NCBI GenBank assembly: GCA_014905635.1
Contig: JABVCE010000046.1
Coordinates: 62,001-120,161, forward strand
Direction of reading: 5' to 3'
DNA from: Scenedesmus sp. PABB004
Lineage: Eukaryota
Length of the DNA stretch: 58,161 nucleotides
The first letter of the stretch is position 1; each line of letters opens with the position of its first letter. Below, one piece after another: positions 1 to 58,161 of the stretch. The translations under genes and the position numbers were made by a program. Under the pieces are notes generated by a model. That model worked only from the letters and a program-made list of their open reading frames with translations, ran no database searches and had not been told where the DNA came from.

Positions 1-2086
1 GCAGCCGGTCCGCGTCGAACGCGAGCCCCGGCAGCGCCTGCGGCGACGACGGCGGCGGCGGCGGCGGCAGCAGCAAGCGGGGCGGGGCAGCTCGGCCCCG
101 CGCGCCGCGCGCGCCGCGCCGGCCGTCCCTGCCAGCCCCTGCACGCCCGCGTGCGAGCCCGTGGGGCACCGCATCGCACCGCACCGCACCTGCAGCAGCA
201 GGTGGGCGTCAATGACGTCATGCGCCGCGCCAAAGGCGCCGGCAAACAGGTGGAACAGCGCCAGGCACGCGCTGCGGCGGCGCGGCGGCCGCGCGGCTCG
301 TGGGCGGCTCGTGGGCGGCGCACGCGCCCGCACGGGCACGCGCGGGCCTGCGCCCCGCCGCTGGCGGCGGCGGCGGTGGCGGCGCCAGCGCGCGCGCTCC
401 GCGCGGCCTGGGCCCCACCCCGCACCGCAGCAGCGCCGCGCCGGAGCGCTGCAGGAACGCGACGTCCCACAGCCGGGCGACACACTCAAACGGCATGCCA
501 GCGCTCGCGAGGCCGCCGAGCAGCCAGCCCGGCAGCGGCTGCGCGGGGCACACGCCGAGCGCGGCCAGGTGGGCGCTGAGGCCGGGCAGGTGCTCGCTGA
601 GCAGGTGAGTCACCACGCGCTGGTCAACCTGCGCCGACAGCGGCGCCGCGCGCAGCGGCGGGCTGGCGTGAGCGCGGCCACGGCGCACGGCGCGGCGCGG
701 GCGGCGGCAGGCAGGCGGCGCGCCGCGGGGCCGCGGGCGGGGCGGGGCGGCTGTGGCTCGCCTGCGGCGCGATCATGGCCCCGCTGAAGTATCCAGGCAG
801 CACGTCGTCCGCCAGCGCCAGCAGGCAGCCCAGCGCAGCGCCCTCGGGGCAGGCCGGCGCCGCGCCGCCGGGGCAGCCCCTGCCGCCGTCCCCGGGGCAG
901 GCCGGCGCCGCCAGGCATGCCGCGAGCGCGGCGCGCCCCGCGTCGGCGGCGGCGTCAGGGAAGGGCTGCTGCCGGCCGATGCCGGTCAGCACGAGCAGCA
1001 GCGCGCCAGCAACGTAGTTGAGGCCCTGCAGGGGGCGAGGCGCGGCGCGGTGAGCGAGGAGCGGTGGCGCGGAGTGCGGGCCGCACGCGCGCGGCTGGGG
1101 CGCCGCGCCGACAGCGCAGCGCGGCGCGGCGCAGCGCAGCTGCGCCTGTGCGCGTGCCTGCGTGTAGCCCAGGTGGGGCGCTGCGAGGCAGAAGCAGCTC
1201 AGCAGGCGGTGCAGCGACGCCTGGCCCTCGCACGACGACAGCCTGCGGCGGCGCGCGGCAGGGGCGGCCGGCGCCGGCACGAGGCGTCGTGCGGGCGCCG
1301 GCGCACGCGGGGCGCCGCTCGCACGCGGTGGCGACGGCGCGGCGCAGCGCGGCGCACCACTCGTGCCCCGGGAAGGTGCGGTGGCAGTCCTTGCCGATCT
1401 GGGCGTCCCACGTGCGCGCGTGCGGCCGCCACGCGGCGACCTGCTCCGGCGGCAGGCCCAGCGCCGCCGCCGCGGCCGCGGTCGTGCCGTCGCCGCCGGG
1501 CGCGCTGCTCGGGTCGCCGCCGGCGGCGCAGCACTCCTCCAGCAGCCCTGCGGAGCGGAGGCGGCGGCGCTCGTCAGCCTGTTTCGGGCGCCATACCGAA
1601 AGCTGATCCAGCCCCTTGGGCCCCTGCTGCGGCCAGCGAGCCGGCCGCGGCGCCGCTCTCGCCGCTGTCGCGCCGCTGCTCACGCTGCTGCAGCGCCACC
1701 AGCGTGCCGTAGGGCGGCAGCTCGCGGCCGGTGGCGCTCAGGAACTCGGGCCACGCCACGGGGCGCAGCCCGTTGGGGATGCCGCCGCCGACCAGCTCCG
1801 AAAGCTCCGCGAACAGCTCCGGCGCGTGGCGCTCGCCCAGCGCGAGCAGCCGGCGCAGCACAGCCGCCGTCAGCGCGGGGTCGTCCGCGGGCGCAGCGTC
1901 GGTGCCGCCCAGGCCCAGCTGCGTGGCCGCGAGGGCCAGGAAGTCCGCCCAGCGCCGCGTCTGCGCCGCCTCCCGCGCCAGCCAGAGCGGCTGGTACGTC
2001 GCAAGCAGCTCCGCACCGTCGGCGTTGCCCAGGGGCAGGCCGTACGCGTCGCGGAGCGGCGGCTCGCCGCCCCGCGGCGCCGCCAT
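1..2086 (-). CDS. Rab-GAP TBC-domain protein (multi-exon, 3' end runs off the window)
   Basis: ATG at 2086. Spliced translation gives TBC motifs LVGGGIPNGLRPVAW, QIGKDCHRTFPGH, LHRLL..HLGYTQ|GLNYVAG, LPGYFS..Q|VDQRV, VARLWD. Introns include 1026-1157 and 629-761. Confidence 0.9.
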
Positions 2087-2386
2087 CGAGGGTCGCGCGG
2101 CGGCGCGCCGGTCAGCCGCCCGCGCGCGCTGCGGGCGCTGCTGCGGGCACGTGGCGCGCTGCGGTGTGGGTGGGCTCGAGTGGGCTGCACGGGGCGGGGT
2201 CTGCGCTCACTGCGTGCGTCACAATTCGCGCGGTTCAAGGGCGGCGCGGCGCGCGTGCCGTGATGAAGTGCGCCCGCCTCACCGCTCGCCCGCCGGCCCG
2301 AACAGTCGTGCCACGAATGGGGGGGAAGCATGGGGGGAGTCTTTCTCTCTCCGGCCAACCGGGTGCGAGCACACAGCCTAAGCCAC

Positions 2387-2537
2387 TGCCCCGCGGCGCC
2401 ATCAGGCCGAGAGAGCAAGGGAGCACTTTTCAGGGTGGGTTGAGGGGGGTGCCCCGCGGCGCCATCAGGCCGAGGGAGCACTTTTTAGGGTGGGGTGAGG
2501 GGGGTGCCCCGCGGCGCCATCAGGCCGGGGGAGCACG
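2387..2537. repeat. Three-copy degenerate tandem repeat (55-63 bp period)
   Basis: TGCCCCGCGGCGCCATCAGGCCG starts at 2387, 2450 and 2505. The first two copies are followed by GGGAGCACTTTT..AGGGTGGG.TGAGGGGGG, the third by GGGAGCAC only. Confidence 0.9.
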
Positions 2538-3330
2538 GAGGGGGGTCGGGTCGCAATTGCTGACTGAGCGGTGGGGGGTGTCTTCTGCAGCTGGATCATG
2601 CAGCCCAAGCAAACTCCAACTCAGTGCTCTGCAAGCAAAACAAGCAAGCAGCCCGGTGCGGCGACGCGCTCGGGCTCAGTGATGATGCGTTGTGGTGCGG
2701 CGTGCTGGCTAGGGACCCGCCGCCCACGGGTGCGCGCAGCCCCGTCCTCCCGGCGCCCCCCGATGCAGATGACCGGCTGGGGAGCGGGCGGCGCTGGTCC
2801 GCGCGGCGCCCCAGGCCACACACATGCCACGCCGGCACGCCGGCAGCGCGCTCACACGCTCATCGTGGCGCGCGTGCTCATGCCAGGCGGGGCGTGCAAG
2901 TGTGAACGCGTGAACCAGCAATGCGAGCTAGCGAGGCGCAGTAGAGGCGCAGTGCGTGTGGAGCCCCCCGCGATGCGAGCCGATGCGTGCAGACAGACAG
3001 AGAGGAAGGAGCTGTGTGTGGGTCGCCGCCGGTTGCCCAACGGCAACCGGCGCAGTGCTGCCCTGGCCTGCTGTTCAAAGCCTGACCTGCCGACACCCTC
3101 AATCAACCCTCGAGCGTTGTGAATGCCGCCACGTGCAGTGGTGTGTGGGTGCTGTGGATTGGATGCATTTAATCGGTGCTGTTGTTGATTGGATGCTGAG
3201 ACTGGTACGTGCGGTATGGGTGCTGTGGGTTGGATCCCCTGAATGCTACGTGCGGCCGCCCGCGTGGGGGGCCGCGCTCCGGCTCCAGCTGTGGCGCAGC
3301 GCCAGGGGGCCCGGCGCGCCGCGCGCGCGC

Positions 3331-5991
3331 TCAGCGGCGGCGCGTGTCGCTCCAGCGCTGGCCGGGCGCGTCGGGCGAGCAGGGCGCGAGCTTGAGCGCG
3401 GCGCCCTTCTTGGGCGCCTCCAGGCACAGCCCCGCCGCCGCGAGCGGGCGCAGGCGGCCGAGGCGGTCGTACAGCCAGGCCTGGCTCTCCAGCCCGGGCG
3501 GGGCGCACGTGTCGAGCACAACGCCCGCGCCCGCGACCGCGCCGGCCGGGCTGAGCGCCAGGCAGCGCCCGCCGGTCTGCAGCCTGAAGTCGGCCACCGG
3601 CGCGACGCTCGCGGTCTGCGTGGGCCGGCTCCACTGCTGCCCGCGCTTGGCTGCGCGCGCGCGCGGGGCGGGTGGCGCGGCAGCGCGTCGGCGGCGCGGC
3701 AGGCGCGGCAGCGCGCGCTGCTTGGCGCGGCGCGCGGCGCCGCCTGGCGGCGAGCGGCGGGCGCGGCGCGCGGCTCACTTGCGCTGCAGGCCGCGAGCTG
3801 CGCGGGCGTGCCGGGCGTGGACTTGGAGACCTGGATGCACTTGCTGCCCAGCGCCGACTTGATGGTCCCCGGTGCCACGCGGAACGCGGCTGCGCGCGCA
3901 TGCAGGTGCGGCAGTGGCAGCGCGGCGGCGTCGGCGGGCGCGGCAGCACGCGCGCGGGCACGGGCGCGGGCGCGGGCGCGTGGCGAGCGCGCGCAGGCGC
4001 GGCGCGCCGGTGCGCCGCGCCCGCACCGCACCCGTGTTGCCCCAGACCGTGGCCTTCTGGCCGGGCGCGGTCCCGAAGAGCAGGTCGCGGTTGAAGGCGT
4101 CCAGCGCCGCGTGCACCGTGACGTCGTCGTTGAACCCGCTCGCCACGCCCACGAGCGTCGGCCCCGCGCTGATCGCGCCGCCCTCGGGCCGTCGCCGCTC
4201 GGGGGCCCGCCGTCGGAGGGGGTCGGGATCTCGGCGCCCGCGGGCGCGACGACGAGCGGGCCGCCGCTCTGGCCCTCGCTGACGGCGATGTTGGTCGAGA
4301 TGAAGTAGTCGGTCTGGTCGTCACTGACGTCGTCATGACATGGGTGTTATTTTGTTGTTTTTGGTTGGGGCGGGGCGAGCGGGAAGTAGGAGTGAGCGTG
4401 AGAGGGGTGCGAGGGCGGCGCGCGGCGCGCGGCGCGCGGGCGTGGCGGCGGAGCGCGTGCCCCCGGGGCGGCGGAGCGTGTGCCCCGCGGGGGGGGGGGG
4501 GGGGGGTCGGGGCTCACCAGAGGTCGAGCGGCATAACGTCGCCGGCGGAGCAGACGGGCAGGGGCTGCGTGCCGTCGCCGCGAGCGCGAGCGCGCGCGGG
4601 TACCCGCACGACGCCGCCGCGGACACCCAGCCGCTGCCGCACGCGTAGGCCGTGCCGAGCCACCACGGCGCGGGGGTCGCGAGCGTCGCGACGGCGACGT
4701 CGATGTACGCGGCACCGGGGCCGGGCGCCATGCCGCTGTTGTAGCCCGCGCCGACCCACATCGTCCAGTAGGAGATCGTGGCGATCTCAAACCTGCGTGG
4801 TTGGGCGGTTGGTAGGCGTGGTTGGTGGGTTGATGGGGCGGGTGTGGGATGGCGCACGATAGGGCGGGTGGGCGGGGCGGGCGGGCGGGGCGTGGAGGAG
4901 TGCGCGGGTGGAAAGCGCGCGGCGCGCGCACCTGCCGTACGGCTCGGGCTCGGCCGCCGAGGCGTCGCGGCCGGGCACGGCGGTGAGGTTGGCCTTGAAC
5001 CCCCGGTCCGAGGTGACGAGGCAGTGCGCCGCGGTGACGACGTCGTCGGGGCTGACCAGCGCGCCGGAGCAGGTGCTGGTGTCGCCCTCGTGCGTGGAGA
5101 GCGAGACGAGCGCGGGCAGCCACCCGCTCGACGCGTCCATGTGCTGCCGGTTGTCCGCGACGGCAGCCAGCCGGCGCGCGCCGCCGCCGCCGGCGGCGGC
5201 GCCCCACGCGGCCGCCGCCGCGTCTAGCTTGCCGGGCGTCGCGAGGCCGCGCCGCGCGCCGGCCAGCGCGCCGTGCAGCGCGCCGTGCAGCGCGCCGGCC
5301 TTGACCGTGCGCGCGGAGGCGTAGCGGAAGCGCGACCGCGTGTCCACCAGGTTGCGCGTGATCACGAGGCTGGCGTCGGCCCCCGCCGCGGCGACGAGCT
5401 CGCGCGCGGTCGGCGCGGGCGCGCCGGCGCCGCCGCCCTTGGCGCTGCCCGACGACGACGCGCCGGCCGCGGACGCGCCGGCGGGTCCCGCGGCGTCGAG
5501 GGCGGCGCAGCCAACGAAGACGAGGCCGTCCGGCGCGTGCGCCGCGACGTCGGCCGCGCTCGGCGCGCAGTCAAAGGCCTCGGGGTCGTGGAACGCCGGC
5601 GCGGCGCCCGGCGGTGCAGGCGCGGGCGCGGGCGCTGCGCCCGCTGCGGCCGCGGCGCCGCGCGCTGGCGGCGCCGCCTCGCACGGCCCCGCCGCCGCGA
5701 CGCGCAGGCCCTGGCACGTCGCGAGGCACGCGCTCGCGACCGTCAGCGCCGCGCCGCCGGGGAGCTCGGCGCAGACCGGGTCGACCACGTTGCCGCAGGC
5801 GCCACAGTCTGCGCGCGGCGGGCGGGGCGAGGGTGAGGGGCCGCCGCCCGACGGCCGGCGACCGCCGCAGCGCGCACGCGCGCGCGCGCGCGCCGCCCCC
5901 GCGCACCAGGCGCCGCGGCGGCGTCGCAGGCGGCCGTCACCAGGAGGATGAGCAGCCAGGCGGCGCCACGAAGGGGCAGGGAGGGTGACAT
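3331..5991 (-). CDS. Secreted trypsin-like (glutamyl-endopeptidase-like) serine protease with N-terminal Kazal-like domain and C-terminal ricin-B lectin domain
   Basis: Signal peptide MSPSLPLRGAAWLLILLVTAACDA. Kazal-like CGACGNVVDPVCA..SACLATCQG..GPC. Catalytic triad motifs CSGALVSPDDVVTAAHC, YIDVAV, EGQSGGP. Ricin motifs CIQV..LAAC..QQW, CLAL..C..QAW, CLEA..C..QRW. Stop at 3331. Reading frame is ambiguous near 4575-4600. Confidence 0.85.
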
Positions 5992-6845
5992 GGTGCGCGC
6001 GCGGGGCTTGCCTGCAGAGGCAGCAGAGAGCGCGGGTGAGGCGCGCGCTGCAGTGCTGGGCCGCCGCCGACAGCTCGAGGCGCGCCTCTCGCGCACGATC
6101 CCGCGCTGCGAGCGGCTGGCGCGGCGCGGGCGCGATGTGGGAGGGCCGTGATGCCCACCGGTGGAAGGTCGGTCGCGAGCCGGCGGTGCAGGCTGTGGCC
6201 GCGCCGGGAAGCTTGCAGGAGGTCCCTGCCTTTGCACGCCAGGCGCCGGGGCCTGCAGGCCAGGCACGCCTTGGATATAAAGTGCTGCGCGCTCGCAGCG
6301 CGGCCGTGGGGGCGCGAGGGAGCAAGCTGAGACGTCAGGAGACCCCAGGAGACCGAATGGTGGGGGTGGAGCAGTCGAGCTGAGCGAGAGGGGTGGGAAT
6401 GCAACCTGACGCCGTAGCGTATCGGCGAAGTTCTCACCGCCGCCGCCGCCGTAAACGCCGCGTCAGTTGCAGGGGGCAGCGGGGCGCCTTGCCTGCGGTG
6501 TGGGAAAGAAAATGGTGGATCTCCGTGCGGCGCGGCGGGAGCTGACTGCGCGCCGGCGCCCGCGTCACCGCGACGGCAGCAGCGGGCACGTCTGAGTCGC
6601 ACCGTGCGGCGGCGCAGCCACCACAAAAGCGGCCCCGAGACCTCCCTGCCTCCCAGTGCGGCCGCACGTTCCCGCCTCTCCCACTCAGCGCAGCCGCCGG
6701 CCACAGGGGCGTGCCCGCACGCCCGGGCGCAGCAGCGGCGGCGACGGCGGCACCAGCGGCGGCAGCGCTCGAGCGCGCGCCGCCGCCGCTGCAGCCGGCC
6801 TGTCTAGCCAGCCTTCCCGGCGGCCGGCCCTGCGCGCCCACGGTG

Positions 6846-8663
6846 ATGCGCACCGCCGAGGGGCCGGCCGCGGGCGCGCCAGGGGGGGCCGGCGGCGCCG
6901 AGCGGCAGCATCCAGCGGCGCTGGACGCGGCGCCACGGGACGAGGACACGGCCGGCCTGCTCAACTGGCCGCCCGGCTCGCCCTACCGCTGGGTGGTGCG
7001 AGACAGCGGGTGCGCAGGCACGCCGCGTGGGGGTCCGGCGCGTGCAGCAGCGGGCGTCACCGCGCCGGCCAGGGCGCCGCCCGCGCGCCCAGCGGCCGCC
7101 GCGACCCGGCGCCGCAGGGGCCGCGCCGAGGGCCCCGGCCCCAACGTGTTCTCCGCGGCCAACGTGCGCCTGAACGAGCACGGGGAGCTGGTGCTGCGCG
7201 CGACGGCGGCGCCGTCGCAGCCGCGCGCGCCCGGCGCCGGCGCCAGCGAGCAGCCGGCGCAGCAGCCGGCGCAGGAGCAGCGCGGCGCGTGTGTCTGCGC
7301 CGAGGTGTTCCTGCCGGCCTCGCTCGGGTTTGGCGGCAGCGCGCAGGGCAGCCGCCCGCCGCGGGCGCGGCGGGGGACGGCGCGGCCGCGCACCTGCGCG
7401 CGCCCGCGCCGCCGCGCCGACGCCGTTCGGCCGCGCCCGCGCGCGGCCCCAGGTATGGCGAGTATCGCTTTGTGGTCGCGACCGACCCGTGCAGCGTGAG
7501 CACGGCGCGGCGCAGCCGGGGCGCTGCCCGGCGGCGGCTGCCAGCTCGGCGAGCGCAGCGCGCGCGCCCGCCCGCCGCCCCCTTGCGCGCGCGCGCGCGC
7601 AGCTGCAACCCGCCCTCGTGGCGTCGCCGTTCATTTACGCTGCTGAAGGGCAGGAGTTTGACGTTGAGGTGAGACCCCAGGCTCCCCAGGCACCGCCGAG
7701 CGGCGGCGCGGCGCGGCGCGGCGCGGCGCGAGGCTCGGGCCGCCGCCGCCGCCGCCGCCGCCGGCGCACTCCCGCGCGTACGCGCTGCCGCCCCTGCCCG
7801 CGCTCATCCGCCCCACCGCCGCTGCCGCCGGCGGCGGCGCGCAGTTCACGCGCTGGGGCTGCGCCGGCGACCCTGCCAACGCGCAGTACGCGGTGCAGCC
7901 CTGCACCGCGGAGGGGGCGCTCGAGCGCTTCGCGCTCGCCGGTGGGCGCGGGCAGGCGGCGGCGGCGCGCGCTCAGGCCGCTCGCGTGGCGTGCGCGGGC
8001 ACCCTGGCTCGGCGCGCGGCGCCGCCCTGACCAGCCGCCCGCGGCCTGTGCAGGCCGCTACCGCACGCACGTCATCCGCTGGACCGGCTCCGACAGTGTC
8101 GCGCAGGTGGAGTTTGAGACGCGCGCCCCGAGCGGCCGCGTGCTGCGCGCGTGGCGGGCCCGCGGTGCGCGCGCGCTGCGCAGCGCGGTGCGCTGCGGCG
8201 GCCGCGCGCGCCCCGGGCGCGGCGGGCCGGTCCGCTCACGCCCGCGCGCCGCGCCGGACCCCCCTCCCCAGGCGGCAACAACTTTGCGCCGGGCCCCGAG
8301 CGCGTGCACATCAACCTCTGGCGCTTTGCGGGAGGTGGCGACGACGCGCGCGGCGGCGGCGCCGACGCCGCGGCGCTGCCCGCGGTCACCGAGTTTTGCG
8401 TGGCCGACTTTTGCTTCACGCCCCTGCACGAGCTGCAGGCGCGCCGCCCGCGCGGCGGCTCGGCGCCAGGCGCAGGCGGGCCAGGCTCGCCGCCGTCGCC
8501 ACCGTCGCCGCCCTCGCCACTGTCGGACGAGGGCGACGGATCGCCCGGGCGCCTGGCGGCGCACCGCGCGCGCGTGCGCGCGGCGCAGGCGCGCCGACTG
8601 GCGGAGGTCGCAGGCGCCGAGGGGGGAGCATTGGGGGCTGTCGCGGCCGGCAACGGCGGTTGA
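6846..8663 (+). CDS. Glycoside hydrolase family 16-like protein (multi-exon)
   Basis: Spliced segments WVVRDSG, GPGPNVFSAANVRL..GELVLR, CAEVFL..SLG|YGEYRF, catalytic ExDxE motif EFDVE|FTRWG..NAQYAVQP, HVIRW, PGPERVHINLW. The start codon is uncertain. Confidence 0.75.
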
Positions 8664-9221
8664 ACGGAGGTTAAGTGGCCGCTTCCAGTCAACGGCGCGG
8701 CTCGGCGGCTGGCCGGAAGTCGTCGTTCTGACTTCTCGGCGGCGCACCCCTTCAAAGCCGCGTCGCCGCAACCGATCCGCACCATCTCCCCTGTCCTCGT
8801 AGTAGCGCGCCCGGCCTCCCACGCGCACGCAGGCGGCCACGCGACTCGCGCGAAGGCCAGCGCGCCCCCACCGGTGAGCACCGGCGGCGCGCCGATCGCG
8901 CGCGCTCGCCGAGCTCGCAAACCCGCGCTGCAACTGCAGCGGCAGCGCGCGCGCGCACGCGTCGCGCGAGCAGCAGACGCGGTTGGTCGCTGAGCGCGGC
9001 GCGCCGGCGGTGCATGGGCCTTCCGGGCCGATCGCAACAGCCTCCTGAGATCGCGCCATGGTGTCCTGGCGCGCCGCGGCGCGGTCAGGCGCCGCGCCGC
9101 GCAGGCGGCCGGCAGCGCAGAAGCCGCCGTCAAGCAGCCGCCGGTGACGCTCACGCGCCGCTCGTGCCCGCCCGCCGCCGCCGCCGCGCAGGTCAACCCC
9201 CCTAGCTCCCACCCACTCGAC

Positions 9222-9635
9222 ATGGCCCGCCCCCTCCTCGCCGCGGTCCTGCTGCTCGCCGCGCTCCTCGCGTCGGCGGCCGCCGGCGCCGGCTTTGACG
9301 ACGCCACCGACGCCTGCCTCGCCAAGGTCGAGGCCAAGGCGCGGCGCCAGGCCGTTGCGCTCGCGCGCGAGGCGATCGCGTGCCTCCCCGCAGACGACTG
9401 GGCCGGCCTGGTCAAGAAGCTGCCCACGGCCGCGCCCGACGGCGGCGACGGCGCGGCGGCGGCAGCGGCCGCGGCGGGCCCGGCGGCGAGCGGCAAGTGC
9501 GGCTACCAGTGCGGCCTCTGCATCGCCGCGTGCATGGTCGACCGCCTCCGCGTGTACCCGTCCAAGGTGTGCACCGTCAAGTCCTGCACGCCCAGCTGCA
9601 TCGCCAACCCCCTCTACCGCTGCCCCGCGCCCTGA
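9222..9635 (+). CDS. Small secreted cysteine-rich protein (137 aa, uninterrupted CDS)
   Basis: Signal peptide MARPLLAAVLLLAALLASAAAGA, strong GC3 codon bias, C-terminal 8-Cys domain CGYQCGLCIAAC..C..C..C..C. Confidence 0.85.
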   Translation: MARPLLAAVLLLAALLASAAAGAGFDDATDACLAKVEAKARRQAVALAREAIACLPADDWAGLVKKLPTAAPDGGDGAAAAAAAAGPAASGKCGYQCGLCIAACMVDRLRVYPSKVCTVKSCTPSCIANPLYRCPAP

Positions 9636-11013
9636 GCGGCCCAGGCGCACGGGGCGCGTGCGCGGGCGCGGCGCGCAGGCGCGCTGCGACGCGCGCCGGC
9701 GCCGGCCCGGCCAGCCCGGGGGCGGCGTGGACTCTGAATAACGGCCAAGCCGCCGAGCGGCCCCGCCGCACGCCCGCTGCGCGCGCTCTGCGCGCGCGCT
9801 GCGGCGGGCCCGGCGTGCGCCGCGCGCTGCAGGCACTGCGCGCGGCCCGCACGCCGGCGGCTCGGCACTCTGCTGGTCAAGTTGCTGCGTATATGCGCGC
9901 CGGCAGACAGCCATGTCAGGCCTTGTTGAGTTGCTTTGCTCTTGATGTTCAGTTGCGTGCGCACCTGCAGACAGCCATGTCTATGAAAGGCGACGATGCG
10001 GCCCATAGCACGCACGGGCGGCGGCCACGGCGCCCCCGGCCCCCCGCTGTTGAGCGCGGGGCGCGCGCCGGGGCGCCCGGCGCAGCCGCCCGCCGGCGGC
10101 GGCTCGCGCGAGGCGCGACCTGCTGCCCCCCAGCGGCGCGGCCTGCTGCCCCCAGCGGCGCGGCCTGCTGCCCCTAGCACGGCAGGGTTGTTAGCAGCCG
10201 CAGCGAGGGCGCTGTGGCGGGTCGGGGTGGTCTCGGGGTGGTCTGTCTGCCTAGTGCTGCAGCGCGGGCTGCGGCGGGACGGGTGGACGGCGGGCGTGTG
10301 CGGGCGCGGCCCGAGCTACGACGCTGCGGCCAGCTGGGCACGCCCGATGCACGCACGCTCATAGCACGCCACGCGCAGCACGGCCCCGCGCCTGGGCGAC
10401 CTTGTTTTGCCGTGCCCGGGTGCGTGTGGCCGGGCGGTCCGCCTACATGCATAGCATCTGATACTAGCATCAGCGGCCGCTAGAGAGAGAGAGGGAGGCA
10501 GCGAACAAAGTTCAACGTTCAACGAACGGCGCGTGGGCAGCCAATTCAACCAAGCATTGGCCGATTACTCTTGTGCAGCGCAGGACTCTGTTGTTGACTC
10601 CTCAGCCGGCGAGCTTAACGCGGCTGCGCCCCGACCGGCGCTTCAGCGCGCGGCGCACCGGGAGCAGCGACAACTGGAGCGCGGCCCCTGCTGCCGGTCA
10701 CACCACACAGCCCGAGCTGCAGCACCGACCGCAACCGCGCCGCGCGCGCATCGCCAACGGCGCCCGTGCCCGCCCGCTGCTGCCGGTGCCGCTGCTCGCG
10801 CCGCCGCTCGAGCCGCCCTCGCGGACTCTGCGCGACGCCACCAGGGCGCCGGGCAGCTGCACACGACCGCCCGCGGCCCCGCAGCGCCAGATCAGCGGCG
10901 GAGCAGCGCAGAGTGCGGTCCGCACTCTGCGCGCCGCAGCCGCGCCGCCAGGCTCCGGGGGCGCGGCAGGGGTGCGGTAGGCGCGGCAGGCGTGGTCGTG
11001 GGGCCGGACCGCG

Positions 11014-13178
11014 ATGCTCGCGGCGCGGCGCTGCGGCGCGCCGGTCGCTCGGGCGGCCAGCCGCTGGCGGAGCAGCTGCAGACCTGCGCAATGCTGCGCC
11101 GCTCGTGCCCACGCCAGCGGCAGCTCGGACGGCGGCAGGAGCGGCGTTAGCAGGGCCCGCGGCGCCGGCAGGCCGGCGGGCGGCCGCCGCGGCGGCGGCC
11201 GGGGCGGCAGCGGCGCGCGCCCCGCCCGGGGCCTGGACCCGCGCCAGCTGACGGCGATGATCAAGGGTGCTGCCACGCTGGCCGAGCTGCATCAACTGAT
11301 AGAGCAGCACGCGGGCAGCCTGGACCACATCCACCTGGCGGCGGCGGCATCGCAGCTGGGCCAGTGGGCGCGGCGCGGCGCCGTCCGCACCGCCGGTGAC
11401 GAGGCCGCGGCGCAGCAGCTGCTGCGGCGCGTGGAGGAGCAGCTGCTGCAGCCGGCGCTCCTGCAGGCGTGCGACTGCCGCGGCCTGTCCAACGTGGTGT
11501 GGGCGGCCGGGCTGTGCAGCTACGACGGGCCGCTGCTCACGGCCTGCCTGGCGGCGCTGCTGGAGCAGCTGCCGCGGAACGACCGGCCGCAGCACGTGTC
11601 GATGGCGCTGTACGGTGCCGCCAAGGCTGGCGTGGCGCTGCAGTCGGGCGACGTGCGGCGGCTGGTCGCGGCGTTTGCGGCGCAGCTGCCGGCGGCCAGC
11701 CCCCAGGCGGTGTCCAACACGCTGTGGGCGGTGGCGGTGCTGAGCGAAGCGCCGGCGCAGGAGCTGGAGCAGCTGCGGCCGCAGTTGGAGGAGCTGCTCG
11801 CGGCGCTGGCGCGGCACGCAGCGCTGCTGCCACAGGACGTGTCCAACGCCCTGCTGGCGGCGGCCAAGCTGGGCCTGGCGGTGCCGGCGGCGCAGCTGCA
11901 GCAGCTGCTGGCAGCGCTGGAGCGCAGCCTGGCGGCGGCGGAGCCCCAGGCCGTTGCCAACACGCTGTGGGCGGTGGCCACCATGCGCCAGGCGCTGCCG
12001 GCGGAGCAGCTGGAGCAGCTGCTGACCGCGCTGGCGGCTCAGCTGTCCGCGGCGGAGCCGCAGGACGTGTGCAATGCCCTGTGGGCGTGCGGGCAGCTGC
12101 GCCACCTGCCGTCCCAGCTGCTGGCGGCACTCACCACGCGCCAGCCGCAGCTGGAGCGCCTGCTGGCGAGCGCCAAGCCCCAAGAGCTCGCCAACGTCGC
12201 CCTGGCCTGCGCCAAGCTGGGCCACGCGGACGAGCGGCTGCTGGGCCCGCTGCTGCGGACGGCGGCGGCGCAGGTGCACGCGGGTGCCAGCTGGCCGGAG
12301 CAGGCCCTCGCCAACACCTGCTGGGCTGTGGCGGTGCTGGACCTGCGGCAGTGTGCCAGCGAGCTGGCGGTGCTGGCGCGCGCTGCGAGCGAGCAGTGGG
12401 GCGGCGTGGCGGCGGAGGGCATGCAGCAGCTGCACCAGGTCCAGCTGTGGGCAACGGACTGTGGCCTGCAGCTGCCGGGCGGCGGCGGGAGGCCGGGGCT
12501 GGCGGGCGCGCTGGCGCAGCAGCAGCTGGAGGCCTGCGAGCGCGCGTGGGCCGCGTCGCTGGCGGAGACGCAGGAACAGCAGCGGCGCGCGCCCAGCCGC
12601 TGGCTGCACGACGTCGCCGCCGCGCTGGAGCGCCTGCCCGTGGAGTGGGCGGCGCCGCCCGCGCTGGAGCAGCGCGCGGCGCCGGACGGCGCGTGCCTGG
12701 TCGACATCGCCGCCACGACAGCGGGCGGCGCGCGGCTCGCGGTGGAGGCGGACGGGCCCTTTCACTTCCGCACCGACGGCGGCCTCACCGGCGAGACGCT
12801 CTTCAGGCACGGGCGGCACTGGCGCCAGCGGCAGCGGCGGCGGCGCGCGCGCCGACCGCCCACTGCCCGCCCCGCCCGCCCGCCGCCGCGCCGCGCAGGA
12901 ACCGGGCGCTCGCGGCGCGCGGCTACTCGCTGGTGGTGGTGCCCTGGTTTGAGTGGGCGGAGCTGCGCGGCGCGGCGGAGCAGGCCGTGCTGCTCGCGGC
13001 CCTCGTGCGCCGCGCGCTGCCCATGCGCGCGCAGCCGGAGCCGCTCCACCAGCGCCGGCGACAGCGCACTGGCGACGGGCGGGCACCGCCCGCGACGCCC
13101 GCGGCGGACGGCGGCGCCGTGCGGCGGCGGCGCGTCTGGCTGGGCGACCGGCCGAGCGGCGGCGGCGCGGCGGGCTGA
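11014..13178 (+). CDS. Organelle-targeted octotricopeptide-repeat (OPR)/RAP-domain RNA-binding protein
   Basis: Arg/Ser/Ala-rich transit-like N-terminus. About 38-aa repeats PQAVSNTLWAVAVL, PQDVSNALLAAAKLG, PQDVCNALWACGQL, PQELANVALACAKLG. RAP domain VDIA..LAVEADGPFHF..RNRALAARGYSLVVVPWFEW after intron 12807-12898. Confidence 0.9.
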
Positions 13179-13367
13179 CCGCGGCGCTTCAACCGCGCGG
13201 CGCTTCAACGCCGCGCAGCCCCGCAGCATCCGCCCGCTCACTCACACAGTCCGCTGCGAGGGTGGGGCGGCCAGATCTAGGCCACACGCGCGGCAGCGCC
13301 TGCGGCAGCGGCGGCGCCAGCAGCTGATGATGGAAAGTGACCAGCGGCCTGGGGCGGCAGCGTAGCC

Positions 13368-16300
13368 ATGTTCTTTTGCTCGCCGCAATGGCTGAACAAG
13401 CCCGTCGACTCCCGGGCGCTGCCAGCGGGCGGCACGGCCCCGGCGGCGCCGGCTGCGGCGCCAGAGCAGCGGGCGGCAGCAGCGGGCGGCGACGCGGCCC
13501 CGCCGGGCGGCGCGGCGCCCGGCGGCGCCGCCCAGGCGGATGCCAGCGGGCCGTGGGAGGCGTCGGTGCAGGCAGCGGTGACGGCGCTGCAGCAGCGCCG
13601 CGAGGCGGCGGCCGCGCAGCGCGCGGCGGCGGCGGGGCCGCTCCTGCAGCCGCAGCGGGCGCCCGCGCCGCCGGCGCTGCGCGAGCCGGGCGCGCAGGCG
13701 TCGGACGGCGGCGGCGCAGCAGCAGAGGGCGCGGGTGGGCCGCCGGTGCCGCTGCCGCGCGTGGGGAGCTGCGCGGGGCCCACCGGCCTGCTGTCGCCGT
13801 ACCCCTGCGCGCCGCACGCGCCGGCAGCGGCGCCGCCGCAGCAGCCGTCCTGGGCGTCGCCGCTGCTGTCGCCGCCCGCGCCGCTGCTGCCGGCGGCCGG
13901 CGCGCCGGGCGCTGAAGCGGCGCCAGGTGGGCGCGCCGCGCGTGGCGGGCGCACGCCGTGCGGCTGGCCGCCCCCCGCGCCCCCTGCCGACCGCCCGCCG
14001 CCCTGCCCCGCGGGCCCCGCCCCGCTGCGCCGCGCGCAGGGCGCTGCAGCCAGGCCGGCGCGCCGGCGGCAGCGGCAGCGGCAGAAGCAGCAGCAGCGCC
14101 CGGCTACTGGGAGGATCGGTACGCCCTGCCCGTCGCGGCGCTCTCGGCGGTGTGGCCCGACCCCGCGCTGGTGTCGCTGCTCTTGCAGCAGGCCGATTGC
14201 CCGCACGACGCCGGCCTGCCCGCGCCGCTGCCGCCCGGCGCGGCGGCTGCTGCTGCGGCAACGGTGGCGGCGGCGGCGTCGCCGGGCACGGCGGCGGCGG
14301 CCGGCAGCAGCGCCGGGGCGGGCGCGGAGGGCTGCGAGCCGCCAGGTGGGCTGGGCGGCGGCCGGGCCAGCGCACCGCCCGCAGCGCCGCCGCGCGTGTG
14401 CCGTGTCTCTCACGCAGTTGCTGCCGCTCCCGCTGCCCTGCAGTGCTGCTTCCGCTGGCGGTGCCCGATGCGCTGCAGCGCCGCACCGCGTGCGGCGGGG
14501 GGCTGTCGGGCCGGCAGCTGCTGGCGGCGCTTCGCGCCGCCGCCACGCGCACGGCGGCCGCGACAGCATCCGCGGCAGACGCCGGCGCAGCGGGCGGGGT
14601 CGCGGGCGAGCCGGCGGCGCAGCAAGGCGTTCAGCAGCTGGCGCCAGCCTGCGACGAGCAGCTGGGCAGCAGCTTCCTGCTGCGCCTCGCCTGCCCCCAG
14701 CTGCTGGTCGGGCATGAGGTGGGCCGCACGGCTGGCGCCGCCGCTGGCTGCTGCGGCGTGCCGCTCGCGGCTGTGGCGTGCCGCTCGCGGCTGCGGCGCC
14801 GCGCCGCCGCGCCCCTGATCGTCCGGCGCGCGCGCGCGAACGACGCCGCAGGGTGACTGGGTGCAGGTGCCGCCGCCGCACCTCGGCCACTGGGCGGCGC
14901 TGGGCCTGGGCCCCGCGAGCCCCGGCAAGACCCTGATGTACACTGTGCTCGCCCCAGCCGGCAGCGCTGTCCTCGCCGCGGCATTTATGCGGGTGCGCGG
15001 CCGGGGCGCCCGTCCCCGCCCGCACCGCGCCCGCACCGCGCGCCCGCACCGCGCGCGCGCACCGCGCCCGCCGGGCGCCACCGAGCGCCGCTGCGCGCCG
15101 CCGCGCCGCCCCGGCGCGCCCGCAGGACCTCGCGGCGGTGTATGCCGGCTGCGGCCTGGGCGCGATGGCCCCCTGCCGCCGCCCGACCAGCCGCCGACGC
15201 CGCCGCTGGGCGCGGCCGGCGTGGCGGCGGCCGCCGCGGCGACTGCAGCGGCCGCGGCGGCGGCGGCGGCCAGCGGCGGCCCCGCGCGCTTTGAGCCGCA
15301 CTCCCTCGCCGGCCTGGCAGAGGCAGCGGCGGTGATCCCGGTCCAGGGCGGCGGCGGCGGCGGCGGCGGCGGCGGCAGCTGGCTGCGCGGGCTCTTGTCC
15401 GCGGCGCGCGGGCTGCAGTCGCGGCTGCTATTTGCGCCGCCGCGGCTGGCCTTCCCGCCGCTCGCGGCCGTGCCGCGCCCCGACCTTGGCCAGCCGCAGG
15501 CGGCGAGCCTCGTGGTGTTCGTGGTGGTCCCGGACGACGACGCCGCGGCGGTGGCGGCGGAGGGCGCCTGGCCTGCGGTGCCGGGGCGCCCGAGGCGCGG
15601 GCAGCAGCAGGAGGGGCGGCAGCAGGGGCAGCAGGCGGCGGACGTGCTGCTGCTGCGCAGCTTTGCCAGCGTGGCACAGTACCTGGCGCCGCTCGGCCAG
15701 CCCACGTCGCTGGCGCCGCTGACATCGTCAGGCGGCAGCGGCGGCGGCGGGCCGGCCGGCGACGCGTGCGGCGCGGTCACGCCGACGGCGCCGGCGCAGC
15801 CGCAGCGCGTGGCCGACCAGGCGCAGTGCGTGGCGCCGCAGCAGGCCGGCGACGGCCACTACCTGGACGCCGTCGGCCCGGCGCGCCTGCCGCCGACGCT
15901 GGTCGCGGCCGGCGGCGGCGGCGCGGCGCAGGACGCACCGGCGCTGGCGCGCCGGCAGCAGTCGCCGTGGGGCGGGGGCCGGGCGCGCAGGGCCAGGCGC
16001 CGGACCTGCACATCCAGCTCGTCCGCCGCAGCCTGCTGGCCTGCCCGAGCGAGGCCGCGCTGCGGGGGCTGGCCATGGCTGCGTACGCCAAGGTGCGTGT
16101 GTGTGTGTGGGGGGGGGGGGGCAACCTCCTCTCGCCTGCGCCGCGGGGGCCGTGCTGCCGGCGGCCAGCCGCTCGGCGCGGCGGGCTCGCGCGCCGGCGG
16201 CGGCAGCGACTCCCCGCCCGCAACGCGCGCGCGGCCCGCCCCGCGCCGCCGCCCGCAGGTGCGGCGGCGCCCCCGGCCGAGGGCGGGGCCGTGCTGTTCC

Positions 16301-18669
16301 CCGCCGCAGCAGCGGAGCAGCAAGGCACGCAGGAGCAGCCGGCCAGCCAGGCGCACGAGGCGCACGGCGCCAGCCCCGGCAGCCAGCTGGGCGGCGCCGC
16401 GGCGTCGCCGGCGGGCGGCGGCCAGGCATCCCAGGTCCTGGTGGGTGGCCGCGCTGGCTCACGCGCGCGCACGCCCGAGCTCCGCCGCGCAGCCGCCGCC
16501 GCGCCCGGCCCCACCCCATCCCACCATCCGGCCGCCCGCGCAGCCGCCCTGGGTGGCCAACAGCCCCTCGCTCATGACTTCAGCCTGCCCCCGTGGCGGC
16601 CCCAGGGCGGCCCAGCCGCTCGGCGGCGCGCCGCTGGCCGAGCCGCTGTTCGTCCTGGCGCCGGCGGGGGACGGCACGGAGCCGGCAGACGGGGCGGCGC
16701 AGCACGCGCCGTCGCTGGCCGGCGGCGAGCCGGCCGACGCGGCCGGAGGGGCCCAGCCGCAGGAGCAGCAGCGGCAGGAGCAGCAGCATGTGCAGCAGCA
16801 GCAGCAGCAGCATGTGCAGCAGCAGCATCAGCAGCAGCAGGAGCAGGTGCTGCGCCGCAGCCTGCACGCCGCCTACTTCTGGCTGCCGCCGGCGGGCGCC
16901 GCGGAGGGCGAAGCCGGCGCCGCTGGCGCGCCCGGCGCCGGGGTGCCTTGGCTGGCGGTGTGCTGGACCGACGACCGTGCGGAGCTGCTGCAGAGCAGGC
17001 TGGTGGCGCTGCCGCCTGCGCTGCTGGCGGCGGCAGCGGCGGAGCCGCCCGGCGGCGCCGCCGCGGCCGCGCTGTCGCGCTGGGTGGCCGGCGCTGTGCT
17101 CGCGGCCAGCCTGGCGCTGGCGGCTGACCTCACGACCAGCACGGCGGGCGAGCGCGCGCTGCTGTCGCGCCTGCTCGTGTGCCGCCTGGGCGGCCTGGGA
17201 CCGGGCGAGGCGGCGGCGTGGCGGGGGCTGCTGGCCGCGCTGCGCGACCAGGCGGCGGCCCAGATGCACTGGCGCCAGGCGGCGCAGCAGCAGCAGCAGC
17301 AGCAGCAGGCCCAGCAGGGCAACGCCGGCAGCAACACGCAAGTGCCTGCGCCAGGCGCCCCCGCGGCAGACGGGCAGCAGCTGGTGGCAGCAGCGGCGGG
17401 GCTGCTGGTCGGCCGCGCGCCCGCGCCCGGTGGCGACGCTGCCGCCGTGTGGCGCGACCTGCAGCAGCAGCTGGAGGCGAGCGTGGCGTCGGTGGCCGCT
17501 GCTGCGGCCGAGGCCCTTGCGCGGCGGCCGGGCGGCGGCTTGCAGGCGCTGATGTCGCCAACCAGCGAGCCGCTGGCGCCGCCGCCGCAGCAGCAGCGGC
17601 GCAGCGCGGCGGGCGCGCCGTCGTTGCTGGAGCAGTCGTTGCTGGGGCAGCTGGCCGTCGCGAGCGTGCTGCCAGACGGCCCCCTTTACCTCGGCGCCGC
17701 GAGCGACCTGCCTGAGGGCCCGCTGCTGCTGCTGCTGCCAGGCCTGGCGGCGCCGGGCGCCGGCGGCGCCACGGGCGGGCCCGACACCGCCAGCGTGGTG
17801 CTGGCGCCCCCCGCGGCGGCGTGCGACGCGCTGGTGCCGGGCGAGCTCGACAGCGCGCGCCTGCTGCACGTGCGCCTGCTGGCCACCAGCGGCGCCGCCA
17901 TCCCGCCGTCCGCGTGGGCGGCGGCGGCGCGCGTGTCGGCGGCGGCGGCAGCCGCCGCCGCGCGCGGCGCGCGGGCGGGCGCGGGCGCGCGAGCGCGCTG
18001 CTGGTGGCGCAGCGCCTGGCGGCGGCGCCGCCCGCGCCCGCGCGCGGTGGCGGGCTGGCGCTGGCGCTGCCGGGCGGCGGCGGCGCAGGGCAGGGGGCGG
18101 GCAGCCCCGGTGGCGCTGCCGAGCTGTGCCTCGACCTCGCGTCGCCCTGCGGCGCCCCCGACGTCGCGGCGTCGCAGGCGCGCTCGCCCGCCAGCCTCGA
18201 CCTGGGCGGCGACCCCGACGGCTCCCAGGACGGCGCAGAGGGCCCGCCCGCGCCGCCGAGCCCCGGCGCCGCGGCCGCGGACGCCAAGCGTCGCGCCTGC
18301 GACGCCGGCGGCGACGACGCGGCCGGCGGCGCGAAGCGGCCGCGCCTCGCCGGCGCGGGCCTGGGCGACGCGCAGCCCGGCGCGGGGGTTGGCGCGGCGG
18401 CGGTCGCGGACGCTGCGGCGGAGCTGGCCGCCCTCGCCGTGGCGGGCATCGCCATGCACGCCCTGGCCGGCCACGCCAGCAGCTGCGCCGGTGGCGAGGG
18501 CGGCGGCGGGGGCGGCGACGCGGGCCGTGCGTCGGCCGCGGCGGCGGCCGCGGCGGGCCTGCTGCCGCCGCGGGGCGCCGCGGTGCAGCTGCCGCTGCAC
18601 GCCGCCGCCGCGTGGCGGCTCTGGCTGCTGGCGGCGGGGCTCAGCGAGCTCGCGGTGCGGGCTGACTAA
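13368..18669 (+). CDS. MED13: Mediator kinase-module subunit MED13-like
   Basis: Motifs PQLLVGHE|GDWVQV..HWAALGLGP..GKTLMYTVL, DLAAVYAGCGLG, LAEPLFVLA, LHAAYFW..WLAVCWTDDRAELL, RLLVCRLGGL, LPLH match the MED13 middle and C-terminal blocks as I recall them. Start is uncertain; apparent frameshifts near 15975 and 17990. Confidence 0.7.
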
Positions 18670-18838
18670 ATGACGGGGCGGGTCTGGGAGTGGCTAAGCC
18701 CTGGTCGTCGTTCCCCGCGGGCACCTCGCCGGCGTCGCCAACAGGCACTCACCACGCGCACCAAAAGCAGCGCCCCGCAGCCCAGCGCCGCAAGCCGACG
18801 ACGCAGCCCCACCGCCGCTGCGGCGCCCGACCGCCGCG

Positions 18839-20820
18839 ATGGTGTGCTGCTGCTGCGGCGGCTCGGCGTGCCCTCAAAGCGACGACGTGCTCACCTGCGA
18901 CCTCGCCGCCGCAGGGGAACGCCTACCTGCTGGCGTACAACGCCGCGCTCTGCGCCGGATGGTGAGGGCCGCGCAGCTCCGCGCCGGGGGCCGCTGGCGG
19001 CTTCATTGGCATCCCGACGGGGCAGCCGACGCGCGGCCCAGCGCCCAGCCGCGCGGGAGCCGGCGCAGCCGCGCCGGCAGCACGGCGCGCGCCCAACCGC
19101 CGCGCTGCTGCTGGCGCCGCCGGCGCCGGGGCAGCGCGTGGCGGCGCGGCGCGCGCGCCCGGCGCTGCGCTTCAATCCCAGTCGCGCGCTCCCAGGCGCC
19201 GGGCACGAGCGCGCGGCGCCGCCGCCGCTGGCGGCGACGCGAGCTCGCCGCGCCGCAACCGCCGCGCCGCGCCGCGCTGCCGCAGGGGCTACGTCCTCTT
19301 TCTGACCTACAAGACGGTGCTGCTGGAGCACGGCTGGACGGAGGAGGTGTTCAAGGTGCGCTCCTTGCTGCGCACGGCGGGCGGCCGGCGCAGGCGGCCG
19401 GCGCAGCGCGTCGCGCGTGGCGCGCGGCGCGCCGAGCCGGTGCGGCGTCGTCCTGCCCGGCGTGCAGGCGGTTGACCTTCCGCTCAAGGTCAGCCAGACC
19501 GCGGCGGTGATGGAGGTGGTGCACGCAGCGGCGGGCATCGTCAAGAGCCCCGTCGCCATCACGGGTGGGCGGCCCCGCGCCGCCGCCGGCGCCGCGGGGC
19601 GCGAGGCCGCAGGGCCCTGTCAGCAGCTGCGCCGGGGCTGCGGCGGCGGCGGGCGGGAGCACTGGGGGACGGGGGCGGGGAGGGGCGGCGGCGCCTGGGC
19701 GGCAGCGCGCCGCCGCCCGACTCCCCGCCGCCTCTGCCGCCGCCGCCGCCCCCCGCACCCCCGCCGCGCTGCAGCCATGCAGGTCGCGAGCCGCATCTGG
19801 TGCCTCTGGGGCATCGTCGTGCCCTGCGCCGACGCGGTCATCCCGCGCGGGCTGCTCTCGCCCGACACCCAGGCCGCGCTCGGCCTGCCGGCCTGGGCCA
19901 ACATCAAGTGCGCGCCGCCGCGCCCGCCCTGCTCCCCTCCCCGCCGCCCGCCGGCCCGCTCGCACGCGCCGCCCTGCGCCCTGCCCCAGCGCCCTGTGCG
20001 CCCGCCCCTGCCAAAAACTCGTGCTCACGTCAACCCCCAGCTTCATCACGCTCATGACCGCCTGGGGGTGCAGCGAGGTCATCCGCTACGGCTTCTTCGC
20101 CCTCAAGGAGGCCCTCGGCACGCCGCCCTACGCCGCGACCTGGCTGCGGTGTGGCGGGGGCGGGACGCGGCGGGGGGGGGGGGGGGGGGGGACGGGGGGT
20201 GCAGCAGGGTGGTGGGCGGAGGCGCGGTGCCGGCCCCCGCAAGGCCTCCCTTCCCCTTGACCTCCCCCCGGCCCTGCCCCAACACCCCGCCCCCTGCCTC
20301 AAACCTCGCCCCCCCCCCCCCCCCCCCCTTAACCTCCCCGCCCCCCTAAAACCTAAAACCTCACCCCCCCCCCCGCCCCCCAGCTACTCCGGCTTCCTCC
20401 CCCTCTACCCCCTGGGCGTGAGCAGCGAGCTCACCATGGCCGCGCTCGCGCTGCCGGCCATCCGCGCGCGCGGGCTGTGGAGCGTGGGCCTGCCCAACGC
20501 CTGGAACTGGGGCTTTGACTACGCCACGCTCTGCGTGCTCATCATGCTCACCTACATCCCGGGTGGGTGCTGGTGTGTCTGGGTGTGTGTGGGTGTGTGC
20601 GTGTTGTGTGTGGAAGGGGGGGGGGTGCGCCACGCGTTTGTGTGAGTGGGCAGGCGCCGGCGCGGTGTGCACGCGCAGGGAGGGAGGCGCTCGCTCGCTC
20701 ACGCCGCGCCGCGCCGTCGCAGGCCTGCCGCAGCTGTACGGCTACATGCTGGTCCAGCGGCGCAAGGTGCTCGGCGGCGGCGGCGCCGCGGCCGGCGGCA
20801 AGCGGGTCAAGGCCGCGTGA
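18839..20820 (+). CDS. PAS2: Very-long-chain 3-hydroxyacyl-CoA dehydratase (PTPLA/HACD family)
   Basis: M|GNAYLLAYN, QTAAVMEVVHAAAGIVKSP, MQVASRI, AWGCSEVIRYGFF, WLR|YSGFLPLYPLGVSSE (catalytic Y/E), YIPG|LPQLYGYMLVQRRKVL, basic C-terminus KRVKAA. Confidence 0.95.
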
Positions 20821-21274
20821 GCGGCGCGCGGCGCGGGCGCGGGCGCGCGGGGCGGGTGCATTTCGGGCGGCGCCGCGCGGCCGTGGCGGGGACCGGGAGC
20901 GGTGGGAGACCGGGAGCGGCGGCCAGCGGGCGCCGCGGTTGGTGCAACGGGCGGTTTTTGGTGACCTGACCCCTGCGACCCGCTCGGCTGCGCCGGCGCG
21001 CGAGCTCCGGTGCGCCCGCCGGTGCCCGTGCGCCCGCTCAGCACAGAGCGCCGAGACCTTGCAGTCGGAAGGCAGCTCGCGGCCGCGCCAGGGGCCCTCG
21101 CAGAACTCCGCGGGCGCTGCTGCTGTTGCTGCTGCCGCCGCTCCGCTGCGAGTCCGCCCGGCCGAGCCGCGGCGCGTGCCGCACCCGGAGAGCATGTCGT
21201 AACTGGCCCGCGGCTGACAGGCCTGCCGCGCGGGCGGTGCTGCCGGCAGCAGCAGCACGGCGGCGGCGCCGCCG

Positions 21275-23355
21275 ATGGCGCCGCTGGGCGGGCTTGCGCT
21301 CGCGCTGGCGGCGGCGGGAGGCAACAACCTGGGCAAGGGCCTGCAGAAGGCCGCCACGCGCGGGCTGCCGGCCCTCACGCTGGCACGGCGCGAGGTGCGT
21401 CGGCGGCGCAGCCCCGTCCCCCGGCTGCGCCGCGGCGCGGCGCCCACGCCGCCCCTCCTCCCCCCTGTGCGCAGGTGGTGTTGGCGTATCTGAGCAATCC
21501 CACCTGGCTGCTGGGCCTGGCGCTGGACGTCGGCGGCGGCGCGGCGATGCTCGGCGCGCTCGCGGCGGCGCCTGTGAGCCTCGTGCAGCCGGTTGCCGCG
21601 TTTGGGCTGGTGCTGCTGGCGGCGTTCAGCCACTTCGTGCTGCAGGTGCGCGCCACAGCACGGGGGCAGGGCGCCGCACCGCGCCGCGGCGCGGCACGGC
21701 GGCGGCGACCCCCGACAAGGGCCGCCCGCGCGCGCAGGAGCGCCTGCGCCCCGCGCAGTGGCGCGGCGCGGCGGTCGCGACGCTGGGCATCGTCGGAATG
21801 GGGCTCAGCGCCGGCGGCGGCGGCAGCAGCAGCGGCAGCAGCCAGGGCGACGACGGCAGCGCGGGCGCGGCAGCCGCTGGCGAAGCGGCGGCGGCGGCGG
21901 TCGCGGCGGAGGGCTCGGCGCGAGCAGCTGCAGCAGCGGGGCCGGCCGCAGCAACGGCGGCGGGCGCGCCGCCGCCGCCCGCGCGGGTGCTGGGCTGCTT
22001 TGTGCTGCTCCTGGCGCTGCTGGCGCTCGAGGTCGCGTGGCGGCAGCGCCGCGAGCGCGCGGCCGCGGCGCGGCGCAAGCGCGCGGGCGCGGCCGCGGGC
22101 GTGGGCGCGGCGGCGGCGGCCGAGGCGGCGGCGGCGGCCGCGGACGCGGCGGCGTGCGGGCTGGAGGCGGGCTGCTGCTTTGGCTTCAGCGCCGCCGCGG
22201 CGCGCACGGGTGGGCGGCCCGCGCGCACACGCGCGGGGTTCGGCGGCGCACCCGGCAGAGGGCCGGCGCTGCGCCGCAGGCGCGCTGAGGCGCCGCCGCC
22301 GCGCCGACGCCTGCCGCGCGACAGGCTTTGAGCTGGGCCGCTCCCTGAGCTGGCTGCTGGTTCCGGTCGGCCTCGCCGCCAGCGCCGGCCTGACCAGCAC
22401 AGGGTTTGTGCTGCAGGTGCGGGAGGGATGGCGGAGAGGCCCGGCAGCCGGCGTCTAGGCGCCGCGACCACCCGAGCAGCCGCGCGGCGTGCGGCCGCCG
22501 CGGTGGCGGCCAAAGACAAAGATAGTTACACCATAGGCTCGCAATGGGTGCAAGCCTATGGTGTAACTATCTTGTCTTTGGCCGCCACCGCCCGCAGCAG
22601 CCGCCCCTGGCGGGCGCCGCCTGGCCCGCCGCCGCATCCCTCCCCCCTCCCCCCTCTCACGCCGCCGCCACCACAGACGCGGGGCTTCAAGCACGGCAGC
22701 GCGCTGGTGGTGTGCACGACCGCGGCCGCCGCCAGCATCGTGGCAGGTGCGTGCAGGCTGCGGGTGGCGCCGCGCCGCCGTCCGGCGGCGCGCCTGCGTC
22801 AGCCACTGGCGCCGCGCCGCGCGCCCGCTCACAGGCGTGCTCGTCGGCCTGACGGCGCTCGGCGAGGCGCTGCCGGCGTCGCCCCGCTTCAAGCTGCTGC
22901 TGCTGGCGAGCTGGGGCGCCACATTCGCTGGTATCGCCAGCATGGCCGCGGGGGAGGGCGGCCCCAGCGGGCCGCACGGCCACGCGCCGCCGGGCGGCGG
23001 CGCCGGCGGCGGGCTGCAGCTGCGCGAGCGCGCGCTGGCCGCGGCGCGCGGCGCCCTGCTGGCGCTGCCCCGCGACGCGCGGCGGCGGCTGCCGCGGCGG
23101 CTGCAGGCGTGGCTGGGGCGCGGCGGCGGGTCCAGCAGCAGCGGCGGCGCGCCCGGCGGCGGCGGCCTGTGGGGCCTGCTCGCGCGGTCGAGCCCGCGCG
23201 CGGCCGACGCGGTGGCCGCCGCCGCCGCCCGCGGCGGCAGCGGCGCCCTGGCGCTGGCGGACGACGGCGGCCCCGGGCTGCCGGTGAGCAGCAGTAGCAG
23301 CTCGACGCCAGACTTTGCGGGCGTGCTCGGGCCCACCGGCGGCGCGCGGCGCTAG
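21275..23355 (+). CDS. DMT-superfamily probable Mg2+ transporter, NIPA9-like
   Basis: LALAAAGGNNLGKGLQK, AYLSNPTWLLGLALDVGG, ALAAAPVSLVQPV..FSHFVLQ|E, GLEAGCCFGFSA, GFVLQ|TRGFKHG, ALGEALP. Closely resembles plant NIPA9 as recalled; not searched. Confidence 0.85.
22500..22591 (+). ncRNA. Intronic near-perfect hairpin; candidate microRNA precursor
   Basis: Arms 22500-22543 and 22549-22591 are reverse complements with one bulged A and one mismatch, around a 5-nt loop. AT-rich core inside intron 22417-22676. The hairpin is seen directly; the miRNA call is inference. Confidence 0.5.
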
Positions 23356-24416
23356 CGGCGGCGGCGGCGGCGGCCGCAGTCGGCGGGGGCAGCTGCGCCC
23401 ATTCTCCTGCGGGTGCCGGGGTGCCGGGAGTGTGCTCCACATCAGGTGACCCGCTGGTGGCGAATGACCCCGATGCGATCGGCCTGCGCAGCGCCTTGCG
23501 GCCGCCGATGAGCCGTCGGACGCGGCATCGGCGATGATTCTACGTCGAAGAGAAGGCTGCGCGTCGACGCCGCAGCGCGGGCGTTCTGCCTGGTCGGTGG
23601 CATCGCTCGATGGGTTCTTCCCCGCGTGCGGGGGGCACGGCAGGGTCGTCTGCCCCAGAATAGAAAACGGTGGCGTCTGTCTGCGGCCGGACGGGCGGGC
23701 TGGAGGTCGCAGCGGCCCAGGGGCGCGTGGGGCTGGCGGGGCAGCAGTACCCCATGTCACTGCCCGCGTGCGCCGAACGCTGCCGGCTGCTGCTTTGACC
23801 GCAATGCCACTCGTTCCTCTGCTCCCCACCGCGCGGTGGCCCACGTAGCTGCGCCGGTCACGCCAAACGGGGCCTGTCAGGGGCGGTCGCCATTTTGCCC
23901 GCCTGCTCACGCCCAGCTTGCTCCAGTGGGTTCCACTTGGTGCGTTGGTATCGGCCGGGAGCTCGCCGGCGCCTCCCGAAGGCCGCCTGCAGCCCGCCTC
24001 GCGACCATCCGAAGCCAGGCGCAGGCGCGCTGCGGGGCATCTGGGCGCGGGGCAGGCACGTGAGCCACCGTCACGGCCGTCGCCGTCGGCTGGCCGGGCG
24101 GGCGGCAGCGCAGCGCGGCGCCTAGGGCGTGCAGCGGGCGCGGCAGCAGAGCGGCGGCGGCAGCAGCTGTCCCACGCCGGGACAGGCGCCCTGCCCGTGC
24201 CGGGGCAGCCGGATGGCGCCAGCTGCGCTTTGCTGCGGCCGCAGCAGCGCTGAGCGCGCCGCTGGGCGCCGCCCCGCGCACGCGCCGCGCGCCGACCGCC
24301 GTCGGCCCGCCCACCGCCGCCGACCGCAGGGCGCGCAGTGCGAGCATGCGGTGCGCACGGGCCAGCTGAGCTGCGAGCCGGGGCCGCCTCCCAGGCGGGC
24401 CGCGGCGCCGCGGCAC

Positions 24417-27270
24417 ATGACCACGGCGGCAGAGCAGGGTGACGCGACACCCGCGGCCCTGCCGGGCAGCCCCGCCGGCCTCGCAAGCGCGGCGGCCAGC
24501 GCCCAGCAGGAGCGGCAGCAGCAGCAAGAGCAGGGCGGCATGGCGGTGCAGCTGGCGGCGGCGTTCCCGGTGGGCGGCGCCGGCCTGGGCGGCAGCCTTG
24601 GCGGCGGCGGCGGCGCCGGCCGCGCGCTGCAGTGCGGCGCGCAGGCGCTCGGGCTGTCGGGCCCGGGCGGCAGCCAGGCGGCGCCGACGGGCAGCCCAGG
24701 GCCCTCCGGCCCGGCCTCGCTCGCGGGCGGCGGCGCCCTGGGCGCCGCCTGCCGCCCGCTGGGCGCGGGCAGCCCTGGCGGCAGCCCCAGCGCCAGCAGC
24801 GCGGGCGGCGCGCCGGCGGGCGGCGCGGGCTCGTCCCCGCGGCGCGGCCCCGGCCGCGGCGCCGCGCTGGCCGAGCCCAACCACGGCGGCGAGCTGCCGC
24901 CGCTCGCGCGCGAGCTCGGCGTGCGCGTCGGCGCGCTCGTGCGGCTGTTCCGGGCGGACGCGGAGGCGGAGCACGAGCAGCCGGTGTGGATGGTGGTCAA
25001 CCTGCAGGGCAAGATCAAAGGCAGCTACACGGCGGACAAGATGCTCGAGTTTTGCCGCCGCGGCACGCTCAGCGCGGCGCAGGCGGTGCTGGGCATCGAC
25101 CGCAACCTGCCCTACGTCGCGCGCCAGGTGACCCGCGCGCGCTGGGTCTGTGTGTGGGGGGGAGGACGGCGCTGCGCAGCGTGGGCGGCGCGTGGGAGCG
25201 TGGACGGCGCGCGCTGGCGGCGGGGTGGTTGGCGCCGACGCGCCGCGCGCGCCCGCCTCTCCCCCCCCCCCCACCCACCCACCCACCCATCACCACCATC
25301 ACCGCAGGACCTCGCGTTTTACCGCCCCCTGGGCCAGCTGCTGCTGGGCGTGGCGGGCGGGGCGCGGTACGTGCCGCTCGCGGACGCCACGCTGGCCGCG
25401 CTGGCGCAGCAGGGCCTCCCGCCCGCCGCCTGGGCGCCGCTCGTGGACGAGCCGGCCGGAGAGGGCCTCGCGGGCGAGCTGGCGGGGCTGAGCCTCGGCG
25501 GCGGCGGCGAGGGCCGCGAGGGCCGCGCCGCCGCGGTGGCCGCGGCCGCCGCGCGGCTGCGCACGGCGCTGCAGCGCCTGTGCGGCGTGGGCGGCGCGGG
25601 CGCGCGGCCGGGCGGCGGGGGCAAGGCGCCGCTGTGGCTCTACCTGAACCATCTGGGCTGGTGCAGGTGACGGCGCGCCCCGCGCCCCACACGCCGCGCC
25701 GCCCGCGCCGCCGGCCGCGTGGCGCGGCGGCCTGACCCTCGCCGCCGCCCGCGCTGCCGCCGCGGCCGCCGCCGCCGCGCAGGGGGCCGTTCAGCGGCGG
25801 GAAGGTGATGCACGCGCACCTGTGCGGCCGGCTGCCGCGCGACACGCTCGTGGTGGCGTTTGAGCCGGACGTGCCCGCCGCCAGCATCAGCGGCGACGTG
25901 GCCCGCTGGTTCAGGTGCGCCCCCGCAGGCGCCGCGCGCGCCCGCGCAGGCCGTGCAGGCCGCGCAGGCCGTGCAGGCCGCGCCCGCGGGCCTGGGCGCC
26001 GCTCACGCCGCGCCGCCTGCGCGCGTGTGCCGCAGGCCGCTCGGCGTGCTGCTGGACAACGTCGCCGCGGGGTGGGCGTACAACACGGTCAAGTGGGCGG
26101 ACGTCGCGGCGGCGCGCGGCGGCGCCATGGCCGGCCAGGTGCGGCGGCGCGCGGCCGCGTCCCGCGTGCCACCCAGTGCGGGGGGGGGGGCAGCGGGGCA
26201 GCGGGGGCAGCGGGGGCAGCAGGTGGTGCCGAGGGTCGTGCGCGGCACGGCGCGCCCATCACCTGCTCCGCGCGCCGCCGCCGCCCCCGCAGGGCGCCTG
26301 GCAGCCGCTGATTTACTTGGGACCGGGCAGCCCGCCGCCCCTGGTGGCGGCGGAGCAGCTCGCGCCGCCGCCGGCGCCGCCCGGCGGCCGGCCCGGCGAG
26401 CACCACCCCCACCACCAGGGCGGCGCGCGCGGCCCGCCGGGTGGCATGGCCGGCGCGCCCGGCATGGTGCTGATGCAGGCGCGCGGCGAGCCCTGGGGCG
26501 CGGCGCCGCAGCAGCAGCTGCAGCGCCCGGCGCAGTGGGGCATGCCTGCCGGTGAGCCTGCGGCGCAGCAGCAGCTCCTTGTGGGCCCCGGCGGCGTGAC
26601 GTACGGCCCTGTGCCAGACGGCGCCGTGGGGTCGATGCACCAGGTGACGGCGGCGCTGCTGCAGCAGCAGCAGGCGGCACAGCAAGCGCAGCAGCAGGCG
26701 CTGCTCGTCGCGCAGCAGCAGGGCATGGCCATGGCCTGGCAGCAGCACGGCGCCGGCGGCGGCGGCGGCTACGTGGCTCAGCCGTTTGGCGGCCAGCCGG
26801 GCGGGTTTGTGCAGGCGGGCGCGCAGGCCGCGCCCGGCGGCTGGTGGCAGGTGGGCGCGCCGCCGACGCCGCCCGGCATCAGCCCTTTCCTGACGCCACC
26901 CAGCGGCGCCGGGCAGGCGTGGCCGGGCGGCGAGCGCGGCCCGCTCGAGTTCCTGCAGCAGCAGGGCCCCGGCGCCCCGGCCGGGGGGCAGGGCGGCTTT
27001 GACATGCCCGGCGCCCAGCCCGGCCTCGTCGGCGGCTACGGCAGCGGCGCCCTGCCGGCCAGCGGCGGCATGCTGATGCTGCTGCAGCAGCAGCAGCAGC
27101 AGGCGCAGCAGACGCAGGCTCAGCAGGCGCAGCAGCAGCAACAGCAGGCGACCGCCGGCCCCTCTCTTGCGCAGGGGCAGTGGGCGGCGGCGCTCGATGC
27201 AGGCCGCGCGTCGGGCGGCAGCGGCGGGTTCTATGCCGGCGCGCCCGGCCCGGCCTGGCCGCAGCAGTGA
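24417..27270 (+). CDS. Protein with two GYF-like domains and a Gln/Gly/Pro-rich low-complexity tail
   Basis: WMVVNLQGKIKGSYTADKMLEFCRRGTL..FYRPL and WLYLNHLGWC|RGPFSGGKVMHAHLCGRL..WF|RPL follow the GYF pattern W-x-Y..G..GPF..M..G..L. The start codon is uncertain. Confidence 0.65.
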
Positions 27271-29166
27271 AGTCTGCCGCGCGGCGGCGGGCCAGTGGGT
27301 CTGCTGAAGGGGGTCTGCCGAGCGCCCCTGCCTCTCTTCTTTCCCTGCTAGCACCGCCTTCCTTCACTCAAAGCATGCCCAAGCAGAATAAGGTCGCTGC
27401 GTGTGACGCGCTGCGCCAACGCATTGAGCTCGACTGTGCGCCTCCGAGGCTTGGCCGACGCGCGCGCCGTGTGCGCGTGGTGCTGGGCCCTGGCGTGCGC
27501 GCGTTTGAGCTACGTTTGAACACTGTTGAGCACCGCAGGCACGGCACGGGGGCTGAGCGCCGCAGCCCGCGCGGCTGGAGCCAGCCATGCGCAGTCTGTG
27601 GCGCCGGCGGCGCGCTTGACACAGGCGCATTGTGGGTGTGGATCATGGAGCATCCATGCAGTCGTTCGGAGTCATTGTCTCAGTGCCCCCCTTGGTGGCG
27701 GGCCGCACGCGCGCCGTCGCAGCTCGCAACCCCTGTGCTGGGGGCCGAGGCGCGGCGCGTGCTCCTGTGGCCGTCGCAGCGTTGCGCCCGCCGCCGCGTG
27801 GGACCACCGGTGCGCTGTGCACTTCTGCCCGCTGGCGCACTGTCTCGCGAGGCGCGCGCGCCCTGCGCCTTGCGCTGATTGTCTCACGAAGGGCGCATCC
27901 AATGGGCAAGCAAAGCTGAGAGCAGCCGCCAGCGGCGGCTGGCTCGTGCGCTGGTTGGCGGTTGGTTGGTTTGGCCGGCCCGCCAGGGACAGCAGGGGAT
28001 GTGTCACACTGCCCAACGCTCCTCCCGTGCGCACGCACGCGCCGGGGGACTGGTGGTGGTGGTGGCACCACCGTCAGGTCGAAGCCGCACGCTGGCCTCG
28101 TGCACCCTTCAGCGTTGGCAGACGCCCCTCTGCATCCGCACGGCAGCCCAGCCTTCACCTGTGAAGCTCGGGCGCAGTGCGCGCGCACTGTTTGCTGGCA
28201 CACAATGCATGCACAGCAGCAGCGCTGGGTTTGGGTTTTTTTTTTTTTGGGGGGGGGGGGGGTTGATGCCATGCCGCAGCGGCGGCCACCACAACAACGG
28301 CGGCACGCTCGCGCGTTGGCCGATTGCAGTAGAACCCAACCCAACCCCTGCATTTGAGACAGAGGAGGAGCCGAGGAGGAGCCGAGGCACTGCCGATGCT
28401 GTTTCGCTAAGACTATGCCCAGGCACACACACCAGCAATGGCGGCGCCTGGGACAGACTGCATGCGCGCATGTTGTGTCTCGTCGTCGTGCGGCGTTGTG
28501 CATGTGCGCCACCGCGCACTCTCCCTCTCTCCCTGACTCGGGCCCTCGGGACTGCTGACAGCCTGTCAGCCTGAGCCCTGCCCTGCGTGAGCGCGCACCG
28601 ACTGCTCCGGCGAGCGCACCGCCATCATCCCCGTCCCTGGGCGAGAGAGAGTGCATCCAATCGATTGATCTGTCGGCCGGTTACCGCTCCGCCCGCGCCG
28701 CGGGGGCGCCGCCCCCCGCAGCTGCCTGGCCCGCGCTCGCCCCGACCCGACCCGACCACCGCGCCTGGTAACCACACACACCACTATCCGCCGCAGCTAG
28801 CAGCGTCGGCGCGCGCGTCGCCGCGCGTGGGCAGCCCGCTCGAGGGGGCGCAGCAGCAGCTTGCCGCGCCTGCTCGGGCCGCAATTGGAGGGTGCGGCGG
28901 CGCATGAACAGCGCAGCGAGTCGAAATCCTTTGGCCGCCGCAGCAGCAGTTCAATGCAAGTCGCTGGTCCGTGAGAGAGAGACGTGAGGGCAGAGGGAGA
29001 GGGGGAGCCGGCCGCGCCGCTCAGAGTTCGCCGCCCTGCTGCGGGAGGCACCTGAGCGGCATGGCCCAGCAATACTGCACCCGCCGCACCACACACGATG
29101 AGAGGAAGCCCGGCCCGGCCCCGTGCTGCTGCAAACAGCCTTGGTCCCCGCTGGCGCCCGCCCGCC

Positions 29167-31465
29167 TCACGCGTGGATGGGCTTGGCCGCCGAGTCGACG
29201 CGCGACCCCACGCACGCGTACTCGTGGCGCGCCGGCGCGTAGCGCCCGCCGCGCTCGAGCTGCGCGGCGGCGGCGCGGCGGGCGGCGGCGGCGGCGGCTG
29301 AGGCAGGCGGCGAGCGCGCACGCGCTGGCGCCAGCCACGCCGGCAGCCCCCCGGCCGCCTGTCGCTGCGCGGCCGCCCACCTGGGTCTTGCGGAACTCGA
29401 GGCCCAGCCCCACGAGCAGCAGCAGCCCCACCGGCACCACCGCGGCCACGACCCACGGCAGCAGCGGGGTGTTGGCGCCCCCAGGCACGAGGACAATGCC
29501 CAGCGCGACGGCCACAAGGCCTGCGCGGCGCGGCGGCGCACGGGCGGGCCGGGCGGGCTCGCCGCGTGCGCGTGCGGCGCGCACAGCGCGGCGCTGCGGC
29601 GCGCCGTGCGCCCCGGGGGCGGGGCCCCGCCGCACCCAGCACGATGGTCAGCCACCCGGCCGTCAGGTGGCCGCGGCGCCACCACGCGCGGCGCGGCGCG
29701 CAGAGAGCGGGGCGCAGAAAGCCGGCGGCGACCTGCAGGGCGGCGGGCGGGCGGGTGAGCGCGCGCGCCCCGCGCCGCCGCGCGCCGTCGCGCGCGCTGC
29801 CGCCGCGCCGCGCCGCGCCGCGCCGTGCCGCTCGCCGCCCCCGCGCCGCCCCCCCCCCCCCCCCGCCGCGGCGTGCCTGCGCGAGCATGAGCCACATGAC
29901 CGCGATGCCGATGCCGCGGTGGGCGTTGAAGCAGGGGTTCGGCAGCGGCGCGCCGGGCGCCCAGGGCACGTCGCAGACGACCAGGATGAGCATAAAGCCC
30001 GCGAGCGACGCGACGAGCGACAGGCTCTGCAGCGCGCGGTGCGCGGAGAACCAGTGCCCGCGCAGCCCGCCGGCGGCCCTGTCGCCCGCGAGCCACTTGT
30101 GCCGCGCGGCGAGCGCGCCGGCGGGGAGCATCAGCGCAAACGTGGCCAGCATGAGCGCGCCGTGCGCGACCACGCCCGGGTCGACGCCCGACGCGTCGTC
30201 GCCGCTGACCGTCACGCCCGCCGCGCCGCCAGACGCGTCGAGCGTGACGCTGCCCGTCCCGCTGTGCACCACAAAGGTAGTCGACTGGTCGGACGCCCAG
30301 TTGAGGTGCAGCGCTGCGCGGCGCGGGGCAGGGCGGCACGGGGCGGGGCGGGGCGGGGCGGGGCGGGGCGGGGCGGGGCGGGGCGGGGCGGGGCGGGGCG
30401 GGGCGGGGCGGGGCGGGGCGGGGCGGGGCGGGGCGGGCGGGGCGGGGCGCGCACGCGTGGGCCTGCCGCAGCGGCGAGCGACGCCCGGCGCGGCGAGCGC
30501 GGGCCCGCCGCAGCGGCGTGCTGCGCTGCGCGCCGCCGGCGTCCGCAGCGCAGCGCGCGCGCGCACCGCTGAGGTCCAGCGGCTGCGCCGACTGCAGCAG
30601 GCGGCGCCCCGTCGCAGAGCCGTCGGCGGCGCCGCCGGTGGCGCGGCTGAAGCAGACGAGCGTGTGGCCGTCGGCCGAGTGCGCCGCGCCCAGGTTGCTG
30701 GCCCAGCCGTTGCCGGCAAAGTTGGTGGCCGAGGGCCGCGGCGAGTAGTTCTCAAGAGCGTACGCCGACACCTGGCACGGCGGCGGGCGGAGGGCGCGCG
30801 CCGCTTGCTCACGCGCGGCGGCGGCGCGCCAGGCTGGCGGCGGGGAGAGACGCGGGGCTGCGGGGCTGCGCCCACCTTTGGCGCGCCGCTCGCGGGGTCC
30901 AGCCAGCCGATGACCGCGTCAGCCGGCACCATGCGCCCGGGCGTGGCGGGGAAGCTCAGCCCAGCGTAGCCCGACGAGGGGCTCTCGAGCAGCAGGTGCA
31001 GCAGCTCGCCAGGCGCGGCGCCCGCGGCGCTCGCGGCGGGCGCGGACGCCGTGCAGGGGTTGGCCGGCGGCGCGGCGCCGCCGCGCGTAAAGTGCAGCGT
31101 GGCGCCACCGCGCACGGCGACCGCGCAGGCGTAGCCGTACGCCGACGGGTCGCAGCCGGGCGTCGGTGCATGCGCCGCGGCCGCAGGCGTGCCCGCCGCG
31201 GCGGCCTTGGTGACGGGCGTGGCCGCCGCGGCGGCAGGCTTGGGCGCGGGCGCGGCCGCCGCGGCGGCGGGCTTGGGCGCGGGCGTGGCCGCCGCGGCGG
31301 GCTTGGCTGCCGGCGCGGCCGCCGCGGCCGCCGCCGCCGGCGCGCCGGGGCAGGGGCTGCCGGGGCACTGCGCCAGCGGCTTGACCGGCAGGCTCGTCGC
31401 GGCGCTGTGGAAGGAGTCGCGCGACCCGGCGGCGCTGGTGGCCTTGAGCTGCACGGTGCCGCCTG

Positions 31466-31525
<60 letters not shown>

Positions 31526-32208
31526 TCGGGCGCTGCCGCAGGCCGCCAGCAGCCCCAGCGCTGCAGCAGCTCGCCGGCCCGCCGCACCGGGCACGCTGCA
31601 GGGCAGGGTGAGGGTGTCTGAGAAGCTGACGCCCGGGCCGTCGACGCTCGTGGCGCGGTTGGGGCTGCGGGCGCGGCGCGGCGGCGCGGGCGGTCGTGCG
31701 CGGGCGTGCGTGCGAGCGCGCGGCGCTGCGGGCGCGCTGCGCGCCGGCGGGCTGCGCCGGCGCACCACTCGCTGCCGGCCGCTGCGGAGGCGAACACGCC
31801 CGCGCTGGCGGTGAGCAGGGTGCGGCGCTCCTCGGCGTACGCGACGCGAACGGCGTAGCCCGCCCCGGGGCAGAGCGCCACCACCGCCGCGCCGCCGGCA
31901 GCGGGCGTGAGCGTGAAGGTCGTGGCCCTGCGTACGACGGAGGCGGCGCGGCCTGAGCGCGGGCGGGCGCACGGGGCCGCGCCGGTGCAGCAACCGCCGC
32001 GGTCGCCGCACCGGTCGGGCGCCGGCGCGCCGTGTCCGCCGTAGCGCTTCTCGGGCTGCGCCGTGCAGCTGTTGGCCAGGCCGTTGTCCACCCAGTACTC
32101 GGGGTACGCGGAGCAGCGCCGGGCGGCCAGGGCGAGCAGCAGCAGCACCACTCGCCCCCACGGCGCGGCGCGCGTCCCCGGGACGCCGGTGACCCGCGCA
32201 CGCGCCAT
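29167..32208 (-). CDS. Signal peptide + reeler-like + DOMON + cytochrome b561 protein (CYBDOM/FRRS1-like reductase)
   Basis: Hydrophobic leader VVLLLLALAARRCSA. DOMON GYAGLSF..GRMVPADAVIGW with heme Met and later H (VVHSG). The four b561 His: AHGALM, SAHRALQ, NAHRGIG, RGHLTAGW. The reeler-like call for the N-terminal domain is less certain. Confidence 0.88.
30340..30447. repeat. (GGGGC)n microsatellite, intronic
   Basis: Direct reading. Confidence 0.95.
31468..31523. repeat. (CGG)n trinucleotide microsatellite, intronic
   Basis: Direct reading. Confidence 0.95.
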
Positions 32209-33658
32209 GACCGATGCTAGTGCGCTCCCTCGCGCGGCGCGCGCGAGCTTATGAGCAGTGACGCGCGGTGTGGCCCGACAGTGGGCCGCGGGGTGTGAGC
32301 AGAGCGCGAGCGAACGCGCGCGCGTCGAGTCTGAGTGCTGGGCGGGCGCGGCGTCGTGGTGGGCACCGCGGGCGCACGCGCGCTCAACCCCAAACCTGCG
32401 GCGGCGCCGCCGCGGCAGCTGCGCCAGCTGCCACCGGCCACCATCGCCTTGGGCACCGCCCGCGCCGCACGGCGGCCTGGGAGCGGCGCCAAGCAGCAGC
32501 AGCGGTTACCACCCCCTCAAAATGGCGGCGTGCTCACAGGAGCGTCGATCACCGGAGGCGTGGCGGCAGCGGCCGGGCCGGCGCACGCTGGCGGCCGGCC
32601 CGGCACGCGCCGGGGGCTTGGGAGCGCGCCGTCCACGTCGCTGCACGCCCGCAGCGCGTTCGGGTCAGGGTCCCGGCTGCTGAGGCAGCCGAGGCCGGCA
32701 CCAGCCTGCGCGGCGCGCGCAGCATGCGCGCGCGACGCCACATCCTGCGGCGCGCGGGCGGGCAGCGCCACGCCCGCGCGCGTGCGCATGCAACGTGCCG
32801 CCCGTGGCGCCGCCGCCGGGGATGGCGGCGGCGGGCGCATCATGCCGCCGCCGGGGGGCGGCGCTGTTGGCACACAGGTCGGTGGTCAAAGGGGGGGCCG
32901 TGTGAGCCCGTCGGGGTGGTCATGCGGCACGATTCATCACCAGCGGAGCAAGGCACAGCTGCACATCAAGCGGCAGCGGCGCCGGGGGCGCCGCGCGTGC
33001 TTGGCTAGAGGCTAGGGAGGCGAGAGGGACCAGAGACAGAGAGAGAGAGAGGGGGCAGCAGACGACAGAGGCAGCGAGCCGCACGCTGCCAAGCCGGCCA
33101 AGGCCCCCCGCACGCACGCACGCACGCACGCAGGCGCAGTCTTTGCTCGCGCCGCCACGTGCGGGCGGGTGCGGCAAAGCACCCGCCGCTCCGCCCATGC
33201 ACGCGTGGAGGCGCCTGCAGCTCGCCGGCGCCGCCCCCGCCGCGCCACCCCATCCACCACCAGAGCGCGCACGCTGGCGCGGGCGCGGGACAGATCCTCC
33301 AGCCAGCGCCGCCGGGCGCGGCCGCCGGGCACGGCAGCCGCCCCCGCGCCGCGCCTCTACCTACGAGCCGCGCCAGGGCGCTAGCGCGGCGTGTGCATGC
33401 GATGGGGGTCGTCGCTGGGAGAGAGAGAGACAAGACCCCCCATGCACGTGCGTGCCCGCTGCGCGCCGTGGCGCTCCGCGCCGGTGGCCCAAATAGCAAG
33501 TGCGCGCCGCTGCGTGCCGGCGCCCCCGGGGCGCGGCCGCGGGCCCTGTTTCAGGCCCGCGCGCCCCGCCGGGCGCCGCCGCCCCGCCCCGCCGCGCGGG
33601 GCGCGCCGCGCCGCGCCGCCCGCGCCTGCGCGGGCGGGCGCGCCGCCGCGCCGCGCGC

Positions 33659-35156
33659 TCAGCTCTTGGAGAGCTCGGCCCACATGCGCGACACGTCAAA
33701 GCCCTCCCACGCCTTGTGCGCCTCCTCGACCCGCCGGTTGGCCTTCCACACGGCGCTGTTGCACTTGAAGCCTGCGGGACGCCGCCAGGCCGGGGGCGTC
33801 AGCCCCGCGCGCGGCACGCGAGCCGCCGCTGCCGCTGCCAGGGCCCAATGCGCGCGCGCGCCCGCGCGCGCGTGCGCGCGCGCCGCGCCGCACGCACCCG
33901 AGCCGAAGCCGAGCTGCCAGACGCGGTCGCCGCGGCGCACGCCGCGGAAGGTCTCGATGTAGCTCAGCACGTACCAGATGGACGACGACGACACGTTGCC
34001 ATACCTGGGGTTTGGGGTGTAGGGTTGAGGGCGGCGGCGGGGCGGTTCAGGGGCCGGGGCTTTTGGCGGGCGCGCGGGAGGGCCGCGGCGGGCGGGCGCG
34101 CGGGCGGGCGGGCGGGGGGCCAGCGAGCGGCGCCCGGCTGCGCGCGCGGGCGGCGGGCGGGCGCGCACCTGAAGAGCGCGGCGCGGCTGGGCTCGATGAC
34201 CTTTGTGGGGAGGCGGAGGTGCTTCTCAATCTCATCAATCACGCCCCGCCCGCCTGGGTGGAGGGGAGGTGTGTGTGTGTGGGGGGGGGGGGGGGGGGGG
34301 GGGGGGTGCGGCCGGCCGACGAGCGCGGCCCGGCCGAGCGCGCGCCGCCGCCGCCGCGCGGCAGCCCCCGGCCGGCGCGCCACACCCCACAACGCCCCGC
34401 GCGCCTGTGTGGATGCAGATGTGGTCGAACGCGACGCTGAAGTCTGGGACATACGGCTTGAGCGCGCCCTTGCCGAGCGCCTTGCGGGCGAGCATGTTGG
34501 CGGCAAACAGCAGCTGCTCGCTCAGCGGCAGCACGAGCGGCCCCAGCGTGGTGATGTTGGCCTTCAGCGCCTCGCCTGCCGGGACGGGGCGGGGCGGGGC
34601 CAGGGTGTAGGGCGGGGCAGGGCGAGGTCGGGCGCCGCCCGCCGCAGAGCTCGCCGCGCGCGCGCCCTGCCCCCTGCTGCCCGCCAGCTGCCCCCCCCCC
34701 TCCAACAAGCCGCCCTCCACCAGCCACCACACACCCACCCCCCCCCCAGGCCCCCCGCACCCGCGACGGTCATGAGCTCCTTGCTCAGCTTGACGCCCCG
34801 CACGCCGCTGTCGTCCTCGGTCTCAAACACGCAGCCGTACGCGGCGTCGCTCGCGGCGAGGTTGGTGCGCACGACGTGGCTCAGGCTGTACTTGGACCGC
34901 CTGTGTGTGCGTTTGGGGGAGGGGCGGGCGCGTGAGCAAAGCGAGGAGGGCTGTCTGGCGTGGCGGCCGCCAGCGGGCGCGCGGGGGCGGGCCCCGCCGG
35001 CGGGCGGCGGCGCGGCGAGCGGCGGCGCACCAGGCCTCGCTGCGCTTGTTGCTCAGCAGCACCGCGGCGCCGCCGACGCGGAAGAGCGTGTTGGTCATGA
35101 GCATGCCCTTGTGCGTGCCCGGGTACCTGGGGGCACATGGGTGCGTGTGTGTGTGT

Positions 35157-35195
<39 letters not shown>

Positions 35196-37512
35196 CGCGG
35201 GCGCAGAGGGGCCCGCTGCCCAGACAGAGCCCTGCCGCGGCACCGGCCGCCCGCCCCCCTGCGTGTCCCCGCTCGTGCCGCGGAGGGCTGGCCCCAGGGT
35301 TTAGGCCCCAGGCCGCGCGGGCGGGGTTTAGGCCCCCGCGCGTGGGGTTTAGGGCCGCCGATAGGCGGGCGGGCGGGCGCACCAGTTGTAGGTCAGGTTC
35401 TCCGTGCTGACCACGAGGGCGTAGCTGTCGGGGTAGAGCTGCAGCATCTGGCGCGCGAGGTCGATCGCGATCACGCCTGCGCGCCGCCACAGCGCGCACA
35501 GCACGGCACGCACAGCACGGCACGCGCAGCGGTGAGCGGGGAGGGAGGGAGGGGAGGCCGCGGCCGCGGCCGCGCGCGCGGGGAGGCGGGCGGGCGGGCG
35601 GGCGCGCGCGCGCGCGTGCAGGGGCGGCCGGCGGCGGCGCGCACCCGCTGAGCAGCCCATGCCGGCGAGGTTGTAGTTGAGCGTGCGGCTGCTCATCTTG
35701 AAGTGGTTCATGATCGTCGCGCTCAGGCTGGGCGTGGTGTTGAAGAGGCTGCTGTTGGTGATGAGGATGCCCACCTGGCGCGGCTGCACGCCTGCGCGCG
35801 CGCGCACGCACGGCCGCGGCGGCGGCGGCGGCGGCGGGGTGTGAGGGGCTGAAGCGCCAGGCCCGCCGCCCGCCCGCCTGCCGGCGCGGGCCTGGCCGGC
35901 GCCGCCCGCCCCGCCGACCCCTGCTCGACCCCCGCTCGCCCCCCCCCTCTGCCCCCTCCCCCAAACCCTAAACCCTCCCCGCCTGCTGCGCCGCACCTGT
36001 CTTGTTGAGCAGGTCCTTGACCGCGCTGAACGCGATCGCCTCAAACTCGGTGCGCGCGGCAGACATGGACAGGTCCATCGGCACGTTGGTCAGGCCTGCG
36101 CGCGTCGATGCGACGCGCGGGCGCGTGTGGGCGCGCGGCGGCGAGCCCCCGCGGGCGCGCGGCGGGCGGCGAGGTGGGGCTGCGGGTGCGGCGCCGGCGC
36201 TCACTCGGCGGCGCGTAGGTCTCGTCGCCGAGGCCTGAGCGGTGCAGGACCTTTGACATGAAGGTGAGGCTGTCCTCGCCAAAGTCCTTGGTCGCCGCAA
36301 CGATCTGGTCAAACTGCGCGCGCGTGACCTTCCAGCTGCGCGCGCAGGCAAGGCAGGCAGCACGGCGAGCGCGGGCGGGCGGGCGCGGGCGGGCGGGCGG
36401 GGCGCGTCGGCGCGCCGCGGCGCCAGTACCTGCTGCCCGCGCTGCCCGCCCGCGGGACTGCAGCAGCTGGCTGCGCGCCGCTGCCGCGCGCGCCGGCTCG
36501 CCGCCGCGCGCCGCCCGGGCGGTGCGTCCACGGCTAGCTGGCTGCCGCGAGCATGCCGGACGCTGCAGGCACGCCAGCCAGCGCGCCAGCCAGGCGCCGC
36601 CGCTCGTGCACGCCCGGGCGTCGCGAGCCGGCGCGTGCGCGCGCGCGGGAGCCCGCCCGGCTCGCCGCGCGCGGCCGCCCGGGCGCTGCCGCTGCTCCGG
36701 CCGCGGCTCCGCCTGCTGGCCCTGCCGCTGCTCCGGCCGCGGCTCCGCCTGCTGTCCCTGCCGCAGCTGGGCCCTGCTCCTCGCGCGCTGCATGGCCGCG
36801 CAGCCGCCGGCGGCTGGCCCCTGCACCGCGCGCCGGTGCCCCCCGCCGCGTGCGCGCGCGCACCTGTCGGGCGCGCGATAGCAGTGGTAGTCCACGAGGT
36901 ACACGGGGCGCTGCTGCAGCAGCCACATCGTGACCAGCACGCCCAGCAGCACGCTGCAGAGCGACACCGCGCTCACCTGCGCGCGCGCGCAGCAGCAGCA
37001 GCGGCGGCGGCCGGCGAGTGACGTTGCGCGCCGGCGGGGGCGCCGGGCGGCGCATTCGCGCCACCCAATTTCCCCCGCGTGCCCGCGCCGCGCGGGCGGC
37101 GGCGCGGGGCGGTCGCGACGCGGGGGCGGGCGCTCGTTGGCCAGCCGCGATGCGCCTCACCAGGTTGAACTGCAGGTTTGTCTCGCTCGCCACCTCCCAG
37201 AGGCGCCCCAGCTCGCCGGTCTGGTACATGTTGGCCAGCTCCAGCTGCGGCGGGCGCCCGGGGTCGGCGCGCGTGCCGGCGGTCGGGGCAGCGCTGCGCG
37301 GAGCGACAACTCACCGCCAGGCTCGCCGCCACGGGGACGAGCAGGAAGATGCCGTGCTTAAACAGTGTGGTGTAGCCCCGCTTCACGTATTTCAGGGCCA
37401 CGCTGTCTGCGCGGCGAGGGGCGCCAGTTAGCGATCGAGCAGGGCATCCCCCGCCCCCCCGCCCCCGCCGCCCGCCGCACGCACCCGTGCAGGTGCTGGC
37501 GCCACCCGCCAT
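33659..37512 (-). CDS. KCS: 3-ketoacyl-CoA synthase (FAE1/KCS family VLCFA elongase condensing enzyme)
   Basis: [59 protein letters not shown] (catalytic Cys), [44 protein letters not shown]. Confidence 0.97.
36685..36775. repeat. 36-bp minisatellite (about 2.5 copies) in a KCS intron
   Basis: CTGCCGCTGCTCCGGCCGCGGCTCCGCCTGCTG repeated in tandem. Confidence 0.85.
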
Positions 37513-38789
37513 GGCGCCGGCGAGCTGCTGGTGCGGCGCCGCCGGCCGGGCGTGCGCCCGCGCTGCGCGCAGCGCCGGTCGAGGGCAGGCTGGTGGGGCG
37601 CCAGAAACGGCAGCGCGGGAGGCCTGGCGAGATCACTTGACGGACGGGCGGCACGAGACCGTGGCACACAACGGGCGGGGGCGCGCGAGCGACGCGGGCC
37701 TGGCGGGCAGGCCTCCGGGCAATGTTAGCTGCTCAGCCGCGGTCGTTGTGCGCGCCGTTGAGCGGGGCGGTCGGAGCGGCCACGCACGTGCTCGCGGCGT
37801 TGAGAGCAGACTGCGCGAGAGTGGCGCGCCGGCTGCGCCGGCCAGCTGGCCAGCAGGCGGGCCGCCGGCGCCGCACGGCCGCCGGCGGCCCGCTCCCTGC
37901 GCGCCCGCCGGTGCCCGACACGGACACAGCTGTAAACGAGCTCAGAGCGCGGCGGCCAGGCCTGCCGGCTCGCGGCGGCGGCGCGGCGCGCGCGCTCGGC
38001 GGCGGCGCGCCGCGCGCTGCGCGCCGCTGCTCGCCGCCGCCCGGCGCCTGGCTCGGCAGCTCTGCACGCCCCTGGCCCGGTCACAGCGACGCCCCTGGAC
38101 CTGCACACAAGCGGCGGCGGCAGCGGTCGCCGCTCACCGTGGGCAAGGCCGGCGGACGCAGCGCGCGGCAGCGGCGAGCGGCGGCCATCGCTGGCTGCCC
38201 GCAGGGCTGCAGACGCCCAGCCGAGAGCTCCAGGCCAGAGGGCTGTGCCGCGCCGCAGCAGCAGCACCGCAGCCGGCGCAGCGAGTCAGCAGAGCGGCGG
38301 CCTTCGGCCGCTGCCGAGGCTGGCGGCGCCCAGCCTGCCGCTGGCGCTGCCGGCGGCGAAAAAACGCTCTCCCCGCGATCGCAGGAGCGCCCTGACTGGA
38401 TCGGGCGCTCGACAGCAGCGCTGGACGGCTAGACAATCGCGCCCGCTGCTGCCGCGCCGCATCGGCGTCGGCGCGGCGCAGGCAGCTCCCCGCACCCTTC
38501 GTAGAGTCATTAAGGGTCTGAACGCGCAGCTAGCGCGACCCGCGGACCATCTTCGGCGGGCAACTGCGCAAAACTCGCGCCTCCTCACCTCCTCGGGGCC
38601 TCCCGCTTATACGCCTGCCAGGCGGTCGCGCCGGCAGCCCGGAAGTGACGGCAGAGCTCGCTACCACACACTCAGCGTGCGCCTGTCGCCGCCCGTCCCC
38701 CCGCGCCGCGCCCGGCAGCCCGCGCGCGCGCACCGCATCGCCTCTCCGCAGATAGCGGCCGCCGGCCAGGGCCAGGCCAAGCAGCAGCC

Positions 38790-39993
38790 ATGAGGATGTC
38801 CAGCAGCTCCAAGGCTACGGCCCTGCTGCTGCTGGTGTCGCTGCAGGTGCGCGCCGCGCCGGGGCGCCCGGCCGAGCCCGCAGTTGCGAGCGCTGCGTGC
38901 GCGCAGGGCCCGCCAGCTGCCGCGCAGCACCGCGTCGGGCGTAGAGCCTCTTTCACAGCCCCGGCGCGGGCGGCCAGGGCTCGGCCGGCCCAGGCGGCCG
39001 CGCGGGCGCGCGGTCCCATCTGACTCCCACCCCTCCCTCGCGCGCGCCTCGCACCGCAGTACTCCTTCGCCATCGTCGATGTGGCGCTGTGCAGCAGTGA
39101 GTGGCGCTCGCTCAGGGCGCGCGGCGCTGCTCCCCGGTCGCGCGGGCGCGCAGTTCGAGGCGGGAGCAGGCGCCAGCCGCAGCCCCGCCCTCAGCCCGGC
39201 GGGGGCGCTCGCCAGCCTGCCGCCAGCCTGCCACGCTGCGCGCCCGGCGTGAGCGCGAGGCCCGCCGCCGCGGCCGGCCCGCCGACGCCCGCCGCTGCTC
39301 GCCGCCCGCCGCGCCGCGCCCGCCAGCCGCGCTGTGCTCGCCCAAGATGGTCGGCGCCAAGTATGGCAAGCTCAACAAGAAGTGCCCGGACGGCTTTGAG
39401 CTCTCGGAGCACCTGGGCAAGGCCGCGTGCGTGAAGAAGACCCCCGGCTCGTGCCCGCCAGGCCTCAGCCTCAAGGACGGCAAGTGCTGCGCGTCGGCGA
39501 CCAAGAAGAGCTGCGGCCCCGCGCCCGCGTCCGGCGAGAGCTGCCCCGACGGCACCTCGCTGCAGAAGGACTGCGGCCACCCGCTGCTCGGCGGCAGCCG
39601 CAAGCTCATGGGCAACGGCATCGTTGACGAGGTGCGCCGCGGCCGCCACGCGCGCAGCCGCTCTCGCTCTCTCTCTTGCCGCGCCCGCCGCCAGCCGCGG
39701 CCGCTGACGCCGTTGCTGACGCGCGTGCGCCTGCCGTGCGCGCTGCGCGTCCGTCCAGATCAACATCAAGGGCCACACCTACCTGCCCAACATCATCATG
39801 CCCCAGCCCGGCATCGCCGTCAACATGCCCGCCCCCGCCCCCAAGGAGCAGCCCAAGATCAACATGCCCAGCTTCACGGTGCGCGCGCGCGCAGCCGCCG
39901 CCGCCGCCGCGCCGCCGCCGTCGGCAGGGTGGCGTCCACCTCCCGCGCTCTGCGCCCGGCCGGCGGGGCACGCGCGCGCGCACGCGCGCGCCC

Positions 39994-40032
<39 letters not shown>

Positions 40033-43026
40033 CCCCCGGGGCCGTGCCCGCGCCCGGCGCCGGGCTCCGCAGGTGCCGCAGGTCATCCTCCCGGAGCCGC
40101 GCATGGTGGTCAACATGCCCGACATCCCCAAGGTCGCGCCCGAGGTCAAGTGGGAGGGCAGCCCGAGCATCATCCCCAAGATCGTCCCCATCATCCCCAC
40201 CAGCCCCATCACCGTCACCGTGCCCAAGGACGCCGTGCCCACCATGCCCAAGATCAACACCGACTTCACGCAGAAGGTGCGCGCCCGCCGCGCCCGCGCC
40301 CGCCCCGACGCGCCCCACGCGCGCGCCGCGCCCCGCCGCGCGCGCACGGCGCGGCAGGGAGGATTGCTCGCGCGCCCGCGCGCCCGCTCACGCCGCGCCC
40401 GCTGTCGCCGCGCGCCCCGCCCAGATCGTGACCGTTGACCTGAGCAAGGTCGGCCCCGCGAGCAGCATGGAGGTCAACCTCCCCGCCTTCCCGGACGTGT
40501 TCCACCAGGCGACCAAGCTGCCCGACATCGATGTCAAGCTCCCCCAGATGCCCAAGGTCCTCGACTTCAGCGACCTCGGCCCGAAGAAGGAGTACGAGAT
40601 CAACCTCCCCGCGGTGAGCCAGCCGGGTTTGCGGAGGCGGCCGCGGGCCCCGCCCAGCCGCGGACGCGGGCACAGCGCGCGCGCAATGGGCAGCGCAGCG
40701 CCGCGCCGCGCCGCGACGGCGCCTCACGCCGCCCCACCCCGCCGCGCGCGCGCGCCCTCCCCAGATCAAGCTGCCCAAGGCCAGCTCGATCACCATCCGC
40801 AACGACCACGCCGACATGCCCCAGGTGCGCGCGCGCCCCGCCGCCGCCGCGCCCCGCCCTGGCGCGCCTGCGGCCGCCGCGCGCGCCGCGCCGCGCGCCT
40901 GTGCCGCCGCCCACGCGCGTCCGCGCGCGCCTGTGCCGCCCCCCCCCCCCCCCCCCGCCGCCCCTGCACGTGGCCGGGCAGGTGATTGACCTGAGCGGCC
41001 TGGGCCCCAAGTTCAACAAGACCTACAACGTCATCCTGCCCTCCATCAAGCACGACGGCCCCGAGAAGAGCATCAACATCAACATCGACGACAAGAACAT
41101 CCCGGAGAAGATCGTCCTCCCCGGTGCGCGCGGCGCCCCCGCACCGCGCGCGCCGCCGCCGGGCGCACGAGCCAGCGGCCGCGGGGCCTGCCGACCGGCC
41201 CCGCCGCTGACGCTGCGCCGCGCCGTGCCGCGCCGCCGAGCCAGGCGTCGCGGGCCAGCACCACACCGTCGTGAACGTGCCGGCCTTCCCCGACCACCCG
41301 GAGAAGAGCAGCAGCCTGAGCATCGACCTCGCAAGCGGCACCGACCTGCAGGCGACCGTGGACGCGATCAAGGCCAAGCTCCAGGCCAAGTTCCCCGGCG
41401 GCGAGGCGGGCAACAAGACCGTCATCACCATCCCCGACATCGACCTCTCCAAGAAGCTCCCCGCCGGCGTCGACCTGGTGCGACCCGCCGCCGCGCCGCG
41501 CCCCGGCGTGCTGCTCCCGAGGCAGCGCCGCGCCGCGCGCGCCCGGCGCTGCGCTGCGCTGCGCGCCGCGCCGTGGGGCCGCGCCCGAGTGCTCGCGCGC
41601 GTCGTCGCCGCCGCGCAGGTGGTGGACATCAAGCCCCTGGTCAGCTTCAACCACTCCGCGCTGGAGAAGCTCGGCGCGATCGTGGGCCACAAGATGCCCG
41701 ACTTTGGCGGCAAGGCCGGCGTCGAGCCCGAGGTGCGACGACGCGCGCGGCCCCGCGCGCGCGCGCGCGCCGCCCCGCGCCCCCGCCTCCTCGCTGCGCC
41801 GCCGCCCGGCGCACCCCTCTCCCCTGGCCGCGCCCGCGCGCTCACCCACATGCTCCCACCCCCCGCAACCCTGCGTCACCCCGCCCAGGTGGTTGACATC
41901 AAGATCCCCGACATCGTCTTCCCCGACAAGTTCAACAAGAGCAGCATCGACATCGACATCAAGGCCCTCGGCGGCCTCAACCTCGTGCGCGCCGCGCCGC
42001 AGCCGCAACGCCGCACCGCGACCCCGCCGCCGGCGCCGCGGACCCCGCCGCGCCGCCGTGCCGCGTCGCTGACACGCCGCCGCCGGCTGTGCGCGTGCGC
42101 GCGCCGCAGACGAGCCTGATCCCCCAGCACATCCACGACAAGCTCGCCAACCTGAGCGCGTCGATGCCCGAGGGCGAGCCGACCAAGACCGTGATCAACC
42201 TGCCCGCCAAGACCCTGCCCAGCCTGCCCGTGCCCGGCGGTGCGCGCGCGCGCCGCGGCCCCCTGCGCCACGGGCGCCGCCGCGCGCGGCGCGCCGCCGG
42301 TCGTCGTCGGGCTGCCCACGGCCCCCGCGCGCTGCTCCGCTCCCTCCCGCGCGCGTGCGCGCGCAGGCGCGACTGACCTGGACGTGACGGTGCCGCTCAA
42401 GGGCCTGGGCCTGCTGAACAAGCACCTCAACGTCAGCGGCGGCGTGCCCATGGTGAACGTGCAGTACAAGGAGGAGTGGAGCGGCGGCAACGCGACCCTG
42501 CCCAACCCCAAGGCCAAGATCATCAACGCCATCGGCTCCCTCGCCAACACCATCACCTCCGCCGCCTGCCCCAGCAAGTGCTGCAAGGAGTGAGTGACGC
42601 AACGCCCCGCGCCCCGCGCGCGCGCCGCGCGGGCCCGCCGAGCCCCGGCGCGCGCCGCCGCCGCGCGCGCCGCCGCGCCCCGCGGCGCCCGCCCACCGCG
42701 TGCGCGCGCGCCGCCCGCCCCGCGCGCGCCCGCACCGCAGCGAGGAGGCGGCGTCGGTGTGCGTGGACGTGCCGATGACGGTCGAGGTGAAGCCTGTGGA
42801 GGTGGAGTGCGAGGCGGGCTGCAGCCTCAACGCCGCGCAGCAGTGCGTGTGCGACGCCGGCACCGTGGCCGACTGCCCGTCCGGCCTGACCAAGTGCAGC
42901 ATCGCCGGCAAGGGCTACTGCGTGCCGGACGTGGAGGGCCACCACGGCTTTGACGCGTGCGCCGCGTTCAAGCTGGTCTGCAGCAAGCCCGGCGCGGGCC
43001 TGTTCGCCAAGACCTGCCCCGCCTAA
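38790..43026 (+). CDS. Uncharacterised secreted protein with Cys-rich (CPxG) termini and a long Pro/Ile/Val/Lys/Asp-rich core; probable cell-wall structural protein
   Basis: About 14 exons with strong codon bias and clean GT-AG joins. Signal peptide MRMSSSSKATALLLLVSLQ|YSFA. CPDG/CPPG/CPSG repeats, RKLM motif, stop TAA at 43026. Confidence 0.85.
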
Positions 43027-43930
43027 AGCAGCTGCAGCGGCGCGCGCCGGGGAGCCCGCGCCGCCACACGGGCGGGGCCCGCCCGCGGCCGCCGCGCGCC
43101 GGCCACCCGGCGCGGGGGCGCGCGCACGCCGCGCCGCGCGGCTGCGGCAGCAGGCGGCAGCGGCGCGGCGCGGCGTGCGCGCGGCGCGGCGCTCCTGGTT
43201 TTGCGCGAGGATTATTCGTCTTGTGCCGGGGGGACCCGCCCTCTGCGGCGCACCCGACGCCCACGGCTGGGCGGCTGCCCGCAGGGGTGTGCGTGGCGCG
43301 GCGCGCCGTGTGTGTTCGGCCCAGCTCCAGAGCTAGGAAAGATGGTGTGTACTCTGAACCTGCACTGGTCGCAAACAGTCTTGCTGCAACACGCAAGCCG
43401 CGGGCTGCGACACGCCCGCGAGGATTAATCCCCATCCCTCGCACCGCATGATGCAGGGTGTGCAACACGCTCCTGCGCGGCACACTGGCGGCGCGCCGCC
43501 CGCGCGCTCGCGCACGCCGCGCGGATCCGGCGGCAGCGTCCGAGGTCGCCTGGCTCGCGCACGCCGCGGGCGGCGTCACGGCGGCAGCCCCACCGCGACC
43601 TGGAGAAGCTGGAGAGGACGCGGCCCGGCTGCTGGCCAGCGGGGCGCCAGCGAGCTCAGCGGCGGTCGGGGTGCCGGCAGCGGCGCCGCCGGCGCGCGTG
43701 GTTGACCCGGCGCCATCGGGCCCGCCCGCCCGCCCGGCGCGACAGCGCGGCAACGATCGGCCTCCCGCCACGTTGCCGGCGCGTTTGGTCGCGTCCCGAC
43801 AGATCTCGCCGTTCAATCTGCCTCGCCCGCGACCAGCGGCGCGGCACCACCCCGCGCGCGCTCGCCGCCCGCGCCACCCCGCCCCCGCCACCGCAACCCC
43901 AGCTTTCGCAGCCCGCAGCCCGCACGCACG

Positions 43931-45285
43931 ATGGCGCTCTCCACCAAGTCTGCGTGGTGCGCGGCTGGGCGGCCCGGGGGCGGCGGGGCAGAGCGCCGGG
44001 GCGCCCAGCGGGCGCGCAGCGCCAATGGGCTTGCCGGCGCGCGGGGCAGGGCTGAGCGCCATCGCCGATCGGCAGCAGCGAGCCGCGGTGCTCTGCTGCC
44101 GCAGCAGCCGCCCCGGCACAGCAACTGTGCCACGGGCGCGCGCGGGCCACGGCAGCGCTGCGGCAGTCCCGCGCCGCGCCGCCGCGCCCGGCCGGCGCTG
44201 ACCGGGACGAGCGCCGCTGCCGCCGCTGTCCGCCTGCGCGCGCCCGCCCCGCAGCACCAGCCGCGTGGCTGCGGCCCGCCCGGCGCGCGCCGCCGTGGTT
44301 GTGCGCGCCTCCGCGCAGGGCCGCCGCGAGGTGGGCGGCGCGCGCTGCGCGGCGCCGCACGCGGCGCGGCTGGCCAGCCCTCGCCCGCCCGCGTTGCGCC
44401 GCGGTCGCGCAAGGGCTGCAGCGGGACATCGGCAGCTTGGCTGCCACGCTGCCGCGCAGCCGCGCAGCCGGTCCGCGGCCGCGCGCCGCGCACAGGGCGG
44501 CCGCCGCCTGCGGCGCGGCGCGTGCGCCGCTGACCACGCCCGCCGCGCCGCCGGCCCGCGCAGCTGCTGGGCTTTGGCGCCGCCGCTCTGCTGGCGTCCC
44601 TGGCGGCCGCCGCGCCCGCCAAGGCTGACCTGGTGAGCGCTCGCGTTGTGCAGCCTGCAGCCGCCAGCTTGCCGCACGCAGTGGCCGCGTCGACCGCGCG
44701 GGGCAGCGGCCCGCATCGGCCGCGCCCGCGCGCGACGGCGCCGCGCCCGCGCGCGACGGCGCCGCGCCCGCATCGGCCGTGCCCGCGCGCGACGGCGCCG
44801 CGCGCCTCCGCGCGCCTCCGCCCCCGCAGACCAGCGACCTGCTGGCCAAGAGCTCCGCCAACAAGGCGCTGAACGACAAGAAGCGCCTCGCGACGAGCAG
44901 CGCCAACGTCGCGCGCAGCCGCACTGTCGCCGACGGCACGTGCAGCTTCCCGCAGAACATGTTTGGCTGCGAGACGAGCGCCGCGCGCTACACCGGCGGC
45001 GTCAAGTTCATTGCCGACGACTACGCGCTCGAGTGCGAGGTGACCGGCGCGCGCCCGCGGCGGCGGCGCGCGCGCTGGGCCGGCCGCGGCGGGCGCGCGC
45101 TGGGCCAGCCGGGCGGGACGCGCCCGCGGCGGCGGCGCGCGCTGGGCCGGCGGGCGCGCGCGGGGCCAGCCGGGCGCGGCGCGCCCGCGGCGCACACCCC
45201 CCACGCCCGCCCGCTCGCCCGCTGTCACCCTGCGCAGGGCTCCGACGCCGGCAAGTGCGCGTCGAAGGTGCAGGTCAAGTTCTGA
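43931..45285 (+). CDS. PSAN: Photosystem I subunit N
   Basis: Bipartite transit peptide with twin-Arg GRRE|LL..AKA. Mature LLAKSSANKALNDKKRLATSSANVARSRTVADGTCSFPQNMFGC..LECE|G..KC. Confidence 0.97.
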
Positions 45286-46025
45286 GCGCGCTCGCCGCAC
45301 ACCAGACCACGCTCAAGCACGGCGCGCTGGCCAGCCGGTCGCGCGGGCGCGGGCACGCGCCCCGCAGTTTTGGGCCGAGCGAGGCGGGGGGCGGCTGCCC
45401 GTAACACCCCTCTGTGCGCTGGCCTGGGCGACCCGCGCTCAGCGACGGTCAGCGCCGCGCGCGCTGCCGCCACCGCCCCGCTGCGCAGCCGCCGCCCGCC
45501 GGCGCCGCTGCCGCGTGCCACCGCAGCGCCAGGCGCGCCGGTCGTAGGGGCTTTGGAGCGCCGGTCTGCCGCGGGGCGCGCCAGCGGCGCAGGCAGCGGC
45601 CCGGGCGGCAGCCCTCGTGCTCACCGGGGGCGATCGGCGAGCTGGGCGGCGCCGGGGGCGCCCCGGGCCCGGCGCAAGCTGCGCCCCGATCGGGAGGCTG
45701 CGTCGACACGCACGCGACACGGAAGCGAGCGCTGCAGCGGGAGTCAGGGGACGCTGAGTTTAGGAGGAGAGGCTGTCCTAGGCGCCGCGGCCTGTGCCCA
45801 TTCGGGCTGCACCCCGCCCCAAAAAGGCCGCCCGATTGCTGCGTGTCGCCGCGGCGCGGGTGCGGGGCAAACGGATCGACGAATGCGCGGCTTGTTACGC
45901 GCTAGCGAGGGTTCGGGGTTGAGCGCTCGTCGCTGCCGCTCTTGGCGCCCGCGCGCGCCGCCAGCAGCACCTTTCCACGCACGCCCAGCACCTTCCCCAC
46001 CTCCGGCAACCCCCACACCACCACA

Positions 46026-47198
46026 ATGGCCCTCGCCATCAAGTCCGCCGCTGCCCAGGCCGCCGTCGTGCGCGCCGCCCCGGTGGCCAAGGCCAACCGC
46101 ATGATGGTGTGGAGGCCCGACAACAACAAGTGCGACCCGGGGCGCCCCAATGCCGCGCCGCGCGGGCTCAATGCGCCGCGCCAGCGCGCTCTCGAGCCAT
46201 TGCCCATCCCGGCCACCCCCCCGCGGCGCGCAGGATGTTCGAGACCTTCAGCTACCTGCCCCCCCTCAGCGACGACCAGATCGCGCGCCAGGTGGACTAC
46301 ATCGTGAACAACGGCTGGACCCCCTGCCTCGAGTTCGCGGGCCCCGAGGAGGCCTACGTGCAGAGCAACACCACCGGCCGCATGGGCGCCGTGTCCTCGG
46401 TGCGTGCGCACGCATGGGCCAATGCCGCGCCCGTCGCGGCGCGCGGCGCGCCCAATGGCGCGCGCCAGCCGCCGGCAGCGCCCCCGGGGGCGCGATCGCG
46501 CAAGCCCTTGCTGCCCCGCTCACGCGCGGCGCCCGCGCCGCGCCCACAGAACTACTTCGACAACCGCTACTGGACCCTGTGGAAGCTGCCCATGTTCGGC
46601 TGCACCGACCCCGTGCAGGTGCGCAGCCCGGCGCTGCCGCGGGGCGCTGCCGGCAGCGCGGGCGCTGCCGGCGCCCGCCGTCAGCGCCATTGGCAGCGCT
46701 GGCGGTGCCGGGCATCCCCGGGAAGCCCTGGCAGCCCGCGCGCGGGCCCGCGCCGGGGGCAGGGCGCGCGCGCCATTGGCCGCCCGGGCGCTCGCCCGCG
46801 CAGCCGGCGCGCTGGCAGCGCGGCGCGGCGCCAATGCCGCCTGCGGGCGCGCGGCCCGGAGGCAGGGCAGCGCCGCCAGGGCATGCCAGGGCAGCGGCGG
46901 GGCAGAGCACCGGCGGCCGGCAGCAGCAGCGGGCAGCGCTGCGCGGCGCCCTGCCCCCTTTGTGGCCTCTCTCTTTTATGCCTCTGGGCCTGCACCCTCA
47001 CCCCGTCCCGCCGCCGCCGCCGCCGTGCCTGCTGCGCAGGTGCTGCGCGAGATCGACAACGCCACCAAGGCCTTCCCCAACGCCTACATCCGCATGTGCG
47101 CGTTCGACGCCTCCCGCCAGGTGCAGGTGGCGAGCATGCTCGTGCACCGGCCCGCGTCCGCCAAGGACTGGCGCCCGGTCAACCAGCGCCAGGTGTAA
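46026..47198 (+). CDS. RBCS: Rubisco small subunit (4 exons)
   Basis: [64 protein letters not shown]. Exons about 46026-46129, 46234-46399, 46550-46618, 47040-47198. Confidence 0.99.
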
Positions 47199-47756
47199 GC
47201 TCCCAACTCGCGTCCTGAGCCGCTCGCCCCGCCGCGGCGAGCCCGCGCTGCCGGGCGGGGCGGGCGGCGCTGCGTGAGCGGGGAGGCAGCAGCCTAGCCT
47301 GGGAGGGGTGTGGTGCGTGTTGGTGTGGGGTCCGGGAGCTGGCGCGGCGTGCCGTGGTCTGGTCGGCCAGAACAGGCCAAGGCCTCTCGCGCCGTGGCCC
47401 CGCCCGCGCGCGCAGCCGCGCGCGCGGGCGGCGGCGGGCGCGGGTTGCTGTTCGGCTCGAGCGGGGCCTGGTGTGTGCGGCGTGGACTCCCTGGCACCGC
47501 GTGCAACACGTCGGCAAGAGAATGGCTGGCGGCGGCGGCGGCTTGCATGAGCCCCCCCGCCCCGCCGGCGCATTTTTCCAGCGGCGCTGCAGCAGCGTGC
47601 AACGCCACCCTGCTGGCGCAGCGTGTCGCGCGCGCCTGCTGCTCCAGCAGCGGGAATGTGTCCGTGTTTTCGTGCCGCGTGGGTAACACGAGGTGCCTGG
47701 CACTGCGCGCGGCTGTACCAAAAAAGCAGAGCCGGGGTCTAGCCCTCAGTGCACTG

Positions 47757-47761
47757 TGTAA
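47757..47761 (+). terminator. Candidate TGTAA polyadenylation signal for RBCS
   Basis: UGUAA is the chlorophyte poly(A) signal; this copy lies about 560 nt past the stop. Another TGTAA overlaps the stop codon. Confidence 0.4.
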
Positions 47762-48173
47762 GCGACTCGAGCCGACTTTCTCGCGCGCCTCGAGTCCTTA
47801 CGTGTGCGCTGGGGGCGCGGCCGGCGGCGGCGGCGTGCGACACTGAACTTTGGACACAACATCCGGCGGCGGCCCAGCCTCGGTCGCGCGCGCAGCAGCT
47901 GCCCGCGCGCAGCACGCGCCAGCGCCAGCCATCGTCACATCGCCGCGGCGCCCCCGCCCCCCGCCGCCCGGCCGGTCACGCCCGACCTCAGTGCCTGTGC
48001 CGTCCCCGCCGCCGCTGCCCGTGCGCGCCCGGCCGCTGCGCGCGTGCGCGTCGCCGCCGGGCCTGGCTTGTATGCTGCCGCCATGCGTTCTCAAACTGCT
48101 GCGGGTGCCGCGCAGCGCCGCCGCGGGCGCGCGCCTCGCGGCGCGCCGCCGCGCTGCGTGGGCGCCGCCGCGC

Positions 48174-51189
<3,016 letters not shown>

Positions 51190-51536
51190 TCAGGAGCGGG
51201 CGCGCGGGGGCTGCGCTGCGGGCTGCGGGCTGCGAGCGCGAAGGTGGTCGCGCAGGGGCTGCGCTGCTCGGGGCGGTCCGATCGAGGGCCGTGCGATCTC
51301 GGGGTGAGGCCGGGCCAGCGGCGGGCACAGCGGCGGCGCCGCGGCCCGACGGCGCGAGGGCTCAGCGCACGGCGGCGGGGCGGCGGTTGCGTACCCGGCA
51401 ACGCGCGCAGCCGCTCAGAGCTCCCCCTGCGCAATCCCAACTCCGCGCCCAGCTCGCCGCGCCCGGGCCCGTGCCTGACGCAGCGCCCGCAGCAGCGCGC
51501 CCGCGGCGGTTGGCGCGGCGAGCTCGCGGAACGGCG

Positions 51537-54500
51537 ATGGCGCTGCGCCCGGTGCTGGTGCTGACGGGGCTGGCGCTGGCAGCGGCAGCTCTGCCAGTGG
51601 CGGACCTGCCGACGGCCACCGCGCGCGGCGCGACGGCGGCGGCGGCCGCACGGCTGGCTGCCAGCGCGGCCGGCGCGCCCGCCGCGGACGGCGCCGCGGC
51701 GGCCAACGCCAGCGCCGCCGCCGGCGTCGGCGGCCTCGCCGGCGAGCTGGTGCCCGAGGCGGAGGCGATGATCGCGTGGATCCGGGCGGCCGGCGGCGAG
51801 GTGAACGTCGCCGTGCGGCACACGCCCGGCGGCGGCAGGACGACGTTCGCCCCGCGCGACTTTGTCGACGGTGCGCGGGGCGAGGCGGGGCGAGGCGGGG
51901 CGGCAGGCAGCGCACAGCGCGGCCCGCGGCGCCCGACCGCCGCGCGGCCCTCGCCCCCGGCGCCGCCTGCAGGCGACGTGCTGGCGAAGATCCCGCTGTC
52001 AATCTGCTACGTGGCGTCGACCAAGCCGCAGGCAGAGCCCGTGAGCGCAGACACCGCCGCGGCCGGCTCGTCGCCGTGCGCACACGCGCGCGCGCGCGCC
52101 CTCACCCGCCCGCCGCGGCCGTCCGCGCGCCGCGCAGGCCGCCGCCGCGAAGCTGCTGGCGGACATGGCCGACCCGGCCAGCCCGCACGCGCCCTACCTC
52201 GCGGTGCTGCCGCCGCGGCGGGACGTGTGGAGCCTGCACAACTTCCCGCCCGCCTACCTGCCCCTGATCCAGCACAACGACACCGTGCGCCCCGCGCCCG
52301 CGCCCGCGCCCGCCCGCGCCCGCGCCGGCCCGCGCTCGGCGGCGCCGCAGCCCGCGCCCGCCCGCGCCCGCGCACGGGCGCGGCGCGGCCGCCGCCGCGC
52401 GGCCGCCGCCGCGCGACCATCGCGGCGGCCAGGCGCGGCGAGCCTCCCCGCCCGCCCCTGTCCGCGGTCATCAGGAGTGGGTCATCAACGCGACGCAGGC
52501 GCAGCTCGCGCGGGGGTGGGCGGCGCTGGGCCCGCCGCCCGGCGTGGGCCTCGGCGAGCTGGCGTACGCGATGAGCCTGGTGCGTCACAGCCGGCTGTGT
52601 GTGTGTGTGCGTGTGCGTGTGCGTGAGCGTGTGCGTGTGCGTGTGCGTGTGCGTGTGCGTGTGCGTGTGCGTGTGCGTGTGCGTGTGCGTGTGCGTGTGC
52701 GTGTGGCAGCTGCTGGCGTGCGTGCGTGCCGGGCGGGCCGCCGGCGCAGGCCGCCGCCGCCTGTTAAGGACCCCCTCGCCGCGCGTCCCGCCCTGTGTGT
52801 GTCAGTTCATGACGCGCCTCTTCCACTTCCCTGACAAGGGCCTCGTCATGGTGCCCCTCCTCGACCTCACAAACCATCGGTGCGGCCGGCGGCGGCGGCG
52901 GTGGCAGCGCAGCGCAAGCGGCGGCCGCTCCACCGTGCGGGCCGCCCACGCGCCCCGCGCCCGCGCGCCCGCGCCCGCGCGCCGCCGCCGCCGCAGCAAC
53001 GACTGCCCCCACACGCACCCCAAGGAGCCCTGCGCGCCGGGCAGCGCCGAGGAGTGCATCGTGTGGCGCGCGCGCGAGGGCGTGGCGGCGGGCGCCGAGG
53101 TGTGCAACGCGTATCGCTTCATGCTCAACGACCGCAGCCTGCTGCAGTACGGCTTCCTCGTCACGGTGACCCGCGGCGGCGGTGACCGAGGGCGCGGCGG
53201 CGGGGATGCCACACAGCGCCCAGCGCGCGCGCCTGGGCGGAGCGGGGCGCAGCCTCCGCCCCGCGCGCCCGGGTGGCCGCCGACGCCGCCGCTGCTGCCA
53301 CGCGCGCCGCGGCGCAGCGTGGGCCCGTGTCGTCGCAGCTGTCTGGCATCGACCGGCACGACTTCAACCCCGCGACGCCCTGGGGCGACGAGATCGTCAC
53401 GGGGCAGCGCAGCGGGCCCGTGCGCTTCGAGGGTGAGAGAGGCGGGAGGGGGGGGGGGGGCGCAGCGCAGCGCCCGCGCAGCCGGCCGGCCAGCCGCCGA
53501 CACATCTCCAAGGAGCGCGCGCCGCGCCGCCCGCGCGCAGGCCAGCTGCCCGAGGTCACGGCGGAGGTGGCGCGGCTGCAGGCGCGCCTGCAGCACCTCT
53601 CCACGGGCGACGCCGCGGCGACGGCCGCGCGCCCAGACCCGAGCGACGCCGACGGCGACCTGCTTGGGCAGCTGCTGGCCTGGCGCGCGCAGCGCAAGGC
53701 GACCATGCAGGCCGAGGTCGAGCGCCTGCGCCGCATGGCAGCGCGGCTGGAGGCCGACGAGGCGGCGCGGCGCGCTGGCGCGGCGCCGGCGGCGACGCAG
53801 GCGGCCTACGACGACCTGGGCGCGTGGCTGGCGGCGGAGGGCGCACAGGTGGGGGCGGCGCGCTGCCGGGCGGCCGGCGCCCGGCGATCCCAGCAACGCC
53901 AGGGCTGGCTCAGCCGCTGGCGTGTGCCCCGCCGCAGGTCAACGTGGCCGTCCGGCCGTCGGTTGCCGGCAGTGCCGACGCGGTCGGCGAGGGCTGCGCC
54001 GAGGAGCGTGGCGCCGCAGCGCTCGCCGCCGCGCCCAGCGGCGTGTTCACCAGCGGGCCCGTGCCTGAGGGCGGGCTGCTGGCGGCGATCCCTCTCAACG
54101 CCACGGTCGCGCCCGCGCCCGGCAACGATGGCCTGCTGGTGCGCGGCCAGCTGGCGCGCTGTCCAACCGCGGCAGCACAGCACGTCTGCGCTGCGCCTGG
54201 CGCGGACGCCGCGGCGGCGCTGCGCCCAGCGCTGACCGCTCCCCTCCCCCGGCTGCCCCCCCCCCCCTCCTGCAGGACTTGGCGGTGCAGCTCATGCTGG
54301 ACCTACACGCCCTGCACACCGGCGGCGCGCCCGCTGCCATCCCTGGGTCCAACAGCACGCTGCCGGGCTGGCGCGCCTTCCTTGCCAGCCTGCCGCCCCT
54401 GGGCGCCGCGCACGGGGTGTACAGCGTGCCGCGGTCCTACCTGCCGGTCGTGCAGCACCCGCAGCTGGTGCGCGAGCACGGGCGGGCGGCGCGGCTGCTG

Positions 54501-57350
54501 CGCCGCCTCGCCGCCGCGCTGCGCTGCGCGGCCGTGGCGTCGGCCAGGTTCGCGGCGTTGCTGCCGCCGTCCGCAGGAGCGCCACATCCTGGCTGCCCAG
54601 GTGCTGCTCTTCCAGGCGTTTGACCGCGCGCGGGCGGCGCTGGACGGCGTGGACGACACGCTCACACTGCGCGAGGCGGCGCACGCCGCAAACCTGGTGC
54701 GCGCGTGGTCCGGCGACCCTCCGGCAGCGCACGCGCGCGCTGCCGCGGCCGGCCCGCAGACGCTCACGCGCGCCGCGCCCGCGTCCGCTGCAGCTCGGCG
54801 CGCGGCTGGTGGGCTACGAGGGCGGCAGCCGCGTGGTGCCGCTGCTGGCGCACGCCAACCCCGCGCTCAGCGCCGGCTGCCCGCACGCCGACTACGTCGG
54901 GCCTTGCCCCGGCGCCGGGGGCGAGCTCTGCGTGCACTGGGTCGCCGGCGCGCCGCTGCCGGCGGGCGCGGAGGTGTGTGTGGCGCTCGGCCACCTGCTG
55001 CCCGACGCGGCGGTGCTGCAGTTTGGCGCCGCGCTGGCCGACGAGGGCGGCGAGCTGCAGCTGCTGGGCATGGACCGGCACGACTTCAACCCTGCCGCGC
55101 CGTTTGCCGCCAGCTACGAGTCGCCGCCAGCCTTCACAGGTGGGGTGGCGGCGCCCGCTGGCCGTCTGCACGGCGCCGCGCCACTGCGCGCGGGGGCTGC
55201 CACTGCGCGCCGCGCGCCGGGCCTTGACCGCCGCCGCGCGCAGGCACCGCCGCGCAAGCGCTCGACGAGGTGGCGCGGCTGGCCAGCATCCACGCCAACC
55301 TCACCGCGCCCGCGGCGGCGGCGGCGGCGGCTGCGGTGCAGCCCGTGGCGCACGACGCCGGCGGCGCGCTGCTGGCGCGGCTGCGCGCGCTGCGCTCGCG
55401 GCGCATCGCGGGGCTCGAGGCTGAGATCGGCCGGCTCATGCGGGCGCACCACTTCAGCAGCGAGCTGGTCGCGCACGCGGCAGACGAGCGCATCAGCGAC
55501 ACCGCACCGGCGCAGCCGCTCGCGGCGTGCGACGCTGGCGCGGGTGATGCGTGGGCGCGCATGCTGTGCTGGATGCGGCTGCATGGCGCCAAGGTGAGTG
55601 CCTGCGCTGCCACTGCCGCCGCCGCTGAGCGGTCAGGTGGCAGCGCGCAGCGCGCGGTGTGTGACCACCCGCGCTCGTCCCCCGCAGGTGAACGTCGAGG
55701 TGCGCGACGTGAGCGCGGCCGAGGGCCGGGCGGTGTTTGCCACGGCCGACATGCAGCGGGGCGACCTGTTGGCGGCCATCCCGCTGGACCTGACATGGAG
55801 CCACACCGCGCACGGCGGCGCGGCGAGCTACGAGCTGAGCGCGGCCAACCTGTGGGCCATGATGGCCGCGCAGCCGCCCAGCCTTCTCGCGCCCTACTTT
55901 GACGCGCTGCCGCGCCGCGACGAGCTGGTCTGCCCGCTCGCGCACGCGGCGGCCGAGTACCTGCCCCTGCTGCAGAGCGCCCCCGCGGTGCGCACTGCGC
56001 GGCGCTCGCAGCCCCGGCGGCCAGGGCGCGGCGGGGTGCGGGCCCGGTGGTGGCTGCGCTCACCCGAGGCTGCGCCTCCCCGCGCGCGCCGCGCAGGAGC
56101 ACTTTGTGGCCGCCTACCAGCAGCGCCTGCGCGACTTCTGGGCGTCGCACGCCGACACGCTGCAGGGCGCCGCGCCGGGCATGACGCGTGAGGACCTCAT
56201 CTACGCGCGCGCCCTGGTGCGGCGCCCCACCCGCGCGCCGCGCAGCTGCCCGCCGGCTCGCGCGCCGACGCGCGCACGTCACCGCCTCTGCCGCGCGCCG
56301 CAGATGTCGACGCGCCTGTTTGCGCACGGCTCGCGCGGCGAGCTGCTCATCCCGCTGCTCGACATGGTGCGGCGCGCGCGGGCGCGCCGGGCGGCCCGAC
56401 GGGCGCCTGCGCGCACGGCGTCTCTCCCCGCGGCCCCCGCCCTGTGCCCACGCCGCTCCGCCTTCCGCCCGCCCGCCCGCCCGCCCACCCGCCCGCCCGC
56501 CCGCAGGCCAACCACCGCAACGTGGGCGGCGTCGCGCGCTGCGCCGCTGCTGGGCGCGGCGTGCTGCGCGGCGCCCTATCGAGCTCGCAGCGCCTCCCTC
56601 ACGCCCGGCGCTCGCCGCCGCGCCTGCCCGCCGCAGGACTGCCCCCACACGCTGAGCACCGAGCCGTGCCCGGGCGACGACGCGCGCGAGTGCCTGATGT
56701 GGCGCGCGGGCGATGCCGTGCGCGCCGGCGGGGAGGTCTGCAACCAGTACCAGCACCTGCTGCAGGACCGCAGCGTGCTGCAATACGGCTTCATGCAGGC
56801 GAGCACCTGGGGCCAGGCGCGCCGCCGGCTGGGCGCGCAAGGCGCTGCAGCCGGCGCGCCCAAACAGCGGGCGCCGCCGAGACTCGCTCGCCGCGGCCCC
56901 GCTCGCCGCTGCCCGCAGGCCTACGACGCGCGCGTTCACGGCCTCGACCGGCACGACTTTAGCGAGGCCAACGGCTTCTGGGCCGCGTACGCGGTTGAGG
57001 GCGGGCCCGACGACTTTGACGGTGCGGCGCACGTGCCGCCCGCGGCGCGCGCGGCGCGCGCTGCGCGCAGCGCCCCGTGCCTTGGCTGAGGGGCTTGCTG
57101 CCCCCGCCCTGGTCCGCCCCGCCGCGCCCTGCCCAGGCACGCACGACGAGGCTGTTGCAGAGCTGGCGAGGCTGCGCAAGCTCGCGGCCGACTTGGCGGC
57201 GGGCGACGACGCAGCGGCGCGCGTGCGGCCGGCGGCGGGCGACCCGGGGGCAAGGTGCTCGCGCTGCTGCGCGGCTGGCGCGAGGCCCGCAAGGCGGCCG
57301 TGGCGCGCGAGGTCGCGCGCTTGGAGATTGTTGCGTCGTTTGCGGAGTGA
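51537..57350 (+). CDS. Signal-peptide-bearing protein with three tandem Rubisco-LSMT-like SET modules
   Basis: Leader MALRPVLVLTGLALAAAALP. Each module has W..G..VNV, G(D).LAxIPL, (P)Y/F...LP, VPLL..NH-like, EVC..Y..D...LQYGF, GxDRHDF and a helical hairpin. Modules are joined in frame within exons. One apparent 1-nt deletion at about 57246-57250. Confidence 0.8.
52596..52704. repeat. (GTGCGT)n / (GT)n microsatellite, intronic
   Basis: Direct reading. Confidence 0.95.
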
Positions 57351-57449
57351 GGTTGTGTCACACAACTCGCAGCTTGCAGCACCGGTCATGGCGCCAGCAG
57401 CGTGTTCAACAAGCAAGCGGGCGGCATGCGTGGTGTAACGCTGGCAGTC

Positions 57450-58161
57450 TCACCAGCGACCGCGGCGCGCCTTGGCGGCGGCGCGGCAGGGCGCGCAGCG
57501 CTTGGGCAGCGAGAAGCCCTTCTCCTCAAACCACGCCACCTCGCGCGCGTCGAGTGAGAAGGAGTCGCCGCAGGCGCAGCGCGCGGTGTGCGCCGGCGAC
57601 CCGGCGCCGATGCCGCTGCTGCGGCCGCTGTGGAGGCTGACCTCCGCGGGCGGCTCGCACTCGGCCGCCGACGGCTCGGCCGCGGCGTAGCGCTCGGGCC
57701 AGCTTGCGCGCAACAGGTGCAGCATGCTGACGTCGCTGTCTGGCGCCGCCGCGGCGCACAGCTCAATCGCCAGCACCATGCGGTTGAACGAGCGCTCCGC
57801 GGCGCGCCACGCGACGTCGTGCTGCGGCCAGGCGCCCACGGCCGCGACGTCGTCACGCGCTGCAGCCAGGCCTCGCGGCCGCCGGGTCGTCGAGCAGCGC
57901 GTCGAGCGAGGCGTCAGGCTCCACGTGCTCTTCCGGCCAGGTGACTACGCCGGCGGCATCGTCCCACGTCGTGAGCACCTTCCGTCACGGCGCGCTCCCC
58001 GAGGCGCGCGTACACCGCAGCGCGCAGCGGGCGCGCGAGCAGGTGCAGCGAACCCAGGTGGCGGTCAGAGGAGGAGGAGGTGCGCGCGTGACTCGGCCCG
58101 CCTTGGCGGACGCCGCGTACTTGTCGCGCACGCCAACAAAGCGCGCGTTGTCGCCGGCCGC
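57450..58161 (-). CDS. Partial gene ending in a zf-trcl-like zinc-ribbon domain (frame-disrupted)
   Basis: C-terminus RCACGDSFSLDAREVAWFEEKGFSLPKRCAPCR*. Upstream coding-like sequence changes frame around 57850-57885, and the 5' end lies outside the window. Confidence 0.6.

Follow-up and report, generated by a model that had tools for sequence, protein, structure and literature searches.

A predicted secretory-pathway protein with three SET-domain modules in the green alga Scenedesmus sp. PABB004

Nearly all SET-domain methyltransferases known to us act in the nucleus, the cytosol or the plastid. A locus of Scenedesmus sp. PABB004, situated on a stretch of 58,161 nucleotides (the window), raises the question of whether proteins with this fold may also be routed into the secretory pathway, as the original prediction had proposed from a hydrophobic leader followed by three SET-like modules. 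The reading favoured here, to which a probability of about 0.6 is given, is that one gene encodes a cleavable signal peptide and three modules of the SETD3/LSMT/SETD6 class, with lysine methylation in the lumen predicted for modules 1 and 3.

Gene structure and joining of the modules

The public annotation of the locus consists of a hypothetical protein of Scenedesmus sp. PABB004 (KAF8055289.1, here P0001), which was mapped exactly onto 17 GT-AG exons. Refinement resulted in a model of 20 CDS pieces with approximately 19 introns, encoding approximately 1208 amino acids (approximately 1168 with 56799-56918 spliced out). The ATG at 51537 is the earliest in-frame ATG of its open frame, with the TGA located at 57348-57350. 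In this very GC-rich genome (78% GC), GC content at the three codon positions was 79/55/94 for the coding sequence versus a flat 83/83/87 for introns. The following features were identified:

51537-57350, + strand: whole coding span, start ATG to TGA (annotated-protein mapping plus refinement)
51537-51602, + strand: signal-peptide-like leader, residues 1-22 (hydropathy, (-3,-1) rule heuristics)
51750-53782, + strand: SET module 1, residues ~72-418 (family-profile domain match, 260.8 bits)
52806-52879, + strand: predicted SET-core exon of module 1 (TRLF...NH), absent from the public annotation (splice sites, profile, periodicity)
53004-53105, + strand: four-cysteine block of module 1, CPH...PC...C..W ... 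EVC (motif scan, family alignment)
53541-53848, + strand: exon shared by module 1 (C-terminal helical hairpin) and module 2 (first helix) (P0001 mapping, alignment)
53801-55482, + strand: SET module 2, residues ~425-806, catalytically degenerate (family-profile match, 135.5 bits)
55244-55593, + strand: exon shared by module 2 (hairpin) and module 3 (first helix) (P0001 mapping, alignment)
55546-57347, + strand: SET module 3, residues ~828-1208 (family-profile match, 252.9 bits; Pfam SET)
56507-56521, + strand: 15-nt micro-exon encoding the NH motif of module 3 (needed to reproduce P0001)
56799-56918, + strand: 120-nt in-frame stretch, 40-aa insert or GC-AG intron (codon-position GC, repeat, relatives)
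57137-57350, + strand: predicted final helical hairpin of module 3, absent from the public annotation (splice sites, profile, periodicity)

The public gene model is imperfect, as it skips the predicted SET-core exon and misses the predicted final hairpin, and a practical consequence of this analysis is that it needs correction. The SET-core exon has a CAG acceptor and a GTGCGG donor, joins 52997-53165 through a split Arg codon and aligns to family-profile positions 140-164. Its periodicity was 64/28/88 versus 83/93/97 for the annotated alternative (52908-52996), and the inferred intron downstream of 52879 contains a tandem repeat (52942-52989). The micro-exon is bordered by CAG and GTGGGC. The stretch at 56799-56918 is more likely to be a GC-AG intron than a 40-aa insert, with GC content flat by codon position (85/82/82), a tandem repeat inside it (56885-56914) and no counterpart in the alignment of single-module relatives.

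The final hairpin is reached through a GTGCGG donor at 57022 and a CAG acceptor ending at 57136. Its two helices lie in different frames, with the break in a run of five G residues (57246-57250). The second helix corresponds to family-profile positions 289-320 (E 2e-5), and periodicity was 89/59/89 and 78/50/91 versus 58/76/69 for the unshifted continuation. A helical hairpin following GxDRHDF, as had been claimed for each module, was thus recovered, with the qualification that the second helix of module 3 needs a 1-nt frame change, and therefore either an assembly error or a truly truncated C-lobe of module 3 is indicated.

That the modules share a single fused reading frame follows from two single exons that each bridge adjacent modules. 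These exons (53541-53848 and 55244-55593) span from the hairpin of one module to the first helix of the next with no stop or intron, and neither module 2 nor module 3 carries a separate Met and hydrophobic leader. Two modules are also joined in protein P0041 of Hariotina reticulata. Two or three tandem single-module genes, merged into a triple protein by a faulty gene model, are thus very unlikely, even though Chromochloris and Tetradesmus typically have single-module genes, the public model has demonstrable faults and the gene structure was read from the DNA and the public protein. A single intron-rich nuclear gene at 51537-57350 (+), with its modules joined in one chain, was confirmed as a prediction.

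The locus is flanked by a divergent dehydratase-family gene starting approximately 400 bp upstream of 51537 and by a convergent gene with its stop at approximately 57450. The proximity of the divergent gene makes an upstream coding exon that would remove the leader, which would have undermined the original prediction, unlikely.

SET class, catalytic motifs and the four-cysteine block

Homology was examined with a family profile built from eight single-module relatives, none of them from this window. On the window protein it gave three domain matches (260.8, 135.5 and 252.9 bits), the best of 200 shuffles reaching 5.7 bits, and in a six-frame scan of the full 58 kb family matches were confined to the + strand at 52045-57347. 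Pairwise identity among the modules was 29-38% (BLASTP E 3e-37 to 9e-71). The three in-frame modules of the original prediction are accordingly homologous, but are in frame only after the splicing of approximately 19 introns.

Against PDB sequences, the family profile matched SETD3 (2.1e-16), LSMT (1.6e-9) and SETD6 (3.6e-8), with phmmer using P0001 returning none of the PDB sequences at E <= 1. Pfam SET (PF00856) was identified on P0001 in module 3 only, over the full model length, at 18.2 bits (E 0.0035), under the gathering cut-off of 22.4, and in six of the eight relatives at E <= 1 (best 2.7e-6). On raw stop-to-stop ORFs it was found in none of 15, due to the exons being fragmented. An alignment of P0001 with its relatives (A3) placed the N-lobes of the relatives on module 1 and their cores on module 3, and was therefore left out of folding. 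The model obtained is of a relative rather than of the window protein, and its predicted fold is that of a SET domain with an N-lobe, a knot-like core and a helical C-lobe. Structural alignments of this model extended through the C-terminal hairpin to approximately residue 500 of SETD3, and the hairpin reads as a reduced (shortened) C-lobe. Each of the three modules is read as an N-lobe, a SET core and a helical C-lobe of this shortened kind. In the SETD3/LSMT class this place is taken by the Rubisco-LSMT substrate-binding domain, whereas the C-lobe of the algal family is cut to a helical hairpin; Pfam Rubis-subs-bind (PF09273) had no match in P0001 or in any of the eight relatives. Membership of the modules in the SETD3/LSMT/SETD6 class is supported by the profile and by the predicted fold of a relative, in agreement with the Rubisco-LSMT/SETD3-type resemblance first proposed.

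The block C-P-H-x5-P-C-x7-C-xx-W was identified in three copies (53004-53066, 54878-54940 and 56640-56702), each followed by EVC (53097, 54971 and 56733), along with GxDRHDF in each module (53345, 55067 and 56940). The pattern predicted as common to all three modules was found at every expected place. The four block columns were occupied by Cys in 42, 44, 44 and 43 of the 44 rows of the family alignment, and no covariation signal was obtained among them in this alignment, because the four Cys columns never vary. The cysteines are borne by a beta-hairpin insert peculiar to the family, which separates the NH motif from the EVCxxY strand; in SETD3, the corresponding positions of the hairpin after NH are L, N, C and Y.

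The motifs of module 1 are intact (TRLF, NH, EVCNxY, YGF), and both modules 1 and 3 retain the SAM-binding and catalytic motifs (R of TRxF, NH, Tyr, YGF). Module 2 carries ARLV in place of TRLF, HANP in place of D-x-x-NH, Leu for the Tyr after EVC and FGA for YGF, while retaining the four Cys and GMDRHDF. Lacking catalytic motifs yet keeping its cysteines, it looks like a pseudo-enzyme module, and the proposal of methyltransferase modules therefore holds for modules 1 and 3, with module 2 having lost the NH and Tyr motifs. The nearest relative of module 2, P0061, is degenerate at the same places. The window protein, with three modules per chain and a degenerate middle one, is in this respect unlike SETD3, SETD6 and Rubisco LSMT.

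The conservation of module 2 despite its lost motifs, together with the degeneration of P0061, raises the possibility of a secretory protein that is not an enzyme, with all three SET modules having a binding or structural role, for instance as scaffolds in the wall or ER. Among the close structural matches is PAP7/pTAC14, which its entry titles describe as a structural component of the plastid-encoded RNA polymerase complex, and SAM supply in the green-algal ER lumen is undocumented in the literature found. This explanation is nonetheless considered unlikely, as NH and Tyr are retained by modules 1 and 3 and by nearly all rows of the family alignment (N in 38, H in 37 and Y in 42 of 44), most exceptions being fragments that start at that exon. 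Such conservation is the pattern that purifying selection on catalysis would leave.

For the catalytic reading preferred here, the type of substrate residue may be considered. The family carries Phe and Leu/Val at the positions of SETD3 N255 and W273, and its top PDB sequence was the SETD3 N255F/W273A mutant (63.4 bits versus 56.8-58.6 for other SETD3 sequences), which was crystallised with a Lys-substituted peptide. As Phe/Leu stand where SETD3 has N255/W273, the pocket looks lysine-type rather than histidine-type, which would set the algal family apart from SETD3, an actin histidine N-methyltransferase.

Leader, C-terminus and predicted routing

Signal peptides were called heuristically from hydropathy and the (-3,-1) rule, the features sought being an n-region, an h-region of 7-15 or more uncharged residues and small residues at -3 and -1. 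The hydrophobic leader that had been noticed at the outset was identified as one Arg followed by approximately 17 uncharged Leu/Val/Ala-rich residues and then small-residue cleavage candidates. Its Kyte-Doolittle 12-residue maximum was 2.48 (residues 6-17), with no comparably hydrophobic segment elsewhere in the protein. Six N-x-S/T sequons were listed for the protein. All five complete N-termini passed the heuristics (the window protein, P0064, P0054, P0017 and P0049), with an n-region that is basic or short ahead of the hydrophobic core (12-residue maxima 2.05-3.02), and by the same heuristics classical signal peptides were found in 4/4 full-length single-module relatives, those from less GC-rich genomes being of textbook form. 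Its predicted N-terminal signal peptide sets the algal family apart from SETD3, SETD6 and Rubisco LSMT.

Residues 23-70 are Ala/Arg-rich, with a faint likeness to a green-algal transit peptide. Ala-rich N-termini are common in a genome of 78% GC, which counts against the leader call.

The C-termini of the four complete single-module relatives are KTEL, HSEL, IDEL and HSAL, three of the four ending in -EL. The strict PROSITE ER-retention pattern presumably fits none of KTEL, HSEL and IDEL. KTEL and QSEL appear as ER-localising tails of human proteins in a table of PMC2140024, and HSEL and IDEL are absent from that paper. The window protein ends in ...SFAE and has no KDEL-like -EL tail. A further 3' exon supplying one was considered and rejected: an -EL ending was absent from every frame within approximately 350 nt downstream, and the convergent stop lies at approximately 57450.

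As the relatives have signal peptides (4/4) and -EL ends (3/4), leaders and tails together support the prediction that the product enters the ER and secretory pathway. The proposal of a secretory SET family is thus supported by these relatives, with the exception that the window protein lacks the -EL tail.

A different destination would follow if the leader were a plastid-targeting sequence and the protein a triplicated LSMT-like plastid methyltransferase. Two close relatives by profile and fold, LSMT and PAP7/pTAC14, reside in plastids, Ala and Arg abound just beyond the hydrophobic core, and LSMT-like proteins of Chlamydomonas are discussed as plastid-targeted in PMC4678213. PAP7/pTAC14 is single-module and without the four-Cys insert, signal peptide or -EL tail. 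We know of no transit peptides of primary plastids, as in green algae, with a long uncharged Leu/Val core, and the leader is unlike them in this respect. Plastid targeting is improbable given also the textbook signal peptides of less GC-rich relatives, the -EL C-termini in three of four, the suitability of four invariant Cys to an oxidising compartment and the standing of the family as a separate group weakly detected by Pfam SET.

The leader could instead act as an uncleaved signal anchor at the ER membrane, leaving the SET modules in the cytosol with SAM directly accessible, and the long hydrophobic stretch of P0017 (approximately 30 residues) could serve as an anchor. By the positive-inside rule, basic residues before the core direct the C-terminal bulk to the lumen. 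In four of the five proteins the basic residues precede the hydrophobic core rather than follow it, and the bulk of the protein is therefore predicted to be lumenal. As -EL tails and invariant Cys would serve nothing in the cytosol, an anchored form has very little probability, and a cleavable signal peptide is retained as the preferred reading.

Distribution, precedents and proposed role

All of the named relatives belong to the Sphaeropleales. Word-index homologue searches returned 1, 7 and 1 matches, low-complexity candidates crowding out others, and metagenome locus scans with P0001 and alignment A4 gave pattern matches and no confirmed relative. Alignments A1 and A2 contained no conserved stretch on which such a scan could be based. 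In a Scenedesmus cell-wall proteome (PMC11839794), KAF8055289, WIA24040 and the term 'SET domain' were absent from the main text and one supplement, which is weak evidence as the strain is a different one and the protein list small.

In the literature found on ER-lumen, secreted or diatom SET enzymes, no such green-algal family was described, the sole precedent being the BacSETs of diatoms. These reportedly carry ER signal peptides. In papers citing Nemoto et al. (2020, Mar Biotechnol 22:551) they are described as a lineage-restricted family of SET proteins that is connected with cell-wall formation and presumed to act on wall-related proteins or polyamines as a methyltransferase. The premise that secretory SET enzymes do not exist was too strong, since these diatom-specific SET methyltransferases had already been published, and they appear to be a partial precedent for SET proteins with signal peptides; for green algae, the architecture was not found described in that literature. 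BacSETs belong to diatoms and the present family to Sphaeropleales green algae, the two being compared by description. A language-model look-alike search with relative P0054 placed two diatom clusters on top (score 0.97), of which one was 52% Pfam SET; with module 3 of the window protein as query, only generic SET clusters came up.

With regard to SAM, it is established that plants import SAM into the Golgi and carry out SAM-dependent methylation in its lumen, according to 10.1101/2021.07.06.451061. Plant Golgi methyltransferases such as the pectin methyltransferase QUA3, with Golgi SAM transporters, are thus a precedent for SAM-dependent methylation in the secretory pathway, although enzymes of the QUA3 type belong to another fold class, are type II membrane proteins and have polysaccharides, not proteins, as substrates.

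How the window protein is translocated, how its cysteines react, and what its activity, lysine specificity and substrates are, we infer from sequence. The leader would direct the product to the ER, and there the cysteines may form structural cross-links (two disulfides in each module or, with lower probability, a zinc site). Modules 1 and 3 would bind SAM and methylate lysines of proteins in transit through or resident in the secretory pathway, with module 2 serving as a scaffold or an extra substrate-binding surface. The single-module paralogues of related algae, with KDEL-like -EL tails, are probably retained in the ER, while the triple protein, having no such tail, may move on to the Golgi, wall or medium.

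As a tentative extension, somewhat short of even odds, the Sphaeropleales may possess a lumenal protein-lysine methylation system of their own, in which ER-retained single-module forms and exported active/pseudo/active forms would mark secreted or wall proteins, as a convergent or related counterpart of the diatom BacSETs. The family would present a natural active/pseudo/active tandem SET design. If the proposed reading is true, it would place protein methylation inside the green-algal secretory pathway, imply SAM import into the ER or Golgi lumen of these algae and point to methylated wall or secreted proteins that are not yet known.

The triple-module gene and its surroundings

All features listed in the original prediction were found in place. 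The hydrophobic leader consists of one Arg followed by ~17 uncharged Leu/Val/Ala residues and is the sole strongly hydrophobic segment of the protein. The exact pattern C-P-H-x5-P-C-x7-C-xx-W occurs three times, each time followed by EVC and then GxDRHDF, and the three modules are homologous, with pairwise identities of 29-38%. A family profile built from eight single-module relatives gave domain matches of 260.8, 135.5 and 252.9 bits on the window protein (best of 200 shuffles, 5.7 bits), and a six-frame scan of the whole 58,161 nt with this profile found the family nowhere else in the window.

With the longest open frame of module 3 as query, a sequence search yielded a sole long protein, P0001 (99% identity; 1164 aa, hypothetical protein HT031_006815 of Scenedesmus sp. 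PABB004, KAF8055289.1), which is the annotated product of this gene. Joining 17 GT-AG exons within 51537-57089 by script gave P0001 exactly; their donors are of the G|GTGCG/GTGAG type, and their acceptors finish with GCAG. The gene region is eukaryotic and intron-rich, with a G+C content of 74-82% across the whole window; the frame is open from 51063, and its first in-frame ATG is at 51537.

Features of the SET gene and its neighbours
49666-51189, minus strand: divergent nucleotide-sugar enzyme gene with GDP-mannose-dehydratase / NAD-dependent epimerase family matches
51537-57350, plus strand: triple-SET-module gene
52599-52705, intron 4: (GTGTGC)n microsatellite, ~18 copies, 97% matches; most introns of the gene are marked by other simple GC-rich repeats
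52806-52879, plus strand: module 1 exon for the TRLF...NH core, skipped by the P0001 model (CAG acceptor, GTGCGG donor)
56507-56521, plus strand: 15-nt micro-exon for the cofactor-binding NH motif in module 3
56799-56918, plus strand: probable GC-AG intron
57453-57944, minus strand: convergent gene with a zf_Tbcl treble-clef zinc domain (E 2.8e-6)

The divergent gene starts ~400 bp upstream of the SET gene, the ~400-bp promoter region being common to both. The convergent gene ends ~100 nt downstream of the SET gene stop, so that the 3' UTRs of these two genes probably overlap. As neighbours enclose the SET gene on both sides, little space is left on the 5' side for a further exon whose use would exclude the leader.

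The public gene model of the locus is imperfect, with three problems. The skipped exon at 52806-52879 aligns where expected in the family profile, with GC by codon position of 64/28/88; translated in its place by P0001 is 52908-52996, an intron-like, repeat-rich stretch that includes a simple repeat (83/93/97). The corresponding values are 79/55/94 for the whole refined CDS and a flat 83/83/87 for introns. The P0001 model also runs past a donor at 57022 and stops at 57087. Splicing from 57021 to 57137 restores helix 1 of the last hairpin, helix 2 lying in a different frame that ends at the TGA at 57348-57350. This frame switch falls in a G5 run (57246-57250), at which a one-base shift keeps the conserved last helix; in the shifted frame there is a family-profile match (E 2e-5) as well as coding periodicity (78/50/91), the unshifted continuation giving 58/76/69. 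The break is either an assembly homopolymer indel or a true truncation of the module 3 C-lobe. Furthermore, the annotation translates the 120-nt in-frame stretch 56799-56918, which has GC..AG ends and is probably a rare GC-AG intron, since its codon-position GC is flat, it holds a tandem repeat and it is without counterpart in relatives. The refined protein has ~1208 aa, or ~1168 aa if this stretch is removed. The NH motif of module 1 is encoded by the 3' end of an exon of 74 nt, unlike the micro-exon of module 3, and intron positions therefore differ between modules.

The fusion of three modules in one gene is provisionally taken as real because two exons bridge modules (53541-53848, the module 1 hairpin with the first helix of module 2; 55244-55593, the module 2 hairpin with the first helix of module 3), modules 2 and 3 are without leaders of their own, and a protein of another member of the Scenedesmaceae, Hariotina reticulata (P0041), likewise joins two modules.

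SET class and the degenerate middle module

Pfam SET matched P0001 in module 3 only below the gathering score (E 0.0035), and no match was found on the raw ORFs of the region. An exhaustive phmmer search identified 62 relatives at E <= 0.001, most being exon-sized fragments called on algal contigs and four being complete single-module proteins of 396-452 aa. Against solved structures, the profile of eight relatives matched SETD3 (2.1e-16), LSMT (1.6e-9), SETD6 (3.6e-8) and PAP7/pTAC14 (2e-7). In a structure model predicted for a relative, the helical hairpin past GxDRHDF superposes on part of the SETD3 C-lobe; as Pfam Rubis-subs-bind did not match the hairpin in P0001 or the eight relatives, it is read as a reduced C-lobe.

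At the positions of SETD3 N255 and W273, the algal proteins carry Phe and Leu/Val. The top-scoring solved sequence was the SETD3 N255F/W273A mutant (63.4 bits; other SETD3 sequences, 56.8-58.6), whose crystals contained an actin peptide with a lysine substitution. Together, these residues and this best match suggest a lysine-type pocket.

Modules 1 and 3 retain TRLF, D-x-x-NH, EVCNxY and YGF, the counterparts in module 2 being ARLV, HANP, Leu in place of Tyr, and FGA. The original interpretation is partly supported: the fusion in a single gene, the assignment to this SET class and fold and, as inferred from relatives, the secretory routing hold, but the middle module looks like a pseudo-enzyme on these motifs. 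Fragment P0061, the nearest relative of module 2, is degenerate at the same positions. A maximum-likelihood tree paired module 2 with P0061 (support 94/83) and module 1 with fragment P0023 (95/86; 73% identity over 55 residues by BLASTP). By these pairings the modules are old, and their active/degenerate arrangement is not private to the Scenedesmus sp. PABB004 genome; it seems conserved, judging from P0041 and P0061. The NH motif of the second P0041 module is likewise damaged. Three Chromochloris paralogues formed a separate clade, by which an origin of the triple protein as a fusion of their orthologues was ruled out.

Conserved cysteines and probable routing to the secretory pathway

The four cysteine columns hold Cys in 42, 44, 44 and 43 of 44 family rows, the exceptions being one gap and one misaligned fragment. 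SETD3 has L, N, C and Y there, making the set specific to the algal family. The His of CPH is variable (N, T or Q in 12 of the 43 rows that are ungapped at this column). In the predicted model, the cysteines lie on the EVC strand and around the beta-hairpin that comes after NH. Module 2 retains all four, together with GMDRHDF, and their retention in a catalytically dead module argues for a structural role, with two disulfides or a Cys4 zinc site as candidates.

By our own heuristics, a signal-peptide-like n/h/c layout was present in the window protein and all four complete relatives (5/5), and the leaders of relatives from less GC-rich genomes resemble textbook signal peptides. Basic residues precede the hydrophobic core, predicting a lumenal C-terminal bulk. 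KTEL, HSEL, IDEL and HSAL are the C-terminal tetrapeptides of the complete single-module proteins. Human proteins that localise to the ER carry KTEL and QSEL as tails in the study of Raykhel et al. (2007, PMC2140024), where 35 of the 46 efficient ER motifs deviate from the PROSITE pattern; HSEL and IDEL do not appear in the text and table consulted. Leaders, tails, charge placement and invariant cysteines combined make routing to the secretory pathway the best reading, with a probability of roughly 0.7-0.75. An -EL tail is absent from the C-terminus of the window protein, which may travel beyond the ER. SAM-dependent methylation within this pathway is known for plant Golgi polysaccharide methyltransferases, along with putative Golgi SAM transporters.

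Distribution and precedents

The named relatives, from which the range is drawn and which do not include most of the fragments, all belong to the Sphaeropleales: Chromochloris zofingiensis (with its three paralogues), Tetradesmus obliquus, Raphidocelis subcapitata, Hariotina reticulata and Scenedesmus sp. PABB004. Literature searches on signal-peptide, ER-lumen or secreted SET and lysine methyltransferases turned up no account of a family of this kind in green algae. The premise that SET enzymes lie outside the secretory pathway needs amending, as signal-peptide SET families are not wholly without precedent: the BacSETs of diatoms reportedly bear ER signal peptides. These diatom-specific SET-domain methyltransferases (Nemoto et al. 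2020) are the nearest precedent; they are reported in citing papers to be co-expressed with cell-wall genes, with wall-related proteins or long-chain polyamines as proposed substrates. A language-model look-alike search with the complete relative P0054 placed diatom clusters on top (score 0.97), but module 3 of the window protein returned generic SET clusters only, so kinship with the BacSETs is a lead and not a result.

Possible co-regulation of the SET gene with its wall-sugar neighbour is of interest.
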